Shown: one piece after another, positions 1 to 54,306 of the stretch | Layout of the letters: the number at the start of each line of letters is the position of its first letter | How positions within the stretch are numbered: the first letter of the stretch is position 1 | NCBI GenBank assembly: GCA_017440405.1 | Contig: JAFSHG010000087.1 | Span: 1 to 54,306, forward strand | DNA: 54,306 nucleotides | Direction of reading: 5' to 3' | From: Clostridia bacterium | GTDB taxonomy: Bacteria > Bacillota > Clostridia > Christensenellales > CAG-138 | The notes under the pieces: generated by a model | Databases searched by the model: none | What the model was told of the DNA's origin: nothing | Seen by the model: only the letters and a program-made list of their open reading frames with translations | Program-made: the position numbers and the translations under genes

Positions 1-718
1 CTGCTGCAAGGTTTGAAACACAGCTTATTCCGCATATCCTCATGCCCATATGTTTTGCTGCTATGGCTTCGGAAACGGTACTCATGCCCACAGCATCTGC
101 ACCCATGGCAGAGAGCATTCTTATCTCGGCGGGGCATTCGTATGAGGGACCTGTGAGCTGCACATACACGCCGTGACGGAGCGGTATGCCGAGCTTTTCG
201 CCTGCTCTGTCTATTGCGTCTCGCATTTTACTGTCATACACGCACGACATATCGGGGAAGCGTGTTCCAAATTCATCAATGTTTTCGCCTATGAGCGGAT
301 TGCGTACAAAGAGCGATATGTGGTCGTCGATAACCATGAAATCACCTGCACCGAAATTCTTATTTATTCCACCCGAAGCATTGGTGAGTATGAGTTTTTT
401 TGCGCCCATGAGATGCAAAAGCCGAAGCGGCAGTACACATTCTTCTTGCGAATATCCCTCATAAAAATGAACTCTGCCCTGCATGACTGCCACGGGAACG
501 CCGCTTGCGTACCCGAATACGAATCTGCCCTTGTGACCTAAAACGGTGGACCTTGGAAAATCCGGTATGTCGCTGTAATTTATTACGGCCTTTGTATCTA
601 TGCCGTCTGCAAAAGCTCCGAGTCCCGAGCCTAATACAACCGCTGTTTCGGGTACAAAGTCCGTTACGCTGCGCACATAGTCTAAGCATTTCTCCACTCG
701 TTCATACATCTTGTTCAT
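1..718 (-). CDS. punA: purine nucleoside phosphorylase (trimeric PNP family), about the first 239 codons; the 3' end lies beyond the window edge
   Basis: Absent from the ORF track because it runs off the window. My reverse-strand translation from the ATG at 718 reads MNKMYERVEKCLDYVRSV..VVLGSGLG..STVLGHKGRFVFG..MQGRVHFYEGYS..LTNASGGIN..GPSYECPAEIRMLSAMGADAVGMSTVSEA, which are typical PNP motifs. Confidence 0.85.
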   Translation of the reverse strand, partial: MNKMYERVEKCLDYVRSVTDFVPETAVVLGSGLGAFADGIDTKAVINYSDIPDFPRSTVLGHKGRFVFGYASGVPVAVMQGRVHFYEGYSQEECVLPLRLLHLMGAKKLILTNASGGINKNFGAGDFMVIDDHISLFVRNPLIGENIDEFGTRFPDMSCVYDSKMRDAIDRAGEKLGIPLRHGVYVQLTGPSYECPAEIRMLSAMGADAVGMSTVSEAIAAKHMGMRICGISCVSNLAA

Positions 719-743
719 TCTAATCACTCCTTATATTTTTATA

Positions 744-3338
744 TCAAATGTCATCCATATGCAGCAGTGAGAGTATTTCATCATCACTAAGTTCTGTTAT
801 GTTGACATTATTTTCCACAACACCTGTTGCCATATCGGATTTACGCTCTATAAGCTCGTCGATTTTTTCCTCCAAAGTCCCCGTGCATATGAGTTTATGC
901 ACTATCACATTATTTGTTTGACCTATGCGAAATGCTCTGTCCGTCGCTTGATTTTCCACGGCGGGATTCCACCACCTGTCAAAGTGAATGACATGGTTTG
1001 CAGCCGTAAGATTTAAGCCCACACCGCCTGCACGAAGAGAAAGGACTATGTATGGGATGTAATTTTGGGGGTTGTTGAAACTCTCCACTATTTCTCCACG
1101 CTCGCCTATGCCGGTACTGCCGTGTATTACAAGTCCCCGTACTCCGAATAAGTCATACAGCGCATTTGCAAGCGGTTCGCACATCTCTTTGAACTGGGTG
1201 AAAACAAGCACGCGTTCTCGCCGCTCCTTTATTTCCTCGCAAAGCTCAATCAGGCGTGACATCTTTCCACTGTCTTTCACTTGGTATGTTCCCTGTCCCG
1301 TGTATTGGTCGGGATGATTGCATATCTGTTTCAGACGCAAAAGTCCCGATAGCACGAGCCCTCGTCTTTCCATGCCGTGTGAGTAGCCAATCTCTTCTGA
1401 AAGCGAGTTTACCACCTGCTTGTACAGTATAGCCTGTCTTTGGGTAAGAGTGCAATAGTTTTTCATCTCTATCTTCTCAGGTAAATCGGAAATTATGCTC
1501 TTATCCGTTTTTAGCCTGCGCAAAATAAAGGGACTTACGAATTTACGCAACTTTGATGCAGCATTGTCCATATCCGTGATACCCATGAGATAATCGGGTG
1601 TTGAATGGAAAAGCCCCGGATTCAAAAAATCAAAGATAGACCATAAATCGGTTATGGAATTTTCTATGGGCGTGCCTGTCATGGCTATCTTGAAACGGGC
1701 GTTTAAACGCTTTGCCGATTTGGATTGCAACGTCTGCGGATTTTTTATTGCCTGTGCTTCGTCCAATATAATGCAGTCCCACATAATGTTGCGGAGCTGA
1801 GTCAAGCGAGACAGCATGGCATATGTTGTTATGAAAATATCGCTGTCATCATTCTTTTCTATGCTCATGGTGCCGCAACTGTTGTGAAGCACCCGTACTT
1901 TCATAAACGGCGCAAACTTTGCAATTTCATTCTGCCAATTTTTCAGAAGCGATGCAGGTATTATCACCAAAGACCGTCCGCCCGTGAGTTGCCGTATCTG
2001 TTCTAAAACAGCGATTGCCTGAACGGTTTTGCCTAAACCCATATCGTCCGATAAACATGCGCCCAGTCCCATCTTGCGCATAAAATTAAGCCACCGCACA
2101 CCGTCTGCCTGATAGGGCCTCAGTGTGGCAGTGAAATACTCGCTCGGCTCCGATACACATGGCAGGGAGCTGTCCTCACGGTCACGCAGATTTTCTAAAA
2201 CGGCATCGTCTCCCAAATCAAACTCGGGAAGAACGTACTCCTCACCGTCGGGGAGGTTCTTGTCCGGTGAGAGCATGGCGCGCATTGCATCTGCCAGCGT
2301 GAGTTCGCTGCCGTTTTCCAGGAGCGATTCATACACAGCAAGGCATGAGTGCATTTCACTGCGATTCAGTTCTACCCATTTTCCTCGGAACATGAACAGG
2401 GTTTCATCTTTCTGCATGAGGCTTTCTATTTCCTCCGGGGTGAGCTTTTCACCGTCAATGGAAAGGTTTATATCAAAATTTAAAATGGCGTCCGTACCTA
2501 TCTGTGCAGTGCGTCTTATGGGAAGCATACCCAAAGTAAGCGTGCTGCGGCGTTTTTTCCAGTGATTGGGAATTCGGCATGTTATTCCGTACATGGAGTA
2601 CATTTCAAGCTCTTTTAAGAACGTATGCATTCCCGAAAGTGAGAGTGCATAACTGTCCAAAACAGCACCGTCATTGTATACTGCCTTCATAAGTTCGCTC
2701 TTTTTCGCAAGATTTTTTATGGCGAAAGAAACGGAATCCAATACATTTGCATTTCCGTCTGCTGAGAGTATTGCCACGGTCTCACGCAAAGGAAGCTCGC
2801 TGTTGCCGTACTTGCATGTGATGAGAAGACGGTACGGTGTGTCGGAGTTTTGAATTTCCTCAATGCTGAAAGTAACGCTCACCGCAGCCACTGTTTGTTT
2901 GTATATGTCCTCAACACACTCATGCAGCGGTTTGTTCTTCTTTGCGATTGCCCGTATAAGCCCACTGTACGTGTGCGTTATAAAAGACAGAGGCACTTTC
3001 CCCGACTTTTCAATCGAATTTGCTATTTCTTCCGTGCGCTTTTTAAGAGTGGCAGTAAGCTCCGAAATATCTTCTGATGCAGCGGCAGTGCGCAGAAAAT
3101 CGAGTGCAAAAGTGTGCAGGAAGCGCAAAGACGGGGAAGATGTGCGGAATTTTTGACTGTTTACCGCTGCCAAATATAACAGTGAATCTTCACTGTCTTT
3201 AAGATAACTGCAAAAGAATCTGTATTCGGCTGCCGACATGCGAACCCGTGAATCCCAAAGCAATATATAACCGTGTTCCGTGAATTGAACTTCCAAAGGA
3301 TATCCCACTTGTGTCTTTGCGGTTTTCCTTTTAGTCAA
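744..3338 (-). CDS. SNF2/RAD54-family helicase with a long bacterial SNF2-associated N-terminal region
   Basis: 864-aa ORF. Motif I is LSDDMGLGKTVQ and motif II is DEAQAIKN. C-terminal helicase motifs are LSLRAGGVGLNLTAANHVIHFDRWWNP and QATDRAFRIGQ. Its stop is 25 nt upstream of the PNP start on the same strand. Confidence 0.9.
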   Translation of the reverse strand: MTKRKTAKTQVGYPLEVQFTEHGYILLWDSRVRMSAAEYRFFCSYLKDSEDSLLYLAAVNSQKFRTSSPSLRFLHTFALDFLRTAAASEDISELTATLKKRTEEIANSIEKSGKVPLSFITHTYSGLIRAIAKKNKPLHECVEDIYKQTVAAVSVTFSIEEIQNSDTPYRLLITCKYGNSELPLRETVAILSADGNANVLDSVSFAIKNLAKKSELMKAVYNDGAVLDSYALSLSGMHTFLKELEMYSMYGITCRIPNHWKKRRSTLTLGMLPIRRTAQIGTDAILNFDINLSIDGEKLTPEEIESLMQKDETLFMFRGKWVELNRSEMHSCLAVYESLLENGSELTLADAMRAMLSPDKNLPDGEEYVLPEFDLGDDAVLENLRDREDSSLPCVSEPSEYFTATLRPYQADGVRWLNFMRKMGLGACLSDDMGLGKTVQAIAVLEQIRQLTGGRSLVIIPASLLKNWQNEIAKFAPFMKVRVLHNSCGTMSIEKNDDSDIFITTYAMLSRLTQLRNIMWDCIILDEAQAIKNPQTLQSKSAKRLNARFKIAMTGTPIENSITDLWSIFDFLNPGLFHSTPDYLMGITDMDNAASKLRKFVSPFILRRLKTDKSIISDLPEKIEMKNYCTLTQRQAILYKQVVNSLSEEIGYSHGMERRGLVLSGLLRLKQICNHPDQYTGQGTYQVKDSGKMSRLIELCEEIKERRERVLVFTQFKEMCEPLANALYDLFGVRGLVIHGSTGIGERGEIVESFNNPQNYIPYIVLSLRAGGVGLNLTAANHVIHFDRWWNPAVENQATDRAFRIGQTNNVIVHKLICTGTLEEKIDELIERKSDMATGVVENNVNITELSDDEILSLLHMDDI

Positions 3339-3492
3339 GCCTTTTGCCCTCCTCCTCGTTACTTGAAAAACAATTATATCATGTTTTTATAAAAAAATCA
3401 ACCGATTCAGTTACATTTTTTCAAGATATGAGGGAATTTTAAGTGAAACCCCGGAGAGATTTTTGTGTAAAAAATATATTGAAAAAAGGTGG

Positions 3493-3521
3493 TTGACAAA
3501 GCAGGAATATGCTGCCACAAT
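3493..3521 (+). promoter_or_regulatory. candidate sigma-A promoter for glnA (TTGACA-17-CACAAT)
   Basis: -35 TTGACA at 3493..3498, a 17-nt spacer, and a weak -10 CACAAT at 3516..3521, about 55 nt upstream of the glnA ATG. Confidence 0.35.
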
Positions 3522-3575
3522 AAACATGTGCAGTTGTAAAGCTGACATTGCTTGAAAAACAGGAGGTTTATGTAA

Positions 3576-5012
3576 ATGTTATTGAAATTGGCTACAGTGA
3601 CTGATGTGCAGAAGTATTGCAAAGAGAACGGCATCAGAATGATTGACTTCAAAATGACCGATATTGACGGAAGATGGCGTCACATCACCATCCCGGCAGA
3701 GCGCTTTACCGATGAAACCATGAAATACGGTATAGGTTTTGACGGCTCAAACTACGGTTATGCACCCGTTGAGAACAGCGACATGGTATTTATCCCCGAT
3801 ATTTCAACCGCAGCACTCGACCCCTTCTGTGAGGAACCCACAGTTTCCATGGTAGGCGATGTTATGATAATCAAGAGACCGGAAAATATCCCCTTTGACC
3901 AGTATCCCAGAAACGTAATGCGTCGTGCTACCGACTTCATGAAGGAGCAGGGTATAGCAGACGAAATGATTATAGGACCCGAATTTGAGTTCCACGTATT
4001 CGATAATGTATGGTATGATGTTCGTTCAAACAGAGCATCATTTGAGGTTGACACACGCCAGGCTCAGTGGAACAGCAACACAGGTGACAGCAAGGGATAT
4101 CAGGTTGACCCGCACAGAGGATATCATTGCTCAATGCCCAATGATGTAACACAGGATGTTCGCAGCAGAATGTGTGAGCTCATGGAAGACATGGGAGTGG
4201 GTGTGAAATATCATCACCATGAAGTAGGCGGTTCAGGACAGCTTGAGATAGAAGTTCAGCTCGGCGAAGTAAACAAGATGGCTGACGACACCATGACCAT
4301 TAAGTATATCATAAAGAATCAGGCTTTGCGTGAAGGCAGAACAGCTACACTCATGCCCAAGCCCATCTACGGCGAAGCAGGCAACGGTATGCACGTACAT
4401 ATGCTCCTCATGAAAGACGGCAAGCCCCTGTTCTATGATGAAAACGGTTATGCACAGTTATCTGAGCTTGCACACTATTTCATGGGCGGTCTTTTGAAGC
4501 ACGCTGCATCACTGTGTGCTATCACAAACCCCTCAACCAACTCATTCAAGCGTTTGGTTCCCGGTTTTGAAGCACCCGTAACCATAGGTTATGCAACGGC
4601 AAACAGAAGTGCCGTAATCAGAATCCCGGCATACGCAAAGTCGCCTGAATCCAAGCGTTTTGAGCTGCGCAACCCCGATGCAACATGTAACCCCTATTAT
4701 GCATATGCAGCAATCCTCATGGCAGGTCTGGACGGCATCAGAAACAAGATAAATGCGGCTGACCACGGCTGGGGACCTTTCGATTTCAACCTCTTCTCAC
4801 TCTCTAAGGAAGAACAGGCAAAGATTCAGGGTCTGCCCACAAATCTCCACGAGGCATGCAAGGCATTGCGTGAGGACCATGATTACCTCACAGTCGGCGG
4901 CGTATTCCCCGAAAGATTGATTGAGCAGTGGATAGCAAGACGTGAGAAGGATGCAACAGAAGTGGACAAGATTCCGCATCCCGCTGAGTTTGCTAAGTAT
5001 TATGACCTATAA
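3576..5012 (+). CDS. glnA: glutamine synthetase, type I
   Basis: 478-aa ORF with GGAGG 8 nt upstream of the ATG. GS-I motifs: FDGSN, GPEFEFHVF, MPKPIYGEAGNGMHVH, NPSTNSFKRLVPGFEAPV, RFELRNPD. Confidence 0.95.
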   Translation: MLLKLATVTDVQKYCKENGIRMIDFKMTDIDGRWRHITIPAERFTDETMKYGIGFDGSNYGYAPVENSDMVFIPDISTAALDPFCEEPTVSMVGDVMIIKRPENIPFDQYPRNVMRRATDFMKEQGIADEMIIGPEFEFHVFDNVWYDVRSNRASFEVDTRQAQWNSNTGDSKGYQVDPHRGYHCSMPNDVTQDVRSRMCELMEDMGVGVKYHHHEVGGSGQLEIEVQLGEVNKMADDTMTIKYIIKNQALREGRTATLMPKPIYGEAGNGMHVHMLLMKDGKPLFYDENGYAQLSELAHYFMGGLLKHAASLCAITNPSTNSFKRLVPGFEAPVTIGYATANRSAVIRIPAYAKSPESKRFELRNPDATCNPYYAYAAILMAGLDGIRNKINAADHGWGPFDFNLFSLSKEEQAKIQGLPTNLHEACKALREDHDYLTVGGVFPERLIEQWIARREKDATEVDKIPHPAEFAKYYDL

Positions 5013-5039
5013 TTCATAAAAACGGAATTATGAAAAATA

Positions 5040-5072
5040 CCGCTTCCTTTCACATGAGGGGAAGCGGTTTTT
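5040..5072 (+). terminator. rho-independent terminator of glnA
   Basis: Hairpin CCGCTTCC(5040..5047)/GGAAGCGG(5060..5067) followed by TTTTT (5068..5072). Confidence 0.8.
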
Positions 5073-5432
5073 CATGAGCTGCGAGAGAAAATATGCGGTT
5101 TTTTAGTCAACACCGAGAGCACATACGGATATACCGTGACATGTTGCAAGGACAGCAAACGGGCAGGGCAGATATGTGCGGCAATGAAAGTGGGGTACGT
5201 TTGACTACCCTACAAAACTACACTACTCTCAAACCACTTTTCGCATTTCTAAAGAATCACGGCTGTTTGACTACCCTACAAAACTACACTACTCTCAAAC
5301 TGAACAGTAAAACGTAACCGCCACAATGCCGTTTGACTACCCTACAAAACTACACTACTCTCAAACGCATTTATCCTTGCCGCCGTGTTTGCCTGTGTTT
5401 GACTACCCTACAAAACTACACTACTCTCAAAC

Positions 5433-5645
5433 GTCAATAAAGGGATGGTTCTTTATTAAAAGAAAAGCTAACCTTGCGGCTTTCTCTTCGATTGAGGGGT
5501 AGAAGTCAACTCCGCCAAAGGATTGAAATGGGGATACAAGGCAGGAATCCAATGCGCCTTCATCTCGCACTCCGTCAAGACCACCTGTTTCTGTAATCAA
5601 CATACTGTGAAGTCTTTTGACCTGTGTTTTGCTAAGTTCTTCTAC
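5433..5645 (-). pseudogene. doc: Doc/Fic (death-on-curing) toxin gene fragment, 3'-truncated inside the HPFxDGNKR motif by a CRISPR repeat
   Basis: My translation reads ..EELSKTQVKRLHSMLITETGGLDGVRDEGALDSCLVSPFQSFGGVDFYPSIEEKAARLAFLLIKNHPFID. The next codons, GTT TGA, are repeat sequence. The remaining ORF from the ATG at 5603 is 58 aa, below the ORF-track cutoff. No canonical start codon lies upstream of the conserved N-terminus. Confidence 0.85.
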
Positions 5646-5647
5646 TA

Positions 5648-6070
5648 TTATTCCTCCAATCCTGCGAGAATCTCATATGCTTTATGATACTTCGCAAACA
5701 TTCTTTTAGATGCCCTTTCCACCTCTGCGTCTGTTGCATATCTTCTCTCGCCCTGAACGGACTCGTTGCGAATGCGTGAACTCGCCGGCTTCTTGATGAA
5801 TGATAAAACGAGTTTCCAAAAATCCTTCCAATCCATATCGTCAGTGCCACACAAAACAAAAGTGCCATCATCGCTTAACCATGTTTCAGAAGAGTGGTAT
5901 TTGCGAGCCGCTTCGGTGATTATGTAATCAACCTCTTCTTTGATGTCAGCCGTAGTCCACCAATATGTCTTTTTCATCTCTTCAAATGTTTCAAAGCCTT
6001 CCTTTTTCATAGTCTGCAAGAAGTCTTTTGCAACGATTTTTGCAAGCTCTTCTATTGTCAACTTTTTCAT
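5648..6070 (-). CDS. hypothetical protein in the antitoxin position upstream of and overlapping the doc fragment; putative orphan antitoxin
   Basis: 140-aa ORF with AAGGAG 10 nt upstream of the ATG at 6070. Its stop overlaps the doc reading frame, a typical toxin-antitoxin layout. The C-terminal tail ..ATDAEVERASKRMFAKYHKAYEILAGLEE resembles antitoxin C-termini. I recognise no family for the N-terminal ~95 aa. Confidence 0.5.
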   Translation of the reverse strand: MKKLTIEELAKIVAKDFLQTMKKEGFETFEEMKKTYWWTTADIKEEVDYIITEAARKYHSSETWLSDDGTFVLCGTDDMDWKDFWKLVLSFIKKPASSRIRNESVQGERRYATDAEVERASKRMFAKYHKAYEILAGLEE

Positions 6071-6429
6071 AAATTGAATACTCCTTTATTCTTGATAGGT
6101 TTGACTACCCTACAAAACTACACTACTCTCAAACTATTGATATCTACATGCGTATAGAGGTCGAGGTTTGACTACCCTACAAAACTACACTACTCTCAAA
6201 CTACAATCTTATAGACAACATCTGCATCAGTGTTTTACTACCCTACAAAACTACACTACTCTCAAACTAGGCTGTTGAGTGTCCGCCACTCGTCAGAGTT
6301 TTACTACCCTACAAAACTACACTACTCTCAAACTTTTCCTTGCCCTTGCAGGTCGTGGCTTCGGTTTGACTACCCTACAAAACTACACTACTCTCAAACA
6401 TTTGTCAAGAGGGGTAGCCAATATTTTTG

Positions 6430-6547
6430 GTTTGACTACCCTACAAAACTACACTACAAGTTCAAATAAAAGTAATCTCAAATCGTTCGGTTATTCCGTC
6501 CATGCACAGCGGTGCAAAGAAAATGCGTCTGTTTCAGGCGTTTTTTT
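6430..6547 (+). ncRNA. tracrRNA: tracrRNA (anti-repeat, nexus-like region, two 3' hairpins, U-tract); 5' end undetermined
   Basis: Positions 6430-6457 are identical to repeat positions 1-28. The sequence then diverges to AAGTTCAAATAAAAGTAATC.., compared with S. pyogenes ..UAGCAAGUUAAAAUAAGGCUAGUCC. The predicted lower stem pairs crRNA GUUUGA with tracr UCAAAU, separated by a bulge. Hairpins are TGCAC/GTGCA at 6503-6516 and 6526-6540, followed by T7 at 6541-6547. Confidence 0.8.
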
Positions 6548-6826
6548 GTTATATAGCCCATAGACGGACAGAATGTAATGTGATATCAAAAGCCCCCTTG
6601 TATTTTTATCGCTCGTGATACCCCCGAAAGATACGGAGCATTTTTTTGCTGCATATGCTCTCTAAGTTATATTATACTTTCCGGGGAAACAAATGTCAAT
6701 TATTGTAAAATGAAGCAGACGTCAATGTAACAGCACACTCTCTGATGTAAAAAAAACTATGTATCATGAAGGTTTTGAATATTTTTACGGTACGGCGGGC
6801 AATGAAATCTTATGACATTCATACGC

Positions 6827-6855
6827 TTGAAACCGAAAGGTGAAAGTGCTATAAT
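6827..6855 (+). promoter_or_regulatory. sigma-A promoter of the hypothetical-radA operon (TTGAAA-17-TATAAT)
   Basis: -35 TTGAAA at 6827..6832, a 17-nt spacer, and -10 TATAAT at 6850..6855, 30 nt upstream of the ATG at 6885. Confidence 0.6.
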
Positions 6856-6884
6856 TAGCGTATTCAAAGGAATCGGAGGATGTT

Positions 6885-8105
6885 ATGCCATCTGAATATT
6901 ATAACAGCCCCGGGCGTTACAAGCCGGGAAGAAAAAAACGCGGTACTTATAAGCCCAGAGGAAAGAGGGGATTGCCTGTTTTCGTGCGGGTTATTTTAGG
7001 CATTGCTGTGGTAGGACTGCTTACGCTCGGCGTTTTATTTGTTATCCCGGGAGTGGGCGGCGGCAGTTTTTCGCTCTTTCAAGCAAAGGACGACACACCT
7101 GTTGCGACACCAACGCCTGCACCCACCGCACATCCCATAGAAAACGCCAACACAGACAGCTTGATTCGTGATATCGCTATCACGGATACCAACTTCCAAT
7201 GGTTTGCGGACATGAACGTGTACGGCGATACGCTCATGTTCTGCGGTGGCGAGATTGTGGACGGCGATGCGTACATGACGGGCCTTTTCTCGGTTTCAAC
7301 GGATGAAAATGCTCCGAGGACGGCAAAGCGCACGAATATAATTTTGGAAAACGACCATATAATGTATCCGTGTTTTAACGATAACTGGCTGGTGTATCTG
7401 GACGCAAAAGCTTCAAGCGGCGGCAAGATAATGTGCAGTCCGTATTCGGGAGAATCTTCGGAGGCATTTTTAGTAAAAGAAGTGTATACGGGACATCCTG
7501 CACTGTTCCTCTCGGGGAATTTTTTGGCGTGGACGGAGCGCACGGGTACGAGCATGGATAAGTTGTATATTTACGACCTCACAACCAGGGAGAGTGCAAC
7601 TGTTCAGATGTTTAATAAAACCACATATTACGGCGTGAGTAAGCCTCACCTTTCGGGGAAACAGTTGGTATGGGCAGACGTGGACACGGAAAATTCCACG
7701 GGCAGCATGACGAGTCAGATTTGTATAATGAATACGGAATCGGGCGAGTTTTTATCATATAAGCCCGGTACATATGCACACGACCCTAAATCAAACGGTG
7801 ATAAATACATAGCTTGGATTACGGGGAATCACGGCACGGACAGTGACCTGTACATATCGTATGATATGGGCGAGGCGGAAAAAATAGCAGAGGGTGTTGT
7901 GGACTTTTATATGGATGAAAACTATCTCGCTTACCAGAAGGATGAGATGGTGTATGTTTATATTTTTTCAACAAAAGCTCAGTACAGGGTGAGCAAGAGC
8001 GGCCAGTGTGTGCAGCTCATAGGTGCATCGGGCGGATGCGTTATGTGGTCGGATGTGTCATCCAGAATGCGTGAAGTGCCTCAGTACATCGTAATACCCG
8101 AATAA
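6885..8105 (+). CDS. membrane-anchored protein with a probable beta-propeller ectodomain (hypothetical)
   Basis: 406-aa ORF with a basic N-terminus followed by a TM helix (VILGIAVVGLLTLGVLFVIPG). Motifs recur in the ectodomain: FLAWTERTG, QLVWADVD, YIAWITGNHG, YLAYQKDE. It ends 6 nt before radA. Confidence 0.6.
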   Translation: MPSEYYNSPGRYKPGRKKRGTYKPRGKRGLPVFVRVILGIAVVGLLTLGVLFVIPGVGGGSFSLFQAKDDTPVATPTPAPTAHPIENANTDSLIRDIAITDTNFQWFADMNVYGDTLMFCGGEIVDGDAYMTGLFSVSTDENAPRTAKRTNIILENDHIMYPCFNDNWLVYLDAKASSGGKIMCSPYSGESSEAFLVKEVYTGHPALFLSGNFLAWTERTGTSMDKLYIYDLTTRESATVQMFNKTTYYGVSKPHLSGKQLVWADVDTENSTGSMTSQICIMNTESGEFLSYKPGTYAHDPKSNGDKYIAWITGNHGTDSDLYISYDMGEAEKIAEGVVDFYMDENYLAYQKDEMVYVYIFSTKAQYRVSKSGQCVQLIGASGGCVMWSDVSSRMREVPQYIVIPE

Positions 8106-8111
8106 TCCGTT

Positions 8112-9482
8112 ATGGCAAAGAAGAGTTCCACAGTGTTTTTATGTTCCGAATGCGGATTTGAATCCGGCAAATGGTTGGGCTGCTGCCCTGCCTGCGGAGC
8201 ATGGAACTCACTGAGCGAATACACACCGCCAAAGGATGTACCCGCATCTGTGGCAGCATCGCTCACAGAGTCGCAAGTCATGCGGCTAAATGAAATAGAC
8301 ATCACGGAAACGGAAAGAATAAGTACGGGGGTATCTGAGTTTGACCGTGTTTTGGGCGGTGGTATAGTTCCTGCAATGGCGGTACTCATAGGCGGTGACC
8401 CGGGTATAGGAAAATCCACTTTGCTTATGAAGACGGCGTCTGAAATTACGTCTGATTTTCCGGTGCTGTACGTTTCGGGAGAAGAATCCGCCTCACAGTT
8501 GAAATTGCGTGCAATGCGCCTCGGTGCAAACAGTGATATGCTTGTTTTGGCAGAAAATTCACTTGAACGTGTAATAGCAGAGGCAGATAAGATAAAGCCC
8601 AAACTCATTATAATAGACTCTATACAAACCATGATAGCTCCCGATTCTGTGGGTGCAGCAGGGAGTATGTCGCAGATACGAGAATGCACTGCCTTGCTTT
8701 TGCGCTACACCAAATCGGCAGGAATAGCTCTTTTTATAGTAGGTCATGTGACAAAAGACGGTGCCATAGCAGGCCCCCGCACATTGGAACACATGGTAGA
8801 TACGGTGTTGTATTTTGAAGGGAACAGTCATGACTCTTTCAGACTGTTGCGTGCAGTGAAAAATCGCTTTGGCTCTACCAACGAAATAGGCGTGTTTGAA
8901 ATGACGGATACGGGGTTAGAGCCCGTAACGGACACTGCCGCCATCTTTCTCTCGGAACAGACAAACTCAGGCTGTGCCGTCACCGCAGTGCTGGAAGGTA
9001 CAAGACCCATGCTTGCAGAGGTTCAATCGCTGCTGTCGGCATGTCCTTTTGGAAATCCCCGTCGCATGTCCACAGGTTTTGACAACCACAGATTGCAACT
9101 TCTGCTTGCAGTTCTGCAACAGCATACACCGCTGCGACTGCATGATAAGGATGTGTACATAAACACCGTTGGCGGAATCAGAATGGACGATCGTTCAAAC
9201 GACCTTGCAATATGCATGGCAATAGCCTCAGCTTACTGCAATCGTCCCATGCAAAGGCATACCGCAGTTTTGGGTGAGGTGGGACTTACAGGCGAATTGC
9301 GTGCCGTAAGCAGAATAGCGGTCCGACTGAATGAATGTATGAGGTTGGGGTTTAAGAGGGTGATTATTCCAAAGATGAATTCTGCCAAGATAAGCGATTT
9401 GCCCAAGGATGCAGAGGTGATATGTGTGTCCACCGTGAGAGAGGCACTTGCAAAAGAGGATTTGCTGCACGGGAGAGAGTGA
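8112..9482 (+). CDS. radA: DNA repair protein RadA/Sms
   Basis: 456 aa with an N-terminal zinc ribbon CSECGFESGKWLGCCPACGAWN, Walker A GGDPGIGKST, the KNRFG motif, and a Lon-protease-like C-terminal domain. Confidence 0.95.
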   Translation: MAKKSSTVFLCSECGFESGKWLGCCPACGAWNSLSEYTPPKDVPASVAASLTESQVMRLNEIDITETERISTGVSEFDRVLGGGIVPAMAVLIGGDPGIGKSTLLMKTASEITSDFPVLYVSGEESASQLKLRAMRLGANSDMLVLAENSLERVIAEADKIKPKLIIIDSIQTMIAPDSVGAAGSMSQIRECTALLLRYTKSAGIALFIVGHVTKDGAIAGPRTLEHMVDTVLYFEGNSHDSFRLLRAVKNRFGSTNEIGVFEMTDTGLEPVTDTAAIFLSEQTNSGCAVTAVLEGTRPMLAEVQSLLSACPFGNPRRMSTGFDNHRLQLLLAVLQQHTPLRLHDKDVYINTVGGIRMDDRSNDLAICMAIASAYCNRPMQRHTAVLGEVGLTGELRAVSRIAVRLNECMRLGFKRVIIPKMNSAKISDLPKDAEVICVSTVREALAKEDLLHGRE

Positions 9483-9575
9483 CACATCTTGCACAATGGC
9501 TGTGTTATAGTGGGCGAAAATAATCTTAAAACCCGTTGAAAAATAACGAATATTTTTATAGAAACGAAAATGAAA

Positions 9576-9621
9576 CCGAGGCACACTCCGCAGGGAAGTG
9601 TGCCTCGGCCGTTGATTTTTT
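9576..9621 (+). terminator. rho-independent terminator after radA (possibly bidirectional)
   Basis: Hairpin CCGAGGCACACT..AGTGTGCCTCGG at 9576..9608 followed by a T-run at 9616..9621. Confidence 0.8.
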
Positions 9622-9633
9622 GTTATTCCAACA

Positions 9634-11154
9634 TCAATAGTCTTTGAGTCGTCCGCAAACGGTACATTTTTTCAGCAGCCAGCCCTTTAATTCACCGCCG
9701 CAATTCGGACATGCATCACATGCAAACAGACTGTCACGGAATGCGTATGTTCGGCATTCTATTTCGGGTGTGAGGTTATACACATCTTTCAGTGCGAAAC
9801 AGTCACGGAAAGCGTTTTCGCCTATCACTTTCAGTTTTGCGGGCAAGTCTAACGATTCAAGACCGCAGCCGCTGAATACATCATTTTCTATTACTTCAAG
9901 TTCGGCGGGCAGATGTATTTTTTTCATGCCGGTGCAATTTACGAATGCGCCTTCGCGTATATTCTTTAAGTGGTCGGGTAAAACCACGTTATCAAGCGAC
10001 TTACAGCCATAAAATGCCCTCGTATCTATGAGTTCCAAACTCTGTGGGAAAACTACCTTTTTCAGCGAGTCGCAGCCTGTGAATGCTCCCGTACCTATCT
10101 CGCACAAGCCCTCGGGGAGTACGATGTCTTCCAAGGAGACGCAATCTGAAAAGCTCTTCCAGCCGAGTTTTCTTACGGTGGGAGGTAAAGTGATGTGTAC
10201 GAGCTTTTTACAACTGCTGAACACGCTTGCGCCGAGTTCGCTCATTGTTGACGGCAAAATTACACGTTCCAAAGAAACGCAATCGTGCAAAACTCCGTTT
10301 TTCATTTCCACAAGTGAGTCCGGGAAAGTTATCTCACGCAAGCTGCTGCAAGCTGCAAAGGCACTGTCGCCAATGCTCAGGAGTCCCTCGGGCAATTTCA
10401 CGGCAGAAAGGGCACGACAACCCCAGAATGCATTTGCGTGGATGGTTTTCAAGTGCTCGGGCATATGAACCTGAGTGAGCGATGTGCAGCTCTTAAATGC
10501 CGAGCGGCTTATGCGCTCCAAACCGTCGGGAAGATAGACCGAGTGCAGTGAAAGGCAGCCCATGAAAGCTTCTTCATCTATGTCGGTGATGCCGAGAGGT
10601 ATTTCTATCTCACGAAGTGAAGCACAGTTTTCGAATGTGCCGTAGCCTATTTCACGGAGGTTATCCGGCATATTGATTTTTTGAAGCTGTGTACATCCCG
10701 AAAAAGCGTGCTTACCTATTTCGTCCAACTCCTGAGGTATATCCACCTGTACAAGTGATGTGCACGATGCGAAAGAATATTCACCTATTACATGAAGGGA
10801 ATGCGGCACATGTACCGAGCGCAGAGATCTGCAATTCTTGAAAGCAGCGTTATCTATGACCACAAGACCCTCGTGAAATTCAATGGTTTCAATCGAGCGA
10901 CAGTCAATAAATGCACTGAGCCCTATTTCCAAAAGGCTTTGCGGCAAATTCACATCTTTGAGCGATGTGCAGGAACAGAAGGCTTGCTTGCAAATTTTAG
11001 TGACGCCCTCCGGGATTGTAACTTTTCGTAACATGGTACAGTGATAGAAAGCCGCAGGACCTATCTCACGCACTCCATCCGGTATTGCTATTTCTTTATC
11101 CATTCCGCGGTATCTCACTAAAACACCGTCACGAATTTCCATATTTTGATTCAT
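9634..11154 (-). CDS. BspA-type leucine-rich repeat (LRR_5) protein with a C-terminal zinc ribbon and no signal peptide
   Basis: 506 aa made of about 20 tandem ~23-aa units of the form IPEGVTxIGxxAFxxCxSLxxV. The C-terminus is CDACPNCGGELKGWLLKKCTVCG. GGAGG lies 7 nt upstream of the ATG. Confidence 0.85.
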   Translation of the reverse strand: MNQNMEIRDGVLVRYRGMDKEIAIPDGVREIGPAAFYHCTMLRKVTIPEGVTKICKQAFCSCTSLKDVNLPQSLLEIGLSAFIDCRSIETIEFHEGLVVIDNAAFKNCRSLRSVHVPHSLHVIGEYSFASCTSLVQVDIPQELDEIGKHAFSGCTQLQKINMPDNLREIGYGTFENCASLREIEIPLGITDIDEEAFMGCLSLHSVYLPDGLERISRSAFKSCTSLTQVHMPEHLKTIHANAFWGCRALSAVKLPEGLLSIGDSAFAACSSLREITFPDSLVEMKNGVLHDCVSLERVILPSTMSELGASVFSSCKKLVHITLPPTVRKLGWKSFSDCVSLEDIVLPEGLCEIGTGAFTGCDSLKKVVFPQSLELIDTRAFYGCKSLDNVVLPDHLKNIREGAFVNCTGMKKIHLPAELEVIENDVFSGCGLESLDLPAKLKVIGENAFRDCFALKDVYNLTPEIECRTYAFRDSLFACDACPNCGGELKGWLLKKCTVCGRLKDY

Positions 11155-11313
11155 ACCTCAACCTCCTTCTTAATGTTAAAACATATTCGGCAACTTGCTC
11201 GGAAGTGCTGAAATACATTTAGGATACAGCGGACAAACAATGAAAAACCTTACTATCCTATCTGCACCTAACTACTTCCGAGCAAGCTTCACCCCTACTG
11301 GCTATTCTCCGAT
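11155..11313 (-). promoter_or_regulatory. long structured 5' leader of the LRR gene (nested inverted repeats)
   Basis: 13-bp outer stem CTTGCTCGGAAGT (11194..11206) / ACTTCCGAGCAAG (11274..11286). Inner stem TAGGATA (11220..11226) / TATCCTA (11254..11260). It lies downstream of the promoter at 11320..11348. Confidence 0.45.
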
Positions 11314-11319
11314 ACTCTT

Positions 11320-11348
11320 ATTATACAACAACCCAATCAGCTTTGCAA
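11320..11348 (-). promoter_or_regulatory. sigma-A promoter for the LRR gene (TTGCAA-17-TATAAT on the minus strand)
   Basis: -35 at 11343..11348, a 17-nt spacer, and -10 (forward attata) at 11320..11325. Confidence 0.55.
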
Positions 11349-11429
11349 CAATTTTATTAAAAAATATCATAAAAAATTCGCTATGAATTTCAAAAAGAAC
11401 AATGCACGGGCAAAAAGGCTATATCGGTG

Positions 11430-11458
11430 TTGACGAAACGGATAAAAAATCATATAAT
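11430..11458 (+). promoter_or_regulatory. sigma-A promoter for the FNT-ABC operon (TTGACG-17-TATAAT)
   Basis: -35 at 11430..11435, a 17-nt spacer, and -10 at 11453..11458, 60 nt upstream of the ATG at 11518. Confidence 0.6.
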
Positions 11459-11517
11459 CATTAAAAACGGTAGGTCGGTATTTTGCGGCATACATATAAA
11501 GTGAGGGAAGGTAGCAC

Positions 11518-12150
11518 ATGAAGAATAATAAAAAGAACTATCTGCGTATTTTTGCGGCTGCCGTGATGGCGGGAATTGCAATATGCATAGGTGCAGTGGC
11601 ATACCTTGTGACGGACAATAAACTGTTTGGAGCGGTCATGTTCTCGGTGGGGCTATATATCGTGCTCGTGAACAAATACTCACTTTTCACGGGTGCCGTG
11701 TGCTATATCCTGCAAAAGGATGGAACATCCCCTTTGGAGGTTATTATAACACTAATCGGAAATGCCGTGGGAGGATTTGTATCCGGCAGTGCCATACGCC
11801 TTACACGGCTCGAAGGTGTGGTAAAGAAGGCGGAGGAATTGGTGGCGGTGAAGTCGGACGATTCGCTTTTGAGCATATTTATTCTTGCTGTATTTTGCAA
11901 TTTTCTCATATTTTATGCGGTGGATTCATATAAGAAAAATCCCCATGATTTCGGTAAATATTTGGGAATACTTTTGTGCATACCCGCATTTATCATAAGC
12001 TCATACGAACACTGTGTGGCAAACATGTGCTACATATCCATAGCCTTTGACTTTGCACCCAAAACACTTGCAATGCTCGCTGTGGCGATTTTAGGCAACA
12101 CCGTGGGCGGCATTTTAGTCTGCAATATCACACGGTACATAAAAGAATAA
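11518..12150 (+). CDS. formate/nitrite transporter (FNT) family channel protein
   Basis: 210 aa, polytopic, with the FNT-like signature SSYEHCVANM and glycine-rich TM helices. Confidence 0.7.
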   Translation: MKNNKKNYLRIFAAAVMAGIAICIGAVAYLVTDNKLFGAVMFSVGLYIVLVNKYSLFTGAVCYILQKDGTSPLEVIITLIGNAVGGFVSGSAIRLTRLEGVVKKAEELVAVKSDDSLLSIFILAVFCNFLIFYAVDSYKKNPHDFGKYLGILLCIPAFIISSYEHCVANMCYISIAFDFAPKTLAMLAVAILGNTVGGILVCNITRYIKE

Positions 12151-12154
12151 AAAC

Positions 12155-12916
12155 ATGAAAAAAAAGTCATTGCCGTTCAAAATATTATACATCGCTCTTG
12201 TAGCCGTATTTTGGCTGGGCGTTTGGGAATTTGCATCGCTGATTGTGGATTCGCAGCTCATATTGCCGTCGCCCGGTGAAACGCTTCGTGCCTTTTTATC
12301 GCTTGCAGGTGAGAGTGATTTTTATATCACGGCATTGCTTTCCGTTTGCAGGATTTCCATAGGATTTATCTCGGGACTTATCTTAGGCGTTATCCTCGGT
12401 GTATTATGCGCCTTTTTAAAAACTGCCGACATGATTTTTGCACCGCTTCGCAGTATTATAAAGTCAACACCCGTCAGCTCATTTATTCTTCTGCTGCTTT
12501 TTTGGACGGACAGAGAACTTGTGCCGTCATTCATATCCATGCTTATTGTGCTTCCCGTTATACATTCGGGCGTATATGAGGGCATAAAATCCACCGACCC
12601 GCTCCTTATACAAATGGCAAACTTTTATAAAGTCCCTCGTATAAAGCAGATATTCACCATATACACGGAATCCGTAAAGACAAGGCTTACTGCCTCATCT
12701 GCCACAGCATTGGGTTTGGCGTGGAAAGCGGGGATTGCAGCGGAGGTTTTGGCAACACCTGCTCTTTCCATAGGTACGGAACTGTATGAGAGTAAGTTGT
12801 ATCTGGAAACGGAAAATCTTTTTGCATGGACTGCGCTTGTCATATTACTGTCGGTGATTTTGGAAAAGCTCATGATGCTTGCATTGCATTTTGCAGAGAG
12901 TAGGAGGGGCAAATGA
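12155..12916 (+). CDS. ABC transporter permease (NitT/TauT-like)
   Basis: 253 aa with about 6 TM helices. It starts 4 nt after the FNT gene and overlaps the downstream ATPase gene by 4 nt. Confidence 0.75.
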   Translation: MKKKSLPFKILYIALVAVFWLGVWEFASLIVDSQLILPSPGETLRAFLSLAGESDFYITALLSVCRISIGFISGLILGVILGVLCAFLKTADMIFAPLRSIIKSTPVSSFILLLLFWTDRELVPSFISMLIVLPVIHSGVYEGIKSTDPLLIQMANFYKVPRIKQIFTIYTESVKTRLTASSATALGLAWKAGIAAEVLATPALSIGTELYESKLYLETENLFAWTALVILLSVILEKLMMLALHFAESRRGK

Positions 12917-13488
12917 TTAAAGCACATAATATTACACTCGGCTATAATGAAAACATCGTACCGATAAAAAATTTCAGTTTTGATTTTTTGCACGGTGTCT
13001 ATTACATAAGGGGCATTTCAGGCAGCGGTAAAAGCACGCTTCTTTTAGGACTTGCAGGGTTGATGACGCCCGTTTCGGGGCGAATTGAAATGGGCTCCGA
13101 AAAAATTGCCATGGTATTTCAGGAATCACGCCTTGTCACAACATATAGTGCAGAGCAAAACCTATCTCTCGTGTGCAGCTCAGGCGATGAAATAAAGGAC
13201 GCACTTTCTAAGGTGGAGCTTTCGGAATTTGCAAAAAAGCCCGTATGCAAGCTGTCTGGCGGTCAGGCTCGACGTGTCGCCATAGCCCGTGCGCTCTGTT
13301 ACGGCGGTGACTGCATTATAATGGACGAGCCTTTTGAGGGGCTGGACGCTGCCTTGCGCAAGCGCATTGCGGTACATATCAGAACACGTTTTCCGCTCAT
13401 AATAATAGCGTCCCACGATGAGCAGGACGCTAAATTACTATCGGAAGACGGGGAATTAACCGAAATTTTCTTGGACGATAAAAACTGA
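12913..13488 (+). CDS. ABC transporter ATP-binding protein
   Basis: 191 aa with Walker A GISGSGKST, signature LSGGQARR, and Walker B IIMDEPFEGLD. Confidence 0.9.
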   Translation: MIKAHNITLGYNENIVPIKNFSFDFLHGVYYIRGISGSGKSTLLLGLAGLMTPVSGRIEMGSEKIAMVFQESRLVTTYSAEQNLSLVCSSGDEIKDALSKVELSEFAKKPVCKLSGGQARRVAIARALCYGGDCIIMDEPFEGLDAALRKRIAVHIRTRFPLIIIASHDEQDAKLLSEDGELTEIFLDDKN

Positions 13489-13560
13489 ATACGGTTTTGA
13501 TTACAGGCATGTCAAGAATAAGCTCTATGTAGTCAACACCGTGTATGTCGGGCTAATATA

Positions 13561-14280
13561 TCAATGCAGTTTGGGATTTAGTTTTGCAGGAGTTTCCCAC
13601 TTCATGCCTTTGGATTTCAGATACATTTTTTTTGCAGCCCAGTATGCATGACAGAAGTTTTCATCGTTTTTCTGTTCCTCACTGAAATTGGAAAACACCG
13701 ATTCGTTCATGTCATATATGAGATGCAGGTATTCGTCCGTGTGTTCCGTGGCAGATGCTATGAGCGTGCGACAAGCAGTTTCTGCGGCAGCGTTCACCAG
13801 CTCACGAATCTGTGCCGCCGTGATTTTACCGTTTGTGTCTATGTCCTCGCAAGCGTCATATACTCTGTTTTCGGGGTTTCCTGTGTTCTGTACCAAACAT
13901 GCGTTGTTTGCATAAAACCTGTCACGGGCTATTATGTTGCGGAACTTTGCAATCTTATATACAAGCTCCGGAATTTCGCCCATGAGCGTTTCATCCTCGG
14001 ATTGAGATGCACATTTGAGTGCCGACATGTAGCACTCCACGGCAAGGGGAAGATACGGTATGAAAGTGAAGTCATCTGCTAAAAACATGTATATCATACA
14101 CGCAGTGTCCATATCCGCATCGGTCAACTTCACATAGTCTTTCATGTGCTTGTACAAATCCAACATGTACGGCAACGCCTTATGCGGTATCACTATCTCG
14201 CCGTTTTCGGGTCGCATAACTGCATCCGTCTTCAACTTATCATGCACTATTCTGCTCTCTATCTGCTCTCTGTCTGTCAT
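13561..14280 (-). CDS. hypothetical cytoplasmic protein
   Basis: 239-aa ORF lying 20 nt downstream of hemZ on the same strand. I recognise no motif. Confidence 0.5.
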   Translation of the reverse strand: MTDREQIESRIVHDKLKTDAVMRPENGEIVIPHKALPYMLDLYKHMKDYVKLTDADMDTACMIYMFLADDFTFIPYLPLAVECYMSALKCASQSEDETLMGEIPELVYKIAKFRNIIARDRFYANNACLVQNTGNPENRVYDACEDIDTNGKITAAQIRELVNAAAETACRTLIASATEHTDEYLHLIYDMNESVFSNFSEEQKNDENFCHAYWAAKKMYLKSKGMKWETPAKLNPKLH

Positions 14281-14300
14281 TTTTTTTTCTCCTCAACTAA

Positions 14301-15779
14301 TTATTGCAAAAACAGTCTTTCTTTCTCGTCGTACACTGTATGGAGTTTGGACATGTATGTACCCACATCCTTGGGGTTTGGTATGCGCTCTACTCTGAGT
14401 GACCTGCCCGGGAAAACCCGCTTTGACATGGACCCTGCACCGTGTGCCATTATGCTCACGGTTTCTTCCATCATGTCGATGTTATACAGACACTCTGTAC
14501 CGGGCAGCGCATAACCTATGTTTTCCAGATTCCCACGCATGTATTTTTGCCTATACATGTAGTATGCATTCATGCCCTGCTTCTTTGCACTTTTCATACC
14601 TGCATCTACCATGAGCGACGCAATCTCTGTATCGGGCATTATGCTTGCTATTTCAGCGTCACCTATGACTTGTTTCAGTTTTGATGACCGTTTAAGTGCG
14701 AGTGTGTGAACCGTCATATTTTCGGGACGCATTTTTTCTATGCATTCCAAGGTGTACAACACATCTTGAATATCCTCACCGGGCAGACAGGTTATGATAT
14801 CGGTGTTTATGATAAATCCCATATCTCTTGCATTGTAAAACGCATCTTCAATTTCCGAAGGCGTATGGCTTCTGCCTATGAGCTTTAAAGTTTTTTCGTT
14901 CATACTCTGCGGGTTTACGGATATTCTGCCCACGCCGTGAGCTTTTAGAATTTCAAGCTTCTTACGTGTTATGGTATCGGGCCTGCCCGCTTCCGCGGTG
15001 AACTCATTTCCCATTGTGCCATAGCATTCGAGTGCAAAATCCAATACTTCCTCCAGCTCATCTTCTGTGAGAACCGTGGGCGTACCTCCGCCCATGTATG
15101 CTGCACGGATATTAAATTTACCGTCTTGCAACAGTCTTGCGCCAAGGCGTATATCCTCTTTCAGTGCGTTTATATATGGCCGCATATCCGTCTTTGCCGT
15201 GCGTATTTCAGATGCAAACGAGCAGTACAGGCAGCGTGTTTTGCAATAGGGTATGCCTATATAAATATCTACATCATTTTCTTCCACAGAGCGTATGAAA
15301 GGTCTCTGTGTATCCGCTGTTTCCTTTGCCACGGCGTATTTTTCGGGCTCTGTGTCAAAGAGGGAAAGCATCATATCTTTTGCAGAGTCAGTCCCCATGT
15401 CGTCTTCCAGTTCTCGCAGGAGTTTTGTGGGGCGAATCCCCGTGAGCGATCCCCACGGTACAAATGCGTTCGGGAATGCTTTTTTCATCATTCTGAATGC
15501 TGCAATTTTTATACAACGCTTTTTATGTCGCTTCACGGTGAGCGCATCGCCTTCAAAATACGGGTATTCAAATGTGTATTCGGAACAAAAATCGCCATCC
15601 GACGTAACACGGGCACACCAGTTATAATCGGTCTGAACAAGGCTTGTACATATCACGGTATCACATGCACCGTCATCTTCCGTGATTATGTGGGCATCAC
15701 TTAAAAACAGACGTATTTCATCTGAAATGTCGTTTGCAAATTCGGGAGTATCGGTTTTCAGCAGTATGGTATTACTCAT
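14301..15779 (-). CDS. hemZ: HemN-family radical SAM protein (coproporphyrinogen dehydrogenase HemZ-like)
   Basis: Radical SAM motif GIPYCKTRCLYCSF. The start was moved to the ATG at 15779 (MSNTILLKTD), which overlaps the upstream gene's stop by 8 nt (ATGAGTAA). The 56-codon extension in the ORF track overlaps the MBL gene. Confidence 0.8.
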   Translation of the reverse strand: MSNTILLKTDTPEFANDISDEIRLFLSDAHIITEDDGACDTVICTSLVQTDYNWCARVTSDGDFCSEYTFEYPYFEGDALTVKRHKKRCIKIAAFRMMKKAFPNAFVPWGSLTGIRPTKLLRELEDDMGTDSAKDMMLSLFDTEPEKYAVAKETADTQRPFIRSVEENDVDIYIGIPYCKTRCLYCSFASEIRTAKTDMRPYINALKEDIRLGARLLQDGKFNIRAAYMGGGTPTVLTEDELEEVLDFALECYGTMGNEFTAEAGRPDTITRKKLEILKAHGVGRISVNPQSMNEKTLKLIGRSHTPSEIEDAFYNARDMGFIINTDIITCLPGEDIQDVLYTLECIEKMRPENMTVHTLALKRSSKLKQVIGDAEIASIMPDTEIASLMVDAGMKSAKKQGMNAYYMYRQKYMRGNLENIGYALPGTECLYNIDMMEETVSIMAHGAGSMSKRVFPGRSLRVERIPNPKDVGTYMSKLHTVYDEKERLFLQ

Positions 15780-16413
15780 AGTCCATGTGGTTTGTGACCG
15801 GGTTGTTCCGGCGTTCAAATTCAAGCTCGGTACGTTCGCCGTGACCGGGAAGAACTGTATAATTGCCGTGGAGTGCGTACAGTTTATATAAAATGGAGAA
15901 TGATAGGTCCTCACGGTTTGAACGGTACAAGTCCGTGCGACCCACACTCAAACGGAATAGGGTATCTCCCGAAAAAATAACTTTTTCACTCTCTATGATG
16001 TAGCACACGCTGCCCGAGGAATGCCCCGGTGTATGCATAACGCAGATATCTATTCCGCACAGGTTCAAATTTTCGCCGTCAGACAGAAGTCTGTCCGCTT
16101 CACACTTTCTTGTGGTGGTACCTACAAATGCGGCAAGGTTTATCTTATCGCTCGTGAGGGCGTCTTTATCAGCGTCGTGTATCAGAACCTTTGCACCCAT
16201 GACTCGTTTTAAGTGTTCAACTCCGAGCAGGTGGTCAAAATGCCCGTGGGTGAGGAGTATATATTTGCAGTTCAGCCCCTCTTTATTCAAATAATCCTCC
16301 ACAAGCACACCGTCTGCAGGGTCTATAACCACACATTCGCTTGAAGGTTCGCTGTGCAACACATATGTATTTACGCTGAGCGGACCTGTTTCCAACACTG
16401 CTATTTTCAGCAT
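15772..16413 (-). CDS. MBL-fold metallo-hydrolase
   Basis: 213 aa with the zinc motif LLTHGHFDH and downstream TPGHSSGS and LPGHG. Confidence 0.85.
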   Translation of the reverse strand: MLKIAVLETGPLSVNTYVLHSEPSSECVVIDPADGVLVEDYLNKEGLNCKYILLTHGHFDHLLGVEHLKRVMGAKVLIHDADKDALTSDKINLAAFVGTTTRKCEADRLLSDGENLNLCGIDICVMHTPGHSSGSVCYIIESEKVIFSGDTLFRLSVGRTDLYRSNREDLSFSILYKLYALHGNYTVLPGHGERTELEFERRNNPVTNHMDYE

Positions 16414-16511
16414 TTATCTAAAAAATCCTTTCCGTATTACATGGCGATTTGAAAATCATCCGTGATTGTAATTGTACAACAAAACCATAAGTTTTTCAAC
16501 CAAAGCCATAC

Positions 16512-16542
16512 AAAAAAGAGGAAATCCATACAAGATGTCCTC
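16512..16542 (-). terminator. terminator after jag
   Basis: Minus-strand hairpin GAGGACATC/GATTTCCTC (one mismatch) followed by a T-run (forward A-run at 16512..16517). Confidence 0.55.
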
Positions 16543-16561
16543 CGATACAAAACTTTTACTT

Positions 16562-17500
16562 TCAATACTCCCTGCTATGCCTACGCGGTCTGCGAGAATG
16601 TGTGGAAGTGATTATTACATAGCGATGCGGTTCTGTTCCTTCGCTGTGAGTGGTTACATGCGAATTTCCTTGCAATGTGGAATGGATTATGCGTCTTTCA
16701 TACGGACTCATGGGTTCAAACTTATACGGTTTGCCGCTTGCTCGCACGGTGGATGCCTTGGACTTTGCAAGGCGCACCAACACTTCTTCTCTCTTTTCTC
16801 GATAGCCTTGCGTATCAATAGAAACACGGGTGTATTCATTGTGGCTACGGTCACGGTTTGCAACCAGGAGCGTTAGATATTGGAGTGCATCCAATGTTTC
16901 GCCTCTGTGTCCTATGAGTACGCCTGCTGCCTCCGTATCTATGCGCAGTTTCAGAGAATCCTCCGTTTCCGCTGCCAAAACCTTTGCCTCAACACCCATC
17001 TTCACCAAAAGGTCTGAAAGAAACTGAGCGGCAGGAATATTTGCAGCAGCTTCTTCCGTGTACACTGTGGGAGCTGCTTCTGCTTCTGTTTCTGTTTCCA
17101 TATTAGAGTTATGCACAGCATCTGCAATGCTTTCCTCCTCAAAACCGTTTGAAAGTTCAGCCTGCACAGATGACTTTTCTGCTTTTACAGGCTCTGTGCG
17201 TATGCGTTCGGGTCTTTCTTTTTCAATTTTGTGCTGACGGGGGGCGTTTTCACGTTGCTTATGATTTTCGCCTTTTCGCTCCTCTTTGGACTCAAACATG
17301 CTCTTTATATCCAACATGTCATCGTGTGATTTCTCAGTGAGTCTTACTATGGCGGGTTTTGCACCTATACCAAGGAGTCCGAGAGAACCCCTCTGTATAA
17401 TTTCAATATTTACCTCGTCCACGGAAAGTCCCATTTCCTGTACACCGTTCCAAATTGCCTCATCAACTGTCTTTCCGCTTTTTTCTATCTGCTTTCCCAT
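16562..17500 (-). CDS. jag: Jag/KhpB (EloR) RNA-binding protein with KH and R3H domains
   Basis: 312 aa with an N-terminal Jag_N-like segment, an acidic/basic linker, and a C-terminal R3H region (PMSPYERRIIHSTL). It lies immediately downstream of yidC. Confidence 0.85.
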   Translation of the reverse strand: MGKQIEKSGKTVDEAIWNGVQEMGLSVDEVNIEIIQRGSLGLLGIGAKPAIVRLTEKSHDDMLDIKSMFESKEERKGENHKQRENAPRQHKIEKERPERIRTEPVKAEKSSVQAELSNGFEEESIADAVHNSNMETETEAEAAPTVYTEEAAANIPAAQFLSDLLVKMGVEAKVLAAETEDSLKLRIDTEAAGVLIGHRGETLDALQYLTLLVANRDRSHNEYTRVSIDTQGYREKREEVLVRLAKSKASTVRASGKPYKFEPMSPYERRIIHSTLQGNSHVTTHSEGTEPHRYVIITSTHSRRPRRHSREY

Positions 17501-17506
17501 GGGGAA

Positions 17507-18622
17507 TCATGCCTCCTTCTTAGTCTTGATTGTGTTTTTCTTATTGGTTTTCATAAATTTTGCAAGTAGTATGTTTACAATGAGCATGGTAATACTGCTT
17601 AATGTCCAGTACAGAGCAAACGCTGCCGTGTAGCTCAAACAGAATACAAATGACATTACGGGCATTATGTACAGCATGAGCTTCATAGAACCCTGACCCT
17701 GTGCATTGCTTGCAGCCTGAGGTGTGTGCTTCTGGTTATACCAAATGTACAACAACTGGAACAGAGTGGACAGTACGGGCAGTATGAACCAACCGTTATT
17801 ATGTCCGCTGTGATGCAGTGTCAGGGGTGTCATGAGCTCGTTATACCTTGCATATGCAGCATCTTGCAGTTTCTTCTGCTCATCTTTGCTCATGTCCTTG
17901 TAACCTTCTGTTTCGTCATAGAAGATTCCGAGTTCTTTCAGTTTCTCCTTCTCCTCGGGATGCTCTTCAAAGTATATGAGCTTTTTTGTACTCTTATAGT
18001 TTGCACCGAAGAAAGTTTCGGCGGGTACTACCACGGGTGAGAAACCGTTATCGGGCTGCCAGATGTTGTTTATCCATAAAAATTCCGAATTTTTAGCGGT
18101 TTCGGATATAGCCGTCTCCTCATACACTTTATCTACTTTATTTTTATCCAGTTTGCTGAGCTTGTCCATGCATTCTGCATCCGTATCGTCCGCTTCTGCA
18201 TAACCTAAGCCTTTCATGGCAACTGCAATGTTTGCACTGGTTTCAGTCAGAGTTTTTACATCTTGCTCAAAACCCCAGAATCTGAATGCCGCAATGAAGC
18301 AGAATAAAAGTACGAGAGTGAGTATCATGGGCAGACAGCCGCTGAACATGCTGACGCCACTCTCTTTCATGAGTTTTGCCTGTTCTTGTTGAAGCCTCTG
18401 CGGGTCGTTGGCATAGCGTTTGTTGAGCACTTCTAATTGGGGTTGAATCTCTGCCGTCTTTGCAGATGACTTGCGCTGCTTTATGTCTGAAAACAGCGTG
18501 AGCAGACGAAGAAGAACCGTGCTTATGAGTATAGTAAGAAAAATATTATTGCTGAGTACATTTTCGCATAGCCATCTCATTCCGAGAAAGAACCACTGCG
18601 TAAGAAAGAAATCACCTGTCAA
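17507..18622 (-). CDS. yidC: YidC/Oxa1-family membrane protein insertase
   Basis: 371 aa, polytopic, with a basic C-terminal tail. It sits in the conserved rnpA-yidD-yidC-jag context. Confidence 0.85.
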   Translation of the reverse strand: MTGDFFLTQWFFLGMRWLCENVLSNNIFLTILISTVLLRLLTLFSDIKQRKSSAKTAEIQPQLEVLNKRYANDPQRLQQEQAKLMKESGVSMFSGCLPMILTLVLLFCFIAAFRFWGFEQDVKTLTETSANIAVAMKGLGYAEADDTDAECMDKLSKLDKNKVDKVYEETAISETAKNSEFLWINNIWQPDNGFSPVVVPAETFFGANYKSTKKLIYFEEHPEEKEKLKELGIFYDETEGYKDMSKDEQKKLQDAAYARYNELMTPLTLHHSGHNNGWFILPVLSTLFQLLYIWYNQKHTPQAASNAQGQGSMKLMLYIMPVMSFVFCLSYTAAFALYWTLSSITMLIVNILLAKFMKTNKKNTIKTKKEA

Positions 18623-18680
18623 ATCAGAATCCTCTTTTCGTATTATTTATGTAAACACCGACGGATGTAAAAATCACGGT

Positions 18681-18920
18681 TTACGCACCCGGTTTATCAC
18701 TGTCATGAGGGAGAGGAACCGGGTCATACCCTCCCTTGCAAAACGGATTGCAGCGCAATATGCGCTTTATTGCCATCAGTGAACCTCGAAATGCTCCGTA
18801 ATACTCCAAACTTTGCAGTGCGTACTGACTGCAAGTGGGTGTGAAACGGCAGCATGGCGGAAAAAGACCGGAGATATACTTCCTGTAAAAAAGTATGAGT
18901 TTAATCAAAACTGTCTTCAT
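18681..18920 (-). CDS. yidD: membrane protein insertion efficiency factor YidD
   Basis: Motifs [11 protein letters not shown] and RCNPF..GGYDPVP. The start was set to the ATG at 18920 (MKTVLIK), which overlaps the rnpA stop (TGATG). Confidence 0.85.
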
Positions 18921-19294
18921 CACACGTTTTGGGACTCTTTTTGAGTTGCGTCCTCTTTCATACACAAAAGCCCCGCCTTGTCCAGCGTGTATTCAAAGGA
19001 CTCGATAATCCGGCTGAATTCACAACTGAGTATGGGCTGGCGGGCGATTACGATTATGTTGAAGTTCGGGTTTATTGCCGGTATAAAGCTTGAAAACGCA
19101 CTGCGAAGTCTGCGCTTTATACGATTTCGAGTTACACTGTTGCCTATCTTTTTACTCACGGAAAAACCGACACGCAGAAGTCCTGTGTTGTTCTTCCTGA
19201 AAACAATCACCAGACACCTGCATGCCACGGATTTACCTGTACGATAAACATACCTGAATTCTTTGTTTCTTTTTAACGAGTAACGGCGTTTCAT
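18920..19294 (-). CDS. rnpA: ribonuclease P protein component
   Basis: 124 aa, basic, with the RNR-like motif [12 protein letters not shown]. It lies directly downstream of rpmH. Confidence 0.9.
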
Positions 19295-19310
19295 TACGCT
19301 TAATCGTTAA

Positions 19311-19445
19311 TTAAGCAGACAGTCTTGCTCTGCCCTTTGAACGTCTGCGTGCAAGTACGTTTCTGCCGTTTTTGGTTGACATGCGCTTACGGAAGCCATG
19401 AACCTTTTTTCTCTGTCTTTTCTTGGGCTGATAAGTGCGTAACAT
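19311..19445 (-). CDS. rpmH: 50S ribosomal protein L34
   Basis: [44 protein letters not shown], 44 aa, with AGAGGTG upstream. The 140-aa ORF in the track is a spurious 5' extension. Confidence 0.95.
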
Positions 19446-19525
19446 TGTAATACACCTCTTTCTGTTTGGTTTAAGTTTATTCAGTCGTACACGCCTGCTA
19501 TATGAGCATGTACACTCAGATATAT

Positions 19526-19555
19526 ATTTTACTTTATATGGGAGCACTGTGTCAA
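19526..19555 (-). promoter_or_regulatory. sigma-A promoter of the rpmH operon (TTGACA-18-TAAAAT on the minus strand)
   Basis: -35 (forward tgtcaa) at 19550..19555 and -10 (forward atttta) at 19526..19531. Confidence 0.55.
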
Positions 19556-19788
19556 GGGCTTTTTCATTTATTTTTGAAAGATATATTATCCCCAAACGCG
19601 TTTGAGAGTGTGCGGTCTCACCGGAATTTTCTATACAAGACGAAGTATGCATAAACGGTTTTGAATACATAGAGAGAATGTCATACTCTCGATTGGTGTT
19701 TGCGACATGTTTTTTAGCATTCTTCCGACACAAGCATTACAAATCACATGTGTATAATGCCCATATAAAATATGAGAGGATACATGAT

Positions 19789-21537
19789 ATGCACAAGTGG
19801 CTGCAAAAACTACCGGAAAAAGCAAATGATGCAGGATATTTTCTTGCGCCTTTTGTCCTCGGACTTTTGAGCGGCATATTCTGTGTGGGTGACATTTCGC
19901 CTTTTGCATGTGCTGTTGTTGCCGCTTTTTTTCAGATAGGTCAGGGCGGATATGCAGCTTTTGCAGGTGCATTGTGCGGCAATCTCATATGTGCGTCATA
20001 CGGGTCACTTTTGCCGCTGTGCATATGTTTCATACTGAACTTTATATGGAATCTGTGGCAGGGCAAAAAGATTCGGATGTTCGACCGCATACTCATACTG
20101 GTGATAAGTATGCTGTGCATGATATTTGTTCACAACGGCAGCTTTGAAGAATGCATGGAAGTGCCGCTTTATGCTTTGGCAGCGGTTGGGGCGGTACTTA
20201 TTCTGTACAACGGTATTTGTGTATTTCGGGTGTTGATGCGGAAAAAAAGACTGCCGACTGAGGAGTCACTTTTTAGTTTCAGTCTTCTTCTTGCTATGGT
20301 AGTGCTGTTTTTATCGCCTGCTGTCACGGAGTACTTTTCACTGTCCGTTGTGGCGGCAGCCGTTGCTGTACAGATTTCTGCGTGTATGTCGGGAATAAAC
20401 GGCATGTGTATGGCACTTATAATGTCGCTTGGGGCATGTTACGGTGCAAACGGTTTTTCGGTTACTCTCCTCGGTGTGATGTCGCTTTCATGCGTGCTGT
20501 GCTATCTGGTAAAAAAGACTGGACGTGTGGCTGTTGCAGGTACTTTCCTTGCTGTAAGTGCTGTGGTAGGGGTTGTTATATCTCATTGCATGAAACCGCT
20601 TGACTGCCTCATGGGGGCTATAATTTTTCTATGTGTACCTGCAAGGGCTTTGAGTTTTTGTGATGCTTGCATATCCGTAAATATGCATATGCTCTCGGAT
20701 AACCGCATGAGGCGCAGGATACGGGATTTAGCCCGTGTAACAGACGGTGTGAGCGGCGCCATTGCAAAGTATCCCAGGCAAAATGACGGACAGTTTGCCA
20801 TAAGGCATTTAGGTGCAGTATCGGATATACTGGACGCCATGACGGATGAGAAGTCAACACCGCCTGTAATATCCGTGGAGGTGGGCATGGCGTGCATTCC
20901 GAAAAACGGATGTGCACACACGGGCGACAGTGTAGAAGCAGTTGATTTAAACACAAGGCACGTAACAGCAGTCAGCGATGGCATGGGCAGCGGCATACTT
21001 GCTCACAATGAAAGTCGTGCAGCCATAGAATGCTTTATGGAAAATATACGGGCAGGGTTCAACACATATGACAGCGTGGCATGTGCAAACAGACGGCTCA
21101 TATCATGCGGGAGTGCAGAGTTGTATGCCACACTTGACGCCGTTATAATTGACAGACGTACTTCGCTTGCAACAGCTGTGAAATTGGGCGCGCCGCCGTC
21201 ATTTTTAGTGCGTGACGGTTCTGTGCATGACATATGTGGTGAGTCGCTGCCGCTCGGAATATTGGACGAGGTAGTACCCACCGTAAAAAAGATGCCTACA
21301 CAGGACGGGGATATGTTCGTTATCCTCACGGACGGAGTTACGGACGCATTGGGAACGGGACTTGTGGCTGCCATATCAGAGCATGTGACGGCAGATAAAA
21401 CTCCCAATGAAATTGCAAACGAGATTTTGGATTTGGCTTCATACGACGGGGCACCTGACGATATGAGTGTGGTGTGTGTGCGGGTTCGCAGCATGACAAA
21501 AAGCACAAAGCGCACATACAGGAGCGAGAAGAAATGA
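19789..21537 (+). CDS. spoIIE: stage II sporulation protein E (membrane PP2C phosphatase)
   Basis: The polytopic N-terminal half is followed by a PP2C domain (SDGMGSG, ILTDGV, DDMSVVCV). The start was chosen at the ATG at 19789 (MHKWLQ), preceded by GAGAGGA. Confidence 0.85.
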   Translation: MHKWLQKLPEKANDAGYFLAPFVLGLLSGIFCVGDISPFACAVVAAFFQIGQGGYAAFAGALCGNLICASYGSLLPLCICFILNFIWNLWQGKKIRMFDRILILVISMLCMIFVHNGSFEECMEVPLYALAAVGAVLILYNGICVFRVLMRKKRLPTEESLFSFSLLLAMVVLFLSPAVTEYFSLSVVAAAVAVQISACMSGINGMCMALIMSLGACYGANGFSVTLLGVMSLSCVLCYLVKKTGRVAVAGTFLAVSAVVGVVISHCMKPLDCLMGAIIFLCVPARALSFCDACISVNMHMLSDNRMRRRIRDLARVTDGVSGAIAKYPRQNDGQFAIRHLGAVSDILDAMTDEKSTPPVISVEVGMACIPKNGCAHTGDSVEAVDLNTRHVTAVSDGMGSGILAHNESRAAIECFMENIRAGFNTYDSVACANRRLISCGSAELYATLDAVIIDRRTSLATAVKLGAPPSFLVRDGSVHDICGESLPLGILDEVVPTVKKMPTQDGDMFVILTDGVTDALGTGLVAAISEHVTADKTPNEIANEILDLASYDGAPDDMSVVCVRVRSMTKSTKRTYRSEKK

Positions 21538-21591
21538 ATATCCGTAAGGGTTTTCAATAAATAAAACAATTAAGACAGGAGACAGAAAACT

Positions 21592-21969
21592 ATGATAATT
21601 ACAAGCGTACAGATACGGGACACCAAAACGGGTACCAGACTTGAAGGCGTTGCTTCGGTAACATTTGACGACATGATGGTGATACATGACATCAAGATTA
21701 TCAGCAATGCAGAGGGCGGTTGCTTCCTGGCAATGCCCAGCAGGAAACTGCCGAACGGTACATTCACGGACATTGCACACCCGATTTCAAGAGAAGCAAG
21801 GGGCGCACTGGAAAATATAATAATATCCTGCTTTGGCTGTATGCGAGGCAGCGGCCTTCCGAATATGAATCTGCGACTTGGCATGAACAACACTAAAAAG
21901 TGTATGACGGAACAGGTCTTTGAGGACTTTGAAGTGGTGCAGGATGTGAAAGCGGAATCATATGCGTAA
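21592..21969 (+). CDS. spoVG: SpoVG family protein
   Basis: The N-terminal 85 aa align with SpoVG: VASVTFDDMMVIHDIKII..FLAMPSRKLPNGTFTDIAHPISREAR. Confidence 0.9.
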   Translation: MIITSVQIRDTKTGTRLEGVASVTFDDMMVIHDIKIISNAEGGCFLAMPSRKLPNGTFTDIAHPISREARGALENIIISCFGCMRGSGLPNMNLRLGMNNTKKCMTEQVFEDFEVVQDVKAESYA

Positions 21970-22029
21970 CTTATTCGGAATAATCATCATGCACCAAGCG
22001 ATAGCAGTGTATTGATGTACACCGCATTT

Positions 22030-22059
22030 AAACGGGAGTCTATCAGAAAACTCCCGTTT
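22030..22059. terminator. bidirectional terminator between spoVG and the Ltp-like gene
   Basis: Hairpin AAACGGGAG(22030..22038)/CTCCCGTTT(22051..22059), with A/T runs on both sides. Confidence 0.7.
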
Positions 22060-22076
22060 AATAATATAGAGACGAA

Positions 22077-22451
22077 TTATCTATATGCCTGTTCTACGCC
22101 GTATTCGGCTTCTTCGGATGTGAATCCCTCAAATTCGAGTTGGTCTATCAGCTCTTTCTTTGAGAATGGCATAGTATCCAAATAGTTTTTTGCAACTCTG
22201 ACTGCCTGTTCTTTCCAGTCGGCACCGCAGTTATCGACAGCATAAGTAGCTTCTTTTGTGGTGTATCCTTCAAATTCAAGTTGATCTATAAGACCTTTCC
22301 TTGAGAATCCCATAAAGCTCAAATAATTTTCAGCAGAATCGAGTGCCATTTTCTCACCCATTGTTGCATCATCTTTTTTCTTGTCCGTATCGGTAGTTGA
22401 CTGCTTATCCGTATTGTCGTCATCTAAGTTTGTTTGGCGTACCCATTGCAC
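22077..22451 (-). CDS. Ltp-family (host cell surface-exposed lipoprotein) double-domain protein lacking a signal peptide
   Basis: Two Ltp repeats are present: MGFSRKGLIDQLEFEGYTTKEATYAVDN and MPFSKKELIDQLEFEGFTSEEAEYGVEQ. The annotated start is a GTG with no RBS, and there is no lipobox. Confidence 0.65.
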   Translation of the reverse strand: MQWVRQTNLDDDNTDKQSTTDTDKKKDDATMGEKMALDSAENYLSFMGFSRKGLIDQLEFEGYTTKEATYAVDNCGADWKEQAVRVAKNYLDTMPFSKKELIDQLEFEGFTSEEAEYGVEQAYR

Positions 22452-22476
22452 TATGAATTTTTAGTTTCGTCAATAG

Positions 22477-22507
22477 AAAAAGGCACAAAAGAGGAAATCT
22501 TTGTGCC
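22477..22507 (-). terminator. terminator after the 99-aa membrane protein gene
   Basis: Minus-strand hairpin GGCACAAA/TTTGTGCC followed by a T-run (forward A-run at 22477..22481). Confidence 0.65.
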
Positions 22508-22543
22508 GAGTATAAAATTTACAATTTCAATGCATAGATAGCG

Positions 22544-22843
22544 TTACATTAAATACATAAGCAAAAGTACAAACGCTGCAATAAGCCCTGCCAGAACCAA
22601 AAGCAGTACGATAAATTTGCCGCTCAGCGTATTGTCCGACTTATGTTTATATGCGGGCGGTGCCTTGGGCACAGGCACATGCTTCCTGCGGAAAAAGGTT
22701 TGCCTGTGAGGGATGGGTGTGGCTTCTCTCGTATTTGAGAGTTTGCGCAGTTTGGGCTTGTATCCCGTGGGCGTTGCCGTTATCACACGGGAGTGGCGTA
22801 TGGGCTTATGTATCTTTTTCGGAATGGGCTTGAATTTGCTCAT
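22544..22843 (-). CDS. small basic tail-anchored membrane protein (hypothetical)
   Basis: 99 aa with a K/R/P-rich N-terminal 70 aa followed by a C-terminal TM helix, FIVLLLVLAGLIAAFVLLLMYL. It starts 2 nt after the aminopeptidase stop. Confidence 0.5.
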   Translation of the reverse strand: MSKFKPIPKKIHKPIRHSRVITATPTGYKPKLRKLSNTREATPIPHRQTFFRRKHVPVPKAPPAYKHKSDNTLSGKFIVLLLVLAGLIAAFVLLLMYLM

Positions 22844-22844
22844 A

Positions 22845-24149
22845 TCACTTTCTCACTGTAATTGAGTAATTGCCGTTTCCGTTATGCTTTATATCACAGT
22901 TATAAAATGCCTGTATTGCATTCATCATGGCGCATGTATCATGAGCACCCACAAGTTCATAACATGAGTGCATTGCAAGCTGTGCAATACCTATATCCAC
23001 GGTGTTGAGTGAAACCTTGGTGTTTGAAATATTGCCCAAAGTGGAGCCGCCTGCCATGTCGGAGCGGTTAGAGTAGGTCTGTACGGGAACATCTGCAAGC
23101 TTGCAAATTTGCCTGAACATAGCCTCGGAAACCGAGTCCGTGGCATAACGCACACCGTATTTTATTACCACACCGCCGTTTAATACGGGTCTGTCCGACG
23201 GGTCTGCATACTCGGTGTGATTAGGATGAAGTGCATGTGCGTTGTCACATGAGAGCATGAAACTCTGCTCCAATGCGTTTGCAATGCTTGTGTCGTTCAT
23301 GCCGTATGCATTTTTTATCATGGCAAGCACATCACGCAGCATGGTGGAACCTGCACCTTGTTTGGTGTCGCTGCCTATCTCCTCGTTATCTGCCACCATG
23401 TATATGAGTGCGTGACTCTCAGGTGTCATGGCACTTGTGAAAGCTTCCAAAGATGTGTATGCACATTCCAAGTCATCGAGTCTTGCGCTTGCGATAAATT
23501 CACCGTTTGCGCCCAACACTTTTCCGCCCTCACGCAAGCAGAGGTATAAATCCGTGCCTATGATGTCGTCTTCGTTCACGCCTGCTGCTTCTGCAACGAT
23601 TTTCATGAAACTGCCCTTGCTGTCCTTGCCGCCGAAAAGGGGAAGCATGTCCTGATTTGCTTTGTACTCAAAACCCGTGTTTGCATTTCTGTTCATGTGG
23701 ATTGCAACGTTCGGAATTATGAGCAGGTCTTTATCCACATGCACGAGTACGGTCTTTATGCCGTCGTCGCATGACACGAGTATTTTGCCTGCCACGGTCA
23801 AGGGACGGTCGAGCCAAGGTGCACACAGCATACCGCCGTAACGCTCGGTATTTAATCTTACATATTTGTCCTCAACACTAAGTTCCGCATTATTTTTCAC
23901 CTTAAAAGTGGGTGAGTCACTATGACTTGCGGAAACGAGGAAACCGTCGGGTGTTGTTTGGGGAAGTACGAATGCGATTATTGACGAATAATTGCGTGTG
24001 ATGTAGTACTTGCCGCCGGGGGTAAGATTATCGTTTGGCTGAACCTGTAAAAAGCCGTTTTTGTCCAATATTTTCATTATGCTGTCTATGGCATGGTACT
24101 GTGAATGACAGCCGTTTAAAAAATTGATAAGATTGCAGTTTATATCCAT
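22845..24149 (-). CDS. M18 family aminopeptidase
   Basis: 434 aa with motifs SHSDSP, DNEEIGS and HAMHS typical of aspartyl/M18 aminopeptidases. Confidence 0.85.
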   Translation of the reverse strand: MDINCNLINFLNGCHSQYHAIDSIMKILDKNGFLQVQPNDNLTPGGKYYITRNYSSIIAFVLPQTTPDGFLVSASHSDSPTFKVKNNAELSVEDKYVRLNTERYGGMLCAPWLDRPLTVAGKILVSCDDGIKTVLVHVDKDLLIIPNVAIHMNRNANTGFEYKANQDMLPLFGGKDSKGSFMKIVAEAAGVNEDDIIGTDLYLCLREGGKVLGANGEFIASARLDDLECAYTSLEAFTSAMTPESHALIYMVADNEEIGSDTKQGAGSTMLRDVLAMIKNAYGMNDTSIANALEQSFMLSCDNAHALHPNHTEYADPSDRPVLNGGVVIKYGVRYATDSVSEAMFRQICKLADVPVQTYSNRSDMAGGSTLGNISNTKVSLNTVDIGIAQLAMHSCYELVGAHDTCAMMNAIQAFYNCDIKHNGNGNYSITVRK

Positions 24150-24335
24150 AAAATAACCTCCGCATGGTATTTTTCTCTACACATAATTATACAACGTATG
24201 TGTAAAGTTTACAAGTATGAGCCCAAATTATGTCTCTGAAATTTTTTATCGTCCAAGTCGGAGGTATGAAACGTGTACGGATTTATTTTTCATGAAGTGT
24301 TGAGGATACAAGCCGTTACAAATGGATGGTTGCTG

Positions 24336-24364
24336 TTGACAATACGGCGTTTTGCGGATAGAAT
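24336..24364 (+). promoter_or_regulatory. sigma-A promoter of lysK (TTGACA-17-TAGAAT)
   Basis: -35 at 24336..24341 and -10 at 24359..24364. This leaves a leader of only ~40 nt, too short for a T-box. Confidence 0.6.
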
Positions 24365-24409
24365 ATAGTAGTTGAATTATAAATGTATTGCTTGGAGGTA
24401 CAAACAGAT

Positions 24410-26407
24410 ATGCATTGGTCTGAAGAAATAGCAGCTAAAATTATAGCAAAGCGTCCCGATAAGGAAGAATATGTATGTGCAGCAGGAATCAGTCCGTCAG
24501 GATCTGTGCATATAGGAAATTTCCGTGATATTGCCACAGCTTACTTCGTATGTAAAGCATTGCGCAAGGCAGGGAAGAAAGCAAAGCTGCTCTTTTCGTG
24601 GGACGAGTTTGACCGCCTGCGTAAAGTGCCTGCAAATGTTGCGGCAGTGCGTGACGACTTTGGAAAATATGTGGGAATGCCGTATGTGGACGCACCCGAC
24701 CCCTTTGGATGTCATGACAGCTATGCAGCACACTTTGAAGCGGAGTTTGAGCGTTCGTTTGCTGCTTTTGGCATTGATATAGAATTCCGTCGCCAGGCAG
24801 AGGAGTACAGAAGCGGCAGATATGCTGAGCAGATTGTACATGCACTGCGTCACCGCCATGAAATTTTTGATATATTGGACAGTTTCCGCACACAGGATTC
24901 CACAGCCGAGGAGCGTGAGGGCTATTATCCCGTGTCTTTGTACTGTGCAGAATGTCATAGGGACACCACGCACATCATTTCACTTTCAGACGACTGCACA
25001 CAGGCAGTGTATGAGTGCAAGTGCGGTCACAAAGGAAAGATAGACTTCACAAAGGATTTCAACTGCAAGCTGGCTTGGAAAATAGACTGGCCCATGCGTT
25101 GGAAAGCAGAGGGAGTGGACTTTGAACCCGGTGGAAAAGACCATGCAAGTCCAAACGGAAGTTATCAGACGAGCCGTATTATTGCAAAGAAAATATTTGA
25201 TTATGAAGCCCCCGAATTTCAGGGTTATGAGTTCATAGGCATAAAGGGCGAAACGGGTAAAATGTCGGGTTCATCGGGATTAAACCTCACCCCCGAAGTT
25301 TTGCTGCACATATATCAGCCCGAAGTTATACTGTGGCTTTATTCCAAATCCGAACCGCTTAAAGCGTTTGATTTCTGTTTTGATGACGGGATACTGCGTC
25401 AATACAATGAGTTCGACAAGATGTATACAGCAGTGAAAGACGGTACGGCGGACGACTATGTACAGGGCATAATGTATAATTGCCTCATAGACGGCAGAGA
25501 GTTTGAAACCGTACCCATGTCACAGCTTGTGTCTTTGGGTTCCATTGTGGACTTTAACCCCGATATGGTGGCTACAATCTTTGAGAAAATAGGCACGCCT
25601 TACACGGTGGAGCAGTTTGCATCCCGTTTGGAGCTTGCAAAATTCTGGGCAGAGCAGTGTTCGCCCGAGAGCTTAAATAAGTTGCTTACAAAGAGAAATT
25701 GGAATTACTATCTCACACTTTCGGACGAATCAAAGAAAGAGATAGAGGTTTTAAGAGAGTATCTTCTGAACAACAAAAACTGTACTTTGGACGAGCTTAA
25801 TACTTTTATATACTCTGTTCCCACACAGGTGAGAGGCGAGCTGGATGCAAAGGCAAAAAAAGCGGCACAGGGCGAGTTTTTCAAGAATGTATATCAGCTT
25901 ATCTTGGGCAAGGAGAGAGGGCCTCGTCTGTACCTTTTCCTGTACTCCATTGAATTGGAATCATACGCATGGCTGTTGGACTTTTCGGGAGAACCCGAAA
26001 AGGAAGATGATAACACGGCAGCGGCAAGCTGTTTGGCAGAGGACAAAGTTCAGACGGAACCCGACGAAATTCCCGAAATGAGAGGCGAAATTACACTGGA
26101 CGACTATGAGAAAATGGATTTCCGTGTGGTAAAAGTTTTGGAATGCGAAGAAGTGAAGAAATCACGCAATCTTCTGAAACTCACATTGGACGACGGCATG
26201 GGCGGCAGGGTAATTGTAACCAATATCCGTGGCATATACACTCCCGAACAGCTCATAGGCAGGAAGATAATCATAATAGCAAACTTAGCACCCCATAAGT
26301 TCTCAGGCGTGGTGAGTTGTGGTATGCTCATGGCTGCGTCAAACGGAAGCTGCGGCACAAAGGTTATATTTGTGGACGACTCCATACCTGCCGGCACTCG
26401 CTTGTAA
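24410..26407 (+). CDS. lysK: class I lysine--tRNA ligase fused to a C-terminal Trbp111/EMAP-II-like tRNA-binding domain
   Basis: HIGH-type motif SGSVHIGNFRD and KMSKS-type motif GKMSGSSG. The C-terminal ~105 aa (FRVVKVLECEEVKKSRNLLKLTLDDG..IIIIANLAPHKFSGVVSCGMLMAA) resemble the MetRS/CsaA OB-fold. The start is at the ATG at 24410, with GGAGG 9 nt upstream. Confidence 0.85.
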   Translation: MHWSEEIAAKIIAKRPDKEEYVCAAGISPSGSVHIGNFRDIATAYFVCKALRKAGKKAKLLFSWDEFDRLRKVPANVAAVRDDFGKYVGMPYVDAPDPFGCHDSYAAHFEAEFERSFAAFGIDIEFRRQAEEYRSGRYAEQIVHALRHRHEIFDILDSFRTQDSTAEEREGYYPVSLYCAECHRDTTHIISLSDDCTQAVYECKCGHKGKIDFTKDFNCKLAWKIDWPMRWKAEGVDFEPGGKDHASPNGSYQTSRIIAKKIFDYEAPEFQGYEFIGIKGETGKMSGSSGLNLTPEVLLHIYQPEVILWLYSKSEPLKAFDFCFDDGILRQYNEFDKMYTAVKDGTADDYVQGIMYNCLIDGREFETVPMSQLVSLGSIVDFNPDMVATIFEKIGTPYTVEQFASRLELAKFWAEQCSPESLNKLLTKRNWNYYLTLSDESKKEIEVLREYLLNNKNCTLDELNTFIYSVPTQVRGELDAKAKKAAQGEFFKNVYQLILGKERGPRLYLFLYSIELESYAWLLDFSGEPEKEDDNTAAASCLAEDKVQTEPDEIPEMRGEITLDDYEKMDFRVVKVLECEEVKKSRNLLKLTLDDGMGGRVIVTNIRGIYTPEQLIGRKIIIIANLAPHKFSGVVSCGMLMAASNGSCGTKVIFVDDSIPAGTRL

Positions 26408-26408
26408 T

Positions 26409-27032
26409 ATGGCAGAAATATTCGTCTTGGATACCAAAGGGCTGAACACAGAGGACGAGTCTGTGAAAAAGCTCATAACGGACGAGAGACGCAAGCGTAC
26501 GGAAAAGTATCTGCGTGAGTCGGACAGGCGCACTTCATACGGAGTGGAACTGCTTTTGGATTTTGCCATGCTGCATAGGTCTGCGTTTCCGCTCAACATA
26601 ATAAAAGATGAAAGAGGCAAGCCCCGTTTGCGTGACGGCGGCTTGCATTTTTCGTTCTCACACAGCGGCGATTTTGCGCTTTGTGCGGTGTCCGAGTGTG
26701 AAGTGGGGGCAGATATAGAGCAAAAAAGGGAACTTAGTGATAGCATGTGCAGGCGAATACTGTCCGCTGAGGATAGTTGCGGAGTTATTCATTCTTGGAG
26801 CGGAAAAGAAGCGTATCTGAAACTTTGCGGTTGTGGGCTTTTTGGAGGGACATCACTTTTGAGCCTGAGCATACACGATGGTTTTGTATTCAAAAACGGA
26901 GAAAAAGCTGCTCATATATTCCAGACTGACTTTTGTGACACAGTGATTTCACTGTGCACATACGAAAAAAACTCCGTAACGGTGAGAGAAATGACCGTCA
27001 CGGAGGTTCTGAAAAATATCATGAGACCTTAA
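26409..27032 (+). CDS. 4'-phosphopantetheinyl transferase (Sfp type)
   Basis: 207 aa with motifs FSFSHSGDFALCAV, GADIE and WSGKEAYLK. The ATG is 1 nt after the lysK stop. Confidence 0.8.
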   Translation: MAEIFVLDTKGLNTEDESVKKLITDERRKRTEKYLRESDRRTSYGVELLLDFAMLHRSAFPLNIIKDERGKPRLRDGGLHFSFSHSGDFALCAVSECEVGADIEQKRELSDSMCRRILSAEDSCGVIHSWSGKEAYLKLCGCGLFGGTSLLSLSIHDGFVFKNGEKAAHIFQTDFCDTVISLCTYEKNSVTVREMTVTEVLKNIMRP

Positions 27033-27307
27033 TCTTCAAAAATGAGTTCATCCTCGCTCATATATCCCATTCGATATCGGGCGTAATACTCTGTATATTC
27101 TTCTGTTCCAACATACTGGGCTAAAAGTTCAAGCCTGTTTTTTTCAAGTTCCAGTGCTTTCTGTTCTTCCAAAAGCTGCTTCTGCTCTGCCTCACGCTCC
27201 TGCATCTTCTCATTTTGCGCAAGAAAAGTGGTGATACCGAAAATAATTACCGGTACCAAAACTGCAGCGATTATCCACTTTACATAAGCATAGGTTTGCT
27301 TTTTCAC
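27029..27307 (-). CDS. FtsB/DivIC-like septum formation initiator family protein
   Basis: 92 aa with an N-terminal TM helix, a coiled coil (QKQLLEEQKALELEKNRLEL), and a GTG start. Confidence 0.55.
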   Translation of the reverse strand: MKKQTYAYVKWIIAAVLVPVIIFGITTFLAQNEKMQEREAEQKQLLEEQKALELEKNRLELLAQYVGTEEYTEYYARYRMGYMSEDELIFED

Positions 27308-27604
27308 AGGTAGGCTTGTCCTTTCATATATTAGAGCGCCGAAAGTACTCCAATCAATATTAAAGCATACATTTTATGCAATTTCAAGGGCTTTATGCAT
27401 TTTCTTGCAAATATTAAATTTCGGTAAAAGTTTTTCCGGCTCAGTCTTGAAGGATATATGCAGAAGCAATCTGAGCGGACAAGTGCAGAATAATGCGGAG
27501 GATATTCTCAAAAGGCGTGATAGAAGTGTTCGCCATAAACGAATAGGGAATCCTTTCCCGTGAAAAGAAAGGACTCCCACACATAAGAAATTCAAAATAT
27601 AAAA

Positions 27605-28177
27605 TTACTGTTTCCTGCTGCCCGGTTTCACAAGGGGGAGTTTGCCCTCCTTGCATATGGGGCATTCTTCGGCGTCATATGCTTTTATATCCAGCTTGAC
27701 TGCGCTGTACACGGGGAGGGTGAGCGCACTGTTTTCTGCTCGTCTGTCTGCTATACATGCAACAGCTACCACCTCAGCACCCAAGTCCTCTAAGACTTTT
27801 ACGGTTTCCATGGTGGATTTTCCTGTGGTAACCACGTCTTCTGTTATGACGATTTTATCACCGGGGTTCACGGTAAACCGTTTCAGTGTCATCACATTGT
27901 CCACACGCTCCGTGAATATGCTCTCCACGCCCAACTGACGACCCAGCTCATATGCCACAATGACGCCGCCCATTGCGGGGCCGCAAACCTTATCTATTTT
28001 AAGATCACGCAGTTTCTCTGCCACATCGTGCAGAACCTCGGCTGCCTTGTCGGGGAAGCGGAGAAGATGTGCGCACTGGCAGTAACCGCCGCTGTGCTTG
28101 CCCGATGAAAGAAGAAAGTGTCCTTCCAAGAATGCTTCTGACTCTTTGAGTATTTTGATGTTGTTTGATTCGCTCAT
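27605..28177 (-). CDS. pyrE: orotate phosphoribosyltransferase
   Basis: 190 aa with the PRPP-binding motif KIVITEDVVTTGKS. It is the last gene of the pyr operon. Confidence 0.9.
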   Translation of the reverse strand: MSESNNIKILKESEAFLEGHFLLSSGKHSGGYCQCAHLLRFPDKAAEVLHDVAEKLRDLKIDKVCGPAMGGVIVAYELGRQLGVESIFTERVDNVMTLKRFTVNPGDKIVITEDVVTTGKSTMETVKVLEDLGAEVVAVACIADRRAENSALTLPVYSAVKLDIKAYDAEECPICKEGKLPLVKPGSRKQ

Positions 28178-28201
28178 TTTTTGCTCTCCTATCTTAAATT
28201 C

Positions 28202-29110
28202 TTATATTATTCCTCGCACTTGCGATATGTTTGAAAGTCCTTGCTCCGTGCAGTATTTTTCCAAGCCGTCTATTATTTTCAGCATTGCATACGGGTCTGC
28301 AAATGTTGAAGTGCCCACCTGCACGGCAGTTGCACCTGCCATTATAAATTGCAAAGCATCATCTGCTGTTCGTATTCCGCCCAAACCCACCACGGGGATT
28401 TTCACACTCTTGCACACCTTATGTACCATGCATAGGGCAATGGGCATTATGCATGGCCCCGATACGCCTGCATTTATATTGTTGAAAACGGGTGCTTTTC
28501 GTGCCGTGTCAATGGCAAGTCCCAAGAATGTGTTTACGAGCGATACCGCATCTGCACCTGCATCTTCTACCGCCTTTGCCACCGCCTGTATGTCGTGAGC
28601 GTTCGGGGACAACTTCACCATGAGCGGATGACGGGTAACAGCCTTTACCTTTCTCGTGATATCTGCGGCAGTTTCGGGAAGTATTCCATATGCCATGCCG
28701 CCGCATTTCACATTCGGGCATGAAATGTTAAGTTCCAGTATGTCGATGTCGGCATCGTTCAACATTCTTGCACCCTCTGTGTAATCGTGCTCACTGTGAC
28801 CGCCCAGATTGGCTATGGATATGCAGGGCGAGTATTCACGCATTTTTTTTGATTCTATTTCAACAAAATGCCGTACACCGGGGTTCTCCAAACCAATGCT
28901 GTTCATTATCCCGGCGGGTGTTTCATGTATGCGCATACCGCTGTTGCCTTGCGAACCTTGGAGGGTTAGGCCTTTTCCGCTTATGCCGCCCAGCTTCTTT
29001 ACATCGAAAAACTCCGCATACTCTGCGCCGAATCCGAATGTACCCGATGCTGCGATAACAGGGTTTTGCATTTCCACTCCGCACAGATATGTTTTCAAAG
29101 GATTACTCAT
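28202..29110 (-). CDS. pyrD: dihydroorotate dehydrogenase B, catalytic subunit
   Basis: 302 aa from the ATG at 29110 (MSNPLKTYLCGVEMQNPVIAASGTFGFG). It overlaps the pyrK stop by 8 nt (ATGAGTAA). Confidence 0.9.
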   Translation of the reverse strand: MSNPLKTYLCGVEMQNPVIAASGTFGFGAEYAEFFDVKKLGGISGKGLTLQGSQGNSGMRIHETPAGIMNSIGLENPGVRHFVEIESKKMREYSPCISIANLGGHSEHDYTEGARMLNDADIDILELNISCPNVKCGGMAYGILPETAADITRKVKAVTRHPLMVKLSPNAHDIQAVAKAVEDAGADAVSLVNTFLGLAIDTARKAPVFNNINAGVSGPCIMPIALCMVHKVCKSVKIPVVGLGGIRTADDALQFIMAGATAVQVGTSTFADPYAMLKIIDGLEKYCTEQGLSNISQVRGII

Positions 29111-29861
29111 AAAAACACCCCTTTTCTGCGTCATACACCTGTGAGGCTTCAAACACGGGACCGTCTTTGCACGCTCTTTTTTTCGTACCGTCCTGAGTTT
29201 TACACGTGCATACCAAACATGCCCCAACTCCGCACGCCATATGCGTGTCCAGTGAAACATAAAGAGTTTTCTTGTGTGCAGATGCATGTTTTGCCGCCGC
29301 TGCCATCATGGGCATGGTGCCGCATGTGTAAAAGAGAGAACTGCTCTCAAAGTCCACATCATCCGTGACATAGCCGCCCACATTTAGCTTAACTCCATTG
29401 CACAGGGCTGCAAAATCATCCGTGAGCAAAACTTCGTTTTCGTTGCGGAAACCTATATGCATGAGTATCTTTCTTTGGGGGTACAGTGCCTTATGCTCCT
29501 TTGCAAACAGATAAAGCGGTGCTGCACCCACGCCGCCGCCTATGAGAGTGACATCGGTATCAAAATGCGGATAACCATGCCCCAACGGTCCTGTGAGGGT
29601 GAGTTCATCTCCCTGTTTCATGCGGCTCATAAGTTCAGTACCTCTGCCTACTACCATGTACAGGAATGTGACGGTATGATTGGACTCGTCCGTATCAAAT
29701 ATACTTATAGGCCTTGAGAGCAGTGGGTCACACGAGTGTTCGGGTGAAACCTTTATCATATAAAACTGGCCGCTCACGCCCAAATCGGAGGATGTGGGCA
29801 TGGATACGGTCATCTTATACGTGTTGTTGCAAAGTGCGACGTTTTGCAGAATCAAAGCCAT
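29103..29861 (-). CDS. pyrK: dihydroorotate dehydrogenase electron-transfer subunit
   Basis: 252 aa with an FAD/NAD-binding fold and a C-terminal 2Fe-2S cysteine cluster, CGVGACLVC..C. Confidence 0.9.
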   Translation of the reverse strand: MALILQNVALCNNTYKMTVSMPTSSDLGVSGQFYMIKVSPEHSCDPLLSRPISIFDTDESNHTVTFLYMVVGRGTELMSRMKQGDELTLTGPLGHGYPHFDTDVTLIGGGVGAAPLYLFAKEHKALYPQRKILMHIGFRNENEVLLTDDFAALCNGVKLNVGGYVTDDVDFESSSLFYTCGTMPMMAAAAKHASAHKKTLYVSLDTHMACGVGACLVCTCKTQDGTKKRACKDGPVFEASQVYDAEKGCFYE

Positions 29862-30700
29862 TTCTGTATATCCTCTTTCATTTTCAGTACGGCTTCACGC
29901 ACATAAACATTGAAATCCTCTCCCTCAGACTTGCCCTTGTGAGCGGTGATAAGACCACGGGACGAGTTTACAACGCCGCAAACACCGTCTGCAAATACTT
30001 CTGCTATGTCCTTGCCCGTGCCGCCTTGTGCGCCATAGCCCGGGATGAGGAAGAATGTGTGCGGCATATGTTTTTTTATCTCCAAAAACTCGGCAGGGTA
30101 AGTGAGTCCCACAACTGCGCCTATGGCAGAAAAACCGCTCTTGCCAATGAATTTTTCGCCCCACTGTTCGGCTTTTTTCGCCATACGAATATATACGGGT
30201 TCACCGTCTTGTGTGCGTATGTCCTGTATGTCGCCGCTCGACGGATTGGATGTTTTAATCAACAGAAACAGACCTTTTTCAGGTAAATAGTCATAGTACG
30301 GGGATACCGCATCTTCGCCCATATATGAGTTCACAGTCATTATATCCGTTTCAAAGTCGCCCGTAAAATGTCCCTTTGCATACTGTGCTGCCGTGGATGA
30401 AATATCTCCACGCTTCACATCGGATATCACTATGGCACCCTTTTTACGGGCATATTTTACCGTCTTTGCAAAAGCTGTCATGCCTTCCAAACCCAACGCC
30501 TCATAACATGCTATCTGAACCTTATAACATGCACATTCATCAAAGGTTGAGTCAATTATCTTGCGGTTAAACTCAAATATTTTTTCACCTTTTGTTGCAT
30601 CCGCATTTTTCAGATAGTCGGGCAAAAAGTCATACTTGGTATCCAGCCCCACACAAACGGGGGATTTTACGGCTTTTTCAGCCAAGAAGTCCATTATCAT
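29852..30700 (-). CDS. pyrF: orotidine 5'-phosphate decarboxylase (type 2)
   Basis: 282 aa with motifs VCVGLDT and DVKRGDI, in the pyr operon context. Confidence 0.9.
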   Translation of the reverse strand: MIMDFLAEKAVKSPVCVGLDTKYDFLPDYLKNADATKGEKIFEFNRKIIDSTFDECACYKVQIACYEALGLEGMTAFAKTVKYARKKGAIVISDVKRGDISSTAAQYAKGHFTGDFETDIMTVNSYMGEDAVSPYYDYLPEKGLFLLIKTSNPSSGDIQDIRTQDGEPVYIRMAKKAEQWGEKFIGKSGFSAIGAVVGLTYPAEFLEIKKHMPHTFFLIPGYGAQGGTGKDIAEVFADGVCGVVNSSRGLITAHKGKSEGEDFNVYVREAVLKMKEDIQKWL

Positions 30701-31847
30701 ACTTTACTTTTCCTCCACATATGGTTCTTAAAACTTTTCCTCTCACTTCCCTGCCGTCAAACGGCGTGTTATGAGAGCGTGAAATCATTTTGTCCTTTTC
30801 TATAAATCCCTTGCACTCCGTATCTGCAATCACTATATCTGCCAGATATCCGCATTTTATCAGACCCGCATTCATGCGCAAAAGTCTTGCCGGGGTGTAG
30901 GACGTCATTTCGGAAAAACGCTTCAGGGAGATGTTGTTGTCAAAGAAAACTTTGAGGTAAATCTGCATGGCATGTTCTATGTTCGATATGCCTGCCAATC
31001 CCTTTTCCTTATCCTCGGGGGTGTGGGGCGCATGGTCCGTGGACAGACAGTCCGCCGTCCCGTCCTTTATGGCTGCAATGAGCGCACAAACATCGGCTTC
31101 CGTCCGTATGGGCGGATTCACCTTGTAATCCAAATCATGGGCAAAGAGATGATGCGGCGTAATTTCGCATGTAAGAGAAAGTCCTTGCGCCTTTGCTTCC
31201 CGTACCATTTGTGCCGTCTCGCTGCGGCTTATATGACCTATGTGCAGATTGCCGCCTAATTTTTTCAGCAGTGCTATATCTCGTGCCACAATGTGTCTTT
31301 CGGGTTGACAGTGGGTACTTATTATAAAACCGTAATCCGTAGATGCAATGAGCAGATTGGACATAAATTCATCGCTGAATATGGTGACACCGTCATTTGA
31401 AATTATGCGTGTGACTTTTGAGAGTGCGGCGTAATCGGTGGGGGTTTCGTCATGCAAGTCATATCCTGCCGCTGCACACTGTATAAGTCGGCACATTTGC
31501 ATCTTTTCAGCACGTTCGGTATTTGACTTTACGGCGTCAGGAGTTGCACAGACGGGACGTGTGTTCGCCATGGCACACAATGTGGTGTATCCGCCTGCAA
31601 GGGCAGCTCGCATACCCGTTTCCAGCGTTTCTTTTTCGGGATAGCCGGGGTCACGCAGATGACAGTGCATGTCGATGAAAGAGGGCATGAGTGCATACCC
31701 TTTTACATCCACGGTGTTGTCTGGCTCTTTATAAGGACAGTCGGATTCGGGGCCTGCATATACTATTATTTTGTCATTTACGGTTACGCAGCCGAGGTAG
31801 TTGCTGTTTTTATCAATTATCCTGGCGTTTATGTAGTTAGTAATCAT
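30678..31847 (-). CDS. pyrC: dihydroorotase
   Basis: 389 aa with motifs DMHCHLRDPG and STDHAPH. Confidence 0.9.
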   Translation of the reverse strand: MITNYINARIIDKNSNYLGCVTVNDKIIVYAGPESDCPYKEPDNTVDVKGYALMPSFIDMHCHLRDPGYPEKETLETGMRAALAGGYTTLCAMANTRPVCATPDAVKSNTERAEKMQMCRLIQCAAAGYDLHDETPTDYAALSKVTRIISNDGVTIFSDEFMSNLLIASTDYGFIISTHCQPERHIVARDIALLKKLGGNLHIGHISRSETAQMVREAKAQGLSLTCEITPHHLFAHDLDYKVNPPIRTEADVCALIAAIKDGTADCLSTDHAPHTPEDKEKGLAGISNIEHAMQIYLKVFFDNNISLKRFSEMTSYTPARLLRMNAGLIKCGYLADIVIADTECKGFIEKDKMISRSHNTPFDGREVRGKVLRTICGGKVKYDNGLLG

Positions 31848-32266
31848 AGACTTGTCTGTGCGTCACAGAATTCACATGCATAAAGCTTTTTCTCGGCATT
31901 TACCAATCTGAAATGTACATGTTCTATGTGCTCTTGATTCGTAATACAACGAGGGTTTTTACATGAAAGAATATCTATAACTTCATTCGGGGGAGTGAGC
32001 TTTACTTTCTTCACCTTCTCGCCGTCCAATACATATGTAACGGTAACACCGGGGTCAATGAGAGCCAACACATCAAAATTTATCTGTAAGTCGGTTTCAA
32101 TTTTTATGAGGTCTTTTTTACCTTTTTTTGCGCTGTCCACATTTCGCATTAAAACGACCACGGCATCCAGCTCGTCCAAATTAAGCTGTCTGAAAATTTT
32201 ATAACCCTTGCCTGCGGTTATATGGTCTATAACGATACCTTTTTTGAGTTTTGATACATTTATCAT
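31844..32266 (-). CDS. pyrI: aspartate carbamoyltransferase regulatory subunit
   Basis: 140 aa with the zinc motif CKNPRC..C..C at the C-terminus. It follows pyrB. Confidence 0.9.
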   Translation of the reverse strand: MINVSKLKKGIVIDHITAGKGYKIFRQLNLDELDAVVVLMRNVDSAKKGKKDLIKIETDLQINFDVLALIDPGVTVTYVLDGEKVKKVKLTPPNEVIDILSCKNPRCITNQEHIEHVHFRLVNAEKKLYACEFCDAQTSL

Positions 32267-32284
32267 GTTATGCCTCCTGTTTTA

Positions 32285-33217
32285 TTATTCGCAGAGTGGG
32301 TCTTTTATGCCCAAAAGCGTCATAATGAGTGCCATTCGCACATACATGCCGTACTTCACCTGGTGGAAATACACGGCTCTGGGGTCGCTGTCCACTTCTG
32401 TGGCTATTTCATTTACACGGGGCAGCGGATGCATGACTATCATGTCCTCCTTGGCGTGCTTCATCTTCTCCTTTGTCAGTATGAAGTAGTCTTTCAAGCG
32501 CAAATAGTCTTCTTCCGATATGAACCTTTCACGCTGCACTCTTGACATGTACAAGATGTCAAGAGAACCAATGGACTCATCCAGACTGCTGGTTTCTGTG
32601 TATTCAACACCCATCTTGTTCAGTTCGTCTTTCACATAAACGGGCATTTTCAATTCATCGGGAGAAATGAATACGAAGCGGATGTTTTCAAATCTTGCAA
32701 GGCATGTAACCAGTGAATGTATGGTTCTGCCGAATTTTAAGTCGCCGCAAACGCCCACGGTGAGGTCTTTTATTTCAGGCTTATAACTCACTATGGTGAG
32801 TAGGTCTGTGAGCGTCTGTGTGGGATGCATGTGACCGCCGTCGCCCGCATTTATGACGGGACATTCTGCGTGTTTGGACATAAGCCTTGCGGTACCCTCT
32901 TTGGGGTGACGAACCACTATGATATCTGCGTACTTTGAAATGGTGAGTGCGCTGTCTGCCACCGTTTCACCTTTTGCGGTGCTGGATGTGGTGGGGTCTG
33001 AAAAGCCTATGACTTGTCCACCCAATCTGAGCATTGCAGTGTCGAAGGAGAATTTAGTTCTGGTGGAAGGCTCATAAAAAAGACTCGCAAGCACTTTCCC
33101 TTTACAAACCTCCGAATAAGCAATCGGGTTTTGGATAATGCGTTTTGCAAGTCGTAACATATCATTTATTTCAGCGATTGAAAAATCGCTCGGTTGTAAT
33201 AAGTGTCTGGATTCCAT
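32285..33217 (-). CDS. pyrB: aspartate carbamoyltransferase catalytic subunit
   Basis: 310 aa with motifs [13 protein letters not shown] and HPLPR. Confidence 0.95.
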
Positions 33218-33250
33218 ATAGCCACTTCCTTTCCTATTTATCCAATAATA

Positions 33251-33279
33251 ATATTACATTAAAAGTGCGAAAATGTCAA
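33251..33279 (-). promoter_or_regulatory. sigma-A promoter of the pyr operon (TTGACA-17-TAATAT on the minus strand)
   Basis: -35 (forward tgtcaa) at 33274..33279 and -10 (forward atatta) at 33251..33256. I saw no obvious PyrR-type attenuator hairpin in the ~30-nt leader. Confidence 0.55.
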
Positions 33280-33315
33280 GCATAATGCGCACTCATATAT
33301 GACTTTGAATGTGTT

Positions 33316-34296
33316 TTATTCATACAGAGTGAGTGTCTGTTTTAAGTACTCTTTCAACGCATTTCTTGCGCTTGCGGGCGATATTATTTCTATGCCGTCG
33401 AAAAACTGTGCAACCCAAGACAGAAAGCCCGTACTCATTGCAACATCCACAATGGTTATGAAATGCTCGTTTCCGTCACGGCGCAGGGGGGTGGAATTTC
33501 CGAACTTGTCCAATATTTCGGTTATGCGTGCATTTTTGCATCGGAGTGTTACGGTGGTTATCTCACCGCCGAACATGTTTATGCATTTTTTTGCATAATC
33601 CGATGCATCAAATCTGAGTTTGTATTCCGAAACTTCGCTGAAATGCCGCCAAGGAATTTGTTCGGGATATGCGCCTTTTATTCTGTCTATTCTAAAATGT
33701 GTAAGTCCCTCATGCCCTGCCGAATTGCACACCAAATAATAGTTATCCATATGCCATATCATGGCGTACGGGCTGACCAAATATCTTGTACCGTTGTGTT
33801 GCGGCACATCCTGTTTTGAGAGATTCTTTTTGTAATAATAAAAAGAGAGTTGTCGGTGACCCGAGATGGCGTTGTTCACGGTCTCAATGGTTTTGTACAC
33901 CTCATTACTTTCGTACTTCACCACACCTATGTGCGACTTGCCGATTATCTGTTCTGCCTGATGAACGCTGAGTTGCGATGACAGTTTTTCTGTGAGCATT
34001 GCCGCCTTATCGGGAGTAATAAATGAAGCCGCCTGAATGGCAGATACAAGGAGTCGTATTTCCGCAACTCGGAACACTCTCGTATCCACAAAAAAGCCCG
34101 TGGAGGTTTTTTTTATGTCAACACCGTATTCACCCAGTGCGTCGATATCTCTGTATATGCCCTTTCGCTCTGCTGATACGGAATATTCCGATTTTAAGAG
34201 TGAGCATATGTTCTCTGCTGTCAGTCTGTGTTCCGAATCGGAGTATTTTCTGAGGATATCGAGTACATAAAACGATTTTAACTTTGTTGCAGACAT
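33316..34296 (-). CDS. HTH plus WYL domain transcriptional regulator
   Basis: 326 aa with an N-terminal winged HTH (FYVLDILRKYSD..LTAENICSLL), a central WYL-like core (RYLVSPYAMIWHMDNYYLVC..THFRIDRI), and a C-terminal WCX-like domain. Confidence 0.75.
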   Translation of the reverse strand: MSATKLKSFYVLDILRKYSDSEHRLTAENICSLLKSEYSVSAERKGIYRDIDALGEYGVDIKKTSTGFFVDTRVFRVAEIRLLVSAIQAASFITPDKAAMLTEKLSSQLSVHQAEQIIGKSHIGVVKYESNEVYKTIETVNNAISGHRQLSFYYYKKNLSKQDVPQHNGTRYLVSPYAMIWHMDNYYLVCNSAGHEGLTHFRIDRIKGAYPEQIPWRHFSEVSEYKLRFDASDYAKKCINMFGGEITTVTLRCKNARITEILDKFGNSTPLRRDGNEHFITIVDVAMSTGFLSWVAQFFDGIEIISPASARNALKEYLKQTLTLYE

Positions 34297-34371
34297 AAAA
34301 AACCTCCTAAAAAAACGGGCATATACTGTATGCGAGGTATATGCCCGTGCTGTAAAGCAAATGCTGTGTGT

Positions 34372-35229
34372 TTATTCAGTTTCCGTTTCCGAATCATTTA
34401 GCGGTTCTGCATCTGCGTTTGCTTCTGCTGCTGCACGCACCGCCTCCTCTGCTGCACGGTTAAACTCTTTGCGCTCTTTCACCTTTGAGATGATGAATAT
34501 TATTATTACCACAACCAAGGCGATTGCGAGTATTAAAAGTGCTATGTATATGAGGTCCTTTTTCGTGCGGTCGCTCAATTCATACCAGGGTGCATCCGGA
34601 ACGGGAATTTCATCGTACTGTACGGAAGCCACTGCTGCGTCAAATACATCAACATAATCGTCTGACAGTTTCTCGTACGCATTGAGGTCAAAGTCTATGG
34701 CGAATCCATTCATAACCGTGTGATAAAGGCGGCCGTACATGGGATTTCCCTCGGTGTCCACGTCTTGATAGTTAAAGACTATGTAATTGGTCTCTGCACC
34801 CTTTATTACGGTGTAATCGGAATAAACGGTGGTGGAACCTTCTGAATTTACATTAGCCTTATATGATGCTTTTGCTGTCATTTCAAGCTCGAAGTCATAG
34901 AGGTCCGAGTAGTCGATTTTTTCCTCAAAATCGTCATACGAAGATACGCATATCTCATACTGAGCGTCACCGCTGCCCACAGCGGCTGCAAAGAGGTAGT
35001 AATCATACAGCTTCATGAACCTCTGCCAAGCGTCTTTATCTTTATCAAAGTAGCTCTTTGTGAATTTTTCATCAAATTCGGTACGGGTAGCAACTGTCCA
35101 AGTGTCAGGCAGGTCTATGCTGAACTTCAACTCTTCCACGTTGTGACTCTTTGCCAAAGAAGCAGGACAAAGTGCCATGACGGTAGCGAGGATGATTGCA
35201 ATACCGATGAACATTCTTATAGCTTTCAT
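34372..35229 (-). CDS. secreted, C-terminally membrane-anchored protein (hypothetical)
   Basis: The start is at the ATG at 35229, with GGAGG 7 nt upstream. The signal peptide is MKAIRMFIGIAIILATVMALCPASLA, the C-terminal TM helix is LIYIALLILAIALVVVIIIFII, and the tail is acidic. Confidence 0.6.
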   Translation of the reverse strand: MKAIRMFIGIAIILATVMALCPASLAKSHNVEELKFSIDLPDTWTVATRTEFDEKFTKSYFDKDKDAWQRFMKLYDYYLFAAAVGSGDAQYEICVSSYDDFEEKIDYSDLYDFELEMTAKASYKANVNSEGSTTVYSDYTVIKGAETNYIVFNYQDVDTEGNPMYGRLYHTVMNGFAIDFDLNAYEKLSDDYVDVFDAAVASVQYDEIPVPDAPWYELSDRTKKDLIYIALLILAIALVVVIIIFIISKVKERKEFNRAAEEAVRAAAEANADAEPLNDSETETE

Positions 35230-35245
35230 ATATAATCCTCCATGA

Positions 35246-35533
35246 TCAATAATCCACACACATTATAGCATGTATAATGTTTTTCTGCAATATTTTTTTC
35301 CGAACATATATCACATATATGTATCCGCCGCTTGAATTGGTTGTTTGAGTATACAGGGAGACTTTTGCTACGGTGCGCGCATCCACATAGCCCGAAATGA
35401 CGGCATTACCGCCCGCACGCAGTGTTTTTACATAGTATTCCAGATTATGTTTTTCCAACGTATCCGTTATGCATCGGGTTTCTTCCATGGAATCGGTGGA
35501 TGCAAGTTTCTTTTGATTGAAAATTGTAAGCAT
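35246..35533 (-). CDS. small hypothetical protein
   Basis: 95-aa ORF divergent from ylbJ. I recognise no motif, so coding status is uncertain. Confidence 0.35.
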   Translation of the reverse strand: MLTIFNQKKLASTDSMEETRCITDTLEKHNLEYYVKTLRAGGNAVISGYVDARTVAKVSLYTQTTNSSGGYIYVIYVRKKILQKNIIHAIMCVDY

Positions 35534-35609
35534 GTTTTATTCTCGCTTTTCAGTATATTTGCATGATTATATCGTACATATGCGGTGTACTGCAAGCATA
35601 GTTTGTCAT

Positions 35610-36644
35610 ATGAATGTTAAGGTAAAAAAAGTTTGGGTGATAGCGGCACTTGTGCTTGCATTTTTTCTGATTTTTTTCGGCAACATATGTACAGATGCCG
35701 CACTGTACGGTTTTGACTTATGGCTGTGTTATGTAATGCCGTCGGTCTTTCCTTTTTTCGTGTGCATATCGCTGCTGCGTGAAAGCGGAATAATGGGTGC
35801 TGCGGGAAAGGGGTTCAGGCTTCCGCTTTTCTTTGCAACAGCACTTTCGGGCGCACCGTCAGGCAGCGGATTATGTGTTCAGCTTGAAAAAGATTCCGTG
35901 ATACACACGGATGATTTACCCGTGTACTGTGCGGCATGTAATATGCTCAGCCCCGCATTTTTGATAGGCACACTCTCTGTGATGACGGGCGGATACGCTT
36001 TCGTGATACCCGTGATAACGGGGCATTATCTGGCAGCACTTGCCGTAATTTTACTCGCACGGGGCAAAAAAGACAATATTTCGCATATAGGCTATGAAAA
36101 GACGCAAAAGAGTTTTTTTACCGTGCTCTGCAATGCCATTTCAGACGGTGTGAAATCGAGTATAACGGTGTGCGGTGTAATTATTTTCTTTACCGTACTC
36201 ATTGCTGTAATAACTTCATGCGCCATTACATTGGGAATGAATGTACAGAATCCCGTATTTGTCTTTTTGCTCTCGCTGATAGAGGTGACTTCGGGAAGCG
36301 AAATGCTGCTTTCCATTGGGTTGGATTACTCGCTCACCTGTGCGCTTTTGAGCTTCTCGCTGAGTTTTGGCGGACTTTGCATAATGGCACAAACATTTTC
36401 CATAGTATCGTTGGGCGTAAAAAAATACCTGCTCACGAAGCTTATCATGGCTACCGTGTCAGGTGTTGCGGCATATATTGTGTCAAAACTGATTCCTCAG
36501 AGTCAGAGTGTCTTTTCCAATGCGGCAGAAACTTTTGCAAAGGCTGCAGAAGGCAGTCTTGCACTCTGTGTTATAGCACTCTCGTCCGTAATAGGCTGCG
36601 GCTGTGTGTGGCTTTTTGCCGTCAGTCGAGCTCGTCCAAAATGA
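35610..36644 (+). CDS. ylbJ: sporulation integral membrane protein YlbJ-like (nucleoside-recognition/Gate domain)
   Basis: 344 aa from the ATG at 35610 (MNVKVKK..), polytopic. The pattern GFDLWLCYVMPSVFPFFVCISLL is typical of YlbJ. Confidence 0.7.
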   Translation: MNVKVKKVWVIAALVLAFFLIFFGNICTDAALYGFDLWLCYVMPSVFPFFVCISLLRESGIMGAAGKGFRLPLFFATALSGAPSGSGLCVQLEKDSVIHTDDLPVYCAACNMLSPAFLIGTLSVMTGGYAFVIPVITGHYLAALAVILLARGKKDNISHIGYEKTQKSFFTVLCNAISDGVKSSITVCGVIIFFTVLIAVITSCAITLGMNVQNPVFVFLLSLIEVTSGSEMLLSIGLDYSLTCALLSFSLSFGGLCIMAQTFSIVSLGVKKYLLTKLIMATVSGVAAYIVSKLIPQSQSVFSNAAETFAKAAEGSLALCVIALSSVIGCGCVWLFAVSRARPK

Positions 36645-37329
36645 TTTCGCGTAGCTTTTCGGGGAAGTCCTGGGGTATCATGTGTCCTGCACCGTCTATT
36701 ATGATTTCACGTGCATGAATTATGGAGTTTGCAATCTGTTCGCTGTGGGCAGGCTTTACCATATCGTTTGAACCTGAAACCACGGCGACAGATGCATATA
36801 TGCGTGCTAATTCATCGGTGCTGATATGCGGTTCACGGAGCATAAGTTCACAAAGTGCGCTTTTTTTCTTCTCACCACGGGAATCGGCAATCTTTTTTTC
36901 ACGTGCTATCTGCCTTATGGCAGCGGGTTTCAGTCCGTCGGGGGTTATATTTGCACCCACAGATACCACACGCATCACATGCGATTTGGTATCGGGATTA
37001 CACGCCAGCATGAGCGCACATATTGCGCCGTCTGAAAATCCCACTATGTCGAACTGATTTATGCAAAGGTGCGTGACCAGTGCGAAAACATCGTCGGCGA
37101 ATTGCTCATAGGAAAAATTGAATTCGCCCGATAAAAGGTCGGATCTGCCGTGACCTCGTGTATCCATGGCAAGAAACGGGAAACGGGAATACAGAGGCTC
37201 CGTTGCTTTGTCAAACACCGACATATCCTCACCGTTTCCATGCAAAAGTACCACGGGACAGTGCATGGAATCCCAATTTCCCCTTTTTTCATAGTACAGC
37301 TTTGCGCCGACATGTTCTAAATATGGCAT
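36622..37329 (-). CDS. alpha/beta hydrolase
   Basis: 235 aa with the oxyanion motif VVLLHGNG, the nucleophile elbow GFSDG, and a C-terminal GAGH. Confidence 0.8.
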   Translation of the reverse strand: MPYLEHVGAKLYYEKRGNWDSMHCPVVLLHGNGEDMSVFDKATEPLYSRFPFLAMDTRGHGRSDLLSGEFNFSYEQFADDVFALVTHLCINQFDIVGFSDGAICALMLACNPDTKSHVMRVVSVGANITPDGLKPAAIRQIAREKKIADSRGEKKKSALCELMLREPHISTDELARIYASVAVVSGSNDMVKPAHSEQIANSIIHAREIIIDGAGHMIPQDFPEKLREIILDELD

Positions 37330-37346
37330 AGTTCTCCTCTCATGCC

Positions 37347-38825
37347 TTAGCTGAGCTTGTCAAAACCACTCAAAAAGGCATTTATCCAATTTCGTATTAT
37401 TTCTACTCCGCCCATTGAATTGCTCTCTATATTCAGCGGCAACACAGGGTCGTGCAGTGACAGTCGCAAAAGAAACCAACCGTCGCCGTGATTTTTATCC
37501 GCATTCACACGCACGCCTTCAAAGTTGTCGGGTGCAAGTGTGAGACCATCCTCTTTTTCCACACGTTCTTTCAAGGCTGCAAGAACGCTTTCGCCGTATG
37601 CTGCAAAATCTTCCGTATTTATCTTCAAACGGATTTCCTCAGCCTCTGCCGGTTCTTTCAGGTCTGCTATGAGGTCGGAAATTCTCTTGTTTTGCGCATG
37701 TGCTTTCGCAAGCTGTGCGGTTATGAGAGCTGCCATGTATGCGCCGTCATCCAAGAAGAAGTTTTCACGCATAGCACCGTGACCCGATGTTTCTATGGCA
37801 AGACATGCGTCGTGTCCTTCATTGCACATGCGGATAGCTTCATTTATTACATTGCGATATCCTCTCTTAAAGCGTCTGTGTATGCCGCCATGGTTTGTAA
37901 TAAATTCAGCAAGTCCTGTGGAAGTCACGGAATCCGTAACTATGACGGGCTTCTCATGCTCCTGCATCACTATGGCAGTCATGAGTGCTATGAGCTTGTT
38001 TCTGTTTATCTCACTTCCGTCAGACAGTACCACTGCTGCCCTGTCCACATCGGTATCGAAAATGATGCCAAGGTCTGCTTTTTCACGTACCACCGCTTCG
38101 GAAAAGATTTTCATAGCTGTCTTATCCTCGGGGTTTGGTGCATGATTCGGGAAAGTGCCGTCAGGTGTTGTGAAAATACTGCCGTGCGTGGATGCACCTA
38201 AGGGTTGCAGAACCTGCGTTTCAAAAAATCCTCCTGCACCGTTTCCTGCATCAATTATTACATGAAGCCCTGCAAGCGGCGTATCGCCAATGCCTGCTTT
38301 TTTTATAATGACCCGGCGCAAAAACTCGGAATATGCCGCCATTATGTCACGCTCACGGAAAGAACATTTTTCATCACGAACGCTTATATCGGCTGCATTC
38401 GTGAGTATGGCTTTTATGTCTGATTTCTCAAAACCGCCTTCGCGAGTAAAGAATTTGAACCCGTTTCTGTCATAGGGCAGATGGCTTGCTGTTATCATAA
38501 CGCCTGCATCGTACTCGTATCCTTCCAGTATGGTGCTCATGAACATTGCAGGGGTGGATGAGAGCCCTGTATAAGTTATCTGTGCGCCACGGGATGTTGC
38601 GCCCGTACAGAAATTATCAAACATTTCTTTTGCGCTGATTCTGGAATCATGCCCTACGGCGACGGTAATTTCGGCTTTGTTTCTTTTCGCCTTAACATGC
38701 TCTGCAAAGGCTGCACCTATTTTTCTTACCACATCGGGTGTGAGAGTTGCTTTGACATCATCATGGGGTATGGCAACACCTCGTATATCCGAACCGTTCT
38801 GCAAATGCAAAAGTGTGTCGTTCAT
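37347..38825 (-). CDS. phosphohexomutase (phosphoglucomutase/phosphomannomutase family)
   Basis: 492 aa with the active-site loop TASHLPYDRNG, the Mg loop FDTDVDR, and the sugar loop GHGA. Confidence 0.85.
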   Translation of the reverse strand: MNDTLLHLQNGSDIRGVAIPHDDVKATLTPDVVRKIGAAFAEHVKAKRNKAEITVAVGHDSRISAKEMFDNFCTGATSRGAQITYTGLSSTPAMFMSTILEGYEYDAGVMITASHLPYDRNGFKFFTREGGFEKSDIKAILTNAADISVRDEKCSFRERDIMAAYSEFLRRVIIKKAGIGDTPLAGLHVIIDAGNGAGGFFETQVLQPLGASTHGSIFTTPDGTFPNHAPNPEDKTAMKIFSEAVVREKADLGIIFDTDVDRAAVVLSDGSEINRNKLIALMTAIVMQEHEKPVIVTDSVTSTGLAEFITNHGGIHRRFKRGYRNVINEAIRMCNEGHDACLAIETSGHGAMRENFFLDDGAYMAALITAQLAKAHAQNKRISDLIADLKEPAEAEEIRLKINTEDFAAYGESVLAALKERVEKEDGLTLAPDNFEGVRVNADKNHGDGWFLLRLSLHDPVLPLNIESNSMGGVEIIRNWINAFLSGFDKLS

Positions 38826-38826
38826 A

Positions 38827-40623
38827 TTACTCCTCCGTGCATTTTGTGCTTATATGTAATTCATCAAGCTGTGAGTTGTCCACAAAATCGGGTGCGCCCG
38901 ACATGAGGTCGGATGCTGTTTGCACTTTCGGGAATGCTATGACATCACGGATATTGGACGTACCCGTTATGAGCATAACTATTCTGTCCAGACCGTATGC
39001 CATTCCGCCGTGAGGTGGTGTGCCGTATTTTAATGCTTCCATGAGGAAACCGAATCTGTTCCACGCCTGTTCGCTTGTAAATCCCAATGCACGGAACATC
39101 CGCTCTTGAAGTTCCTGGGAGTGTATTCTTATGGAGCCGCCGCCTATTTCATAGCCGTTCATTACTATGTCATACGCCTTTGCACGGACTCTGCCGGGGT
39201 CGCTCTCTAAATACTCTATGTCCTCGTCCTTGGGACTTGTGAAGGGGTGATGCTTTGCCACAAATCTGCTGTCATCCTCGGACCACTCAAGCAGCGGGAA
39301 ATCCGTTACCCAGAGTAGCTCATATTTGTTCGGGTCTATGAGGTTAAGCCGCTTTGCAAGCTCGCAGCGCAGCGCGCCCAATGATGCATACACCACATCT
39401 TCGCTTGTATCTGCAACAAAGAATATGATATCGCCCGTTTCGGCTTCTGCTCTTTCCTGTATTTTTTGTATCTGTTCTTCCGTGAGGAATTTTGCAAATG
39501 AGCATTGGAGTGCATCGGGTTTCAGGCTCATCCATGCAAGTCCCTTTGCCCTGTAAATCTTGACAAACTCTGTCAGCTCGTCAATGTTCTTCCTTGTGAA
39601 TGCAGCCACGCCGCCTTTTGCACATATTGCACGCACGGAGCCGCCGCCTGCTATGGCAGACGTGAATACGGAGAAGCCGCAATTTTCCACTATATCGCTC
39701 ATGTTGCGAAGTTCCATGCCAAAGCGAAGGTCGGGCTTATCTGAACCGAATCTGTCCATCGCTTCGCTGTACGGAAGTCGGCGCAGCGGAAGCTCTATAT
39801 CTATACCGAGAGTATCCTTCATGAGTTTCTGCATGAATCTTTCGTTTACTCCCATTACATCGTCCTCTTCCACGAACGACATTTCAAGGTCTATCTGTGT
39901 GAATTCGGGTTGACGGTCTGCACGCAAATCCTCGTCACGGAAGCAGCGTGTAATCTGCATGTAGCGGTCAAAACCGGACAGCATGAGGAGCTGTTTGAAA
40001 AGCTGAGGACTCTGAGGCAGTGCATAGAACTTGCCGGGGTGTACGCGGCTCGGCACGAGATAATCCCTTGCACCCTCTGGTGTACTCTTTTGCAGCATGG
40101 GCGTTTCTACTTCCAAAAAACCTTCTCCTGCAAAGTAATCCCTCGTTATCTTTGCTATATTATGACGTGTTATGAGTATATCCTGCATACAGGGACGGCG
40201 TAAATCCAAATAGCGATATTTCAGGCGCAACTGTTCTTGTGCGTCCAAATCGTCTTTTATGTAAATGGGCGGTGTTTGCGCTGTGCTCAAAATCTTGAAC
40301 TCACTTACTATGACTTCATATTCGCCCGTTTTCATGTTCTTATTTACCATGTCGGGGGTACGTTTTTGCAGTGTGCCGCGAACTGCAAGCACATACTCGC
40401 TTCTTATGGATTCTGCCTGCTTGAACTGTTCGCCGCTGAGTTTATTTTCGTCAAACATAAGCTGCATGGTGCCTGTGCGGTCACGCAGTCCTATGAATAT
40501 GAGTGCTCCCAAATTTCTCCATGTGCCTGCCCAGCCCATGAGTGTTATTTCCTTGCCCACCTCGGTTTGTGCGGGTTCTGCACAGTAATGAGTGCGCTTC
40601 CAACCTGAAAGTAATTCTGCCAT
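38827..40623 (-). CDS. aspS: aspartate--tRNA ligase
   Basis: 598 aa with class II motifs: FRDEDLRADRQPEFTQID, and GGSIRIH..GTPPHGGMAYGLDR. Confidence 0.95.
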   Translation of the reverse strand: MAELLSGWKRTHYCAEPAQTEVGKEITLMGWAGTWRNLGALIFIGLRDRTGTMQLMFDENKLSGEQFKQAESIRSEYVLAVRGTLQKRTPDMVNKNMKTGEYEVIVSEFKILSTAQTPPIYIKDDLDAQEQLRLKYRYLDLRRPCMQDILITRHNIAKITRDYFAGEGFLEVETPMLQKSTPEGARDYLVPSRVHPGKFYALPQSPQLFKQLLMLSGFDRYMQITRCFRDEDLRADRQPEFTQIDLEMSFVEEDDVMGVNERFMQKLMKDTLGIDIELPLRRLPYSEAMDRFGSDKPDLRFGMELRNMSDIVENCGFSVFTSAIAGGGSVRAICAKGGVAAFTRKNIDELTEFVKIYRAKGLAWMSLKPDALQCSFAKFLTEEQIQKIQERAEAETGDIIFFVADTSEDVVYASLGALRCELAKRLNLIDPNKYELLWVTDFPLLEWSEDDSRFVAKHHPFTSPKDEDIEYLESDPGRVRAKAYDIVMNGYEIGGGSIRIHSQELQERMFRALGFTSEQAWNRFGFLMEALKYGTPPHGGMAYGLDRIVMLITGTSNIRDVIAFPKVQTASDLMSGAPDFVDNSQLDELHISTKCTEE

Positions 40624-40636
40624 GTATGTTCTCCTT

Positions 40637-41902
40637 TTAGCCTATTATATTCTTTACTGCATTCAACACATCATCTGCACGGAATGAAGTTTCACTTCCC
40701 AGCATCATGTCTTTGAGCTTGTATTCGCCCGATTCCAATTCACTTTCGCCTATGACTATTACAGCCTTTGCACTTATCTTATCCGCATACTTGAATTGAG
40801 CCTTAAAGCTTCTGCCCACATGGTCAAACTCTGCATATATACCGTTGTTGCGCAGGGTGTATGCGAGTTTCATAGCCTCAGTCTGTGCTGCATCGCCCAT
40901 GGAAGCAATGTACACATCGGGCATTTTCTGTTCGGGAAGATGTATCCCCATATTTTCAAGCATGATGATGAGCCTTTCTATACCCATTCCGAATCCCACG
41001 GCGGGCATGGAACTTCCGCCCACTTCTTCCACCAGATTATCGTAACGGCCTCCGCCGCAAACTGCACTCTGTGCGCCCAAACTCTCCGATACCACTTCAA
41101 AAACTGTTTTGGTGTAATAATCCAGCCCTCGTACTATCATGGGATTTACGGTGTAAGGTATACTGAGTACGTCCAAACAGCTTTTTAAATTTTCAAAGTG
41201 CGATTTACAGTCATCGCACAGACAGTCTATGGTCTTGGGGGCGTTTTTGCAGATTTCCTTGCATTTTGCTTCTTTGCAGTCCAGTATGCGCAAGGGGTTC
41301 TGCTCATAACGTGTGCGGCATGTTTCGCAAAGGTTGTCCAGATTGTCGTGCAGATATTCACGGAGTGCGGCACTGTATGCGGGGCGACATTCGGGGCAGC
41401 CTATGCTGTTTATATTTGCACGAAGCCCTTTTACGCCCAATTCCTGCATCAGTTCAAACACAAGTGCTATACATTCTGCATCTGCCGCTGCATTCTTTGC
41501 GCCGAACATTTCCACGCCGAACTGGTGATGTTCACGAAGTCTGCCTGCCTGCGGTCTTTCATAGCGAAAGAGGGGTACATTCAGGTAGTACATTTTTACG
41601 GGCAGAGCGCCGTCTGCCATGCGGTGTTCCACAAAGGCCCTCGCAACACCTGCCGTACCCTCGGGACGCAGTGTTACGCTTCTGTCGCCTTTATCCGTAA
41701 ATGTGTACATTTCCTTTTGTACTATATCTGTGGTGTTGCCAACACCGCGCAAGAAAAGTTCCGTGTGTTCCAAAACGGGTGTGCGTATCTCGCAAAAACC
41801 GTGTTTTGCACATAATGCACGCATTATCCTTTCTACATACTGCCATTTTGCACTTTCATTCGGAAGTACATCTTTCATTCCCTTCAAAGCTTGAAGAGCC
41901 AT
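40637..41902 (-). CDS. hisS: histidine--tRNA ligase
   Basis: 421 aa with motifs LRPEGTAGVAR, FRYERPQAGRLREHHQFGVE and GGGRYD. Confidence 0.95.
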   Translation of the reverse strand: MALQALKGMKDVLPNESAKWQYVERIMRALCAKHGFCEIRTPVLEHTELFLRGVGNTTDIVQKEMYTFTDKGDRSVTLRPEGTAGVARAFVEHRMADGALPVKMYYLNVPLFRYERPQAGRLREHHQFGVEMFGAKNAAADAECIALVFELMQELGVKGLRANINSIGCPECRPAYSAALREYLHDNLDNLCETCRTRYEQNPLRILDCKEAKCKEICKNAPKTIDCLCDDCKSHFENLKSCLDVLSIPYTVNPMIVRGLDYYTKTVFEVVSESLGAQSAVCGGGRYDNLVEEVGGSSMPAVGFGMGIERLIIMLENMGIHLPEQKMPDVYIASMGDAAQTEAMKLAYTLRNNGIYAEFDHVGRSFKAQFKYADKISAKAVIVIGESELESGEYKLKDMMLGSETSFRADDVLNAVKNIIG

Positions 41903-41936
41903 ATTAAATCAACTCCTTTATTGTATTTAAGCAAAT

Positions 41937-42215
41937 AAAAAAGCAGCAAACCCAAAAGACAGAAACTGCCTGTACGGGACGACAAATAAAAACTTGCCGT
42001 GGTGCCACCCAAATTAGACACAGAATAAGTGTCTCACTCATATCCGTAACGGGGATTTACCGTCCGAGCCTACTCTTTTTATATTTCAGCACGGCTGCTC
42101 TGCGGTGTCATTCGCAAAAAATCCTTTGCAAGACAGGCTTTCAGCCACGACCTGTCATCTCTTTTGCAGGAATTTTCACTACTTTTCCGCTTCATCGCAT
42201 TTTACAAAATATCAC
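41937..42215 (-). promoter_or_regulatory. T-box riboswitch leader of hisS-aspS
   Basis: The conserved T-box sequence AATTTGGGTGGCACCACGG is on the minus strand (forward 41993..42015). An AGAGA K-turn-like element lies near the 5' end. The candidate specifier context is GAAUGACACC (forward 42105..42109). A T-run (forward A-run at 41937..41942) precedes the hisS RBS. Confidence 0.8.
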
Positions 42216-42221
42216 GGATAC

Positions 42222-42250
42222 ATTATACCCCGAAAGGCTTTTTTTGTCAA
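42222..42250 (-). promoter_or_regulatory. sigma-A promoter of the T-box/hisS-aspS operon (TTGACA-17-TATAAT on the minus strand)
   Basis: -35 (forward tgtcaa) at 42245..42250 and -10 (forward attata) at 42222..42227, both consensus hexamers. Confidence 0.7.
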
Positions 42251-42272
42251 ACAAAAAACAAACGGAATCAAG

Positions 42273-42298
42273 AAAAAAGCGGCAGAAGTTTCCGCCGC
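42273..42298 (-). terminator. terminator after the exonuclease gene
   Basis: Minus-strand hairpin GCGGCGG-AAACTT-CTGCCGC followed by TTTTTT (forward A-run at 42273..42278). Confidence 0.65.
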
Positions 42299-42309
42299 CT
42301 GTTCATTTG

Positions 42310-42849
42310 TTATATTCTGTAAGTTTTTATGAAATCGCTGATATTGCAGCCGTTTTTCAGGCAGTAGATGAGAATTTGCGCAGCAGCATATGCATCGCTT
42401 TCGGCATTATGGTGCGAAAGTCTCACACCCAGATAATCGCTCACGGTGTTCAGCTTGTGATTTACAAGTTGCGGCAGAGACTTTTTGCTCATGCGCACGG
42501 TACAGGCATATTTTATATATTCTTTACAGTCAACACCGTAATGGCGAATGCATTTTGCCAAAACACCCATATCAAACGGAGCATTGTGTGCAATAACTAT
42601 TCCGCTCTGCATGATGCTGCCCAAACCGCTATTCCAAAGTTCGCCGAAGTTTTTTTCATCTGCGGTGCTTTCGGGCGTTATTCCCGTGAGGAATATGTTG
42701 AAATCGTCGTAGTGTGTTTCGGGGTTCACAAGGCTGTAAAAACTGTCCGTGACCTGCAAGTTCTCTACCACGCACACGCCTATGGAACTCATGCGGCTAT
42801 TCTCCGAATTGGGAGTTTCCACATCAAAGACTACATAGCGGTTTTTCAT
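42310..42849 (-). CDS. DnaQ-like 3'-5' exonuclease
   Basis: 179 aa with Exo I VVFDVETPN, Exo II AHNAPFD, and Exo III HHNAESDA. It overlaps the upstream gene's stop by 4 nt. Confidence 0.85.
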   Translation of the reverse strand: MKNRYVVFDVETPNSENSRMSSIGVCVVENLQVTDSFYSLVNPETHYDDFNIFLTGITPESTADEKNFGELWNSGLGSIMQSGIVIAHNAPFDMGVLAKCIRHYGVDCKEYIKYACTVRMSKKSLPQLVNHKLNTVSDYLGVRLSHHNAESDAYAAAQILIYCLKNGCNISDFIKTYRI

Positions 42850-44837
42850 TCGGCGTCTGCCTCTGATTTTTCATCAACACTACTTATAAAATCGGGCGTT
42901 TCGGCATCGGGCGTTTCCGTATTTTCAATATTCAAAGCCGAATTATCATTCTTTTCGGGAACAGCATACTCCCTCACGGTACCTTCAAATGTGGATACCA
43001 AAAGTGCGAGTATGAGGTAGAAGTAACATGCGGTGTAATATGCACATATTCCCGAAAGTGCAGATATCGCATATGCGGCAAACATGATAAAGAGTATGCG
43101 CTGTATGGGAGTCAGCGTTTTCTTTTTCATCCCTGCAAAGAAGTAGCATACTACCGTTACAAGTGCGGTAAGATGAATAATCATAGCGGGAATGCCGCAG
43201 TCTATTCCTATTTGCAGGTATTCGTTATGCACTCTGGATGAGGGTTCACGAAGGCCTGATACGGATGTTGCAAAAAGTTTAGCTGCACCGTTTACACCGT
43301 AGCCCAAAAGCGGCTTCCTGCTCATCAACTCTATGCCGTACTGCCAAAGCCCCAAACGATTTGTACCCAGCTCCTGATTTTTCAGCCACCATCTGTCATC
43401 GGAGGCTTCCTCCACCTCGGTTATAGCCTCTTTGGTGGGATAGGGCACAGGGGTTAAACCTTCGGGTATGGATTCCGTAATATCGCTCTCTCGGATATTG
43501 CTGCTCTTATTATCGTCGCTTTCAGAGTCAGACGTGCTGCGTTTTTCAAAATCCGCTGTTACGGTGGGCATGGGCGGTATCACCTCACCGCTTTCCTTGT
43601 CCGCACTTGCAGAACTGTCGTCGGATTTGAGTGCCGCATCCTCTTGCGGTTCCGGTTTTTCGGTGGGGTTTGACTCTTGCGCATCGTTGCCCTTGTCTGA
43701 CATCTTGTCCACAATGCGGAACAATTCTTTTGCGGAATTTCTGAGAGTGTTAGACCCCATGGGCAGGTGCGGGAATGCCGATACAAAGACCATGACTGCT
43801 ATCATAATGAGCATGGGCACAAAGCGCAAATACATCTTTACTTCACTCTTTATAAATGCAACGGGTATGAGAATTACCGTGGCAGTTATGGCAAGCACAC
43901 TGCCTAATGTATCATTCAGAATGGTGACGTTTATGAGTATTGCAAAAACAATGCCCCAGAGTATTCTCTTCCATGCCTTGTTTGCTGTAATCATAAGTCC
44001 TGCAGTGCAAAGTGTACCCAAGCACAGGTAATAAGCACCATGATTTGAATTGGAGAAAACTCCTCTCACATGACGCAAGTCCACAACTTTTGGAACGATA
44101 GCAGAAAAATCAGTAACCCATATCTTGTCAAAGTCCACATGCATATAGAACATGATGTACTGCCTGAACATTACAAAAGCTGTGAGAAGTGTGGAAACAG
44201 CAAATATTCCAAGGAGTATTCGCTGATGTGTTTTGTCCTTTATCATTGAGATGAGGACAGCACCCAGTGCCACTTTGTACCAGACAAAAACGCCGTCCGT
44301 CTGGTTTGTGAAGGCAGCATTTTGGTTTTCGGAAAGGAGCGATGAAACGGTCATAATCACAAGAAGTACGGCAAAAAGAATCCGCACAAAATTCTTTTTT
44401 ATGAAGTCCAACACGCCTTTATAACCGCTCAGGTCTATCAGAGGTTGCGAGAAATATGTGACTGAAATGAGTTTGCCTAAGATAAGCCAGCCCAACACTA
44501 TGTACATTATCGTTACAACGCTGCTCATAAATTCATGAGTGTTGGTGGATATGTAATTTAAAAAATTATTGGTGGGAAGAATAAAAGATACGATGGATAT
44601 TATGCCGGGAAGCGCAAAAAAAGTAGCAGCCAAGAGAAAACCCACAATTCCGTATATGTATTTGTGAGTTCCGCCGGGGCGCACAAACGGGAAAAGTTTG
44701 CCCACATATTCACGAGCCACGGCAGCGGTTGAGTAGTCCTCGGGATTTATGGTTTCCGGTGAATCGGAAGACACATTCGGTTCATTGGAATCCGTTACTT
44801 CTTCGGGAATATTTTTTGTATCGTTTAAGTTATCCAT
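42846..44837 (-). CDS. O-antigen ligase (Wzy_C) family polytopic membrane protein with a large acidic low-complexity insert
   Basis: 663 aa with more than 10 TM helices and the Wzy_C-like motif VHNEYLQIGIDCGI. Residues ~375-480 are rich in D/E/S/P. Confidence 0.7.
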   Translation of the reverse strand: MDNLNDTKNIPEEVTDSNEPNVSSDSPETINPEDYSTAAVAREYVGKLFPFVRPGGTHKYIYGIVGFLLAATFFALPGIISIVSFILPTNNFLNYISTNTHEFMSSVVTIMYIVLGWLILGKLISVTYFSQPLIDLSGYKGVLDFIKKNFVRILFAVLLVIMTVSSLLSENQNAAFTNQTDGVFVWYKVALGAVLISMIKDKTHQRILLGIFAVSTLLTAFVMFRQYIMFYMHVDFDKIWVTDFSAIVPKVVDLRHVRGVFSNSNHGAYYLCLGTLCTAGLMITANKAWKRILWGIVFAILINVTILNDTLGSVLAITATVILIPVAFIKSEVKMYLRFVPMLIMIAVMVFVSAFPHLPMGSNTLRNSAKELFRIVDKMSDKGNDAQESNPTEKPEPQEDAALKSDDSSASADKESGEVIPPMPTVTADFEKRSTSDSESDDNKSSNIRESDITESIPEGLTPVPYPTKEAITEVEEASDDRWWLKNQELGTNRLGLWQYGIELMSRKPLLGYGVNGAAKLFATSVSGLREPSSRVHNEYLQIGIDCGIPAMIIHLTALVTVVCYFFAGMKKKTLTPIQRILFIMFAAYAISALSGICAYYTACYFYLILALLVSTFEGTVREYAVPEKNDNSALNIENTETPDAETPDFISSVDEKSEADAE

Positions 44838-45037
44838 TTAAGGAAGCCTCCTGATGTTTCGTTCACGCCATATGTTATCACAGATTGGCTCCATTTGCAA
44901 GTACATGAAAAACGACAAGGAAATGTTGAATTTAGAGTTAAGGTTAGTTGAATGCGGACTTGAAAAAAAACGTGTTATGCTATAATATTGTAGCATCGGT
45001 GTTGTATCCGAATATTTGAAAGGGGAAACAGTATTAA

Positions 45038-46216
45038 ATGTCAGACTACGAAAAACACTCTGTAAGAGGCGTGCGCTTTGAAAGCGGAAAGCCGAGCTAT
45101 GGAAGAAAAAACGGAAATAAAGACCGTGACAGACACGGCTACGGCGAAAAAGGTGATTATAAAAAACGTGAGTATTCGGGTAAAGACGGTTATAAGAAGC
45201 CCTATGGCGATAAGGACGGTTATAAAAAGCGTGAGTATTCCGATAAAGACGGTTATAAGAAACCATACGGCGGCAAGGACGGTTATAAGAAGCCTTACGG
45301 CGATAAAGGCGGATATAAAAAGCCATACGATGACAGAGACGAACGCTTTGGAGATTATAAAGAAAGTCGCAAGCACAAAAAATATGATGAAGAATCCGTA
45401 CGCAGAAACAGTTTTGATGAAAAAAGAAGCGCAGAAGCGGAACATGCTGTGAGAGAGGATGAACTGCCTTTCCTCATCATGGGCAGAAATGCAGTGCGTG
45501 AGGCCATAAAGAGCGGCAGGAGCATAGATAAGATTTTGGTTATCCCCGAGCGTGACGGTTCATTGGGAGAAATCTTGGGTATGGCACGGGACAGAAATAT
45601 TCTCATTCAGGAAGAAAAGCGTGAGAAGCTGGACGAGCTTTGTATGCCTTTCGGTCACGGCGAAAAGACGGGCAATCATCAGGGCATAGTGGCAAGAGTG
45701 CCGGGTGCAGAATATGTGAGTTTGGAGGATATTTTAGACTACGCAAAGGAACGCAATGAAGCTCCGTTCATACTGCTTTTGGACGGCATCACAGACCCGT
45801 ATAACTTTGGCTCTATGATAAGAAGTGCAGAATGTGCAGGCATTCACGGAATAGTGATACCAAAGCGCAGGAGTGCTACGCTCACATCTTCTGCCGTAAA
45901 GGTGTCGGCAGGTGCTGCAAGCCATATGCGCATTGCAAAAGTGCCTAATATAGCGAATGCAATAGACAGGTTACATGAGAACAATGTTTGGGTAGCAGGT
46001 GCAGACATGGAGGGTAAGTCCATGTATGAAACCGACATGAAGGGTGCAATGGCAATAGTTATAGGCAGTGAGGATGAGGGACTTTCCGCACTGGTTCGCA
46101 AAAAGTGCGATTACATCATATCCGCTCCCATAAAGGGTAATATAGATTCTTTGAATGCTGCCGTGGCATCGGCTGTGCTCATGTATGAGAAAGTGAGACA
46201 GGATACACAATCATGA
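45038..46216 (+). CDS. rlmB: 23S rRNA (guanosine-2'-O)-methyltransferase RlmB (SpoU/TrmH family) with a repetitive basic N-terminal extension
   Basis: The C-terminal 250 aa carry the SpoU substrate-binding and methylase motifs: GRNAVREAI, DGITDPYNFGSMIRSAECAG, VIGSEDEGLS, IPIKGNIDSLNAAVA. Confidence 0.85.
   Translation: MSDYEKHSVRGVRFESGKPSYGRKNGNKDRDRHGYGEKGDYKKREYSGKDGYKKPYGDKDGYKKREYSDKDGYKKPYGGKDGYKKPYGDKGGYKKPYDDRDERFGDYKESRKHKKYDEESVRRNSFDEKRSAEAEHAVREDELPFLIMGRNAVREAIKSGRSIDKILVIPERDGSLGEILGMARDRNILIQEEKREKLDELCMPFGHGEKTGNHQGIVARVPGAEYVSLEDILDYAKERNEAPFILLLDGITDPYNFGSMIRSAECAGIHGIVIPKRRSATLTSSAVKVSAGAASHMRIAKVPNIANAIDRLHENNVWVAGADMEGKSMYETDMKGAMAIVIGSEDEGLSALVRKKCDYIISAPIKGNIDSLNAAVASAVLMYEKVRQDTQS
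45149..45334 (+). repeat. in-frame tandem repeat encoding six K(D/G)GYKK(P/RE)Y units
   Basis: Protein residues 38-99 read KGDYKKREYSGKDGYKKPYGDKDGYKKREYSDKDGYKKPYGGKDGYKKPYGDKGGYKKPYDD. The underlying unit is ~30-33 nt, with a 63-nt higher-order period. Confidence 0.85.
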
Positions 46217-47286
46217 ATCAAGACGGTCTTATAGCAGAACTTTTTCAAAAATTGCATGAGTCTCCCGAACTTTCCATGCAAGAGACGAGAACACGAGCTA
46301 TAATAGTGGACTTTTTACGCAGTCATACCGATTTTTCCGTGTATGACTGCGGAAACTTTTTGTACGCCTGCCACTTGGAAGGCGAGTCGTTGGAGAATAT
46401 TGCATTTCGTGCCGATATGGACGCTATTCGTGACAGCCACGGCAAGCCTTTTCACGGATGCGGGCATGACGGACATGTATGTACATTATGCCGCCTTGCG
46501 TTGGAGATATCAAATAAAAAAGCGGGAAAGAACATATACCTCTTTTTCCAACCGGCGGAAGAAACGGGGCAGGGCGCACTTCTCATGTTGCCGTTGCTGC
46601 GTGAAAAGAACATAACACGCATATACGGATTCCATAATATTCCCGGAAAGACGGCAGGAAAAGTACTTTTAAAAAGCAGAACATTTGCGTGCGCCTCACG
46701 AGGACTAAAACTTATATTCAAAGGTCGTCAGTGTCATGCTGCATACCCCGAAACGGGGGTTAATCCTGCACTTGCGATTGCAAAAGTCATCATGCGCATA
46801 AATGATGTTCAGCATAACGATTACGGCGCACCTGTTTTGGCAACAATAGTAAATGTACAGCTTGGAGAACCGAATGCATTCGGAGTCAGTGCAGGGTACG
46901 GTGAACTGTCATGCACGGTTCGCAGTGAAACCGATGCGGCTATGGAGAGGCTGCAAGAATACATAACGGGTTTTGCGGAAAAGATCTGTGAAGAATCGGG
47001 GATAAGTCTTGAAATACAGACATTTGATGAATTCCCGAGCACTGTAAATTCAGAAACCGAAACGGAGCGAGCCGAGCATATTTTCAGGGCGTGCGGGGTG
47101 GATTTTGAAGTGTTGAAAACGCCCATGCGTTGGTCGGAGGACTTTGGATATTATCTGAAAAATACGAGTGGACTCTTTATGGGGATAGGTGCAGGTGAGG
47201 ATGTGCCGCCGTTGCATACGGACGGTTACGGTTATAACACGGAAATAATTGAGCAGAGTGCAAAAATGCTTATGCTTTTGATTTAG
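46213..47286 (+). CDS. M20-family amidohydrolase/peptidase
   Basis: 357 aa with the metal-ligand context HGCGHDGH and FQPAEE. It overlaps the rlmB stop by 4 nt. Confidence 0.8.
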   Translation: MNQDGLIAELFQKLHESPELSMQETRTRAIIVDFLRSHTDFSVYDCGNFLYACHLEGESLENIAFRADMDAIRDSHGKPFHGCGHDGHVCTLCRLALEISNKKAGKNIYLFFQPAEETGQGALLMLPLLREKNITRIYGFHNIPGKTAGKVLLKSRTFACASRGLKLIFKGRQCHAAYPETGVNPALAIAKVIMRINDVQHNDYGAPVLATIVNVQLGEPNAFGVSAGYGELSCTVRSETDAAMERLQEYITGFAEKICEESGISLEIQTFDEFPSTVNSETETERAEHIFRACGVDFEVLKTPMRWSEDFGYYLKNTSGLFMGIGAGEDVPPLHTDGYGYNTEIIEQSAKMLMLLI

Positions 47287-47298
47287 AGGAGAATTTTT

Positions 47299-48372
47299 AT
47301 GATAGAGAAAAAGAGTTTCGGCAAACTTTCAGACGGCAGAGAAGTCTTTGCTTTTGTAATCAAAAACGGAAGGAACATGCAGGTCACACTATCAGAGTAC
47401 GGTGCATGTATTACATCACTTCTTGTCCCCGACAGAGACGGGATTTTGGCAGATGTGGTCCTCGGGTTCGATGATGTATCGGGGTATGAGTCGCCCATGT
47501 CGGCACACATGGGGGCAATAACGGGCAGATTTGCAGGCAGAATACGAAACGGACGTTTCATGTTGGAGGGAAAACCTGTAATACTAAATTGCAACGACGG
47601 AAAAAATCATCTTCACGGCGGAAAAGGCGGTTTGCATCGCAAGCTTTGGCACGGCAGTGAGCAGGGCGAAAATTCCGTGGCGTTCACATATGAGAGTGCA
47701 GACGGTGAGGAAAACTACCCGGGGAATCTTTCACTGTGCGTTACGTACACATTGGATGACGGTGGTTCTCTCTGCATAGATTACAAGGCAAAGAGCGATA
47801 AAACTACGGTGTTGAACCTCACAAACCACAGTTATTTTAATCTGAAAGGGCATGAGAAAGGGGCAGCAGATACACAGGTTTTGCGTATAAATGCAGACAG
47901 ATATGCCACGGTGGATATGGAAAAGATTCCCGATGGCGCAATAATGCCCACAGAATGTACGCCCATGGATTTCAGGACATATGCGGTTATAAATTCACGC
48001 ATAGGCTTTGACTTCATCCAGCTCCGTTACGGCGAGGGGTATGATCACAGCTTCGTACTGAATAAGCGAGAGAGAAACTTGCTCTCAACTGCGGCGGAGC
48101 TTTATGATGCAGAGAGCGGAAGGCATATGCTTGTACATACCACCATGCCCGCTTTGCAGTTTTACAGCGGCAATTCATTGGAGATGACAGAGGGCAAGGG
48201 CGGTGCGCTGTACATGAAGCGTGGCGGCGTTTGTTTGGAAACACAGTTTATACCCAATGCCATGGAGCACACATATTTCCCGTCACCCATATTGCGTGCA
48301 GACGAGGAGTATCATCACATTACGAGATATACATTCTCTGTTCGTGACATAGATCCTAAGTGTTACAGCTAA
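47299..48372 (+). CDS. galM: aldose 1-epimerase (galactose mutarotase)
   Basis: 357 aa with motifs NHLHGG, TNHSYFNL, YDHSF and LETQ. Confidence 0.85.
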   Translation: MIEKKSFGKLSDGREVFAFVIKNGRNMQVTLSEYGACITSLLVPDRDGILADVVLGFDDVSGYESPMSAHMGAITGRFAGRIRNGRFMLEGKPVILNCNDGKNHLHGGKGGLHRKLWHGSEQGENSVAFTYESADGEENYPGNLSLCVTYTLDDGGSLCIDYKAKSDKTTVLNLTNHSYFNLKGHEKGAADTQVLRINADRYATVDMEKIPDGAIMPTECTPMDFRTYAVINSRIGFDFIQLRYGEGYDHSFVLNKRERNLLSTAAELYDAESGRHMLVHTTMPALQFYSGNSLEMTEGKGGALYMKRGGVCLETQFIPNAMEHTYFPSPILRADEEYHHITRYTFSVRDIDPKCYS

Positions 48373-48463
48373 CAATAAGTCGATAAGAAGGGCATGAAAT
48401 GCATATAAAAAGACTGCTGAAAGAAGTGATTGTCGTGTATCTTTTCACAGCGGGAAACAAATA

Positions 48464-48493
48464 CCCTCCTCTGACGAGGAGGGCATCTTTTTT
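48464..48493 (+). terminator. terminator after galM (hairpin shared with the convergent gene)
   Basis: Hairpin CCCTCCTC-TGAC-GAGGAGGG at 48464..48483, then a T-run at 48488..48493. Confidence 0.8.
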
Positions 48494-48515
48494 GTCGTGC
48501 ACCAAAGTTTGAGCA

Positions 48516-49367
48516 TTATACAGTGCCCGTTACAACGAGAGTGGCTACGCCGGGTGTGGTTTCCCATTCACCTGTGGTGGGATTCTGAGTGAATGTTGCA
48601 GCAGGTACTATGAGCTGACCGTCCACTGTGGAGAAAAGTCCCGTTGATTCGTCATAAGTGTAATTTGTGGGGCTTTCCCATGTAATACCGTTGTATGTGA
48701 CCACGAGGTCTGTGAGTATGGGATTAAAGGTGTCTGTTAGGACTAAGTTGTCTGAAACGGTGGTTGCGGTATTGCCAAAGTTCTGAATGACGAATGTATA
48801 GGTTAGTCTGTCATCTTCTGATACCGTTGAGGGCGATATGGATTTGCTGATACGGAGCGATGCTGCATCGGTTGTGGGAATGGTTGCAGTAGCGGTTATG
48901 GGTGTGGGGATGCCGTCACCTGTTACAGTAGCGGTATTTACTATCGTACCGTCCGGTTCGGGTGATGCAAACTCATTCACTGTTGCCTCATACACTAAGA
49001 TGACATTGCCGTCTGCCGGTACGCTGATACCTGTTATCACAAGGGGCGGACCTGCTGTTACAGAGGGTGTAGCTTGCAGAACGCCGTTCACAAAGTAACG
49101 CACTGAACCCGTCACATATGTGAGCGGATATACAGTGTCATCTTCGGTGTAGCCGCCTAAATCATCTGTTACGGTGAGATTTGTAAGTGCAGTAGCGCCT
49201 GAGTTTATGAGGCTCAGGACGTATGTTACATTATCACCCGGTGCATATGATGAAGAAACACTCGTCTTGGTAGCTGAAAGTACCTCAATCAATGTACCCG
49301 TGGTTATATTTGATACAGATACATTGCCGTTAAAGTTTAGCTGTGCCTGATTAGTGAAAGTTGCCAT
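48516..49367 (-). CDS. DUF11-type conserved-repeat-domain protein with no signal peptide
   Basis: 283 aa from the ATG at 49367, with GGAGGTG 6 nt upstream. Two units fit the pattern PGDxVTYxxxxxNxGxxxxxNxxxxD: APGDNVTYVLSLINSGATALTNLTVTDDL and EDDRLTYTFVIQNFGNTATTVSDNLVLTDTF. The composition is T/V/S-rich. Confidence 0.65.
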   Translation of the reverse strand: MATFTNQAQLNFNGNVSVSNITTGTLIEVLSATKTSVSSSYAPGDNVTYVLSLINSGATALTNLTVTDDLGGYTEDDTVYPLTYVTGSVRYFVNGVLQATPSVTAGPPLVITGISVPADGNVILVYEATVNEFASPEPDGTIVNTATVTGDGIPTPITATATIPTTDAASLRISKSISPSTVSEDDRLTYTFVIQNFGNTATTVSDNLVLTDTFNPILTDLVVTYNGITWESPTNYTYDESTGLFSTVDGQLIVPAATFTQNPTTGEWETTPGVATLVVTGTV

Positions 49368-49434
49368 GTGTTTCACCTCCTTTCACTCTAATATATGCAG
49401 GAGGGAAACGGTTTTGACACCTGACGACAAAAAA

Positions 49435-49460
49435 GCATCGGAAATGATTTTTTCCGATGC
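49435..49460. terminator. bidirectional hairpin terminator between rpmF and the DUF11 gene
   Basis: Hairpin GCATCGGAAA/TTTCCGATGC, with an A-run upstream and a T-run downstream. Confidence 0.7.
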
Positions 49461-49484
49461 CTCTTTTTTGATCAATAATGAGAA

Positions 49485-49670
49485 TTAGTTAGCTTCAACT
49501 TTTACTATTTCTTTATCACCGTAATATCCGCACTTCTTGCAAACTCTGTGAGCGAGTTTTGCCTGCTTGCACTTGGGGCATTCCACGATGCCGGGTGCTG
49601 AAATCTTCCAGTTAGCTGATCTGCGCTTATCTCTTCTTGCTTTTGATGTTTTACGTTTTGGTGTTGCCAT
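49485..49670 (-). CDS. rpmF: 50S ribosomal protein L32
   Basis: 61 aa, [17 protein letters not shown], with the zinc ribbon CPKC..C..CG. Confidence 0.95.
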
Positions 49671-49690
49671 AAGTAAATCCTCCTGTTTTT

Positions 49691-50260
49691 TTATTTGTTT
49701 ACAGAATACCTGCTTTTAAGCAATTCCACCGCTTTCTCAAACGCATCTTCACTGTCAAAGTCAATTTCTTCCTGCTCAGGTTCCATGCCGCATGTACATT
49801 CGTCTGTGTTCAAGTCACAGCCGCATACGGGACAGAGCCCCTTGCAGTTTTCGCTGCACAAACTCGTCATGGGATAATTCAGCATGACGGTTTCATTTAT
49901 GAGGTCTGACAGATCTAAAACGTCCTCGGTAAAGGTGAAACCCGTATCCTCGGAAACTATGTCAATATCACTGCGTACTCTTACGAAAAACTCGGAGAAT
50001 TCGCATTCAAAAGGTCTGAGAAATTCTCGTCCGCATCTGGAACACTCCTCACGGAACACGGCACTTATCTTACCTGCCATATTCACGCCGCCTTCTCCGT
50101 CATAACTGTAATCAGCCTGAACATGTATTTGCCCCTCTGTCACAAGCTGTCTGCCGCACACATACAAGTTCTCAGACACGGTGCTGAGTTCTGCATGGGC
50201 AAGTTTTCCCGGATTCTTGAGTTCTCGTGCAATATTTACAGTCGCCTTCAACATAGTCAA
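49691..50260 (-). CDS. yceD: YceD/DUF177 family protein
   Basis: 189 aa with a cysteine-rich C-terminal part ([17 protein letters not shown]). It lies immediately upstream of rpmF, the conserved arrangement. Confidence 0.85.
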
Positions 50261-50382
50261 CCTTTCCTATTCTACCATATAAATCGGATTTGTCAAATGC
50301 TTTTTTGCATTTATTATCCAAAAGCATCGGGGTGCGGTGTGCTGCCACTCCCCGATACTTATTATGCCCTGAAAAATGCGGC

Positions 50383-51581
50383 TTATTTAGCCAGTCTTGC
50401 CGTATCCTGTGCTATAACCATTTCCTCGTCCGTGGGGATTACGAAAACCTTTACACGGCTGGATTTGGTGGAGATTTCCACTTCCTCACCACGGGGACAA
50501 TTCATGTTATAATCGTAATCAACCTCAACTCCGAGATAATCGAGTCCACGGAGTATCATTTCACGCATTCCACGGTCATTTTCGCCAACACCTGCTGTGA
50601 ATACTATGGCGTCAACACCGTTCATTGCAGCGGAATATGCTCCGATATACTTCTTTACATTGTAAGCAAAACTGCGAAGTGCTATGTCGCAACGCTCATT
50701 TGTCTTTGCGCCCTCACCCAAGTCACGGAAGTCGCTGGACACGCCCGAGAGTCCGAGCATACCACTCTTTTTGTTCATGTAGGAGTTTACCTCTGCTGCC
50801 GTCATGTTTTTCTTATCCATGAGGTATGTAACCACAGCGGGGTCCATGCTGCCGCAACGTGTTCCCATGGGAACGCCTTCAAGGGGTGTGAAGCCCATGG
50901 ATGTGTCAATGGATTTTCCGTCCTTTACGGCGGTGATGGATGAACCGTTGCCGAGATGGCATGTGATAACACGAGTGCCTTCTGCCGTCTTTTTGCCCAT
51001 CATTGCAACTGCTCTGCCTGAAACATAAAGATGTGATGTGCCGTGGAAACCGTAGCGGCGAACCATGAGCTCTTATAATCTTCATAAGGCACGCCGTAGA
51101 GGAATGCTTCCTCAGGCATGGTCTGGTGGAATGCCGTATCAAAAACGCCTACCATGGGGGTATTCGGCATTATAGCCTGACATGCACGGATACCCATTAT
51201 GTTTGCGGGATTGTGCAGGGGTGCAAGGTCTGTGAGGCTCTCTATGGTGGAGATAACCTCGTCGTCGAGTTTCACGGACTTTGCAAACTTTTCGCCGCCA
51301 TGTACCACACGGTGTCCCACAGCGTCTATTTCGTCCATTGACTTTATAACGCCGTTCTTTTCGTCCACGAGTGCGTCCAAAACGTATTTGATTGCGTCTT
51401 TGTGGTCTTTCATGGGACGTTCTACTGCGTCTAACTTTTCCTTGCCCGTGGGCTTGTATGTGAATCTGCCGTCAATGCCTATTCTCTCGCACAGACCCTT
51501 TGCGATTACGCTGTTGTCCTGCGTGTCTATGAGCTGATATTTAAGTGATGAGCTGCCTGCGTTTATAACCAGTATTTTCAT
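50383..51581 (-). pseudogene. ackA: acetate kinase interrupted by a 1-nt frameshift (either a pseudogene or a sequence error)
   Basis: The N-terminal ORF at 51000..51581 reads [23 protein letters not shown]. The C-terminal ORF at 50383..51066 reads [15 protein letters not shown].. and is in the -1 frame. Homology switches frame at about 51070..51071, where one base is missing between the codons for YK and LMV. Confidence 0.8.
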
Positions 51582-51608
51582 TATTTTATTCCTTTCTTAT
51601 TGTGGTAA

Positions 51609-52610
51609 TTATAAATTCTGTGCCTGTACCGCCGTAATAGCGACCACGCTTACTATGTCTTCCACGCTGCAACCTCTGGAAAGGTCATTTATGGGGCGCG
51701 CAAAACCTTGACAGATGGGCCCTACAGCCTCTGCACCTGCGAGACGCTGAACGAGCTTGTAACCTATGTTGCCCGACTGGAGGTCGGGGAATATGAGAAC
51801 ATTTGCATGGCCTGCTACGGGGCTGCCGGGGCTTTTGAGTTGTCCGACTGATTCCACGAGTGCTGCATCTGCTTGAAGTTCACCGTCCAGCATGAGCTCC
51901 GGGTCGAGTTCGTGTGCCTTTGCAGTAGCCTCTGCCACCTTGTCCACATTCTCATGCTTTGCGCTGCCCTTGGTGGAGAATGAAAGCATTGCAACCTTGG
52001 GGTCTGATATGCCGCAAAGAGCCTTTGCAGTGCGTGCCGACATAACGGCTGATTCTGCAAGCTGGTCCGATGTGGGATCAATGGTTACTGCACAATCTGC
52101 AAATACCATAACGCCGTTGTGACCGTATGCTTTGTTCGGAATATCCATGATGAAGCAACCCGATACATTCTTTATGCCAGGAGTGGTTTTTATTATTTGA
52201 AGACCGGGGCGCAGAGTGTTACCCGTGGTGTTGATTGCACCTGCTACCATGCCGTCTGCACGGTTGTTCTTTATGTGCATACAAGCGAAAAAGAGTGTGT
52301 CCTTCATTTGCTTTGCAGCCTTTTCGGGGTCCATACCCTTTGCTTTTCGCATCTCATAATACTGGTTTGCATAATCTGCAAAGAACTCTGACTTTTCGGG
52401 GTCTATGATGCCCACGCCGCTCAAAGATACGCCGAGTTCATTTGCCTTTGCCTGAATTTCTTCGGCATTTCCCAAAAGGGATACTTCAGCTATTCCCTGT
52501 GCAACTATCTTTTCTACTGCCTGAATGGTACGGGGTTCTGTTCCCTCGGGCAGTAAAATATGCATTTTTCTTGATTTTGCTTTTTCTTTGATTACATCAA
52601 TAACTGACAT
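51609..52610 (-). CDS. pta: phosphate acetyltransferase
   Basis: 333 aa from the ATG at 52610, with AAGGAGG 8 nt upstream. Motifs: ILLPEGTEPRT, DGELQADAA, and a C-terminal RGCSVEDIV. Confidence 0.9.
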   Translation of the reverse strand: MSVIDVIKEKAKSRKMHILLPEGTEPRTIQAVEKIVAQGIAEVSLLGNAEEIQAKANELGVSLSGVGIIDPEKSEFFADYANQYYEMRKAKGMDPEKAAKQMKDTLFFACMHIKNNRADGMVAGAINTTGNTLRPGLQIIKTTPGIKNVSGCFIMDIPNKAYGHNGVMVFADCAVTIDPTSDQLAESAVMSARTAKALCGISDPKVAMLSFSTKGSAKHENVDKVAEATAKAHELDPELMLDGELQADAALVESVGQLKSPGSPVAGHANVLIFPDLQSGNIGYKLVQRLAGAEAVGPICQGFARPINDLSRGCSVEDIVSVVAITAVQAQNL

Positions 52611-52929
52611 TTTAATGTCCTCCTTCATAATACGCATATTGCCGCTGTGGGCACATACAGTATTATAGCACACTTTATGCGGATTGAAAGGGTAAAAAAA
52701 TTATATTATTCCAAATCGGGCAATATAAGCCGCATAATAACCTGTATGAACACACATGAGGCGTGATAATGCATTTGCATTTTACGGTTTTTATGAATTA
52801 TTGGTAAAAAAAGACATGTTTTGTCTTATGAGTCATATGCAAAAAATCAATGCATAAACTGTAATCGGGCATGAGATACTGTGTCCTTATTAAAAATATA
52901 CTTGTCGCAGGACAAGCATTGGAGGTTTA

Positions 52930-53997
52930 ATGGGCATATTTTCGTTTATTTCTGAGTTTTCGGGATTTTCAAACAATGCAGTTGCCATTGACTTAGGCAC
53001 TGTGAACACCTTAATCGCCATACACGGTGCAGGCGTGGTACTGCGTGAGGCTACGGCTGTTGCCGTTGCAGGTGAAAATCAGGATATCGTACTTGCGGTG
53101 GGCAATGAAGCCGTGGAAATGAGCGGAAGAACACCCACGGGACTTGTGCTTAGATATCCTTTCCGTGAAGGGGTGATAGCCGATTACAGACTGGCAGAGT
53201 ACATGATACATGATTTTTTCAAAAGAGCGATACATACGGCTCACGGACATAGTTTTTATACTTCGCCGAGAGTATTGCTGTGCGTACCCGACTGTGTGAC
53301 CGATGTTGAACGCAGGGCGGTATGTGAAGCGGTGAGGAGAGCGGGGGCAAGGGATGTTTTGGTGGCAGAGGAGATAATGGCGGCATGTGTGGGAAGCGGA
53401 TTGCCGTATGACGAACCCACGGGTTCCATGGTGGTGGACATAGGCGGCGGCACGGTGGACACCGCCGTGATTGCATTGGGCGGAATAGTGGTATCCAAAT
53501 CCATGCGTTCGGGCGGAAATAATATAGACAGAGCGATAATAGGCTTTGTGCGACGCAAGTACAACATAATAATAGGTAACAGGAGCGCAGAACAAATAAA
53601 GTGCAGCCTGAGCGATGACGATAAAAAACAGAAAAATATAGAAGTATGCGGCTTAAACCCTGAAAACGGACTGCCGAAAAAGATTTCCGTTCCCAAAACA
53701 GAGATTGAAGAAAGTATACGTCCCAGCATTGATGAGATAGTAACGCTTGTGCATGATGTGCTTTCAAAGACGCCTCCCGAACTTGCGGGTGACATCATAA
53801 AGAACGGAATCACCCTATGCGGCGGTGGTGCATACCTGTATGGGCTTGCAACTGCCATAACCATTTCTACGGGCATAGAAACGGTGATTTCACCCAAACC
53901 GTTTGAATGCGTTGCTTTGGGCGCATTGGAAATGCTGAATAATATGCGCCATGGGAAAACCGCCACAATGCCCGGCATGGTGGAACAGGAAGCGTAA
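52930..53997 (+). CDS. mreB: rod shape-determining protein MreB/Mbl family
   Basis: 355 aa with actin-fold phosphate motifs AIDLGTVNT and VVDIGGGTVDTAV, plus LCGGGA. Confidence 0.85.
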   Translation: MGIFSFISEFSGFSNNAVAIDLGTVNTLIAIHGAGVVLREATAVAVAGENQDIVLAVGNEAVEMSGRTPTGLVLRYPFREGVIADYRLAEYMIHDFFKRAIHTAHGHSFYTSPRVLLCVPDCVTDVERRAVCEAVRRAGARDVLVAEEIMAACVGSGLPYDEPTGSMVVDIGGGTVDTAVIALGGIVVSKSMRSGGNNIDRAIIGFVRRKYNIIIGNRSAEQIKCSLSDDDKKQKNIEVCGLNPENGLPKKISVPKTEIEESIRPSIDEIVTLVHDVLSKTPPELAGDIIKNGITLCGGGAYLYGLATAITISTGIETVISPKPFECVALGALEMLNNMRHGKTATMPGMVEQEA

Positions 53998-54066
53998 GAG
54001 CTTTTTTTATCAAAACCGTATGCACCGACGGGTTTTGATGAAAAATAAAATTGTTGCGAAATGAAA

Positions 54067-54096
54067 GGGAAACCTCACACAGAAGTTTCCCTTTTT
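54067..54096 (+). terminator. terminator after mreB
   Basis: Hairpin GGGAAAC(54067..54073)/GTTTCCC(54085..54091) followed by TTTTT. Confidence 0.7.
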
Positions 54097-54119
54097 GTGT
54101 TTAACAATTCAAAGTGGGA

Positions 54120-54305
54120 TTAGCTGAGGTGCTTATCTCTCTTTGTATATGTGGTATGGAGAAGCTCATGTGACTTATGTCCGCAGGGCTCACCGAGGAA
54201 CTCGTCATAAATAGCCTTAATAGCAGGATTCTCATGAGACTTTCTGATGGGGAGGTCTCTGTCTGCCTGATATGTTGCAGCAGCACGAGCAGCCTTGGGA
54301 TCTAC
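54120..54305 (-). CDS. [FeFe]-hydrogenase large subunit, C-terminal 61 codons; the 5' part lies beyond the window end
   Basis: My translation in a frame not listed in the track reads VDPKAARAAATYQADRDLPIRKSHENPAIKAIYDEFLGEPCGHKSHELLHTTYTKRDKHLS*. The RKSHENP..LGxPxxHKSHELLHT tail is characteristic of HydA-type hydrogenases. Confidence 0.7.
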   Translation of the reverse strand, partial: VDPKAARAAATYQADRDLPIRKSHENPAIKAIYDEFLGEPCGHKSHELLHTTYTKRDKHLS

Positions 54306-54306
54306 A

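Follow-up and report, generated by a model that had tools for sequence, protein, structure and literature searches.

A cas-less type II-A CRISPR-tracrRNA locus in a Clostridia bacterium and its probable origin by anti-repeat × repeat recombination

Composition of the island between glnA and the radA operon

The window, a stretch of 54,306 nucleotides from a Clostridia bacterium, carries an island composed of a CRISPR array, a tracrRNA gene and an inserted fragment of a toxin-antitoxin operon (Table 1). The island is bounded by the glnA terminator at 5039–5068 and a promoter at 6827–6855, in agreement with the original prediction. A 23-nt repeat core occurs ten times on the + strand, with starts from 5204 to 6435, where shuffled sequences are expected to contain none. 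Nine copies belong to full 36-bp repeats, among which R7 and R8 are the sole variants and differ from the others by a single SNP (GTTTTAC vs GTTTGAC, a G-to-T change). The tenth copy (6430–6457) follows the repeat for 28 nt and then departs into AAGTTCAAATAA..., two hairpins and a terminator. The eight ordinary spacers are each unique and 30–31 nt in length. The locus thus has the array of ~36-bp repeats and ~30-bp unique spacers that defines type II-A, and the earlier description of nine near-identical repeats with unique spacers holds. The array is not, as had been assumed, uninterrupted, since a 666-bp insert at 5433–6098, with ORF140 and a truncated doc gene, had been overlooked.

The array is read on the minus strand, as set by cas9-linked arrays sharing the 5′ half of the crRNA repeat; these are found downstream of ORFs of Cas9 size and run in the same direction as cas9. 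In crRNA sense the repeat is GTTTGAGAGTAGTGTAGTTTTGTAGGGTAGTCAAAC. A leader with a promoter is absent beside the first repeat, where the leader-side end of the array adjoins the hybrid anti-repeat. Downstream of the array in crRNA sense, the sole terminator-like site is a weak minus-strand hairpin with a T-rich tail (5210→5193). Promoters within the repeats are a feature of type II-C systems. Only weak hexamers are found in the repeats on either strand (for example TTGACT-17-TACTCT on the + strand), and none is reported by the promoter scan.

Table 1. Features of the island and its flanks in window coordinates
Feature	Position	Strand	Remark
Trailer, leader-distal array flank between glnA terminator and R1	5073..5198	-	
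Array block A, R1–R4 (starts 5199, 5265, 5331, 5397)	5199..5432	-	
Spacers S1–S3 of block A	5235–5264, 5301–5330, 5367–5396	-	
666-bp insert in the spacer slot between R4 and R5	5433..6098	-	doc toxin-antitoxin operon fragment
doc′ pseudogene, N-terminal 72 codons of a Fic/Doc toxin	5433..5648	-	
ORF140 (MBQ9950021.1), 140 aa, upstream gene of the doc operon	5648..6070	-	
Array block B, R5–R9 (starts 6099, 6166, 6232, 6298, 6364)	6099..6399	-	
Spacers S5–S8 of block B	6135–6165, 6202–6231, 6268–6297, 6334–6363	-	
Spacer S9, final array unit ahead of the proposed deletion junction	6400..6429	-	
Hybrid anti-repeat with the proposed deletion junction	6430..6457	+	28/28 identity with the array repeat
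tracrRNA gene, probably promoterless	6430..6548	+	homology to cas9-linked tracrRNAs of L004, L007, L020 and L104
Ancestral flank, tracr terminator to orf406 promoter	6549..6826	.	collinear with L104
Perfect sigma-70 promoter TTGACA-17-TATAAT	6671..6699	-	faces tracr antisense, then array, then ORF140

The 23-nt repeat core has no match in GTDB representative genomes. A two-copy pattern of the repeat also has no match in IMG/VR, so that the repeat occurs on no viral contig of that collection. Protospacer searches gave no meaningful match for any of the eight ordinary spacers among INPHARED phages and PLSDB plasmids, nor any match for the PAM-proximal 22 nt of four spacers in IMG/VR. As no protospacer was matched, no PAM can be derived for the array.

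The tracrRNA gene comprises, in order, the anti-repeat, an AAGU bulge, the UCAAAU strand of the lower stem, a nexus-like hairpin (CGG...CCG), the hairpin UGCAC-AGCG-GUGCA and a terminator (6525–6541) followed by a U-tract. The perfect 28-nt anti-repeat, the bulge and the lower stem provide the complementarity to the repeat that is expected of a type II-A tracrRNA. The Rfam tracrRNA model RF02348 is covered in full at 6431–6547 (+) with a score of 21.5 bits against a gathering threshold of 70 (E = 1.7); at the gathering threshold the window gives a single match, a T-box, and no tracrRNA. Since the Rfam score lies below gathering, the identity of the tracrRNA rests on its homology to cas9-linked tracrRNAs. 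A consensus scan finds no + strand promoter 5′ of 6430, the place at which L104 has TTGACA-17-TAGCAT. Judged from the sequence, the scaffold is probably intact and the promoter lost, and the scan points to no independent tracrRNA transcript. The view that the tracrRNA gene is intact therefore applies to its scaffold and not to its promoter. Similarly, the RNA components appear undecayed as far as the repeats and the scaffold are concerned, while the deletion has taken the tracr promoter and the leader together with the entire adaptation module.

No cas gene accompanies these elements, as had been predicted. Searches of all six frames of the 54 kb by tblastn with the Cas9 proteins of L004 and L020 score no higher than 24 bits, with E-values of 2 or more, and those with Cas1, Cas2 and Csn2 of the same two loci have a best E-value of 0.15. 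The longest ORF in the 54 kb (864 aa) encodes an SNF2 helicase.

Cas9-bearing relatives and the junction at the anti-repeat

At the same chromosomal site, L104 carries cas9 on the minus strand, the tracr promoter, the tracrRNA on the + strand, the same flank and orf406-radA. Window positions 6429–9486 align with L104 3212–6283 at 91.6% identity, through orf406-radA and beyond. Because it is ~8% diverged, L104 represents a sister lineage and no direct ancestor. The collinearity begins at 6429/6430, the first base of the anti-repeat, and runs rightward; to the left, the window has the 30-nt S9 followed by R9, whereas L104 has the tracr promoter and cas9. The cas9 of L104 (1057 aa, 49% identity to L004 Cas9, E = 0) runs off the end of its contig. 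A comparison of the glnA–radA interval in relatives had been proposed earlier, and the presence of cas9 at this site in L104 supports the loss of cas genes from the window.

More distant relatives display the complete system. The repeat of L004 is 2 nt away from that of the window, and this locus encodes Cas9 (TIGR01865, 845 bits) together with type II Cas1, Cas2 and Csn2. In L004, L007 and L020 a tracrRNA homologous to that of the window lies directly upstream of cas9 and is divergently transcribed, and in L004, L007 and L104 the −35 box of the tracr promoter adjoins the cas9 start codon. The anti-repeats of L004, L007 and L020 are imperfect. At its end the window anti-repeat has the array-type GTTTGAC, where L104 has GGTTTAC. 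The hybrid anti-repeat also keeps the register of the array, at a distance of exactly one 30-nt spacer from R9.

These features make it very probable that the island is what remains of a type II-A CRISPR-Cas locus on the chromosome, from which the cas genes would have been excised by recombination between the anti-repeat and a repeat. The ancestral order on the + strand would be glnA, trailer, array (−), leader, csn2-cas2-cas1-cas9 (−), tracr promoter, tracrRNA (+), flank and orf406-radA. The rightward part with cas9 is seen in the sister lineage, and the cas1-cas2-csn2-leader part is drawn from more distant relatives. GlnA searches of GTDB representative genomes have a best identity of 78%, and 0 of 80 loci show the SNF2/orf406/radA synteny or a comparable CRISPR by glnA; among GlnA and SNF2 cluster members, the search for the glnA side of the intact locus (cas1-cas2-csn2-leader-array) returned only other organisms or contigs that end inside glnA. 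Since the glnA side was not recovered and L104 ends inside cas9, the position and orientation of the array in the intact lineage follow those of L004-type loci.

Given that cas9 is preceded by a tracrRNA gene on the other strand, the DNA of the anti-repeat has the same orientation as all the CRISPR repeats and forms a direct repeat with each of them. The anti-repeat and the CRISPR repeats would thereby bracket the whole cas operon as direct repeats. The partners in the proposed exchange would be an internal repeat and the anti-repeat, which in this lineage shares about 26 identical nt with the repeat; the exchange would proceed either by homology-driven (RecA-dependent) recombination or by replication slippage, as read from the scar. 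The product would be a hybrid anti-repeat joined in register to the array, with cas9, cas1, cas2, csn2, the leader, leader-proximal spacers and the tracr promoter excised. The removal of cas9, the adaptation genes and the leader by this deletion is most likely, and that of the tracr promoter is certain. Both adaptation and the local effector would be gone, and the tracrRNA would probably be left without a promoter.

The same orphan junction is found in the window and in L001 and L002, which come from different samples; the three differ by 1 mismatch over 1872 nt, and their spacer content is identical. L105 represents a second junction allele: its anti-repeat runs straight into the insert, at R5, and its neighboring non-coding flank differs from that of the window by ~2%. 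L106 carries another spacer set between S9 and the insert. The suggestion that the cas operon was lost very recently is consequently upheld in part: the loss is supported by cas9 at the same position in L104 and by the junction inside the anti-repeat, but its recency is not established, given an orphan state in at least three assemblies and the diverged flank of the L105 allele.

An assembler might have jumped from anti-repeat to repeat through the 28-nt identity, with the cas operon still in place in the real genome. The junction does lie within a sequence repeated ten times locally, and all data are short-read metagenome assemblies. Against such an artefact, the junction of the window recurs in two further contigs from different samples, and a fourth assembly (L105) has another junction, likewise at the anti-repeat. 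Chimeric reads would in addition need to span unique 30-nt spacers and the unique scaffold. The contig names of L002 and L105 also give k = 141, far more than 28 nt, which suggests that so short an identity did not mislead the assemblers. An assembly artefact is therefore regarded as very improbable.

Alternatively, the fusion of tracr and array may be ancestral, the tracrRNA having been born from the terminal repeat and the L104 lineage having gained cas9 by insertion. TracrRNAs are thought to have evolved from repeats, and the register between tracrRNA and array would fit such a birth. However, all four cas9-linked loci (L004, L007, L020 and L104) have the tracr immediately upstream of cas9, and an insertion of cas9 would have to recreate exactly this architecture, including the −35 box abutting the start codon. 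The scaffolds are moreover homologous among loci whose Cas9 proteins are only about 40–50% identical. We consider this order of events extremely improbable, and loss of the cas genes through the anti-repeat remains the preferred reading.

The perfect promoter at 6671..6699 is kept in L104, where it is aimed at cas9, and is thus probably the former promoter of the cas operon; L020 has a comparable promoter in the cas9 direction, past its tracr terminator. After the deletion, the tracr antisense, the array and ORF140 may form one transcription unit driven by this promoter.

A doc operon fragment in a spacer slot

Sequence identity between the insert and L103:545–1210 is 96%, and the homology stops within 1–3 nt at both repeat edges. 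L001, L002, L105 and L106 all share this insert and its junction on the R5 side. In L103 the ORF140 homologue and doc overlap by 1 nt, the stop codon of the former over the start codon of the latter, and the Doc homologue reads on as HPFIDGNKR... (PHROG 577, Doc-like toxin, 2.5e-30). In the window, doc′ has a mutated start codon, ATA in place of ATG, and breaks off after HPFID, within the Fic motif and exactly at R4, so that an intact HxFx(D/E)GNKR is lacking. A 58-aa ORF of doc′ (5427–5603) matches Pfam Fic with E = 7.7e-8. ORF140 is intact and has an AAGGAG ribosome-binding site, while its own promoter is lost. From its operon position it is a putative antitoxin. It matches no family in Pfam, NCBIfam or PHROG, its relatives form a single 90% protein cluster, and its AlphaFold single-sequence model has a pLDDT of 57.

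An exact 15-mer, CTACCCCTCTTGACA, is common to spacer S9, which sits where the intact relative has the tracr promoter, and to the promoter region of the L103 doc element. The 15-mer is unique within the window, and 0.07 matches are expected at up to 2 mismatches. The insert would have arrived in the array before the cas deletion, out of a doc operon on an element apparently targeted via S9. It could have entered by a double crossover between the element and two adjacent spacers derived from that element, or as an over-long prespacer that became integrated. No consistent motif is seen among the three candidate PAM flanks of L103 (CTAACCG, GAAAAAG and GGCAACA).

Retention of the locus could also reflect selection for a role outside CRISPR immunity. 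On this view ORF140, as the antitoxin partner of Doc, would be expressed from the former cas promoter and serve as an anti-addiction module directed at mobile elements that carry Doc, with array and tracr as passengers. All five copies embedded in arrays have an intact ORF140 next to a truncated doc, which in the window also lacks its start codon. Deprived of its own promoter, ORF140 lies downstream of the perfect promoter with no predicted terminator in between, and S9 suggests an earlier conflict with the same element. Compared with the free-standing L103 copy, ORF140 has 8 synonymous and 8 non-synonymous codon differences, a rough dN/dS of ~0.3, but this value mixes both lineages. The antitoxin role itself is deduced from gene order alone, with no family match and a poor structure model. 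Selection of this kind appears rather doubtful. It is compatible with excision of the cas genes and not exclusive of it.

Relation to known systems and implications

In the canonical type II-A arrangement of the S. pyogenes type, the tracrRNA lies upstream of cas9 on the opposite strand, followed by cas9-cas1-cas2-csn2, the leader and the array. The window resembles it in a 36-bp repeat that starts with GTTTGAGAG, in a crRNA:tracrRNA duplex made of a 6-bp lower stem, a GA/AAGU bulge and an upper stem, and in a tracr scaffold with hairpins and a terminator; its close relative L004 encodes Cas9, Cas1, Cas2 and Csn2. It departs from it in lacking the four cas genes, the leader and the tracr promoter, and in having the tracr fused in register to the array with an anti-repeat that is a perfect copy of the repeat. 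The locus is a well documented instance of the demise of such loci, and is no new kind of system.

The orphan CRISPR2 of Enterococcus faecalis has likewise persisted in a lineage as a type II-A array with no cas genes beside it, and it works only when a compatible cas9 and tracrRNA are given in trans (PMC4894674). Unlike CRISPR2, the window keeps a tracrRNA scaffold beside the array, and its origin is visible from the scar and the cas9-positive sister locus, while no partner cas locus is known for the organism. By this precedent, in which CRISPR2 relies on CRISPR1-Cas9, the array and tracrRNA could be a functional orphan used in trans by a Cas9 from elsewhere in the genome. The homogeneous repeats, the structurally intact scaffold and the perfect promoter aimed at the array in crRNA sense would suit such a use. 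In addition, the Cas9 proteins of L004 and L104 are ~49% identical while their repeat and tracr modules are closely similar, so that a fairly distant Cas9 might be compatible. However, the tracr promoter is deleted, the leader and adaptation genes are lost, and three assemblies have identical spacer content. There is nothing Cas-like in the 54 kb, and among 5.8 billion proteins, including NCBI MAG proteins, the nearest full-length relative of the cognate Cas9 is 57% identical. Action of a Cas9 in trans, one of the possibilities raised by the original prediction, is thus disfavored and seems quite unlikely. The locus is probably an orphan relic, inert for immunity unless a compatible Cas9 is encoded elsewhere in the genome.

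CRISPR arrays contract by homologous recombination between their direct repeats (PMC12477760). The deletion in the window would be of the same homology-driven kind, and the comparison of L106 with the window also reveals ordinary loss of repeat-spacer blocks. The difference lies in the partner, which in the window is the tracrRNA anti-repeat outside the array; as a result the whole cas operon is deleted and not spacers only. A full-text literature search found no description of the anti-repeat × repeat route to cas loss. The insert, in turn, is like Phd/Doc modules in deriving from a two-gene operon in which the first stop codon overlaps the second start codon and the second gene encodes a Fic/Doc toxin. 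Unlike in those modules, the upstream gene alone is intact in the window, doc is cut in the Fic motif, and ORF140 gives no match to a known antitoxin family.

Two broader readings may be offered jointly, as a speculation with a small but real chance of being correct. According to the first, the pair of anti-repeat and array recurrently excises cas operons, which would constitute a general and undescribed route by which type II arrays become orphans and immunity is quickly lost. According to the second, the insert is a gene-sized spacer, an antitoxin gene captured by the array; it would have been placed by the adaptation machinery or by spacer-guided recombination, and the former cas promoter would express the antitoxin as an anti-addiction device. 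Separately, the 666-bp fragment, with its precise boundaries inside a spacer slot, is relevant to the entry into arrays of foreign DNA that is not a normal spacer.

Orphan CRISPR arrays are common, and their origin is seldom visible. In the present case the junction itself is preserved and can be set beside a second junction allele and a sister locus that still has cas9 at the same chromosomal site. Our analysis points to a structural weakness of type II-A systems, in which one recombination event may strip the effector and the adaptation module and leave behind a tidy array and tracrRNA. If general, this route would provide a signature for annotation, namely a tracr scaffold in register with an array, and would help to account for the patchy distribution of Cas9 systems. 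It would also bear on how bacteria escape from self-targeting or from Cas9-based antimicrobials.

Type II-A origin of the array and the tracrRNA

A 23-nt repeat core occurs in 10 copies on the + strand between the glnA terminator and the orf406 promoter, and in 0 copies in shuffled sequence. The original prediction of nine near-identical 36-bp repeats (R1–R9) with unique 30–31-nt spacers is confirmed: nine of the 10 copies are complete, R7 and R8 carry one SNP, and no two of the eight ordinary spacers are alike. Its description of the repeats stands, but the interruption of the array by 666 bp had gone unreported.

Features of the island and of the rest of the window
Feature	Position	Strand	Remark
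glnA terminator	5039–5068		
Full 36-bp repeats (n = 9)	starts 5199, 5265, 5331, 5397, 6099, 6166, 6232, 6298, 6364		
Insert	5433–6098		666 bp, between R4 and R5
Insert ORFs		minus (ORF140)	140 aa (ORF140); 58-aa N-terminal piece of Fic/Doc, stopping exactly at R4 edge
Weak promoter-like site	6055–6082	+	TTGTCA-16-AATACT
Spacer S9	6400–6429		30 nt
Anti-repeat	6430–6457		
Rfam tracrRNA model	6431–6547	+	21.5 bits
tracrRNA intrinsic terminator	6525–6541	+	followed by U-tract
Minus-strand promoter	6699->6671	-	perfect 12/12
orf406 promoter	6827–6855		
orf406	6885–8105	+	first gene of radA operon
BspA-type repeat gene	9634–11154	-	506 aa
T-box leader	41972–42204	-	RF00230, 135 bits
Tandem repeats	45157–45329		periods 30, 33, 63 nt

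To find relatives, a metagenome collection was scanned for GTTTGAGAGTAGTGTAG, with which the repeat begins as read on the window minus strand (its 5′ half), in two spaced occurrences, and 20 arrays were recovered. A 1378–1391-aa ORF precedes the array in L004, L007, L016 and L020 and runs in the same orientation. The L004 repeat differs from that of the window by 2 nt, and this locus encodes Cas9 (TIGR01865, 845 bits), type II Cas1, Cas2 and Csn2. The system is therefore of type II-A, and the window array has its crRNAs on the minus strand. The predicted absence of Cas9, Cas1, Cas2 and Csn2 from the 54 kb is upheld by tblastn of the L004 and L020 proteins against six frames (best E = 0.15, 24 bits). 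The longest ORF (864 aa) encodes a SNF2 helicase, and the window spans an entire contig of the NCBI MAG "Clostridia bacterium" (locus tags IJO93_*).

The anti-repeat, a tenth and partial repeat copy, is identical to the repeat over 28 nt, beyond which the sequence reads AAGTTCAAATAA. Paired with the crRNA, it is predicted to give a lower stem of 6 bp (GUUUGA/UCAAAU), then a GA/AAGU bulge and a long upper stem, while the 3′ part holds two hairpins followed by the terminator. The Rfam score lies below the gathering score of 70 and is weak alone. The identification is nevertheless sound, because the tracrRNA is homologous to those of L004, L007 and L020, each of which adjoins cas9 on its upstream side and is encoded on the other strand. 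Common to them are AAGUUCAAAUAA, UCAAAUCGUUCGG...CCGU, a UGCAC...GUGCA hairpin and the terminator, the stems of which vary in sequence between loci with the pairing kept. The scaffold is structurally intact, as had been claimed for the whole gene; the claim does not extend to the promoter, as a promoter scan recognised none upstream on the + strand.

In L004 (~6173–6215), L007 and the cas9-bearing sister lineage L104 (3172–3202), the TTGACA -35 box of the divergent tracr promoter immediately adjoins the start codon of cas9 (CAT/GTTGACA). Candidate promoters in the cas9 direction lie only beyond the tracr terminator in this type II-A clade, in which case the 5′ UTR of cas9 would cover the entire tracrRNA gene in antisense. 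The nexus-like hairpin, present once in the window and L004, is tandemly duplicated over 17 nt in L104 (L104:3250–3300; CGTTCGGTAGTTCCGTT then CGTTCGGTAATCCCGTT).

Probable loss of the cas operon by recombination at the anti-repeat

The 90% protein cluster of orf406 has two members only, the second of which led to the Logan contig L104. This contig is ~92% identical to the window from 6429 through orf406, radA and ~8.5 kb further. Immediately upstream of the shared sequence, L104 has a minus-strand cas9 gene cut off by the end of the contig, its product (at least 1057 aa) being 49% identical to L004 Cas9 over the whole visible length (E = 0). It is followed by CAT/GTTGACA...TAGCAT, which holds the + strand tracr promoter (TTGACA-17-TAGCAT, extended -10), and then by the anti-repeat, with ~26 consecutive nt identical to the repeat, and the tracrRNA. 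Aligned base by base, the two sequences become collinear where the anti-repeat starts; on its left side, the tracr promoter and cas9 of L104 stand where the window has S9 and R9. Comparison of the radA side of the glnA–radA interval with a relative, along the lines that had been proposed, finds cas9 at the same site, next to the tracrRNA and the orf406-radA flank, and with the scar visible it supports loss of the cas operon, one of three options originally offered.

Because the tracrRNA is opposite in strand to the crRNAs, the anti-repeat forms a direct repeat, in DNA terms, with each of the CRISPR repeats, and such a pair would bracket the cas operon. If the anti-repeat recombined with an internal repeat, or slippage joined them, the operon would be deleted, a segment of ~6 kb by the L004 gene sizes, plus any leader-proximal repeat-spacer units. 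Such an exchange predicts a junction within the anti-repeat, an anti-repeat turned into a perfect repeat copy with the array-type GTTTGAC end (GGTTTAC in L104), exactly one spacer length to the next repeat, and loss of the leader and the tracr promoter; each of these was found. Array collapse through repeat-to-repeat recombination is well documented (PMC12477760), whereas here the anti-repeat would be one partner and the cas operon is gone. No description of such an event was found in full-text literature, a search of one collection that is no proof of novelty.

The metagenome contigs L001 and L002 share the junction and spacers of the window, with one mismatch in 1872 nt. In L105 the tracr scaffold and anti-repeat are joined straight to the ORF140 insert, S9 through R5 missing, so the anti-repeat is joined at another repeat than in the window. 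In L106, S9 is followed by a repeat, a spacer not in the window, a second repeat and then the insert, which shows ordinary repeat-to-repeat losses too. These alleles point to more than one anti-repeat junction event. Mis-assembly as the source of the junction is very unlikely, because it lies at the anti-repeat in four assemblies (window, L001, L002, L105); the 28-nt identity is also far below the k-mer length that L002 and L105 carry in their contig names (k = 141) and, judging from assembler behaviour, should not have misled the assembly. A weak promoter-like site within the insert, just upstream of R5, lies ~16 nt upstream of the hybrid anti-repeat in L105, where it could in principle drive tracr expression.

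A gene-sized insert in a spacer slot

ORF140 relatives form one cluster only among 5.8 billion proteins, one member of which lies in a non-CRISPR context on contig L103. The insert is 96% identical to L103:545–1210, and the homology stops at both repeat edges, with possible microhomology of 3 nt and 1 nt. In L103 a TTGACA-17-TATAAT promoter ending 4 nt before the insert-equivalent start is followed by ORF140 and, with a one-base overlap, doc, the product of which matches PHROG 577 Doc-like toxin (2.5e-30) and Pfam Fic (9e-19). The L103 doc continues past the window cut (HPFIDGNKR...); the copy in the window is truncated behind HPFID, with ATA as its start codon. The window ORF140 is intact and has lost its own promoter. 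It differs from that of L103 by 8 synonymous and 8 non-synonymous codons, compatible with some constraint and not decisive. It has no family match in Pfam, NCBIfam or PHROG, its AlphaFold model is poor, and gene order in L103 makes it a putative antitoxin.

S9 contains a 15-mer, CTACCCCTCTTGACA, unique in the window and exactly matched at L103:503–517, in the promoter region of the ORF140-doc operon ~25 nt upstream of the insert start; overall S9/L103 identity is ~21/30. This match suggests that the array formerly targeted a relative of the donor element. The insert could have entered through a double crossover of the element with two neighbouring spacers of which it was the source, or by integration of an over-long prespacer. 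No protospacers were found for the ordinary spacers in INPHARED and PLSDB, or for the PAM-proximal 22 nt of four spacers in IMG/VR; therefore no PAM was derived, and the two routes are indistinguishable. As the insert is common to all five array-bearing assemblies (window, L001, L002, L105, L106), it is older than their divergence, and probably also older than the cas deletions.

Flanking genes and present state of the locus

orf406 has no family match in Pfam or NCBIfam, and its N-terminal run VFVRVILGIAVVGLLTLGVLFVI resembles a membrane anchor by eye. Just downstream of radA lies a gene for a protein made nearly entirely of BspA-type leucine-rich repeats (PF13306, E = 4e-131). The T-box leader lies upstream of the minus-strand ORF 40637–41902. 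The tandem repeats (consensus TAAAGACGGTTATAAGAAGCCATACGGCGA) lie inside the + strand ORF 45038–46216, so the encoded protein is repetitive. In L109 (14364–16568), from an unrelated organism whose GlnA is at least 90% identical, the gene for a TIR-ankyrin protein of 734 aa and, beside it, an HTH gene lie ~6.6 kb downstream of glnA and may form a defence island.

L104 keeps the minus-strand promoter of the island, directed there across the tracr region at cas9, and L020 has an analogous one; the promoter probably served the cas operon. What it faces in the window is the tracrRNA in antisense, then the array in the orientation of the crRNAs, and ORF140. No terminator is predicted between it and 5210->5193, and therefore the array and ORF140 may still be transcribed. 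From its gene content, the locus would be incapable of adaptation, and it encodes no effector. Use of the array and tracrRNA by a Cas9 in trans is possible but disfavoured, as no full-length relative of the cognate Cas9 closer than 57% identity is on record. The locus failed the defining tests of a functional type II-A system. It resembles CRISPR2 of E. faecalis, an orphan type II-A array that defends only if cas9 of CRISPR1 and its tracrRNA are supplied (PMC4894674). It is best regarded as an orphan relic, unusual both in how much its scar reveals and in having a gene-sized insert where a spacer would be.

What the first reader, a model, noticed from the sequence alone, without database searches (positions are those of the whole stretch)
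5427..5452. The junction crRNA would guide against the Fic-motif codons of intact doc genes, and the truncation point sits next to an inferred GG
Suppose the array is processed as in known type II systems, where the mature crRNA is the last ~20 nt of a spacer plus the 5' part of the downstream repeat. The giant unit would then yield a guide 5'-AGAACCAUCCCUUUAUUGAC-3' (reverse complement of 5433..5452) fused to GUUUGAGAG. That guide is the coding sequence for (K)NHPFID, the most conserved part of doc/fic genes. In type II arrays the spacer end that abuts the downstream repeat is the PAM-proximal end. The Fic motif continues as DGNKR, so the donor DNA must have read GGN AAY AAR immediately after the captured end. 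That is a G-rich, PAM-like context. This fits PAM-guided capture of the fragment, and it would make the locus target plasmids or phages carrying the intact toxin.
Basis: inference. Interest (0 to 1): 0.6.

Follow-up and report, generated by a model that had tools for sequence, protein, structure and literature searches.

The report
Doc-gene stub at CRISPR spacer junction

Summary
Reverse complement of 5433-5452 is AGAACCATCCCTTTATTGAC, which encodes (K)NHPFID of a Doc/Fic toxin and abuts a full 36-nt type II repeat (GTTTGAGAG...).

- **PAM:** contigs in animal-gut runs carry protospacers for spacers S3, S4, S5 and S9. Three of the four 3' flanks read NNAGC (chance about 0.005). Only the 31-nt spacer S5 (TGCAAAA) resembles it.
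- **GG:** it is forced by the Gly codon.
- **Cas genes:** the 89.6%-complete MAG has no cas9, cas1, cas2 or csn2. Relatives have tracrRNA-cas9-cas1-cas2-csn2-leader-array. Here the tracrRNA anti-repeat is fused to the array, so the operon and leader were deleted.
- **Reach of the guide:** it matches only near-identical cassettes.

Best reading: this is a fossil of one non-canonical, oversized, repeat-flush integration of mobile-element DNA. It keeps an intact chimeric antitoxin gene and a disabled doc stub. Interest is modest.

The parts
5397..5432 (-). Complete 36-nt repeat downstream (in crRNA sense) of the oversized unit. Its 5' part GUUUGAGAG... would be the crRNA handle. It also supplies the V-stop that ends the doc stub (stop at 5427-5429).
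5433..5452 (-). Predicted 20-nt guide AGAACCATCCCTTTATTGAC = codons (K)NHPFID of the Fic motif. This is the PAM-proximal end of the unit.
5433..5648 (-). doc (Doc/Fic toxin) stub of 72 codons, cut after the D of HPFIDGNKR. Its start codon is ATA here (5646-5648) but ATG in L011 and in a contig of run X7.
5648..6070 (-). Intact 140-aa ORF in the antitoxin position. The N-part belongs to a family of ~90-aa mobile-element proteins. The C-terminal tail is like that of Phd-type antitoxins of the closest doc genes.
6071..6098 (-). 28-nt 5' untranslated piece with RBS AAGGAG. The unit begins here, 4 nt after the -10 box of the donor's promoter, which was not captured.
6099..6134 (-). Complete 36-nt repeat upstream of the unit, identical to the downstream one.
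5199..6399 (-). Cas-less type II-A-like array: nine repeats, eight 30-31-nt spacers and the 666-bp unit.
6430..6547 (+). tracrRNA-like gene. Its anti-repeat is fused in register to the array, and it ends in a terminator at 6525-6547.

Best explanation
The site is the PAM-proximal junction of one oversized, spacer-like unit in a decayed type II-A CRISPR array of an animal-gut bacterium. While the adaptation machinery was still present, a 666-bp piece of a mobile-element cassette (promoter, chimeric antitoxin ORF140, doc) entered the array flush between two complete repeats. This is most simply explained by a non-canonical Cas1-Cas2 integration with repeat duplication that ignored both the 30-nt ruler and the usual PAM. 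The piece runs from just after the cassette's -10 box to the Asp codon of the Fic motif, so it carries the whole antitoxin gene and a dead toxin stub. The donor's next bases, GGCAAC, are simply the Gly-Asn codons. Later the cas9-cas1-cas2-csn2 operon and the leader were lost by recombination between the tracrRNA anti-repeat and a repeat. Today a crRNA from this junction is unlikely to be made in quantity or used. Shown here: the sequences, the donor, the flush junctions, the absence of cas genes from the assembly, and the PAM-side consensus. Inferred: the integrase mechanism and the order of events.
For: Both flanking repeats are full identical 36-mers with no spacer remnant. The natural cassette L011 has no repeat at either boundary. 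Homology starts at L011 545, after TTGACA-17-TGcTATAAT (512-540), and the sequence runs on into GGCAACAAACGT. Junction-spanning contigs occur in two runs. Other spacers were taken canonically: 30 nt, with NNAGC on the 3' flank in 3 of 4 protospacers, so the machinery once worked and this unit is the exception. Donor flanks at both ends lack AGC at +3..+5. Family relatives with repeats sharing the first 16 nt have tracrRNA(opposite strand)-cas9-cas1-cas2-csn2-leader-array. No tracrRNA lies next to their arrays. In the window the anti-repeat matches the repeat perfectly over 28 nt up to the repeat border and sits one spacer from the next repeat. No cas protein match was found in the MAG by HMM or tblastn. 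The same fusion is seen in a second strain from another study (X3 contig joining 6302 to 6435). Mobile-element origin: ORF140 N-domain homologues lie in ~42-kb phage-like contigs and next to DUF932.
Against: No integration of a prespacer this long by a type II-A Cas1-Cas2 is known to me, and the literature search found no precedent. The mechanism is inferred from the flush borders only. The MAG is 89.6% complete in 131 contigs, so a cas locus on an unbinned contig cannot be excluded. A perfect sigma-70 promoter on the minus strand (6699..6671) could still drive transcription through the array. The PAM rests on four protospacers known only from 30-nt flanks, and one of them (S5) resembles the donor flank.
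Confidence: 0.55

Rival explanations
1. First reader's model. Cas9-assisted, PAM-guided capture set the right-hand end next to a G-rich PAM. The junction crRNA then directs Cas9 against plasmids or phages carrying an intact doc.
For: The donor does read GGCAACA after the captured end. The 31-nt spacer S5 has the flank TGCAAAA, 5 of 7 identical to the donor's (chance 0.013). All five flanks contain GC followed by A or T, at +4..+6 in three and at +2..+4 in two, so a 2-nt slipped register is conceivable. L011 and one 70%-identical doc (2 mismatches outside the 3' 11 nt) would be matched by the guide.
Against: Three of four protospacers give NNAGC, and a related Cas9's protospacer gives NNAGG. 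The donor has CAA at these positions. GG follows from the Gly codon. No cas9 or cas1 is in the MAG, and the leader is deleted. The guide 22-mer occurs in no doc gene in GTDB genomes, IMG/VR or JGI metagenomes, and the single hit is a chance match in a response-regulator gene. Other close doc genes have 7 mismatches.
Confidence: 0.12
2. Two ordinary neighbouring 30-nt spacers, taken from the two ends of the cassette in the same orientation, recombined with an incoming copy of the element. This replaced spacer-repeat-spacer by the 606 bp that lie between them in the element.
For: It would also give borders flush with repeats and needs no oversized integration. Several spacers from one element are common (own knowledge). 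Spacer S1 shares a 15-nt core with the cassette's promoter region.
Against: It needs two spacers that both lack the NNAGC flank: GAAAAAG after unit position 30 and GGCAACA at the end. It also needs a double crossover on 30-bp homologies. No strain with the two-spacer precursor was seen.
Confidence: 0.1
3. Cas-independent illegitimate recombination, template switching, or a mis-threaded assembly placed the fragment between repeats.
For: There is 1-nt overlap (G) at the right junction and an AAA match near the left one. Short-read contigs break at the repeats, so the position of the unit between S5 and S7 rests on the MAG contig alone.
Against: Two independent breakpoints landing exactly on repeat borders, with both repeats intact, is improbable without an integrase. 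Junction k-mers are present in two runs.
Confidence: 0.08

Closest known systems
Type II-A CRISPR-Cas arrays (Streptococcus pyogenes / S. thermophilus type; repeat family GTTTGAGAG... as recalled for Treponema denticola)
   Same: 36-nt repeat, 30-nt spacers, a tracrRNA with anti-repeat and CAAGTTCAAATAAAAG nexus-like segment, and a PAM on the 3' side of the protospacer. Relatives carry cas9-cas1-cas2-csn2.
   Different: No cas genes and no leader. The tracrRNA is fused to the array. One unit is 666 bp instead of 30 and lacks the PAM flank.
Phd-Doc toxin-antitoxin module (phage P1 type)
   Same: Antitoxin gene immediately upstream of, and overlapping, a 125-aa-class Doc/Fic toxin gene with HPFIDGNKR. 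The antitoxin C-tail is like Phd-type partners.
   Different: The toxin is cut inside the catalytic motif and has lost its ATG. The antitoxin is 140 aa with an unrelated N-domain and no PhdYeFM Pfam match.
Casposon integration by casposase, the Cas1 homologue (own knowledge)
   Same: Insertion of a long DNA with duplication of the target segment, which is what a repeat-flush 666-bp unit looks like.
   Different: No terminal inverted repeats and no casposase. The target is a CRISPR repeat.
Chromosomal orphan antitoxins as anti-addiction modules (own knowledge: Saavedra De Bast et al. 2008)
   Same: An intact antitoxin without a working toxin, of mobile-element origin, sits in a chromosome.
   Different: It sits inside a CRISPR array without its own promoter. 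Expression and protection are untested.

Membership tests
Type II-A CRISPR-Cas system | cas9 present | tested here: not met
   TIGR01865 and Cas9_PI searches, and tblastn with the cas9 of relative G138, gave no hit in the 89.6%-complete MAG. The same model found cas9 in 5 of 5 relatives.
Type II-A CRISPR-Cas system | cas1, cas2, csn2 adaptation genes | tested here: not met
   PF01867 gave no hit. tblastn with G138 cas1, cas2 and csn2 gave none.
Type II-A CRISPR-Cas system | tracrRNA with an anti-repeat complementary to the repeat | tested here: met
   6430-6547(+): duplex with the repeat -52 kcal/mol, terminator present, homologous to tracrRNAs upstream of cas9 in G031, G088, G105 and G138. 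Rfam gave no hit.
Type II-A CRISPR-Cas system | PAM on the 3' side of protospacers | tested here: met
   NNAGC in 3 of 4 flanks, with no consensus on the other side.
Canonical type II spacer (applied to the 666-bp unit) | Flush with complete repeats on both sides | tested here: met
Canonical type II spacer (applied to the 666-bp unit) | Length set by the ruler (30-31 nt here) | tested here: not met
   666 bp
Canonical type II spacer (applied to the 666-bp unit) | Donor carries the system's PAM at the canonical offset | tested here: not met
   The donor flank is GGCAACA against NNAGC. The test is weak because n=4 and S5 deviates in the same way.
Canonical type II spacer (applied to the 666-bp unit) | Foreign (mobile-element) origin | tested here: met
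   The intact cassette lies on a separate metagenome contig. N-domain relatives lie in phage-like contigs. There is no other copy in the MAG.
Doc/Fic toxin | Complete HxFx(D/E)GNKR motif and full length (~125 aa) | tested here: not met
   The gene is cut after HPFID. 72 codons remain, and the start codon is ATA.
Phd/YefM antitoxin | PhdYeFM N-terminal domain | tested here: not met
   No Pfam match for ORF140. Only the C-terminal 25-29 aa resemble Phd-like partners, at 48-52% identity.

The most novel reading that the evidence does not exclude
A type II-A adaptation complex can, rarely, integrate a prespacer twenty times too long in casposase fashion. Here the capture delivered a promoterless but complete antitoxin gene in the sense of array transcription. 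That gene has been kept, while its toxin stub lost motif and start codon, because read-through expression protects the host against addiction by doc-bearing elements. The array would then serve as a landing pad and expression site for an anti-mobile-element gene even after Cas loss.
Probability: 0.15. Interest if true: 0.65.

Novelty: new variant of a known kind. Interest (0 to 1): 0.35.

Why it matters
If the flush 666-bp unit really is a Cas1-Cas2 product, it shows in nature that the spacer ruler and PAM check of a type II-A system can fail outright and insert a whole gene. This is a link to the casposon origin of adaptation, and a route by which arrays could acquire cargo. For the narrow claim under review the outcome is sobering. 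The neat match between guide and Fic motif follows from where the fragment happened to end. The GG follows from a glycine codon. The locus has no nuclease to use the guide.

Tried and rejected
- **Rfam** scan of 4900-7000: no tracrRNA family hit.
- **Exact repeat core:** not found in 60 relatives or in GTDB species genomes.
- **BLAST** of the unit and of the whole array against GenBank phages and PLSDB plasmids: nothing useful. The only hits were 85% matches of 39 nt in Helicobacter phages at E 0.4.
- **IMG/VR exact scans** with the 3' 22-mers of S2, S3, S4, S5, S7, S8 and S9: none.
- **Guide 22-mer:** none in IMG/VR or JGI metagenomes. The single GTDB hit (L012) is a chance match on the other strand of an OmpR-type regulator gene.
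- **S1 22-mer:** one metagenome hit (L013; 26 of 30; AT-rich element; flank GACTTTT). I treat it as a related promoter element, not the true protospacer.
- **Family-wide DNA search:** weak partial matches to S7 (24/30) and S4 (25/30) were judged chance or homologous genes.
- **RNA:** no RNA holder is listed among the sequencing runs.
- **Run X3:** it has no cover over 5326-6106. A hole is not evidence that the unit is absent there.
- **Joint 5437->6450** in X1 and X2, with side 20 and unknown letters between: left uninterpreted.
- **Substitutions against L011:** antitoxin 8 synonymous and 8 non-synonymous, stub 4 and 5. These do not separate selection on the array copy from selection on the donor.
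- **Literature searches** for oversized spacers or toxin-antitoxin genes in arrays: no precedent found. A similar but different repeat is listed from a human microbiome data set (PMC3374615).
- **Pfam and PHROGs:** nothing for ORF140 or its ~90-aa relatives.
- **Earlier notes:** a look-up by the repeat sequence returned nothing.
- **Not run:** Complex prediction and structure prediction, because binding is not a claim of this report.

Full report
**What is at the site.**
- The window holds nine 36-nt repeats. On the minus strand they read GTTTGAGAGTAGTGTAGTTTTGTAGGGTAGTCAAAC. Their + coordinates are 5199-5234, 5265-5300, 5331-5366, 5397-5432, 6099-6134, 6166-6201, 6232-6267, 6298-6333 and 6364-6399.
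- They are separated by 30-31-nt unique spacers, except for one 666-bp unit at 5433-6098.
- On the minus strand this unit ends ...CTTTTAATAAAGAACCATCCCTTTATTGAC and is followed at once by GTTTGAGAG.
- The reading frame gives ...AARLAFLLIKNHPFID, then Val-stop inside the repeat. The stub matches Pfam Fic at E 1.7e-11.

**Orientation.** Four lines of evidence put the crRNA on the minus strand.
- The tenth, "degenerate" repeat (6430-6465, + strand) is the anti-repeat of a tracrRNA-like gene. It continues CAAGTTCAAATAAAAG... and ends in a terminator at 6525-6547. It is homologous to tracrRNAs that lie upstream of cas9 in four relatives.
- Protospacer flanks show a consensus only on the side predicted for a type II PAM.
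- In a second strain (run X3) the repeat at 5199 carries two changes, as terminal repeats often do.
- Relatives have cas9-cas1-cas2-csn2-leader-array, with repeats reading GTTTGAGAG in the sense of the operon.

**The donor.**
- ORF140, the 140-aa ORF of the unit, has one close relative among 5.8 billion proteins (94% identity).
- Its contig, L011 (1289 bp, ENA metagenome), is 95.9% identical to the unit over all 666 bp without gaps.
- L011 shows the natural context: a perfect promoter TTGACA-17-TGcTATAAT (512-540), then AAAG, then the homology from base 545. ORF140 follows, then a doc gene whose ATG overlaps the ORF140 stop.
- After ...CAT CCC TTT ATT GAC the sequence continues GGC AAC AAA CGT ATT = G N K R I.
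It also holds for three more distant doc genes (GGC/GGG/GGA AAT AAG).
- This is what any Fic motif must encode, so the GG adds no evidence of its own.
- Neither boundary of the captured piece is next to a repeat in L011.

- Exact scans of IMG/VR and BLAST against phage and plasmid collections found no protospacers.
- Laying Logan contigs of four animal-gut runs on the locus did. Contigs with long non-repeat flanks on both sides contain S9 (runs X1, X2), S4 and S5 (X3). A shorter contig (117 and 12 flanking letters) contains S3 (X1).
- The 3' flanks in crRNA sense are listed below.

| Spacer or donor | 3' flank |
|---|---|
| S3 | AGAGCTGTGC |
| S4 | GGAGCTATTA |
| S9 | GAAGCACTGG |
| S5 | TGCAAAAATC |
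| Donor (L011) | GGCAACAAAC |

- Three of the four spacers share AGC at +3..+5. Simulation gives 0.005 for such agreement at any offset.
- One protospacer family for a spacer of relative G106 (repeat differs at 6 of 36 positions) has CGAGGAA, again AG at +3,+4.
- The donor has C-A-A at +3..+5.
- The caveat is S5, the only 31-nt spacer. Its flank shares 5 of 7 positions with the donor's (P about 0.013). All five flanks contain GC followed by A or T, two nt nearer in S5 and the donor. A slipped register therefore cannot be excluded with n=4.

**Can the guide act?**
- The MAG (1.55 Mb, 131 contigs, 89.6% complete) has no match to Cas9 or Cas1 models. It also has no tblastn match to cas9, cas1, cas2 or csn2 of the closest relative. 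The Cas9 model found the gene in 5 of 5 relatives.
- In relatives the tracrRNA lies upstream of cas9 on the opposite strand and never beside the array.
- In the window the anti-repeat is identical to the repeat over 28 nt up to the repeat border and sits one spacer from the next repeat.
- This is what a crossover between the anti-repeat and a repeat would leave. Such a crossover removes the operon, the leader and the tracrRNA promoter.
- The same fusion occurs in strain X3 from another study, where two units (S2, S1) are also missing (contig joining 6302 to 6435).
- The guide's reach is narrow. Its 22-mer is in no doc gene of GTDB genomes, IMG/VR or JGI metagenomes. The closest other doc genes (about 70% protein identity) differ at 2, 7 and 7 of 20 positions.
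- No intact doc or other Fic gene is in the MAG, and no spacer has a self-target.

**What the unit is.**
- ORF140 is a chimeric antitoxin. Residues 1-93 belong to an unannotated family of ~90-aa proteins found in phage-like contigs and beside DUF932.
- Residues 108-136 are 48-52% identical to the C-terminal tail of the 80-aa Phd-like antitoxins that accompany the closest doc genes.
- The doc stub has lost the catalytic motif from Gly onward. In the window it has also lost its start codon: ATA, against ATG in L011 and in a contig of run X7 that otherwise differs at 1 of 291 positions.
- The unit lies in the sense of array transcription, with its RBS but without its promoter.

**Mechanism.**
- Two breakpoints landing exactly on repeat borders, with both repeats intact and identical and no repeat in the donor context, point to an integrase-type event with repeat duplication.
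- That event did not obey the 30-nt ruler and, by present evidence, did not obey the PAM either. I rate this reading at 0.55.
- None of these can be settled without more flanks, long reads or experiments.

**Verdict.** The PAM reading and the functional reading are not supported. The junction is best seen as a fossil of an aberrant acquisition in a now cas-less array. The oversized, gene-bearing unit is the unusual thing here; the guide and GG coincidence is not.

Noticed in passing
window 6071-6098; L011 512-547: The unit's upstream end lies 4 nt after the -10 box of a perfect promoter (TTGACA-17-TGcTATAAT) in the intact cassette. That is within about 2 nt of the expected transcription start, so the promoter is excluded almost exactly. 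This could be chance (about 1% for +/-3 nt), a DNA end formed at an open complex, or a hint of an RNA-derived copy.
   Followed up: partly
window 6400-6429 (S1); L011 503-517; L013 2694-2715(-): Spacer S1 shares an exact 15-mer CTACCCCTCTTGACA with the -35 region of the cassette promoter in L011. It also shares 22 nt (26 of 30 overall) with a promoter in an AT-rich phage- or plasmid-like metagenome contig. This looks like a promoter or operator element shared among mobile elements.
   Followed up: partly
window 6671-6699 (-), and 6560-6664: A 12-of-12 sigma-70 promoter on the minus strand points through a hairpin-rich 100 nt towards the tracrRNA tail and the array. It may drive an unannotated small RNA or read-through into the array and ORF140.
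   Followed up: no
window 6302-6435 and 5199-5203: A strain in run X3 (another study) has the tracrRNA fusion but lacks the S2 and S1 units. It has G>A at 5199 and G>T at 5203 in the terminal repeat. The same run holds contigs with the S4 and S5 protospacers.
   Followed up: partly
window 5646: A contig of sheep-gut run X7 has C here (ATG start of doc, as in L011) and is otherwise identical over 5590-5880. The true donor lineage, or an earlier state of the unit, therefore circulates in sheep gut.
   Followed up: no
window 6446-6486: In runs X2 (1725-nt contig) and X7 the tracrRNA segment is preceded by non-array DNA (...GTAATTTATCCCTTAT). These are probably intact tracrRNA-cas9 loci of sister organisms, and they could supply the cognate Cas9.
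   Followed up: no
window 5651-6070; L040-L042: The N-terminal 93 aa of ORF140 define an unannotated family (95 representatives at E<=0.001) of ~90-aa proteins in phage-like contigs and next to DUF932. It has no Pfam or PHROG model.
   Followed up: partly
L016-L026, L043: 22 of 239 genomes of the same family gave a DNA match to the array. In the 11 loci inspected, the repeats keep the first 16 nt (GTTTGAGAGTAGTGTA) and vary in the 3' half. G138 shows the complete II-A locus with a 1356-aa Cas9.
   Followed up: partly

Follow-up and report, generated by a model that had tools for sequence, protein, structure and literature searches.

The locus studied here lies in a 54,306-bp window, meaning the whole stretch of DNA that was analyzed, of a rumen or gut Clostridia MAG, and is the remnant of a type II-A CRISPR-Cas system of the FrCas9 clade, with a relic array. 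Ten repeats occur in the window, among which R1–R6 and R9 are identical to GTTTGACTACCCTACAAAACTACACTACTCTCAAAC (plus strand) and R7 and R8 each differ from it by 1 nt. The repeats are 36 nt and the ordinary spacers 30–31 nt long, as in type II-A arrays, and the start-to-start pitch is 66–67 nt throughout, with the sole exception of the step from R4 to R5, which measures 702 nt. The trailer-side part of the array (5199..5432, minus strand) consists of four exact 36-mers, R1 (5199–5234), R2 (5265–5300), R3 (5331–5366), and R4 (5397–5432), with three 30-nt spacers, and the leader-side part (6099..6429, minus strand) consists of R5–R9, starting at 6099, 6166, 6232, 6298, and 6364, with spacers sp5–sp9. 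The crRNA strand is the minus strand, on which the repeat reads GTTTGAGAGTAG...; the same holds for L007, a related type II-A locus in which cas9-cas1-cas2-csn2, the leader, and the array all lie on one strand. Among GTDB genomes, the repeat GTTTGACTACCCTACAAAACTACACTACTCTCAAAC matched solely this type II-A locus of another species (L006/L007). The type II assignment of the first-pass annotation, which had been made from the letters alone, agrees with the repeats, the tracrRNA-like sequence, and the relatives L007 and L021.

No cas genes were found in the 54-kb window, and the array is not accompanied by an adjacent cas9-cas1-cas2-csn2 operon. In L007, the order is array-leader-csn2-cas2-cas1-cas9-tracrRNA, with profile matches for Csn2 (TIGR01866), Cas1 (TIGR03639), and Cas2 (TIGR01573). 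In the window, R9 is followed by a hybrid element (6430..6548, plus strand), in which the 5′ 28 nt of a repeat are joined to a tracrRNA gene comprising the 3′ portion of the anti-repeat (AAGTTCAAATAAAAG..., plus strand), the nexus CAAATCG, and a terminator at 6525–6541. Its homologues are the tracrRNA genes found in L007 and L021, and no Rfam model matched it at the gathering score. The close relative L021 carries cas9 (TIGR01865) and the tracrRNA promoter at the site orthologous to the hybrid. We infer that the hybrid is the scar of a deletion that removed the tracrRNA promoter, cas9, cas1, cas2, csn2, and the leader, and that recombination between the anti-repeat and an array repeat probably deleted the segment from cas9 to the leader. 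A perfect sigma-70-type promoter, TTGACA-17-TATAAT (6671..6699, minus strand), is aimed into the array; it is also present in L013, and L021 has kept it, placed upstream of both cas9 and the antisense tracrRNA gene. It is therefore the probable former cas operon promoter, and it now points at the antitoxin ORF described below. The orphan-relic status and the deleted cas operon had been missed by the first-pass annotation. Like the orphan arrays represented by Enterococcus faecalis CRISPR2 (PMC5491264), this array lacks neighbouring cas genes and hardly varies in spacer content from sample to sample; unlike them, it shows a deletion scar, the hybrid of repeat and tracrRNA, and has a cas9-bearing relative.

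Between R4 and R5, both perfect 36-mers as had been claimed, a single spacer slot is occupied by a 666-bp insert (5433–6098, minus strand), with a GC content of 41.1% versus 45.5% for the window and 96% identity to an operon in L005. On the crRNA strand, R4 follows the insert as its 3′ (downstream) repeat. The insert codes on that same strand, as previously proposed, and it contains a 5′ untranslated part with the RBS AAAGGAG (6071..6098), an intact 140-aa ORF encoding a putative Doc antitoxin (5648..6070), which was confirmed at 6070–5648, and the first 72 codons, ending ...HPFID, of a Doc toxin gene (5433..5648; Fic/Doc, PF02661), all on the minus strand. In being flush with full repeats on both sides, and in that the limits of the donor homology coincide with its edges within 1 nt (L005), the insert resembles a spacer, but its 666 bp depart from the 30 ± 1 nt of this system.

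The Doc fragment (71 aa) belongs to the Doc/Fic family (PF02661, E=1.1e-11), and its homologue in L005 matches TIGR01550 DOC_P1. In accordance with the earlier claim that the gene is cut inside HPFxDGNKR, it reads ...KNHPFID and then passes into repeat sequence (V, stop), whereby the catalytic motif HxFx(D/N)GNKR is left incomplete, with GNKR replaced by repeat sequence. A detail absent from the first-pass annotation is that doc starts with ATA in the window versus ATG in L014 and L005. Without the catalytic motif, and in the window also without a start codon, the toxin fragment is dead, and it can therefore not make the cell dependent on the locus. CreTA, a small-RNA pair that is effector-regulated and guards cas genes (PMC10097628), likewise places toxin-antitoxin material in a CRISPR locus, but the insert holds a fragment of a protein TA operon with a dead toxin, and CreTA-like guarding was rejected because the toxin is truncated.

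The 140-aa protein comprises an N-terminal domain (residues 1–93) of an unnamed ~90-aa family, a flexible linker, and a predicted C-terminal helix (114–137). It had no Pfam, PHROGs, or NCBIfam match and so falls in no named antitoxin family there, and it had no match in IMG/VR; a fold search with its model returned no PDB match and a single match to an uncharacterised gut siphovirus protein. The antitoxin-then-toxin order with a TAATG stop/start overlap is present in L005 and L014, and neutralisation by the 140-aa ORF is putative. The phage P1 Phd-Doc pair shares this gene order, the overlapping stop and start, the Doc-family toxin (TIGR01550, PF02661), and an antitoxin C-terminal helix behind a flexible linker, which is predicted for the 140-aa ORF; the N-terminal domain of the ORF, in contrast, is not Phd/YefM, AbrB, or RHH but of the ~90-aa family also found in the gut siphovirus.

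A relative of the source is found in L005, which carries the full antitoxin-doc operon and is 96% identical to the insert (639/666, ungapped). In the ORF, the window and L005 are separated by 8 synonymous and 8 non-synonymous codon changes; in truncated doc the respective counts are 4 and 5. The terminal 66 nt of the insert are identical in L005. A check suggested at the outset was whether cassette homology stops precisely at 5433 and 6098, and in L005 it breaks off precisely at 6098/6099 and, to within ±1 nt, at 5433/5432; over the 36 positions past each edge, only 8/36 and 6/36 match, which is the random level. At its right junction the insert has a 1-nt ambiguity, since G5432 may open either the repeat or the Gly codon that follows, a detail that had not been noted before. 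The L005 operon adjoins a CBASS defence gene (CBASS E2) in defence-island-like surroundings, with no repeat-like flanks, integrase, or transposase seen at the cassette. These homology limits and bare flanks argue against a decayed longer TA region between two arrays, and also against a simple repeat-bearing element. The description of the insert as a foreign TA cassette holds insofar as it is an operon fragment with a homologue in L005; its foreign origin is conjectural, as the only known relative adjoins the CBASS gene and does not lie in a recognisable phage or plasmid.

The operon was cut at arbitrary positions, one 4 nt past the –10 box and the other separating the D codon of HPFIDGNKR from its G codon, and the insert is therefore neither a functional unit nor a mobile element. 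No transposase or integrase was found in it. An IS element or transposon was rejected, since there is no transposase and the only inverted repeat is an 8-nt subterminal one (AATAAAGG/CCTTTATT, 8 and 3 nt in from the insert ends, p ~0.006); IS elements and transposons in arrays also break the regular spacing, but this insert has no inverted repeats at its very ends, and its junctions lie at the borders rather than within a repeat or spacer. If breakpoints were random in the 66-nt unit, both would fall within 1 nt of a repeat edge with p ~(3/66)^2 = 0.2%. Both repeats are perfect, and there is no leftover foreign sequence beyond the operon fragment, so that illegitimate recombination or deletion of a larger segment ending at the repeat borders, or microhomology-mediated end joining, seems improbable, even though a microhomology of G at the right junction and of AAA one base past the left junction could be read in its favor, and the 8-nt subterminal inverted repeat hints at an end-specific process other than Cas1-Cas2. 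The junctions fit a chemistry that cuts both repeat borders, as Cas1-Cas2 does.

The left limit of the L005 homology lies 4 nt past a perfect TTGACA-17-TATAAT promoter in L005, and therefore the promoter was left out of the captured fragment. It also lies within ~2 nt of the expected transcription start, which could suggest that a reverse-transcribed piece of the operon mRNA was integrated as a spacer. We know of no type II-A locus that carries a reverse transcriptase, and neither L007 nor the window shows one; furthermore, the edge precedes the most likely start site by ~2 nt and begins with C, and the coincidence with the start site was noticed post hoc, which together make a cDNA origin very improbable.

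The same insert with the same left junction is present in six independent metagenome assemblies besides the window, in three array configurations. Four other samples (L001–L004) retain both junctions with 0–3 differences over 1.2–1.8 kb, and L013 and L014 keep the left junction in two further configurations; the insert copies in the arrays differ mutually by only two substitutions. Therefore, the insert is not a chimera and is older than at least six later spacers, and sp5–sp9 are younger than the insert if acquisition was polarised. Assembly chimerism, which had been named beforehand as what would overturn the observation, is ruled out by the recurrence of both junctions in L001–L004, and an assembly or binning artefact is scarcely credible: arrays are repeat-rich and often misassembled, but both junctions recur in four other samples processed with different assemblers and the left one in two more. 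A normal spacer or an empty state, for which a comparison with related arrays had been suggested, did not turn up at the insert slot. In L022 and L023, whose neighbour protein is 60% identical, synteny is gone and there is no CRISPR, and they have no bearing on the empty state.

Recombination through repeats is clearly at work in this lineage, given the three configurations (L013, L014, and the window) and a cas deletion via repeat homology. It is conceivable in this light that a repeat-bearing element or a second array, for instance a plasmid or phage mini-array, or a prophage that integrated in a repeat and later decayed, brought in repeat, fragment, and repeat together through homologous recombination between repeats. 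Prophages are known to integrate into type II-A repeats, in Streptococcus pyogenes by an integrase and an attP mimicking the repeat (bioRxiv 10.1101/2020.10.09.333658), and there too foreign DNA sits in an array with repeat sequence at its borders; however, a whole prophage differs from a 666-bp operon fragment that has no integrase, no att-like core, and a donor relative without repeat-like sequence. An integrated prophage or integrative element was rejected on the grounds that there is no integrase and that the L005 flanks are unlike the repeat. Moreover, the repeat had no match in IMG/VR or in JGI metagenomes, the insert DNA none in PLSDB or INPHARED, and its 140-aa protein none in IMG/VR, and the only relative of the cassette adjoins the CBASS E2 gene without repeats. 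Such an element would only move the origin of the flush junctions one step back, and we give this route little credence.

Based on these findings, we tentatively propose, as the best explanation, that Cas1-Cas2 integrated an over-long fragment. At a time when the system was active, a 666-bp dsDNA of the antitoxin-doc operon, from a defence-island-like source, would have been joined by Cas1-Cas2 to both borders of the then leader-proximal repeat, and gap repair would have doubled the repeat, leaving the fragment flush with full repeats on either side, in effect a spacer of 22 times the normal length. By its established chemistry, Cas1-Cas2 attacks the two borders of a repeat in a staggered manner and so duplicates the repeat, and an insert between duplicated 36-bp repeats is the signature of this reaction. 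Spacer length is held to be set by a ruler in Cas1-Cas2, which counts against over-long integration, and to our knowledge no Cas1-Cas2 system makes spacers of hundreds of base pairs. Instead of a single complex limited by the ruler, separate one-ended reactions that were not coupled to each other may have transferred the two ends, as insertions by S. pyogenes Cas1-Cas2 in vitro are mostly uncoupled and one-ended (PMC8390005). At least six more spacers would then have been added, after which recombination of the tracrRNA anti-repeat with an array repeat (direct repeats of ~27 nt) would have cost the locus cas9-cas1-cas2-csn2 and the leader and frozen the array. Compared with canonical type II-A acquisition in S. 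pyogenes and Streptococcus thermophilus, the joining at both repeat borders, the doubled repeat, and the independence from donor homology are the same, and the type also agrees for the array, for the tracrRNA, and for the cas9-cas1-cas2-csn2 genes of the relatives; different are the length, 666 bp rather than 30 ± 1, and the complete gene inside, and no PAM was shown beside the donor site.

The main rival explanation, which was not considered in the first-pass annotation, is that two neighbouring same-orientation 30-nt spacers from one operon, corresponding to the 30 nt at either end of the insert, recombined with their target, swapping the repeat between them for 606 bp. The adaptation machinery would still fix the boundaries, and over-long integration would not be needed. 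It predicts the observed flush junctions and orientation exactly and accounts for ends at arbitrary operon positions. Spacers of type II-A systems are taken from DNA close to a Cas9 cut, which makes a pair of spacers from the same operon plausible, and recombination between spacers and protospacers, involving arrays and phages, has reportedly been described in staphylococci (Varble et al. 2019, Nature Microbiology). Nevertheless, we consider it unlikely, as it requires a double crossover on 30-bp arms and a target that escapes Cas9 cleavage, and no strain carrying the precursor pair of spacers came to light. The proposal of Cas1-Cas2 acting on an over-long fragment, already made in the first-pass annotation, is thus borne out as to the flush junctions and the L005 limits, and not as to the mechanism itself, since the two-spacer route yields the same junctions.

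The sequences next to the would-be protospacers bear on this as well. In L005, the opening 30 nt of the insert are followed by GAAA and the closing 30 nt by GGCA, the latter being the flank beside the repeat-proximal (3′) end. The repeat and tracrRNA here have the architecture (GTTTGAGAGTAGTGTA... / ...ACTACAAGTTCAAATAAA) of the FrCas9 sgRNA. Among solved Cas9 structures, FrCas9 of Faecalibaculum rodentium (PDB 9jwk; 933 bits) is nearest to the Cas9 of the relative, the window itself having no cas9. The PAM of FrCas9 is NRTA (PMC12926199), which neither flank matches, counting against the two-spacer route. The mismatch of GGCA to NRTA lends no support to over-long integration either, but it falls at a synonymous Gly wobble in a relative only 96% identical and so need not speak against it. 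The relatives' Cas9 proteins are only ~41% identical mutually, so that the FrCas9 PAM is not transferable. No PAM was derived for the lineage because the ordinary spacers gave no protospacers: none was found for 7/8 ordinary window spacers, six having been searched against IMG/VR and one against JGI, and the 34 spacers of the window, L006, and L007 gave a single 23-nt match at chance level in INPHARED.

Under over-long integration by Cas1-Cas2, the insert unit would still yield a normal guide against doc, and the neighbouring units would be unaffected. Type II crRNA maturation retains just the last ~20 nt of a spacer, which would be why the insert was tolerated; if processing is normal, the guide is the last 20 nt of the doc fragment, AGAACCATCCCTTTATTGAC, which is among the nucleotides identical in L005. 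The intact antitoxin ORF lies downstream of the former cas promoter and may be expressed from it. A fuller reading is possible, though doubtful: that a type II-A Cas1-Cas2 inserted a gene-sized 666-bp ‘spacer’ while the array kept working, that the ruler thus fails productively in vivo and arrays capture and express whole genes, and that the antitoxin, under the former cas promoter, could neutralise incoming Doc in an anti-addiction role.

The insert is in any case unusual, one natural case with an unproven mechanism, and for a single event other rare pathways are conceivable. A literature search outside subscription journals found no published precedent for long or giant spacers, genes in arrays, or long prespacers. 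Even if it were a functionless rare accident, it would be a caution for array-calling software, by which the array would be split in two. The locus may also serve as a clean natural example of the death of a type II system, through recombination between anti-repeat and repeat, leaving an orphan array under the old cas promoter. The finding, if true, would for the first time point to gene-sized DNA being loaded into an array, whether by the CRISPR integrase or by recombination between array and target, and it would bear on array evolution, on genes embedded in arrays, and on Cas1-Cas2 as a programmable integrase or molecular recorder.

Ten copies of a 36-nt repeat (GTTTGACTACCCTACAAAACTACACTACTCTCAAAC on the plus strand) occupy window 5199-6465, and they follow one another at a start-to-start step of 66-67 nt with the single exception of 702 nt. 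Since the two repeats bounding this step (5397-5432 and 6099-6134) are both exact copies, the 666 bp between them (5433-6098) fill one spacer slot. On the minus strand, the insert comprises a 28-nt 5′ leader with a ribosome-binding site (RBS), an intact 140-aa ORF (6070-5648), and a Fic/Doc reading frame (Pfam PF02661, E=1.1e-11) that overlaps the ORF stop, has ATA as the doc start codon in the window, and ends in ...KNHPFID, after which repeat sequence follows; the right junction carries a 1-base ambiguity (G5432). All coordinates and sequence claims of the first-pass annotation, which had described a flush toxin-antitoxin insert, were found to be correct upon re-examination of the window. 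An 8-nt inverted repeat (AATAAAGG / CCTTTATT, 6083-6090 and 5436-5443) lies 8 and 3 nt from the insert ends; one of this length occurs in ~0.6% of random 666-bp fragments, and because it overlaps the RBS and the HPFID codons, it may be a coincidence. The repeats R7 (6232-6267) and R8 (6298-6333) have a common G-to-T change at position 5 (GTTTTACT...), and the sole Rfam match in the window is a T-box leader (41972-42204, minus strand, RF00230, 135 bits). IS element, prophage and CreTA module were each considered as readings of the insert and rejected.

The 140-aa protein is rare, as only itself and two 94-99% variants were found among 5.8 billion clustered proteins. Four further metagenome contigs (L001-L004), all of different samples, encode the identical protein; both junctions are present in them, the array is the same, and over 1.2-1.8 kb they show 0-3 differences. 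In one of them, L003, R8 is damaged further, as it carries two substitutions and is missing 4 nt. Two more contigs, with different arrays, encode a variant that differs by one residue. In L013 (1-875), none of the five leader-side spacers is left and a hybrid tracrRNA/repeat adjoins the insert directly; in L014 (1-623), the order is sp9 (a leader-side spacer)-repeat-new spacer-repeat-insert, where the new spacer (TTTTCTTCTGTCGTTCGCCGTGACCTCAAG) has no counterpart in the window and doc retains ATG as its start. These differences show active repeat-mediated rearrangement, and, with the variants combined, at least six spacers lie leader-side of the left junction, which is common to three array configurations. 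Recurrence in contigs of other samples and the three configurations exclude an assembly artefact, and the chimerism raised by the first-pass annotation is refuted by both junctions in L001-L004 and the left junction in L013 and L014. The contigs with the insert were retrieved via the 140-aa protein, and thus insert-free arrays lay outside the reach of that search. The insert is real and old.

Read on the minus strand, the repeat (GTTTGAGAGTAGTGTAG...) is a Cas9-type one. When one genome per species was searched, a related repeat turned up in a Eubacteriales MAG (L007), wherein array-leader-csn2-cas2-cas1-cas9 lie in this order on one strand. The tracrRNA gene of L007 (6441-6585) lies on the opposite strand and begins at a distance of 27 nt from the start codon of cas9; among solved Cas9 proteins, FrCas9 (9jwk, 933 bits) comes closest. 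The locus is assigned to type II-A on the basis of its array, its tracrRNA and its relatives. No cas genes were found in the 54-kb window, where the array is neighboured by glnA on one side and by a 406-aa gene and then radA on the other. The tenth 'repeat' (6430-6465, plus strand) is a hybrid, made up of 28 nt of repeat followed by tracrRNA sequence; the whole hybrid region (6430-6548, plus strand) includes the tracrRNA part AAGTTCAAATAAAAG..., the nexus and a terminator (6525-6541). At the orthologous site of L021 (3160-3340), a close relative whose 406-aa neighbour protein is 98% identical to that of the window, a tracrRNA promoter and cas9 (TIGR01865) are present, and L021 is collinear with window 6436-6900 from the anti-repeat onward. 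The native L021 anti-repeat reads GTTT-ACTACCC versus the repeat-type GTTTGACTACCC in the window hybrid. Over ~27 nt, the anti-repeat forms direct repeats with the repeats of the array, and a crossover between the two would delete the tracrRNA promoter, cas9, cas1, cas2, csn2 and the leader, leaving the structure that is observed. The hybrid last repeat and the cas9 at the same spot in L021 thus point to loss of the cas operon and leader by anti-repeat/repeat recombination. The L021 tracrRNA gene has a 17-nt tandem duplication (3262-3278, TCGTTCGGTAGTTCCGT) relative to the window copy. A perfect TTGACA-17-TATAAT promoter (6699-6671, minus strand) is conserved in L021 and L013; in L021, cas9 is situated downstream of it, and transcription from there would run through the tracrRNA gene in antisense. 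This was probably the promoter of the former cas operon, and its window copy points into the orphan array and the antitoxin ORF.

A relative of the source cassette was found in L005, a 1.3-kb contig from another sample, which contains an ungapped, 96% identical copy of the insert (639/666) with the operon complete: promoter, 140-aa gene, TAATG stop/start overlap, and a doc that reads on as HPFID-GNKRIATH... (TIGR01550 DOC_P1). The first-pass annotation had suggested checking whether homology to an intact cassette stops at the insert edges, and it does (±1 nt), starting exactly at 6098 and ending with the GAC (Asp) codon at 5433; the L005 base that follows is G, the same as the repeat's, and outside the two edges the agreement falls to the random level (8/36 and 6/36 positions). 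No repeat-like sequence was found at either insert edge in L005. Import from a repeat-bearing element is a less likely explanation, as it merely moves the problem elsewhere and has no database support. The L005 promoter (512-545) is a perfect TTGACA-17-TATAAT whose -10 box stops 4 nt short of the left edge of homology, and therefore the captured fragment is without its own promoter and starts within ~2 nt of the predicted transcription start. Such proximity would suit a cDNA origin of the insert, but with the edge placed ~2 nt upstream of the likely start, and with no reverse transcriptase seen in L007 or the window, this origin is less likely too. The upstream gene in L005 is E2-CBASS (PF26395), whose homologues sit in CBASS operons, some of them nested in type I restriction-modification loci; this neighbour and these contexts indicate that the known surroundings of the cassette are those of a defence island rather than of any recognisable phage or plasmid. 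In L009-L012, a type I restriction-modification system is interrupted between its hsdM and hsdS genes by a CBASS operon (SAVED effector, SMODS cyclase and E2). The plasmid, phage and metagenome search that had been advised was productive in part, yielding the metagenomic cassette in L005 but no matches in PLSDB, INPHARED or IMG/VR.

What has to be explained is two flush junctions with perfect duplicated repeats, arbitrary cut points in the donor operon, no homology between the donor relative and the repeat, and no recombinase in the fragment. Chance deletion end points at the repeat borders are less likely, with a probability of ~0.2%. Cas1-Cas2 performs staggered attack at both repeat borders, followed by gap repair, and to our knowledge this attack is the only known chemistry giving a 36-bp flanking duplication. 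We tentatively propose, as a reading that falls a little short of probable, that Cas1-Cas2 joined the 666-bp fragment to both repeat borders. In vitro, S. pyogenes Cas1-Cas2 makes mostly uncoupled one-ended insertions that are completable by repair (PMC8390005), and through such insertions a long fragment could be attached at both of its ends without the ruler. The PAM of FrCas9 is NRTA (PMC12926199), from which the donor flank in L005 (GGCA) is one base off, at a synonymous wobble base in a relative only 96% identical, and NRTA may not be this lineage's PAM. The main alternative, though rather unlikely, is that two adjacent ordinary spacers, acquired from the ends of the 666-bp stretch, recombined with the target and filled the interval; this course likewise rests on adaptation, and the sequence after insert nt 30 (GAAA) is also off NRTA, with the same reservation that this PAM is FrCas9's. 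Searches of INPHARED, IMG/VR and JGI found no protospacers for seven of the eight ordinary spacers. Compared with a spacer, the insert agrees in position and donor homology and departs in length. In line with the first-pass annotation, which was aware of no such type II array, a literature search of incomplete coverage found no published case of a spacer slot filled by a gene-carrying insert hundreds of bp long.

A mature type II crRNA consists of the last ~20 nt of the spacer and the following repeat, as established for S. pyogenes. Because only these ~20 nt are used, the 666-nt 'spacer' would still give a normal guide (AGAACCATCCCTTTATTGAC, identical in L005), the neighbouring repeat-spacer units would be unaffected, and so the array could keep acquiring spacers. 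The toxin fragment is inactive, because its active-site motif is missing GNKR and, in the window copy, the start codon is missing too. The 140-aa ORF retains its RBS and runs the same way as transcription of the array. In the AlphaFold model of its protein (pLDDT 88.5), a flexible linker joins a compact N-terminal domain (1-93) to a C-terminal helix (114-137), a layout typical of antitoxins with a toxin-wrapping C-terminus. The N-terminal domain (window 5790-6070, minus strand) belongs to an unnamed ~90-aa protein family with 95 representatives at E≤1e-3, for which no model was found in Pfam, PHROGs or NCBIfam; it occurs up to 9 times in one 1675-aa protein (P0009), and its one structural match is an uncharacterised gut siphovirus protein (A0A8S5SGC7). 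That the ORF is expressed, or neutralises incoming Doc toxins, is speculation.

In conclusion, the anatomy of the insert is striking and well supported. Anti-repeat/repeat recombination offers a simple route to orphan type II arrays, and the insert, as one natural event at a dead locus with a proposed mechanism only, provides a clear testable claim about the CRISPR integrase.

Follow-up and report, generated by a model that had tools for sequence, protein, structure and literature searches.

A cas-less type II-A CRISPR array fused in register to its tracrRNA gene, a probable product of anti-repeat/repeat recombination

We analyzed the complete 54,306-nt contig of an NCBI Clostridia bacterium MAG (hereafter, the window), which carries a CRISPR array joined to a tracrRNA gene. 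By architecture and homology, positions 6430–6547 of the plus strand are predicted to form a genuine type II-A tracrRNA gene. The locus is in our view an orphan remnant, in which recombination between the tracrRNA anti-repeat and a CRISPR repeat probably excised the cas9 operon and left a scar that is most likely inert and slowly decaying; we give this reading a probability of about three in four. What is added here is that origin, the excision of a cas operon in one step, and not a new kind of system: the locus is best classed with the orphan type II-A arrays, as one that has kept its tracrRNA, and it fails the defining feature of CRISPR-Cas, the cas genes. Its elements, with the evidence for each in brackets, are the following.

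5199–5432, minus strand: array block A, four repeats and three spacers, trailer end adjoining the glnA terminator (repeat finding, direct reading).
5433–6098, minus strand: 'giant spacer' of 666 bp, holding a promoter-less 140-aa ORF (6070–5648) and a truncated Fic/Doc pseudogene (Pfam Fic, E = 1.4e-11; match to contig L019).
6099–6429, minus strand: array block B, five repeats and five spacers, predicted crRNA sense on the minus strand (repeat finding, direct reading).
6430–6547, plus strand: predicted tracrRNA gene, with anti-repeat, bulge, lower stem, scaffold and terminator (homology to cas9-adjacent tracrRNAs; RF02348; independent covariance model).
6430–6457, plus strand: anti-repeat, upper stem, putative crossover hybrid unit (28 of 28 positions as in the plus strand of the repeat).
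6458–6467, plus strand: AAGU bulge strand (6458–6461) and lower-stem strand UCAAAU (6462–6467) (AAGTTCAAATAA invariant in homologues; cofold).
6468–6487, plus strand: nexus-equivalent segment AAAAGTAATCTCAAATCGTT (stable stem not predicted in the lineage of the window and L015).
6488–6498, plus strand: weak hairpin 1, CGG-TTATT-CCG (where the L002 clade has its GNRA-capped hairpin).
6503–6516, plus strand: hairpin 2, TGCAC-AGCG-GTGCA, 5 bp (predicted fold; pair changes among homologues).
6525–6547, plus strand: intrinsic terminator, 7-bp stem and T7 (terminator scan; identical in L015).
6671–6699, minus strand: consensus promoter TTGACA-17-TATAAT, reading antisense through the tracrRNA gene into the array (12 of 12 positions matched, all 12 kept in L015).

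The array lies between the glnA terminator (5039–5068; the glnA product is MBQ9950020.1) and a conserved 406-aa gene (6885–8105), in a neighborhood that comprises PNP, an SNF2 helicase, glnA, the 406-aa gene and radA. Neither annotation nor tblastn with Cas9, Cas1, Cas2 and Csn2 (best E = 0.28) found a cas gene or fragment in the 54-kb contig, and a contig from ENA (L003) adds roughly 5 kb of cas-free flank beyond its left end. Being a true repeat-spacer array whose neighborhood lacks cas genes, the locus counts as an orphan CRISPR array. Nine full 36-nt repeats (plus strand GTTTGACTACCCTACAAAACTACACTACTCTCAAAC), perfect or near-perfect, start at 5199, 5265, 5331, 5397, 6099, 6166, 6232, 6298 and 6364; the spacers measure 30–31 nt, and an ordinary one precedes eight of the nine repeats. 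These lengths fit a type II-A array, and the first 28 nt of the repeat are identical to those of cas-linked arrays. A leader is absent, and the tracrRNA stands in its place at the leader-proximal end. Two repeats (6232–6267 and 6298–6333) read GTTTTAC instead of GTTTGAC, which is the 3' end of the repeat in the crRNA sense; in one further ENA contig (L005), one of the GTTTTAC repeats is further mutated, with a deletion, and the adjoining spacer has a substitution.

A tenth unit (6430–6465), exactly 30 bp from the ninth repeat, is identical to the repeat for its first 28 nt and diverges afterwards. The original prediction took this apparent degenerate terminal repeat for a tracrRNA anti-repeat, a claim now borne out by cas9-adjacent homologues, by covariation among them and by an independent covariance model. 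On direct reading, the 28-nt core is followed by AAGT (6458–6461) and TCAAAT (6462–6467), both as predicted, then by AAAAGTAATCTCAAATCG, a weak hairpin, a 5-bp hairpin and the terminator, whose hairpin spans 6525–6541 and whose T7 run spans 6541–6547. The two hairpins and the T tract named in that prediction are present at the positions it gave; the weak hairpin 1, of only 3 bp, is a third that it lacked. Hairpin 2 and the terminator are clear and covarying, and the fold of the whole tail has a z-score of −2.26 against shuffles. The pairing proposed with the minus-strand repeat (GUUUGA/GA/GUAGUGUAG...) also holds: the upper stem has 28 perfect pairs, the bulge is GA/AAGU and the lower stem is 6 bp long. 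The fifth position of the lower stem is G-C, as claimed, versus U-A in the S. pyogenes tracrRNA.

Relatives of this RNA adjoin cas9. The repeat core led to one GTDB species-representative genome, a Eubacteriales MAG (L002) with a complete cas9-cas1-cas2-csn2-array locus, in which a homologue is encoded on the strand opposite to cas9, about 35 nt upstream of it; this RNA reads GTCTTATAACCCTATGAGACTACACTACAAGTTCAAATAAAGATTCATCCAAATCG and goes on with three hairpins and a T run. Cas9 homologues led to four more cas9 loci (L010–L014), which carry the same RNA in the same place, and so does L015, a contig described below. Six loci (L002/L010, L011, L012, L013, L014 and L015) thus have a homologue encoded opposite to cas9 and roughly 30–40 nt upstream of it, and AAGTTCAAATAA is invariant in all nine aligned homologues. 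Among six sequences only, 92% (92.4%) of the cells in the three 3' helices are paired and five pairs have changed on both sides, compared with 0–1 in slid controls. On the same six sequences, the observed value of four of five covariation measures is equalled by no more than 1 of 500 shuffles, and the count of further pair types is indistinguishable from shuffles. The second pair of hairpin 2, for instance, is G-C in the window, C-G in L013 and L014, and U-A in L002.

Covariance models and cofolding, which the original prediction had proposed as checks, support it in part. A model built from five L002-clade tails only, with the window, L015 and the cas-less contig L007 left out, finds 6458–6547 (+) at 24.9 bits (E about 0.002) and, up to E = 10, nothing else in the 54-kb window; it also finds L015 and L007. 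Rfam RF02348 aligns over its full length (model positions 1–92) to 6431–6547 (+), but at 21.5 bits (E = 1.7) it stays below its gathering score of 70; in our judgement the low score reflects the clade's distance from the sequences of that model. When the minus-strand repeat is cofolded with the window tracrRNA, the canonical 28-bp duplex has −69.6 kcal/mol, but the minimum free energy structure (−71.4 kcal/mol) gives the lower stem another partner, UCUCAAAU at 6476–6483. The canonical duplex is thus 1.8 kcal/mol above the minimum in the window, and is itself the minimum in L015, L002 and L007. In the nexus-equivalent region, fold prediction yields no nexus stem for the window or L015; the L002 clade forms GAUU...AAUC there. 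The segment UCUCAAAU lies in this region and can pair with all 8 nt of the 5' end of the crRNA repeat; homologues have UCAAAU or CCAAAU at its position and no alternative lower stem there.

The original prediction also held that the anti-repeat reverses the orientation of the array, and the cas-linked arrays agree. Those with the same 28-nt core read GTTTGAGAGTAG... / GTTTGAGAG, which is the minus strand here, and in L002 and L010–L014 the cas9-cas1-cas2-csn2 operon, the leader and the repeats all run in the GTTTGAGAGTAG... direction. By this comparison, the crRNA strand of the window array is predicted to be the minus strand.

The origin of the fusion is read from L015, a contig reached through a homologue of the 406-aa protein (98% identical). 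Over more than 11 kb it runs collinear with the window, with a nucleotide identity of about 92%. The match sets in precisely at window position 6429/6430, so that homology begins at the first base of the anti-repeat. Left of that point, at the orthologous site, L015 carries cas9 on the minus strand, abutting the same tracrRNA; the encoded protein, of at least 1057 aa, has Cas9_REC, HNH, RuvC and bridge-helix domains and runs off the contig. L015 is a relative at 92% identity and not an ancestor; its contig ends inside cas9, and the comparison with the intact state covers the cas9 side of the locus. The two contigs share the tracrRNA, its terminator and the intergenic region downstream. At the 5' end of the anti-repeat, L015 has GGTTTAC and the canonical repeat GTTTGAC, and the window has the repeat's base at both differing positions. 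The tracrRNA as a whole differs between the two by only two substitutions, two single-base indels and one 17-nt indel, versus only roughly 80% identity in the adjoining intergenic DNA (hand count on the alignment); this conservation fits either a recent deletion or continued selection or use. L015 also has a 17-nt tandem duplication of the hairpin-1 segment (3266–3299; TCGTTCGGTAGTTCCGT / TCGTTCGGTAATCCCGT) that is absent from the window. Among members of the glnA cluster, the array side of an intact locus was not found, as the P0160 and P0168 genomes differ in synteny and contig L022 ends without a repeat. No full-length copy of the L015 cas9 locus was reachable among 120 retrieved Cas9 proteins, and L015 Cas9 is only about 43% identical to those of the L002 clade.

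Along the plus strand of the window, the ancestral locus would have read glnA, array (trailer first), leader, csn2, cas2, cas1, cas9, tracrRNA, 406-aa gene, with all cas genes on the minus strand and the tracrRNA on the plus strand. An anti-repeat is encoded on the strand opposite to the crRNA, to which it is complementary, and is therefore, at the DNA level, a direct repeat of the CRISPR repeats; the cas operon would have stood between direct repeats. One event between anti-repeat and repeat within the shared ACTACCCTACAAAACTACACTAC, either a RecA-dependent crossover or a replication slip, could then have removed cas9-cas1-cas2-csn2, the leader and all newer spacers in a single step. Its product would be a hybrid unit, repeat on the left and tracrRNA on the right, placed automatically 30 bp from the next repeat, and the spacer of the recombining repeat would come to adjoin the hybrid unit, as is observed. 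The tracrRNA would thus be in register because recombination deleted the cas operon. Along with the leader, the deletion would have taken the tracrRNA's own promoter, and with no Cas9, Cas1, Cas2 or Csn2 nearby, no further spacers would be acquired.

The promoters are consistent with such a deletion. In L015 and L002 the native tracrRNA promoters (consensus matches TTGACA-17-TAGCAT and TTGACT-17-TATTAT, respectively) overlap the cas9 start codon, and the predicted tracrRNA start falls at the first bases of the anti-repeat. A consensus scan of the window found no plus-strand promoter between 6082 and 6827. On the minus strand, L015 has at the same place as the window a promoter with all 12 of 12 consensus positions, pointing through the tracrRNA gene at cas9, and the window promoter at 6699–6671 is therefore probably the former promoter of the cas9 operon. 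The intergenic region around this conserved promoter is the one with only roughly 80% identity. In the aligned sequences, then, the tracrRNA appears to have lost its own promoter, and a conserved predicted promoter beyond it now faces the array; this former cas9 promoter would transcribe antisense tracrRNA and then pre-crRNA. The divergent transcription of tracrRNA and pre-crRNA that was originally proposed needs qualifying: because there is no room for promoters between the two, they are not simply divergent. The only strong array promoter is on the far side of the tracrRNA, which it reads in antisense, and the native tracrRNA promoter is gone.

The L002 clade shows a difference at the same element. 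Its native anti-repeat (L002:6476–6503; also L010 and L011) departs from the repeat by three transitions (CAAAA to TGAGA), each of which the RNA duplex accommodates as a G-U wobble, so pairing continues over 28 bp; identity with the repeats in DNA is split into 13- and 10-nt blocks. We speculate that these transitions could lower the risk of a deletion of the window type.

The fusion has a counterpart elsewhere. A 46-kb metagenome contig (L007) carries, in register at 2626–2782, a single repeat followed by a 30-bp spacer, a perfect anti-repeat of 28 nt and a tracrRNA homologue, flanked by housekeeping genes (DJ-1/PfpI, DUF308, glutamate symporter); neither cas9 nor a tracrRNA promoter was found in the stretch examined. 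It is a second, independent cas-less fusion. Two further tracrRNA homologues were seen, one (L009:9003–11619) adjoining a Schlafen/AlbA_2 gene and a 193-aa Cas9_REC fragment, the other (L008:4509–4593) adjoining ispD/ispF. Both have their own strong promoter (TTGACA...TATAGT), and they resemble type II-A loci in decay, the tracrRNA having outlived cas9.

Three ENA contigs (L003–L005), each from a different sample, are identical to the window in repeats, spacers, the 666-bp insert and the junction, and a shorter contig (L006) matches the window as far as it extends, stopping inside the array; no spacer turnover was seen among these contigs. The insert, a feature missing from the original prediction, sits exactly between two intact repeats and splits the array. 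It is a gap-free copy (95.9%) of L019:545–1210 that ends at the repeat borders. In L019 the same DNA belongs to a module of two genes, intact and with a promoter: a 140-aa orphan ORF and, overlapping it, a Fic/Doc toxin gene. The insert starts 5 nt past the −10 box and breaks off within the HPFIDGNKR motif, at the repeat border; it has ATA where the doc start codon of L019 is ATG. It may have arrived by Cas1-Cas2 integration of a long prespacer or by recombination, and no source was matched in phage or plasmid collections. In S. pyogenes, prophage integration into CRISPR repeats likewise leaves repeat-bounded foreign DNA splitting a type II-A array (bioRxiv 10.1101/2020.10.09.333658); the window insert, in contrast, has no integrase or phage genes; it comes from the interior of a toxin-antitoxin-like locus and is cut exactly at the repeat borders. 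Taken together, the frozen identical array, the insert and the decayed repeat fit a remnant that no longer adapts.

They also weigh on the one alternative that shares the same deletion, namely that the module still works and a Cas9 from elsewhere in the genome, or from a mobile element, loads its guides. Pre-crRNA would then come from the 6699–6671 promoter, and tracrRNA from weak promoters in repeats or spacers or from read-through. There is precedent, as an orphan type II-A array works when given cas9 and tracrRNA (PMC4894674), and the window retains what such a module would need: a tracrRNA that is intact together with its terminator and better conserved relative to L015 than the neighboring intergenic DNA, a perfect promoter facing the array, and eight of nine repeats following an ordinary 30–31-nt spacer. 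We nevertheless consider continued function unlikely, given an array that shows no spacer turnover across the sampled contigs, holds one decayed repeat and is interrupted by a 666-bp pseudogene fragment, a tracrRNA promoter that escapes detection in the consensus scan, and the lack of any cas gene in 54 kb. Moreover, the sole GTDB species-representative genome with the repeat core is a different organism with its own cas operon. The spacers themselves gave no lead: three of them had no match, and hence yielded no protospacer or PAM, in IMG/VR, and none matched elsewhere in the window at up to six mismatches. The resemblance of the spacer at 6400–6429 (AGAGGGGTAG) to the region upstream of the L015 tracrRNA (AGAGGCGTAG) is treated as chance (shuffle p about 0.04; another spacer scores nearly as well).

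An assembly artefact would make the deletion itself illusory: the true genome would keep its cas operon, and assemblers would have jumped from a repeat to the identical 28 nt of the anti-repeat. A shared 28-mer could indeed join the two in a small-k de Bruijn graph, and the chimera would look like the window. In addition to the MAG contig, however, three other samples have the same junction with the same flanking spacer; contig names (k141_, METAG-scaffold) point to more than one assembler, and a k of 141 cannot bridge on 28 nt. Arrays, besides, normally break contigs and do not mis-join them, as seen in L011–L014. We regard an artefact as very improbable.

Excision of the cas operon also contends with the reverse history, a newborn tracrRNA in which the terminal repeat gained a terminator in situ, following the repeat-recruitment model (Faure et al., 2018). 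That model predicts both the in-register position and the perfect 28-nt match, and such cases were explicitly asked for (PMC6546382). The whole 3' scaffold, however, is homologous, with covariation, to cas9-adjacent tracrRNAs in six loci, one of which is the orthologous chromosomal site in L015; the scaffold is therefore older than the fusion. The suggestion in the original prediction that the tracrRNA is placed as if derived from a repeat unit has the direction wrong, as at that site the tracrRNA already adjoined cas9, and we find an origin in situ scarcely credible. Least of all do we credit an ordinary degenerate trailer repeat of a plus-strand array followed by an unrelated terminator, which is what repeat-degeneracy heuristics would call, as the plus-strand repeat has no type II 5' handle, the cas-linked homologous arrays read the opposite way and the divergent part matches tracrRNAs.

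Three other ideas were tried and rejected. A natural sgRNA of the tracr-L kind fails, as plus-strand RNA from upstream has the anti-repeat's own sense and cannot fold back on it. Array neogenesis by Cas1-Cas2 at the anti-repeat would give copies carrying the AAGTTCAA end, and all nine units have the canonical TCTCAAAC end. As for a phage-borne tracrRNA or sgRNA of the window family, the junction motif occurs in viral contigs as one chance match inside a long structural-gene ORF.

Among known systems, the window RNA most resembles the type II-A tracrRNA of the S. pyogenes type (RF02348): its anti-repeat pairs with the 5' part of the repeat, the duplex has the GA/AAGU bulge and a 6-bp lower stem starting with G-U, 3' hairpins and an intrinsic terminator follow, and in intact relatives the gene lies upstream of cas9 and is divergently transcribed. 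Unlike that type, the window gene is fused in register to an array, has no cas9 in cis and apparently no promoter of its own, the latter presumably deleted, and has no predicted stable nexus stem. Another close parallel is the orphan CRISPR2 array of E. faecalis, which to our knowledge has no tracrRNA of its own. Both are type II-A repeat-spacer arrays at a chromosomal site without cas genes, served at best by Cas9 in trans (PMC4894674; PMC4580645). CRISPR2 uses the Cas9 of CRISPR1. It functions only with Cas9 in trans, and the study of it supplied cas9 together with a predicted tracrRNA (PMC4894674). The window orphan differs in keeping a tracrRNA gene joined to the array, and in that its origin can be read by setting L015 and the window side by side as before and after.

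As to mechanism, array contraction by repeat-repeat recombination is established (PMC12477760) and is likewise a deletion between direct repeat copies with its junction in register. In the window, in contrast, one partner would lie outside the array, and about 6–7 kb of cas genes, not only spacers, would be lost. Recombination between the same partners, a tracrRNA anti-repeat and a CRISPR repeat, has been proposed to create or 'reset' anti-repeats, and observed events of this kind were asked for (Faure et al., 2018; PMC6546382); the outcome proposed here differs, being the loss of the whole cas operon and its leader. Our full-text literature search found no report of cas-operon loss with an anti-repeat as the outer arm of the deletion, and the non-open literature may hold one.

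As a natural before/after pair, L015 and the window would show that an anti-repeat can serve as one of the direct-repeat arms that excise an entire cas9 operon. This would explain simply how at least some orphan type II arrays, and solo tracrRNAs too, have arisen, and it makes a testable prediction, that the array left after the deletion comes under the former cas9 promoter. For annotation, an anti-repeat fused to an array mimics a degenerate trailer repeat and flips orientation calls based on degeneracy. A bolder view, which we hold to be unlikely, is that the fusion is a retained, still-wired guide cassette that a compatible cas9 could re-arm, and that its layout marks a recurrent excision route to orphan type II arrays. 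If this were true, the old cas9 promoter would drive pre-crRNA, the scaffold would be intact and a compatible cas9 alone could re-arm the cassette; every type II-A locus of the same layout would be excisable in one step through the direct repeats that flank its cas operon, and the route would have been seen twice, in the window lineage and in L007.

Elsewhere in the window, a T-box leader of ordinary appearance (RF00230, 135 bits; 41972–42204, minus strand) lies upstream of a 421-aa ORF (40637–41902, minus strand). Tandem repeats at 45157–45329, with periods of 30, 33 and 63 nt and the consensus ...GATAAAGACGGTTATAAGAAGCCATACGGCGA, overlap the 5' part of a 392-aa ORF (45038–46216, plus strand) and an ORF on the other strand (44838–45326, minus strand), and would encode a repetitive peptide segment.
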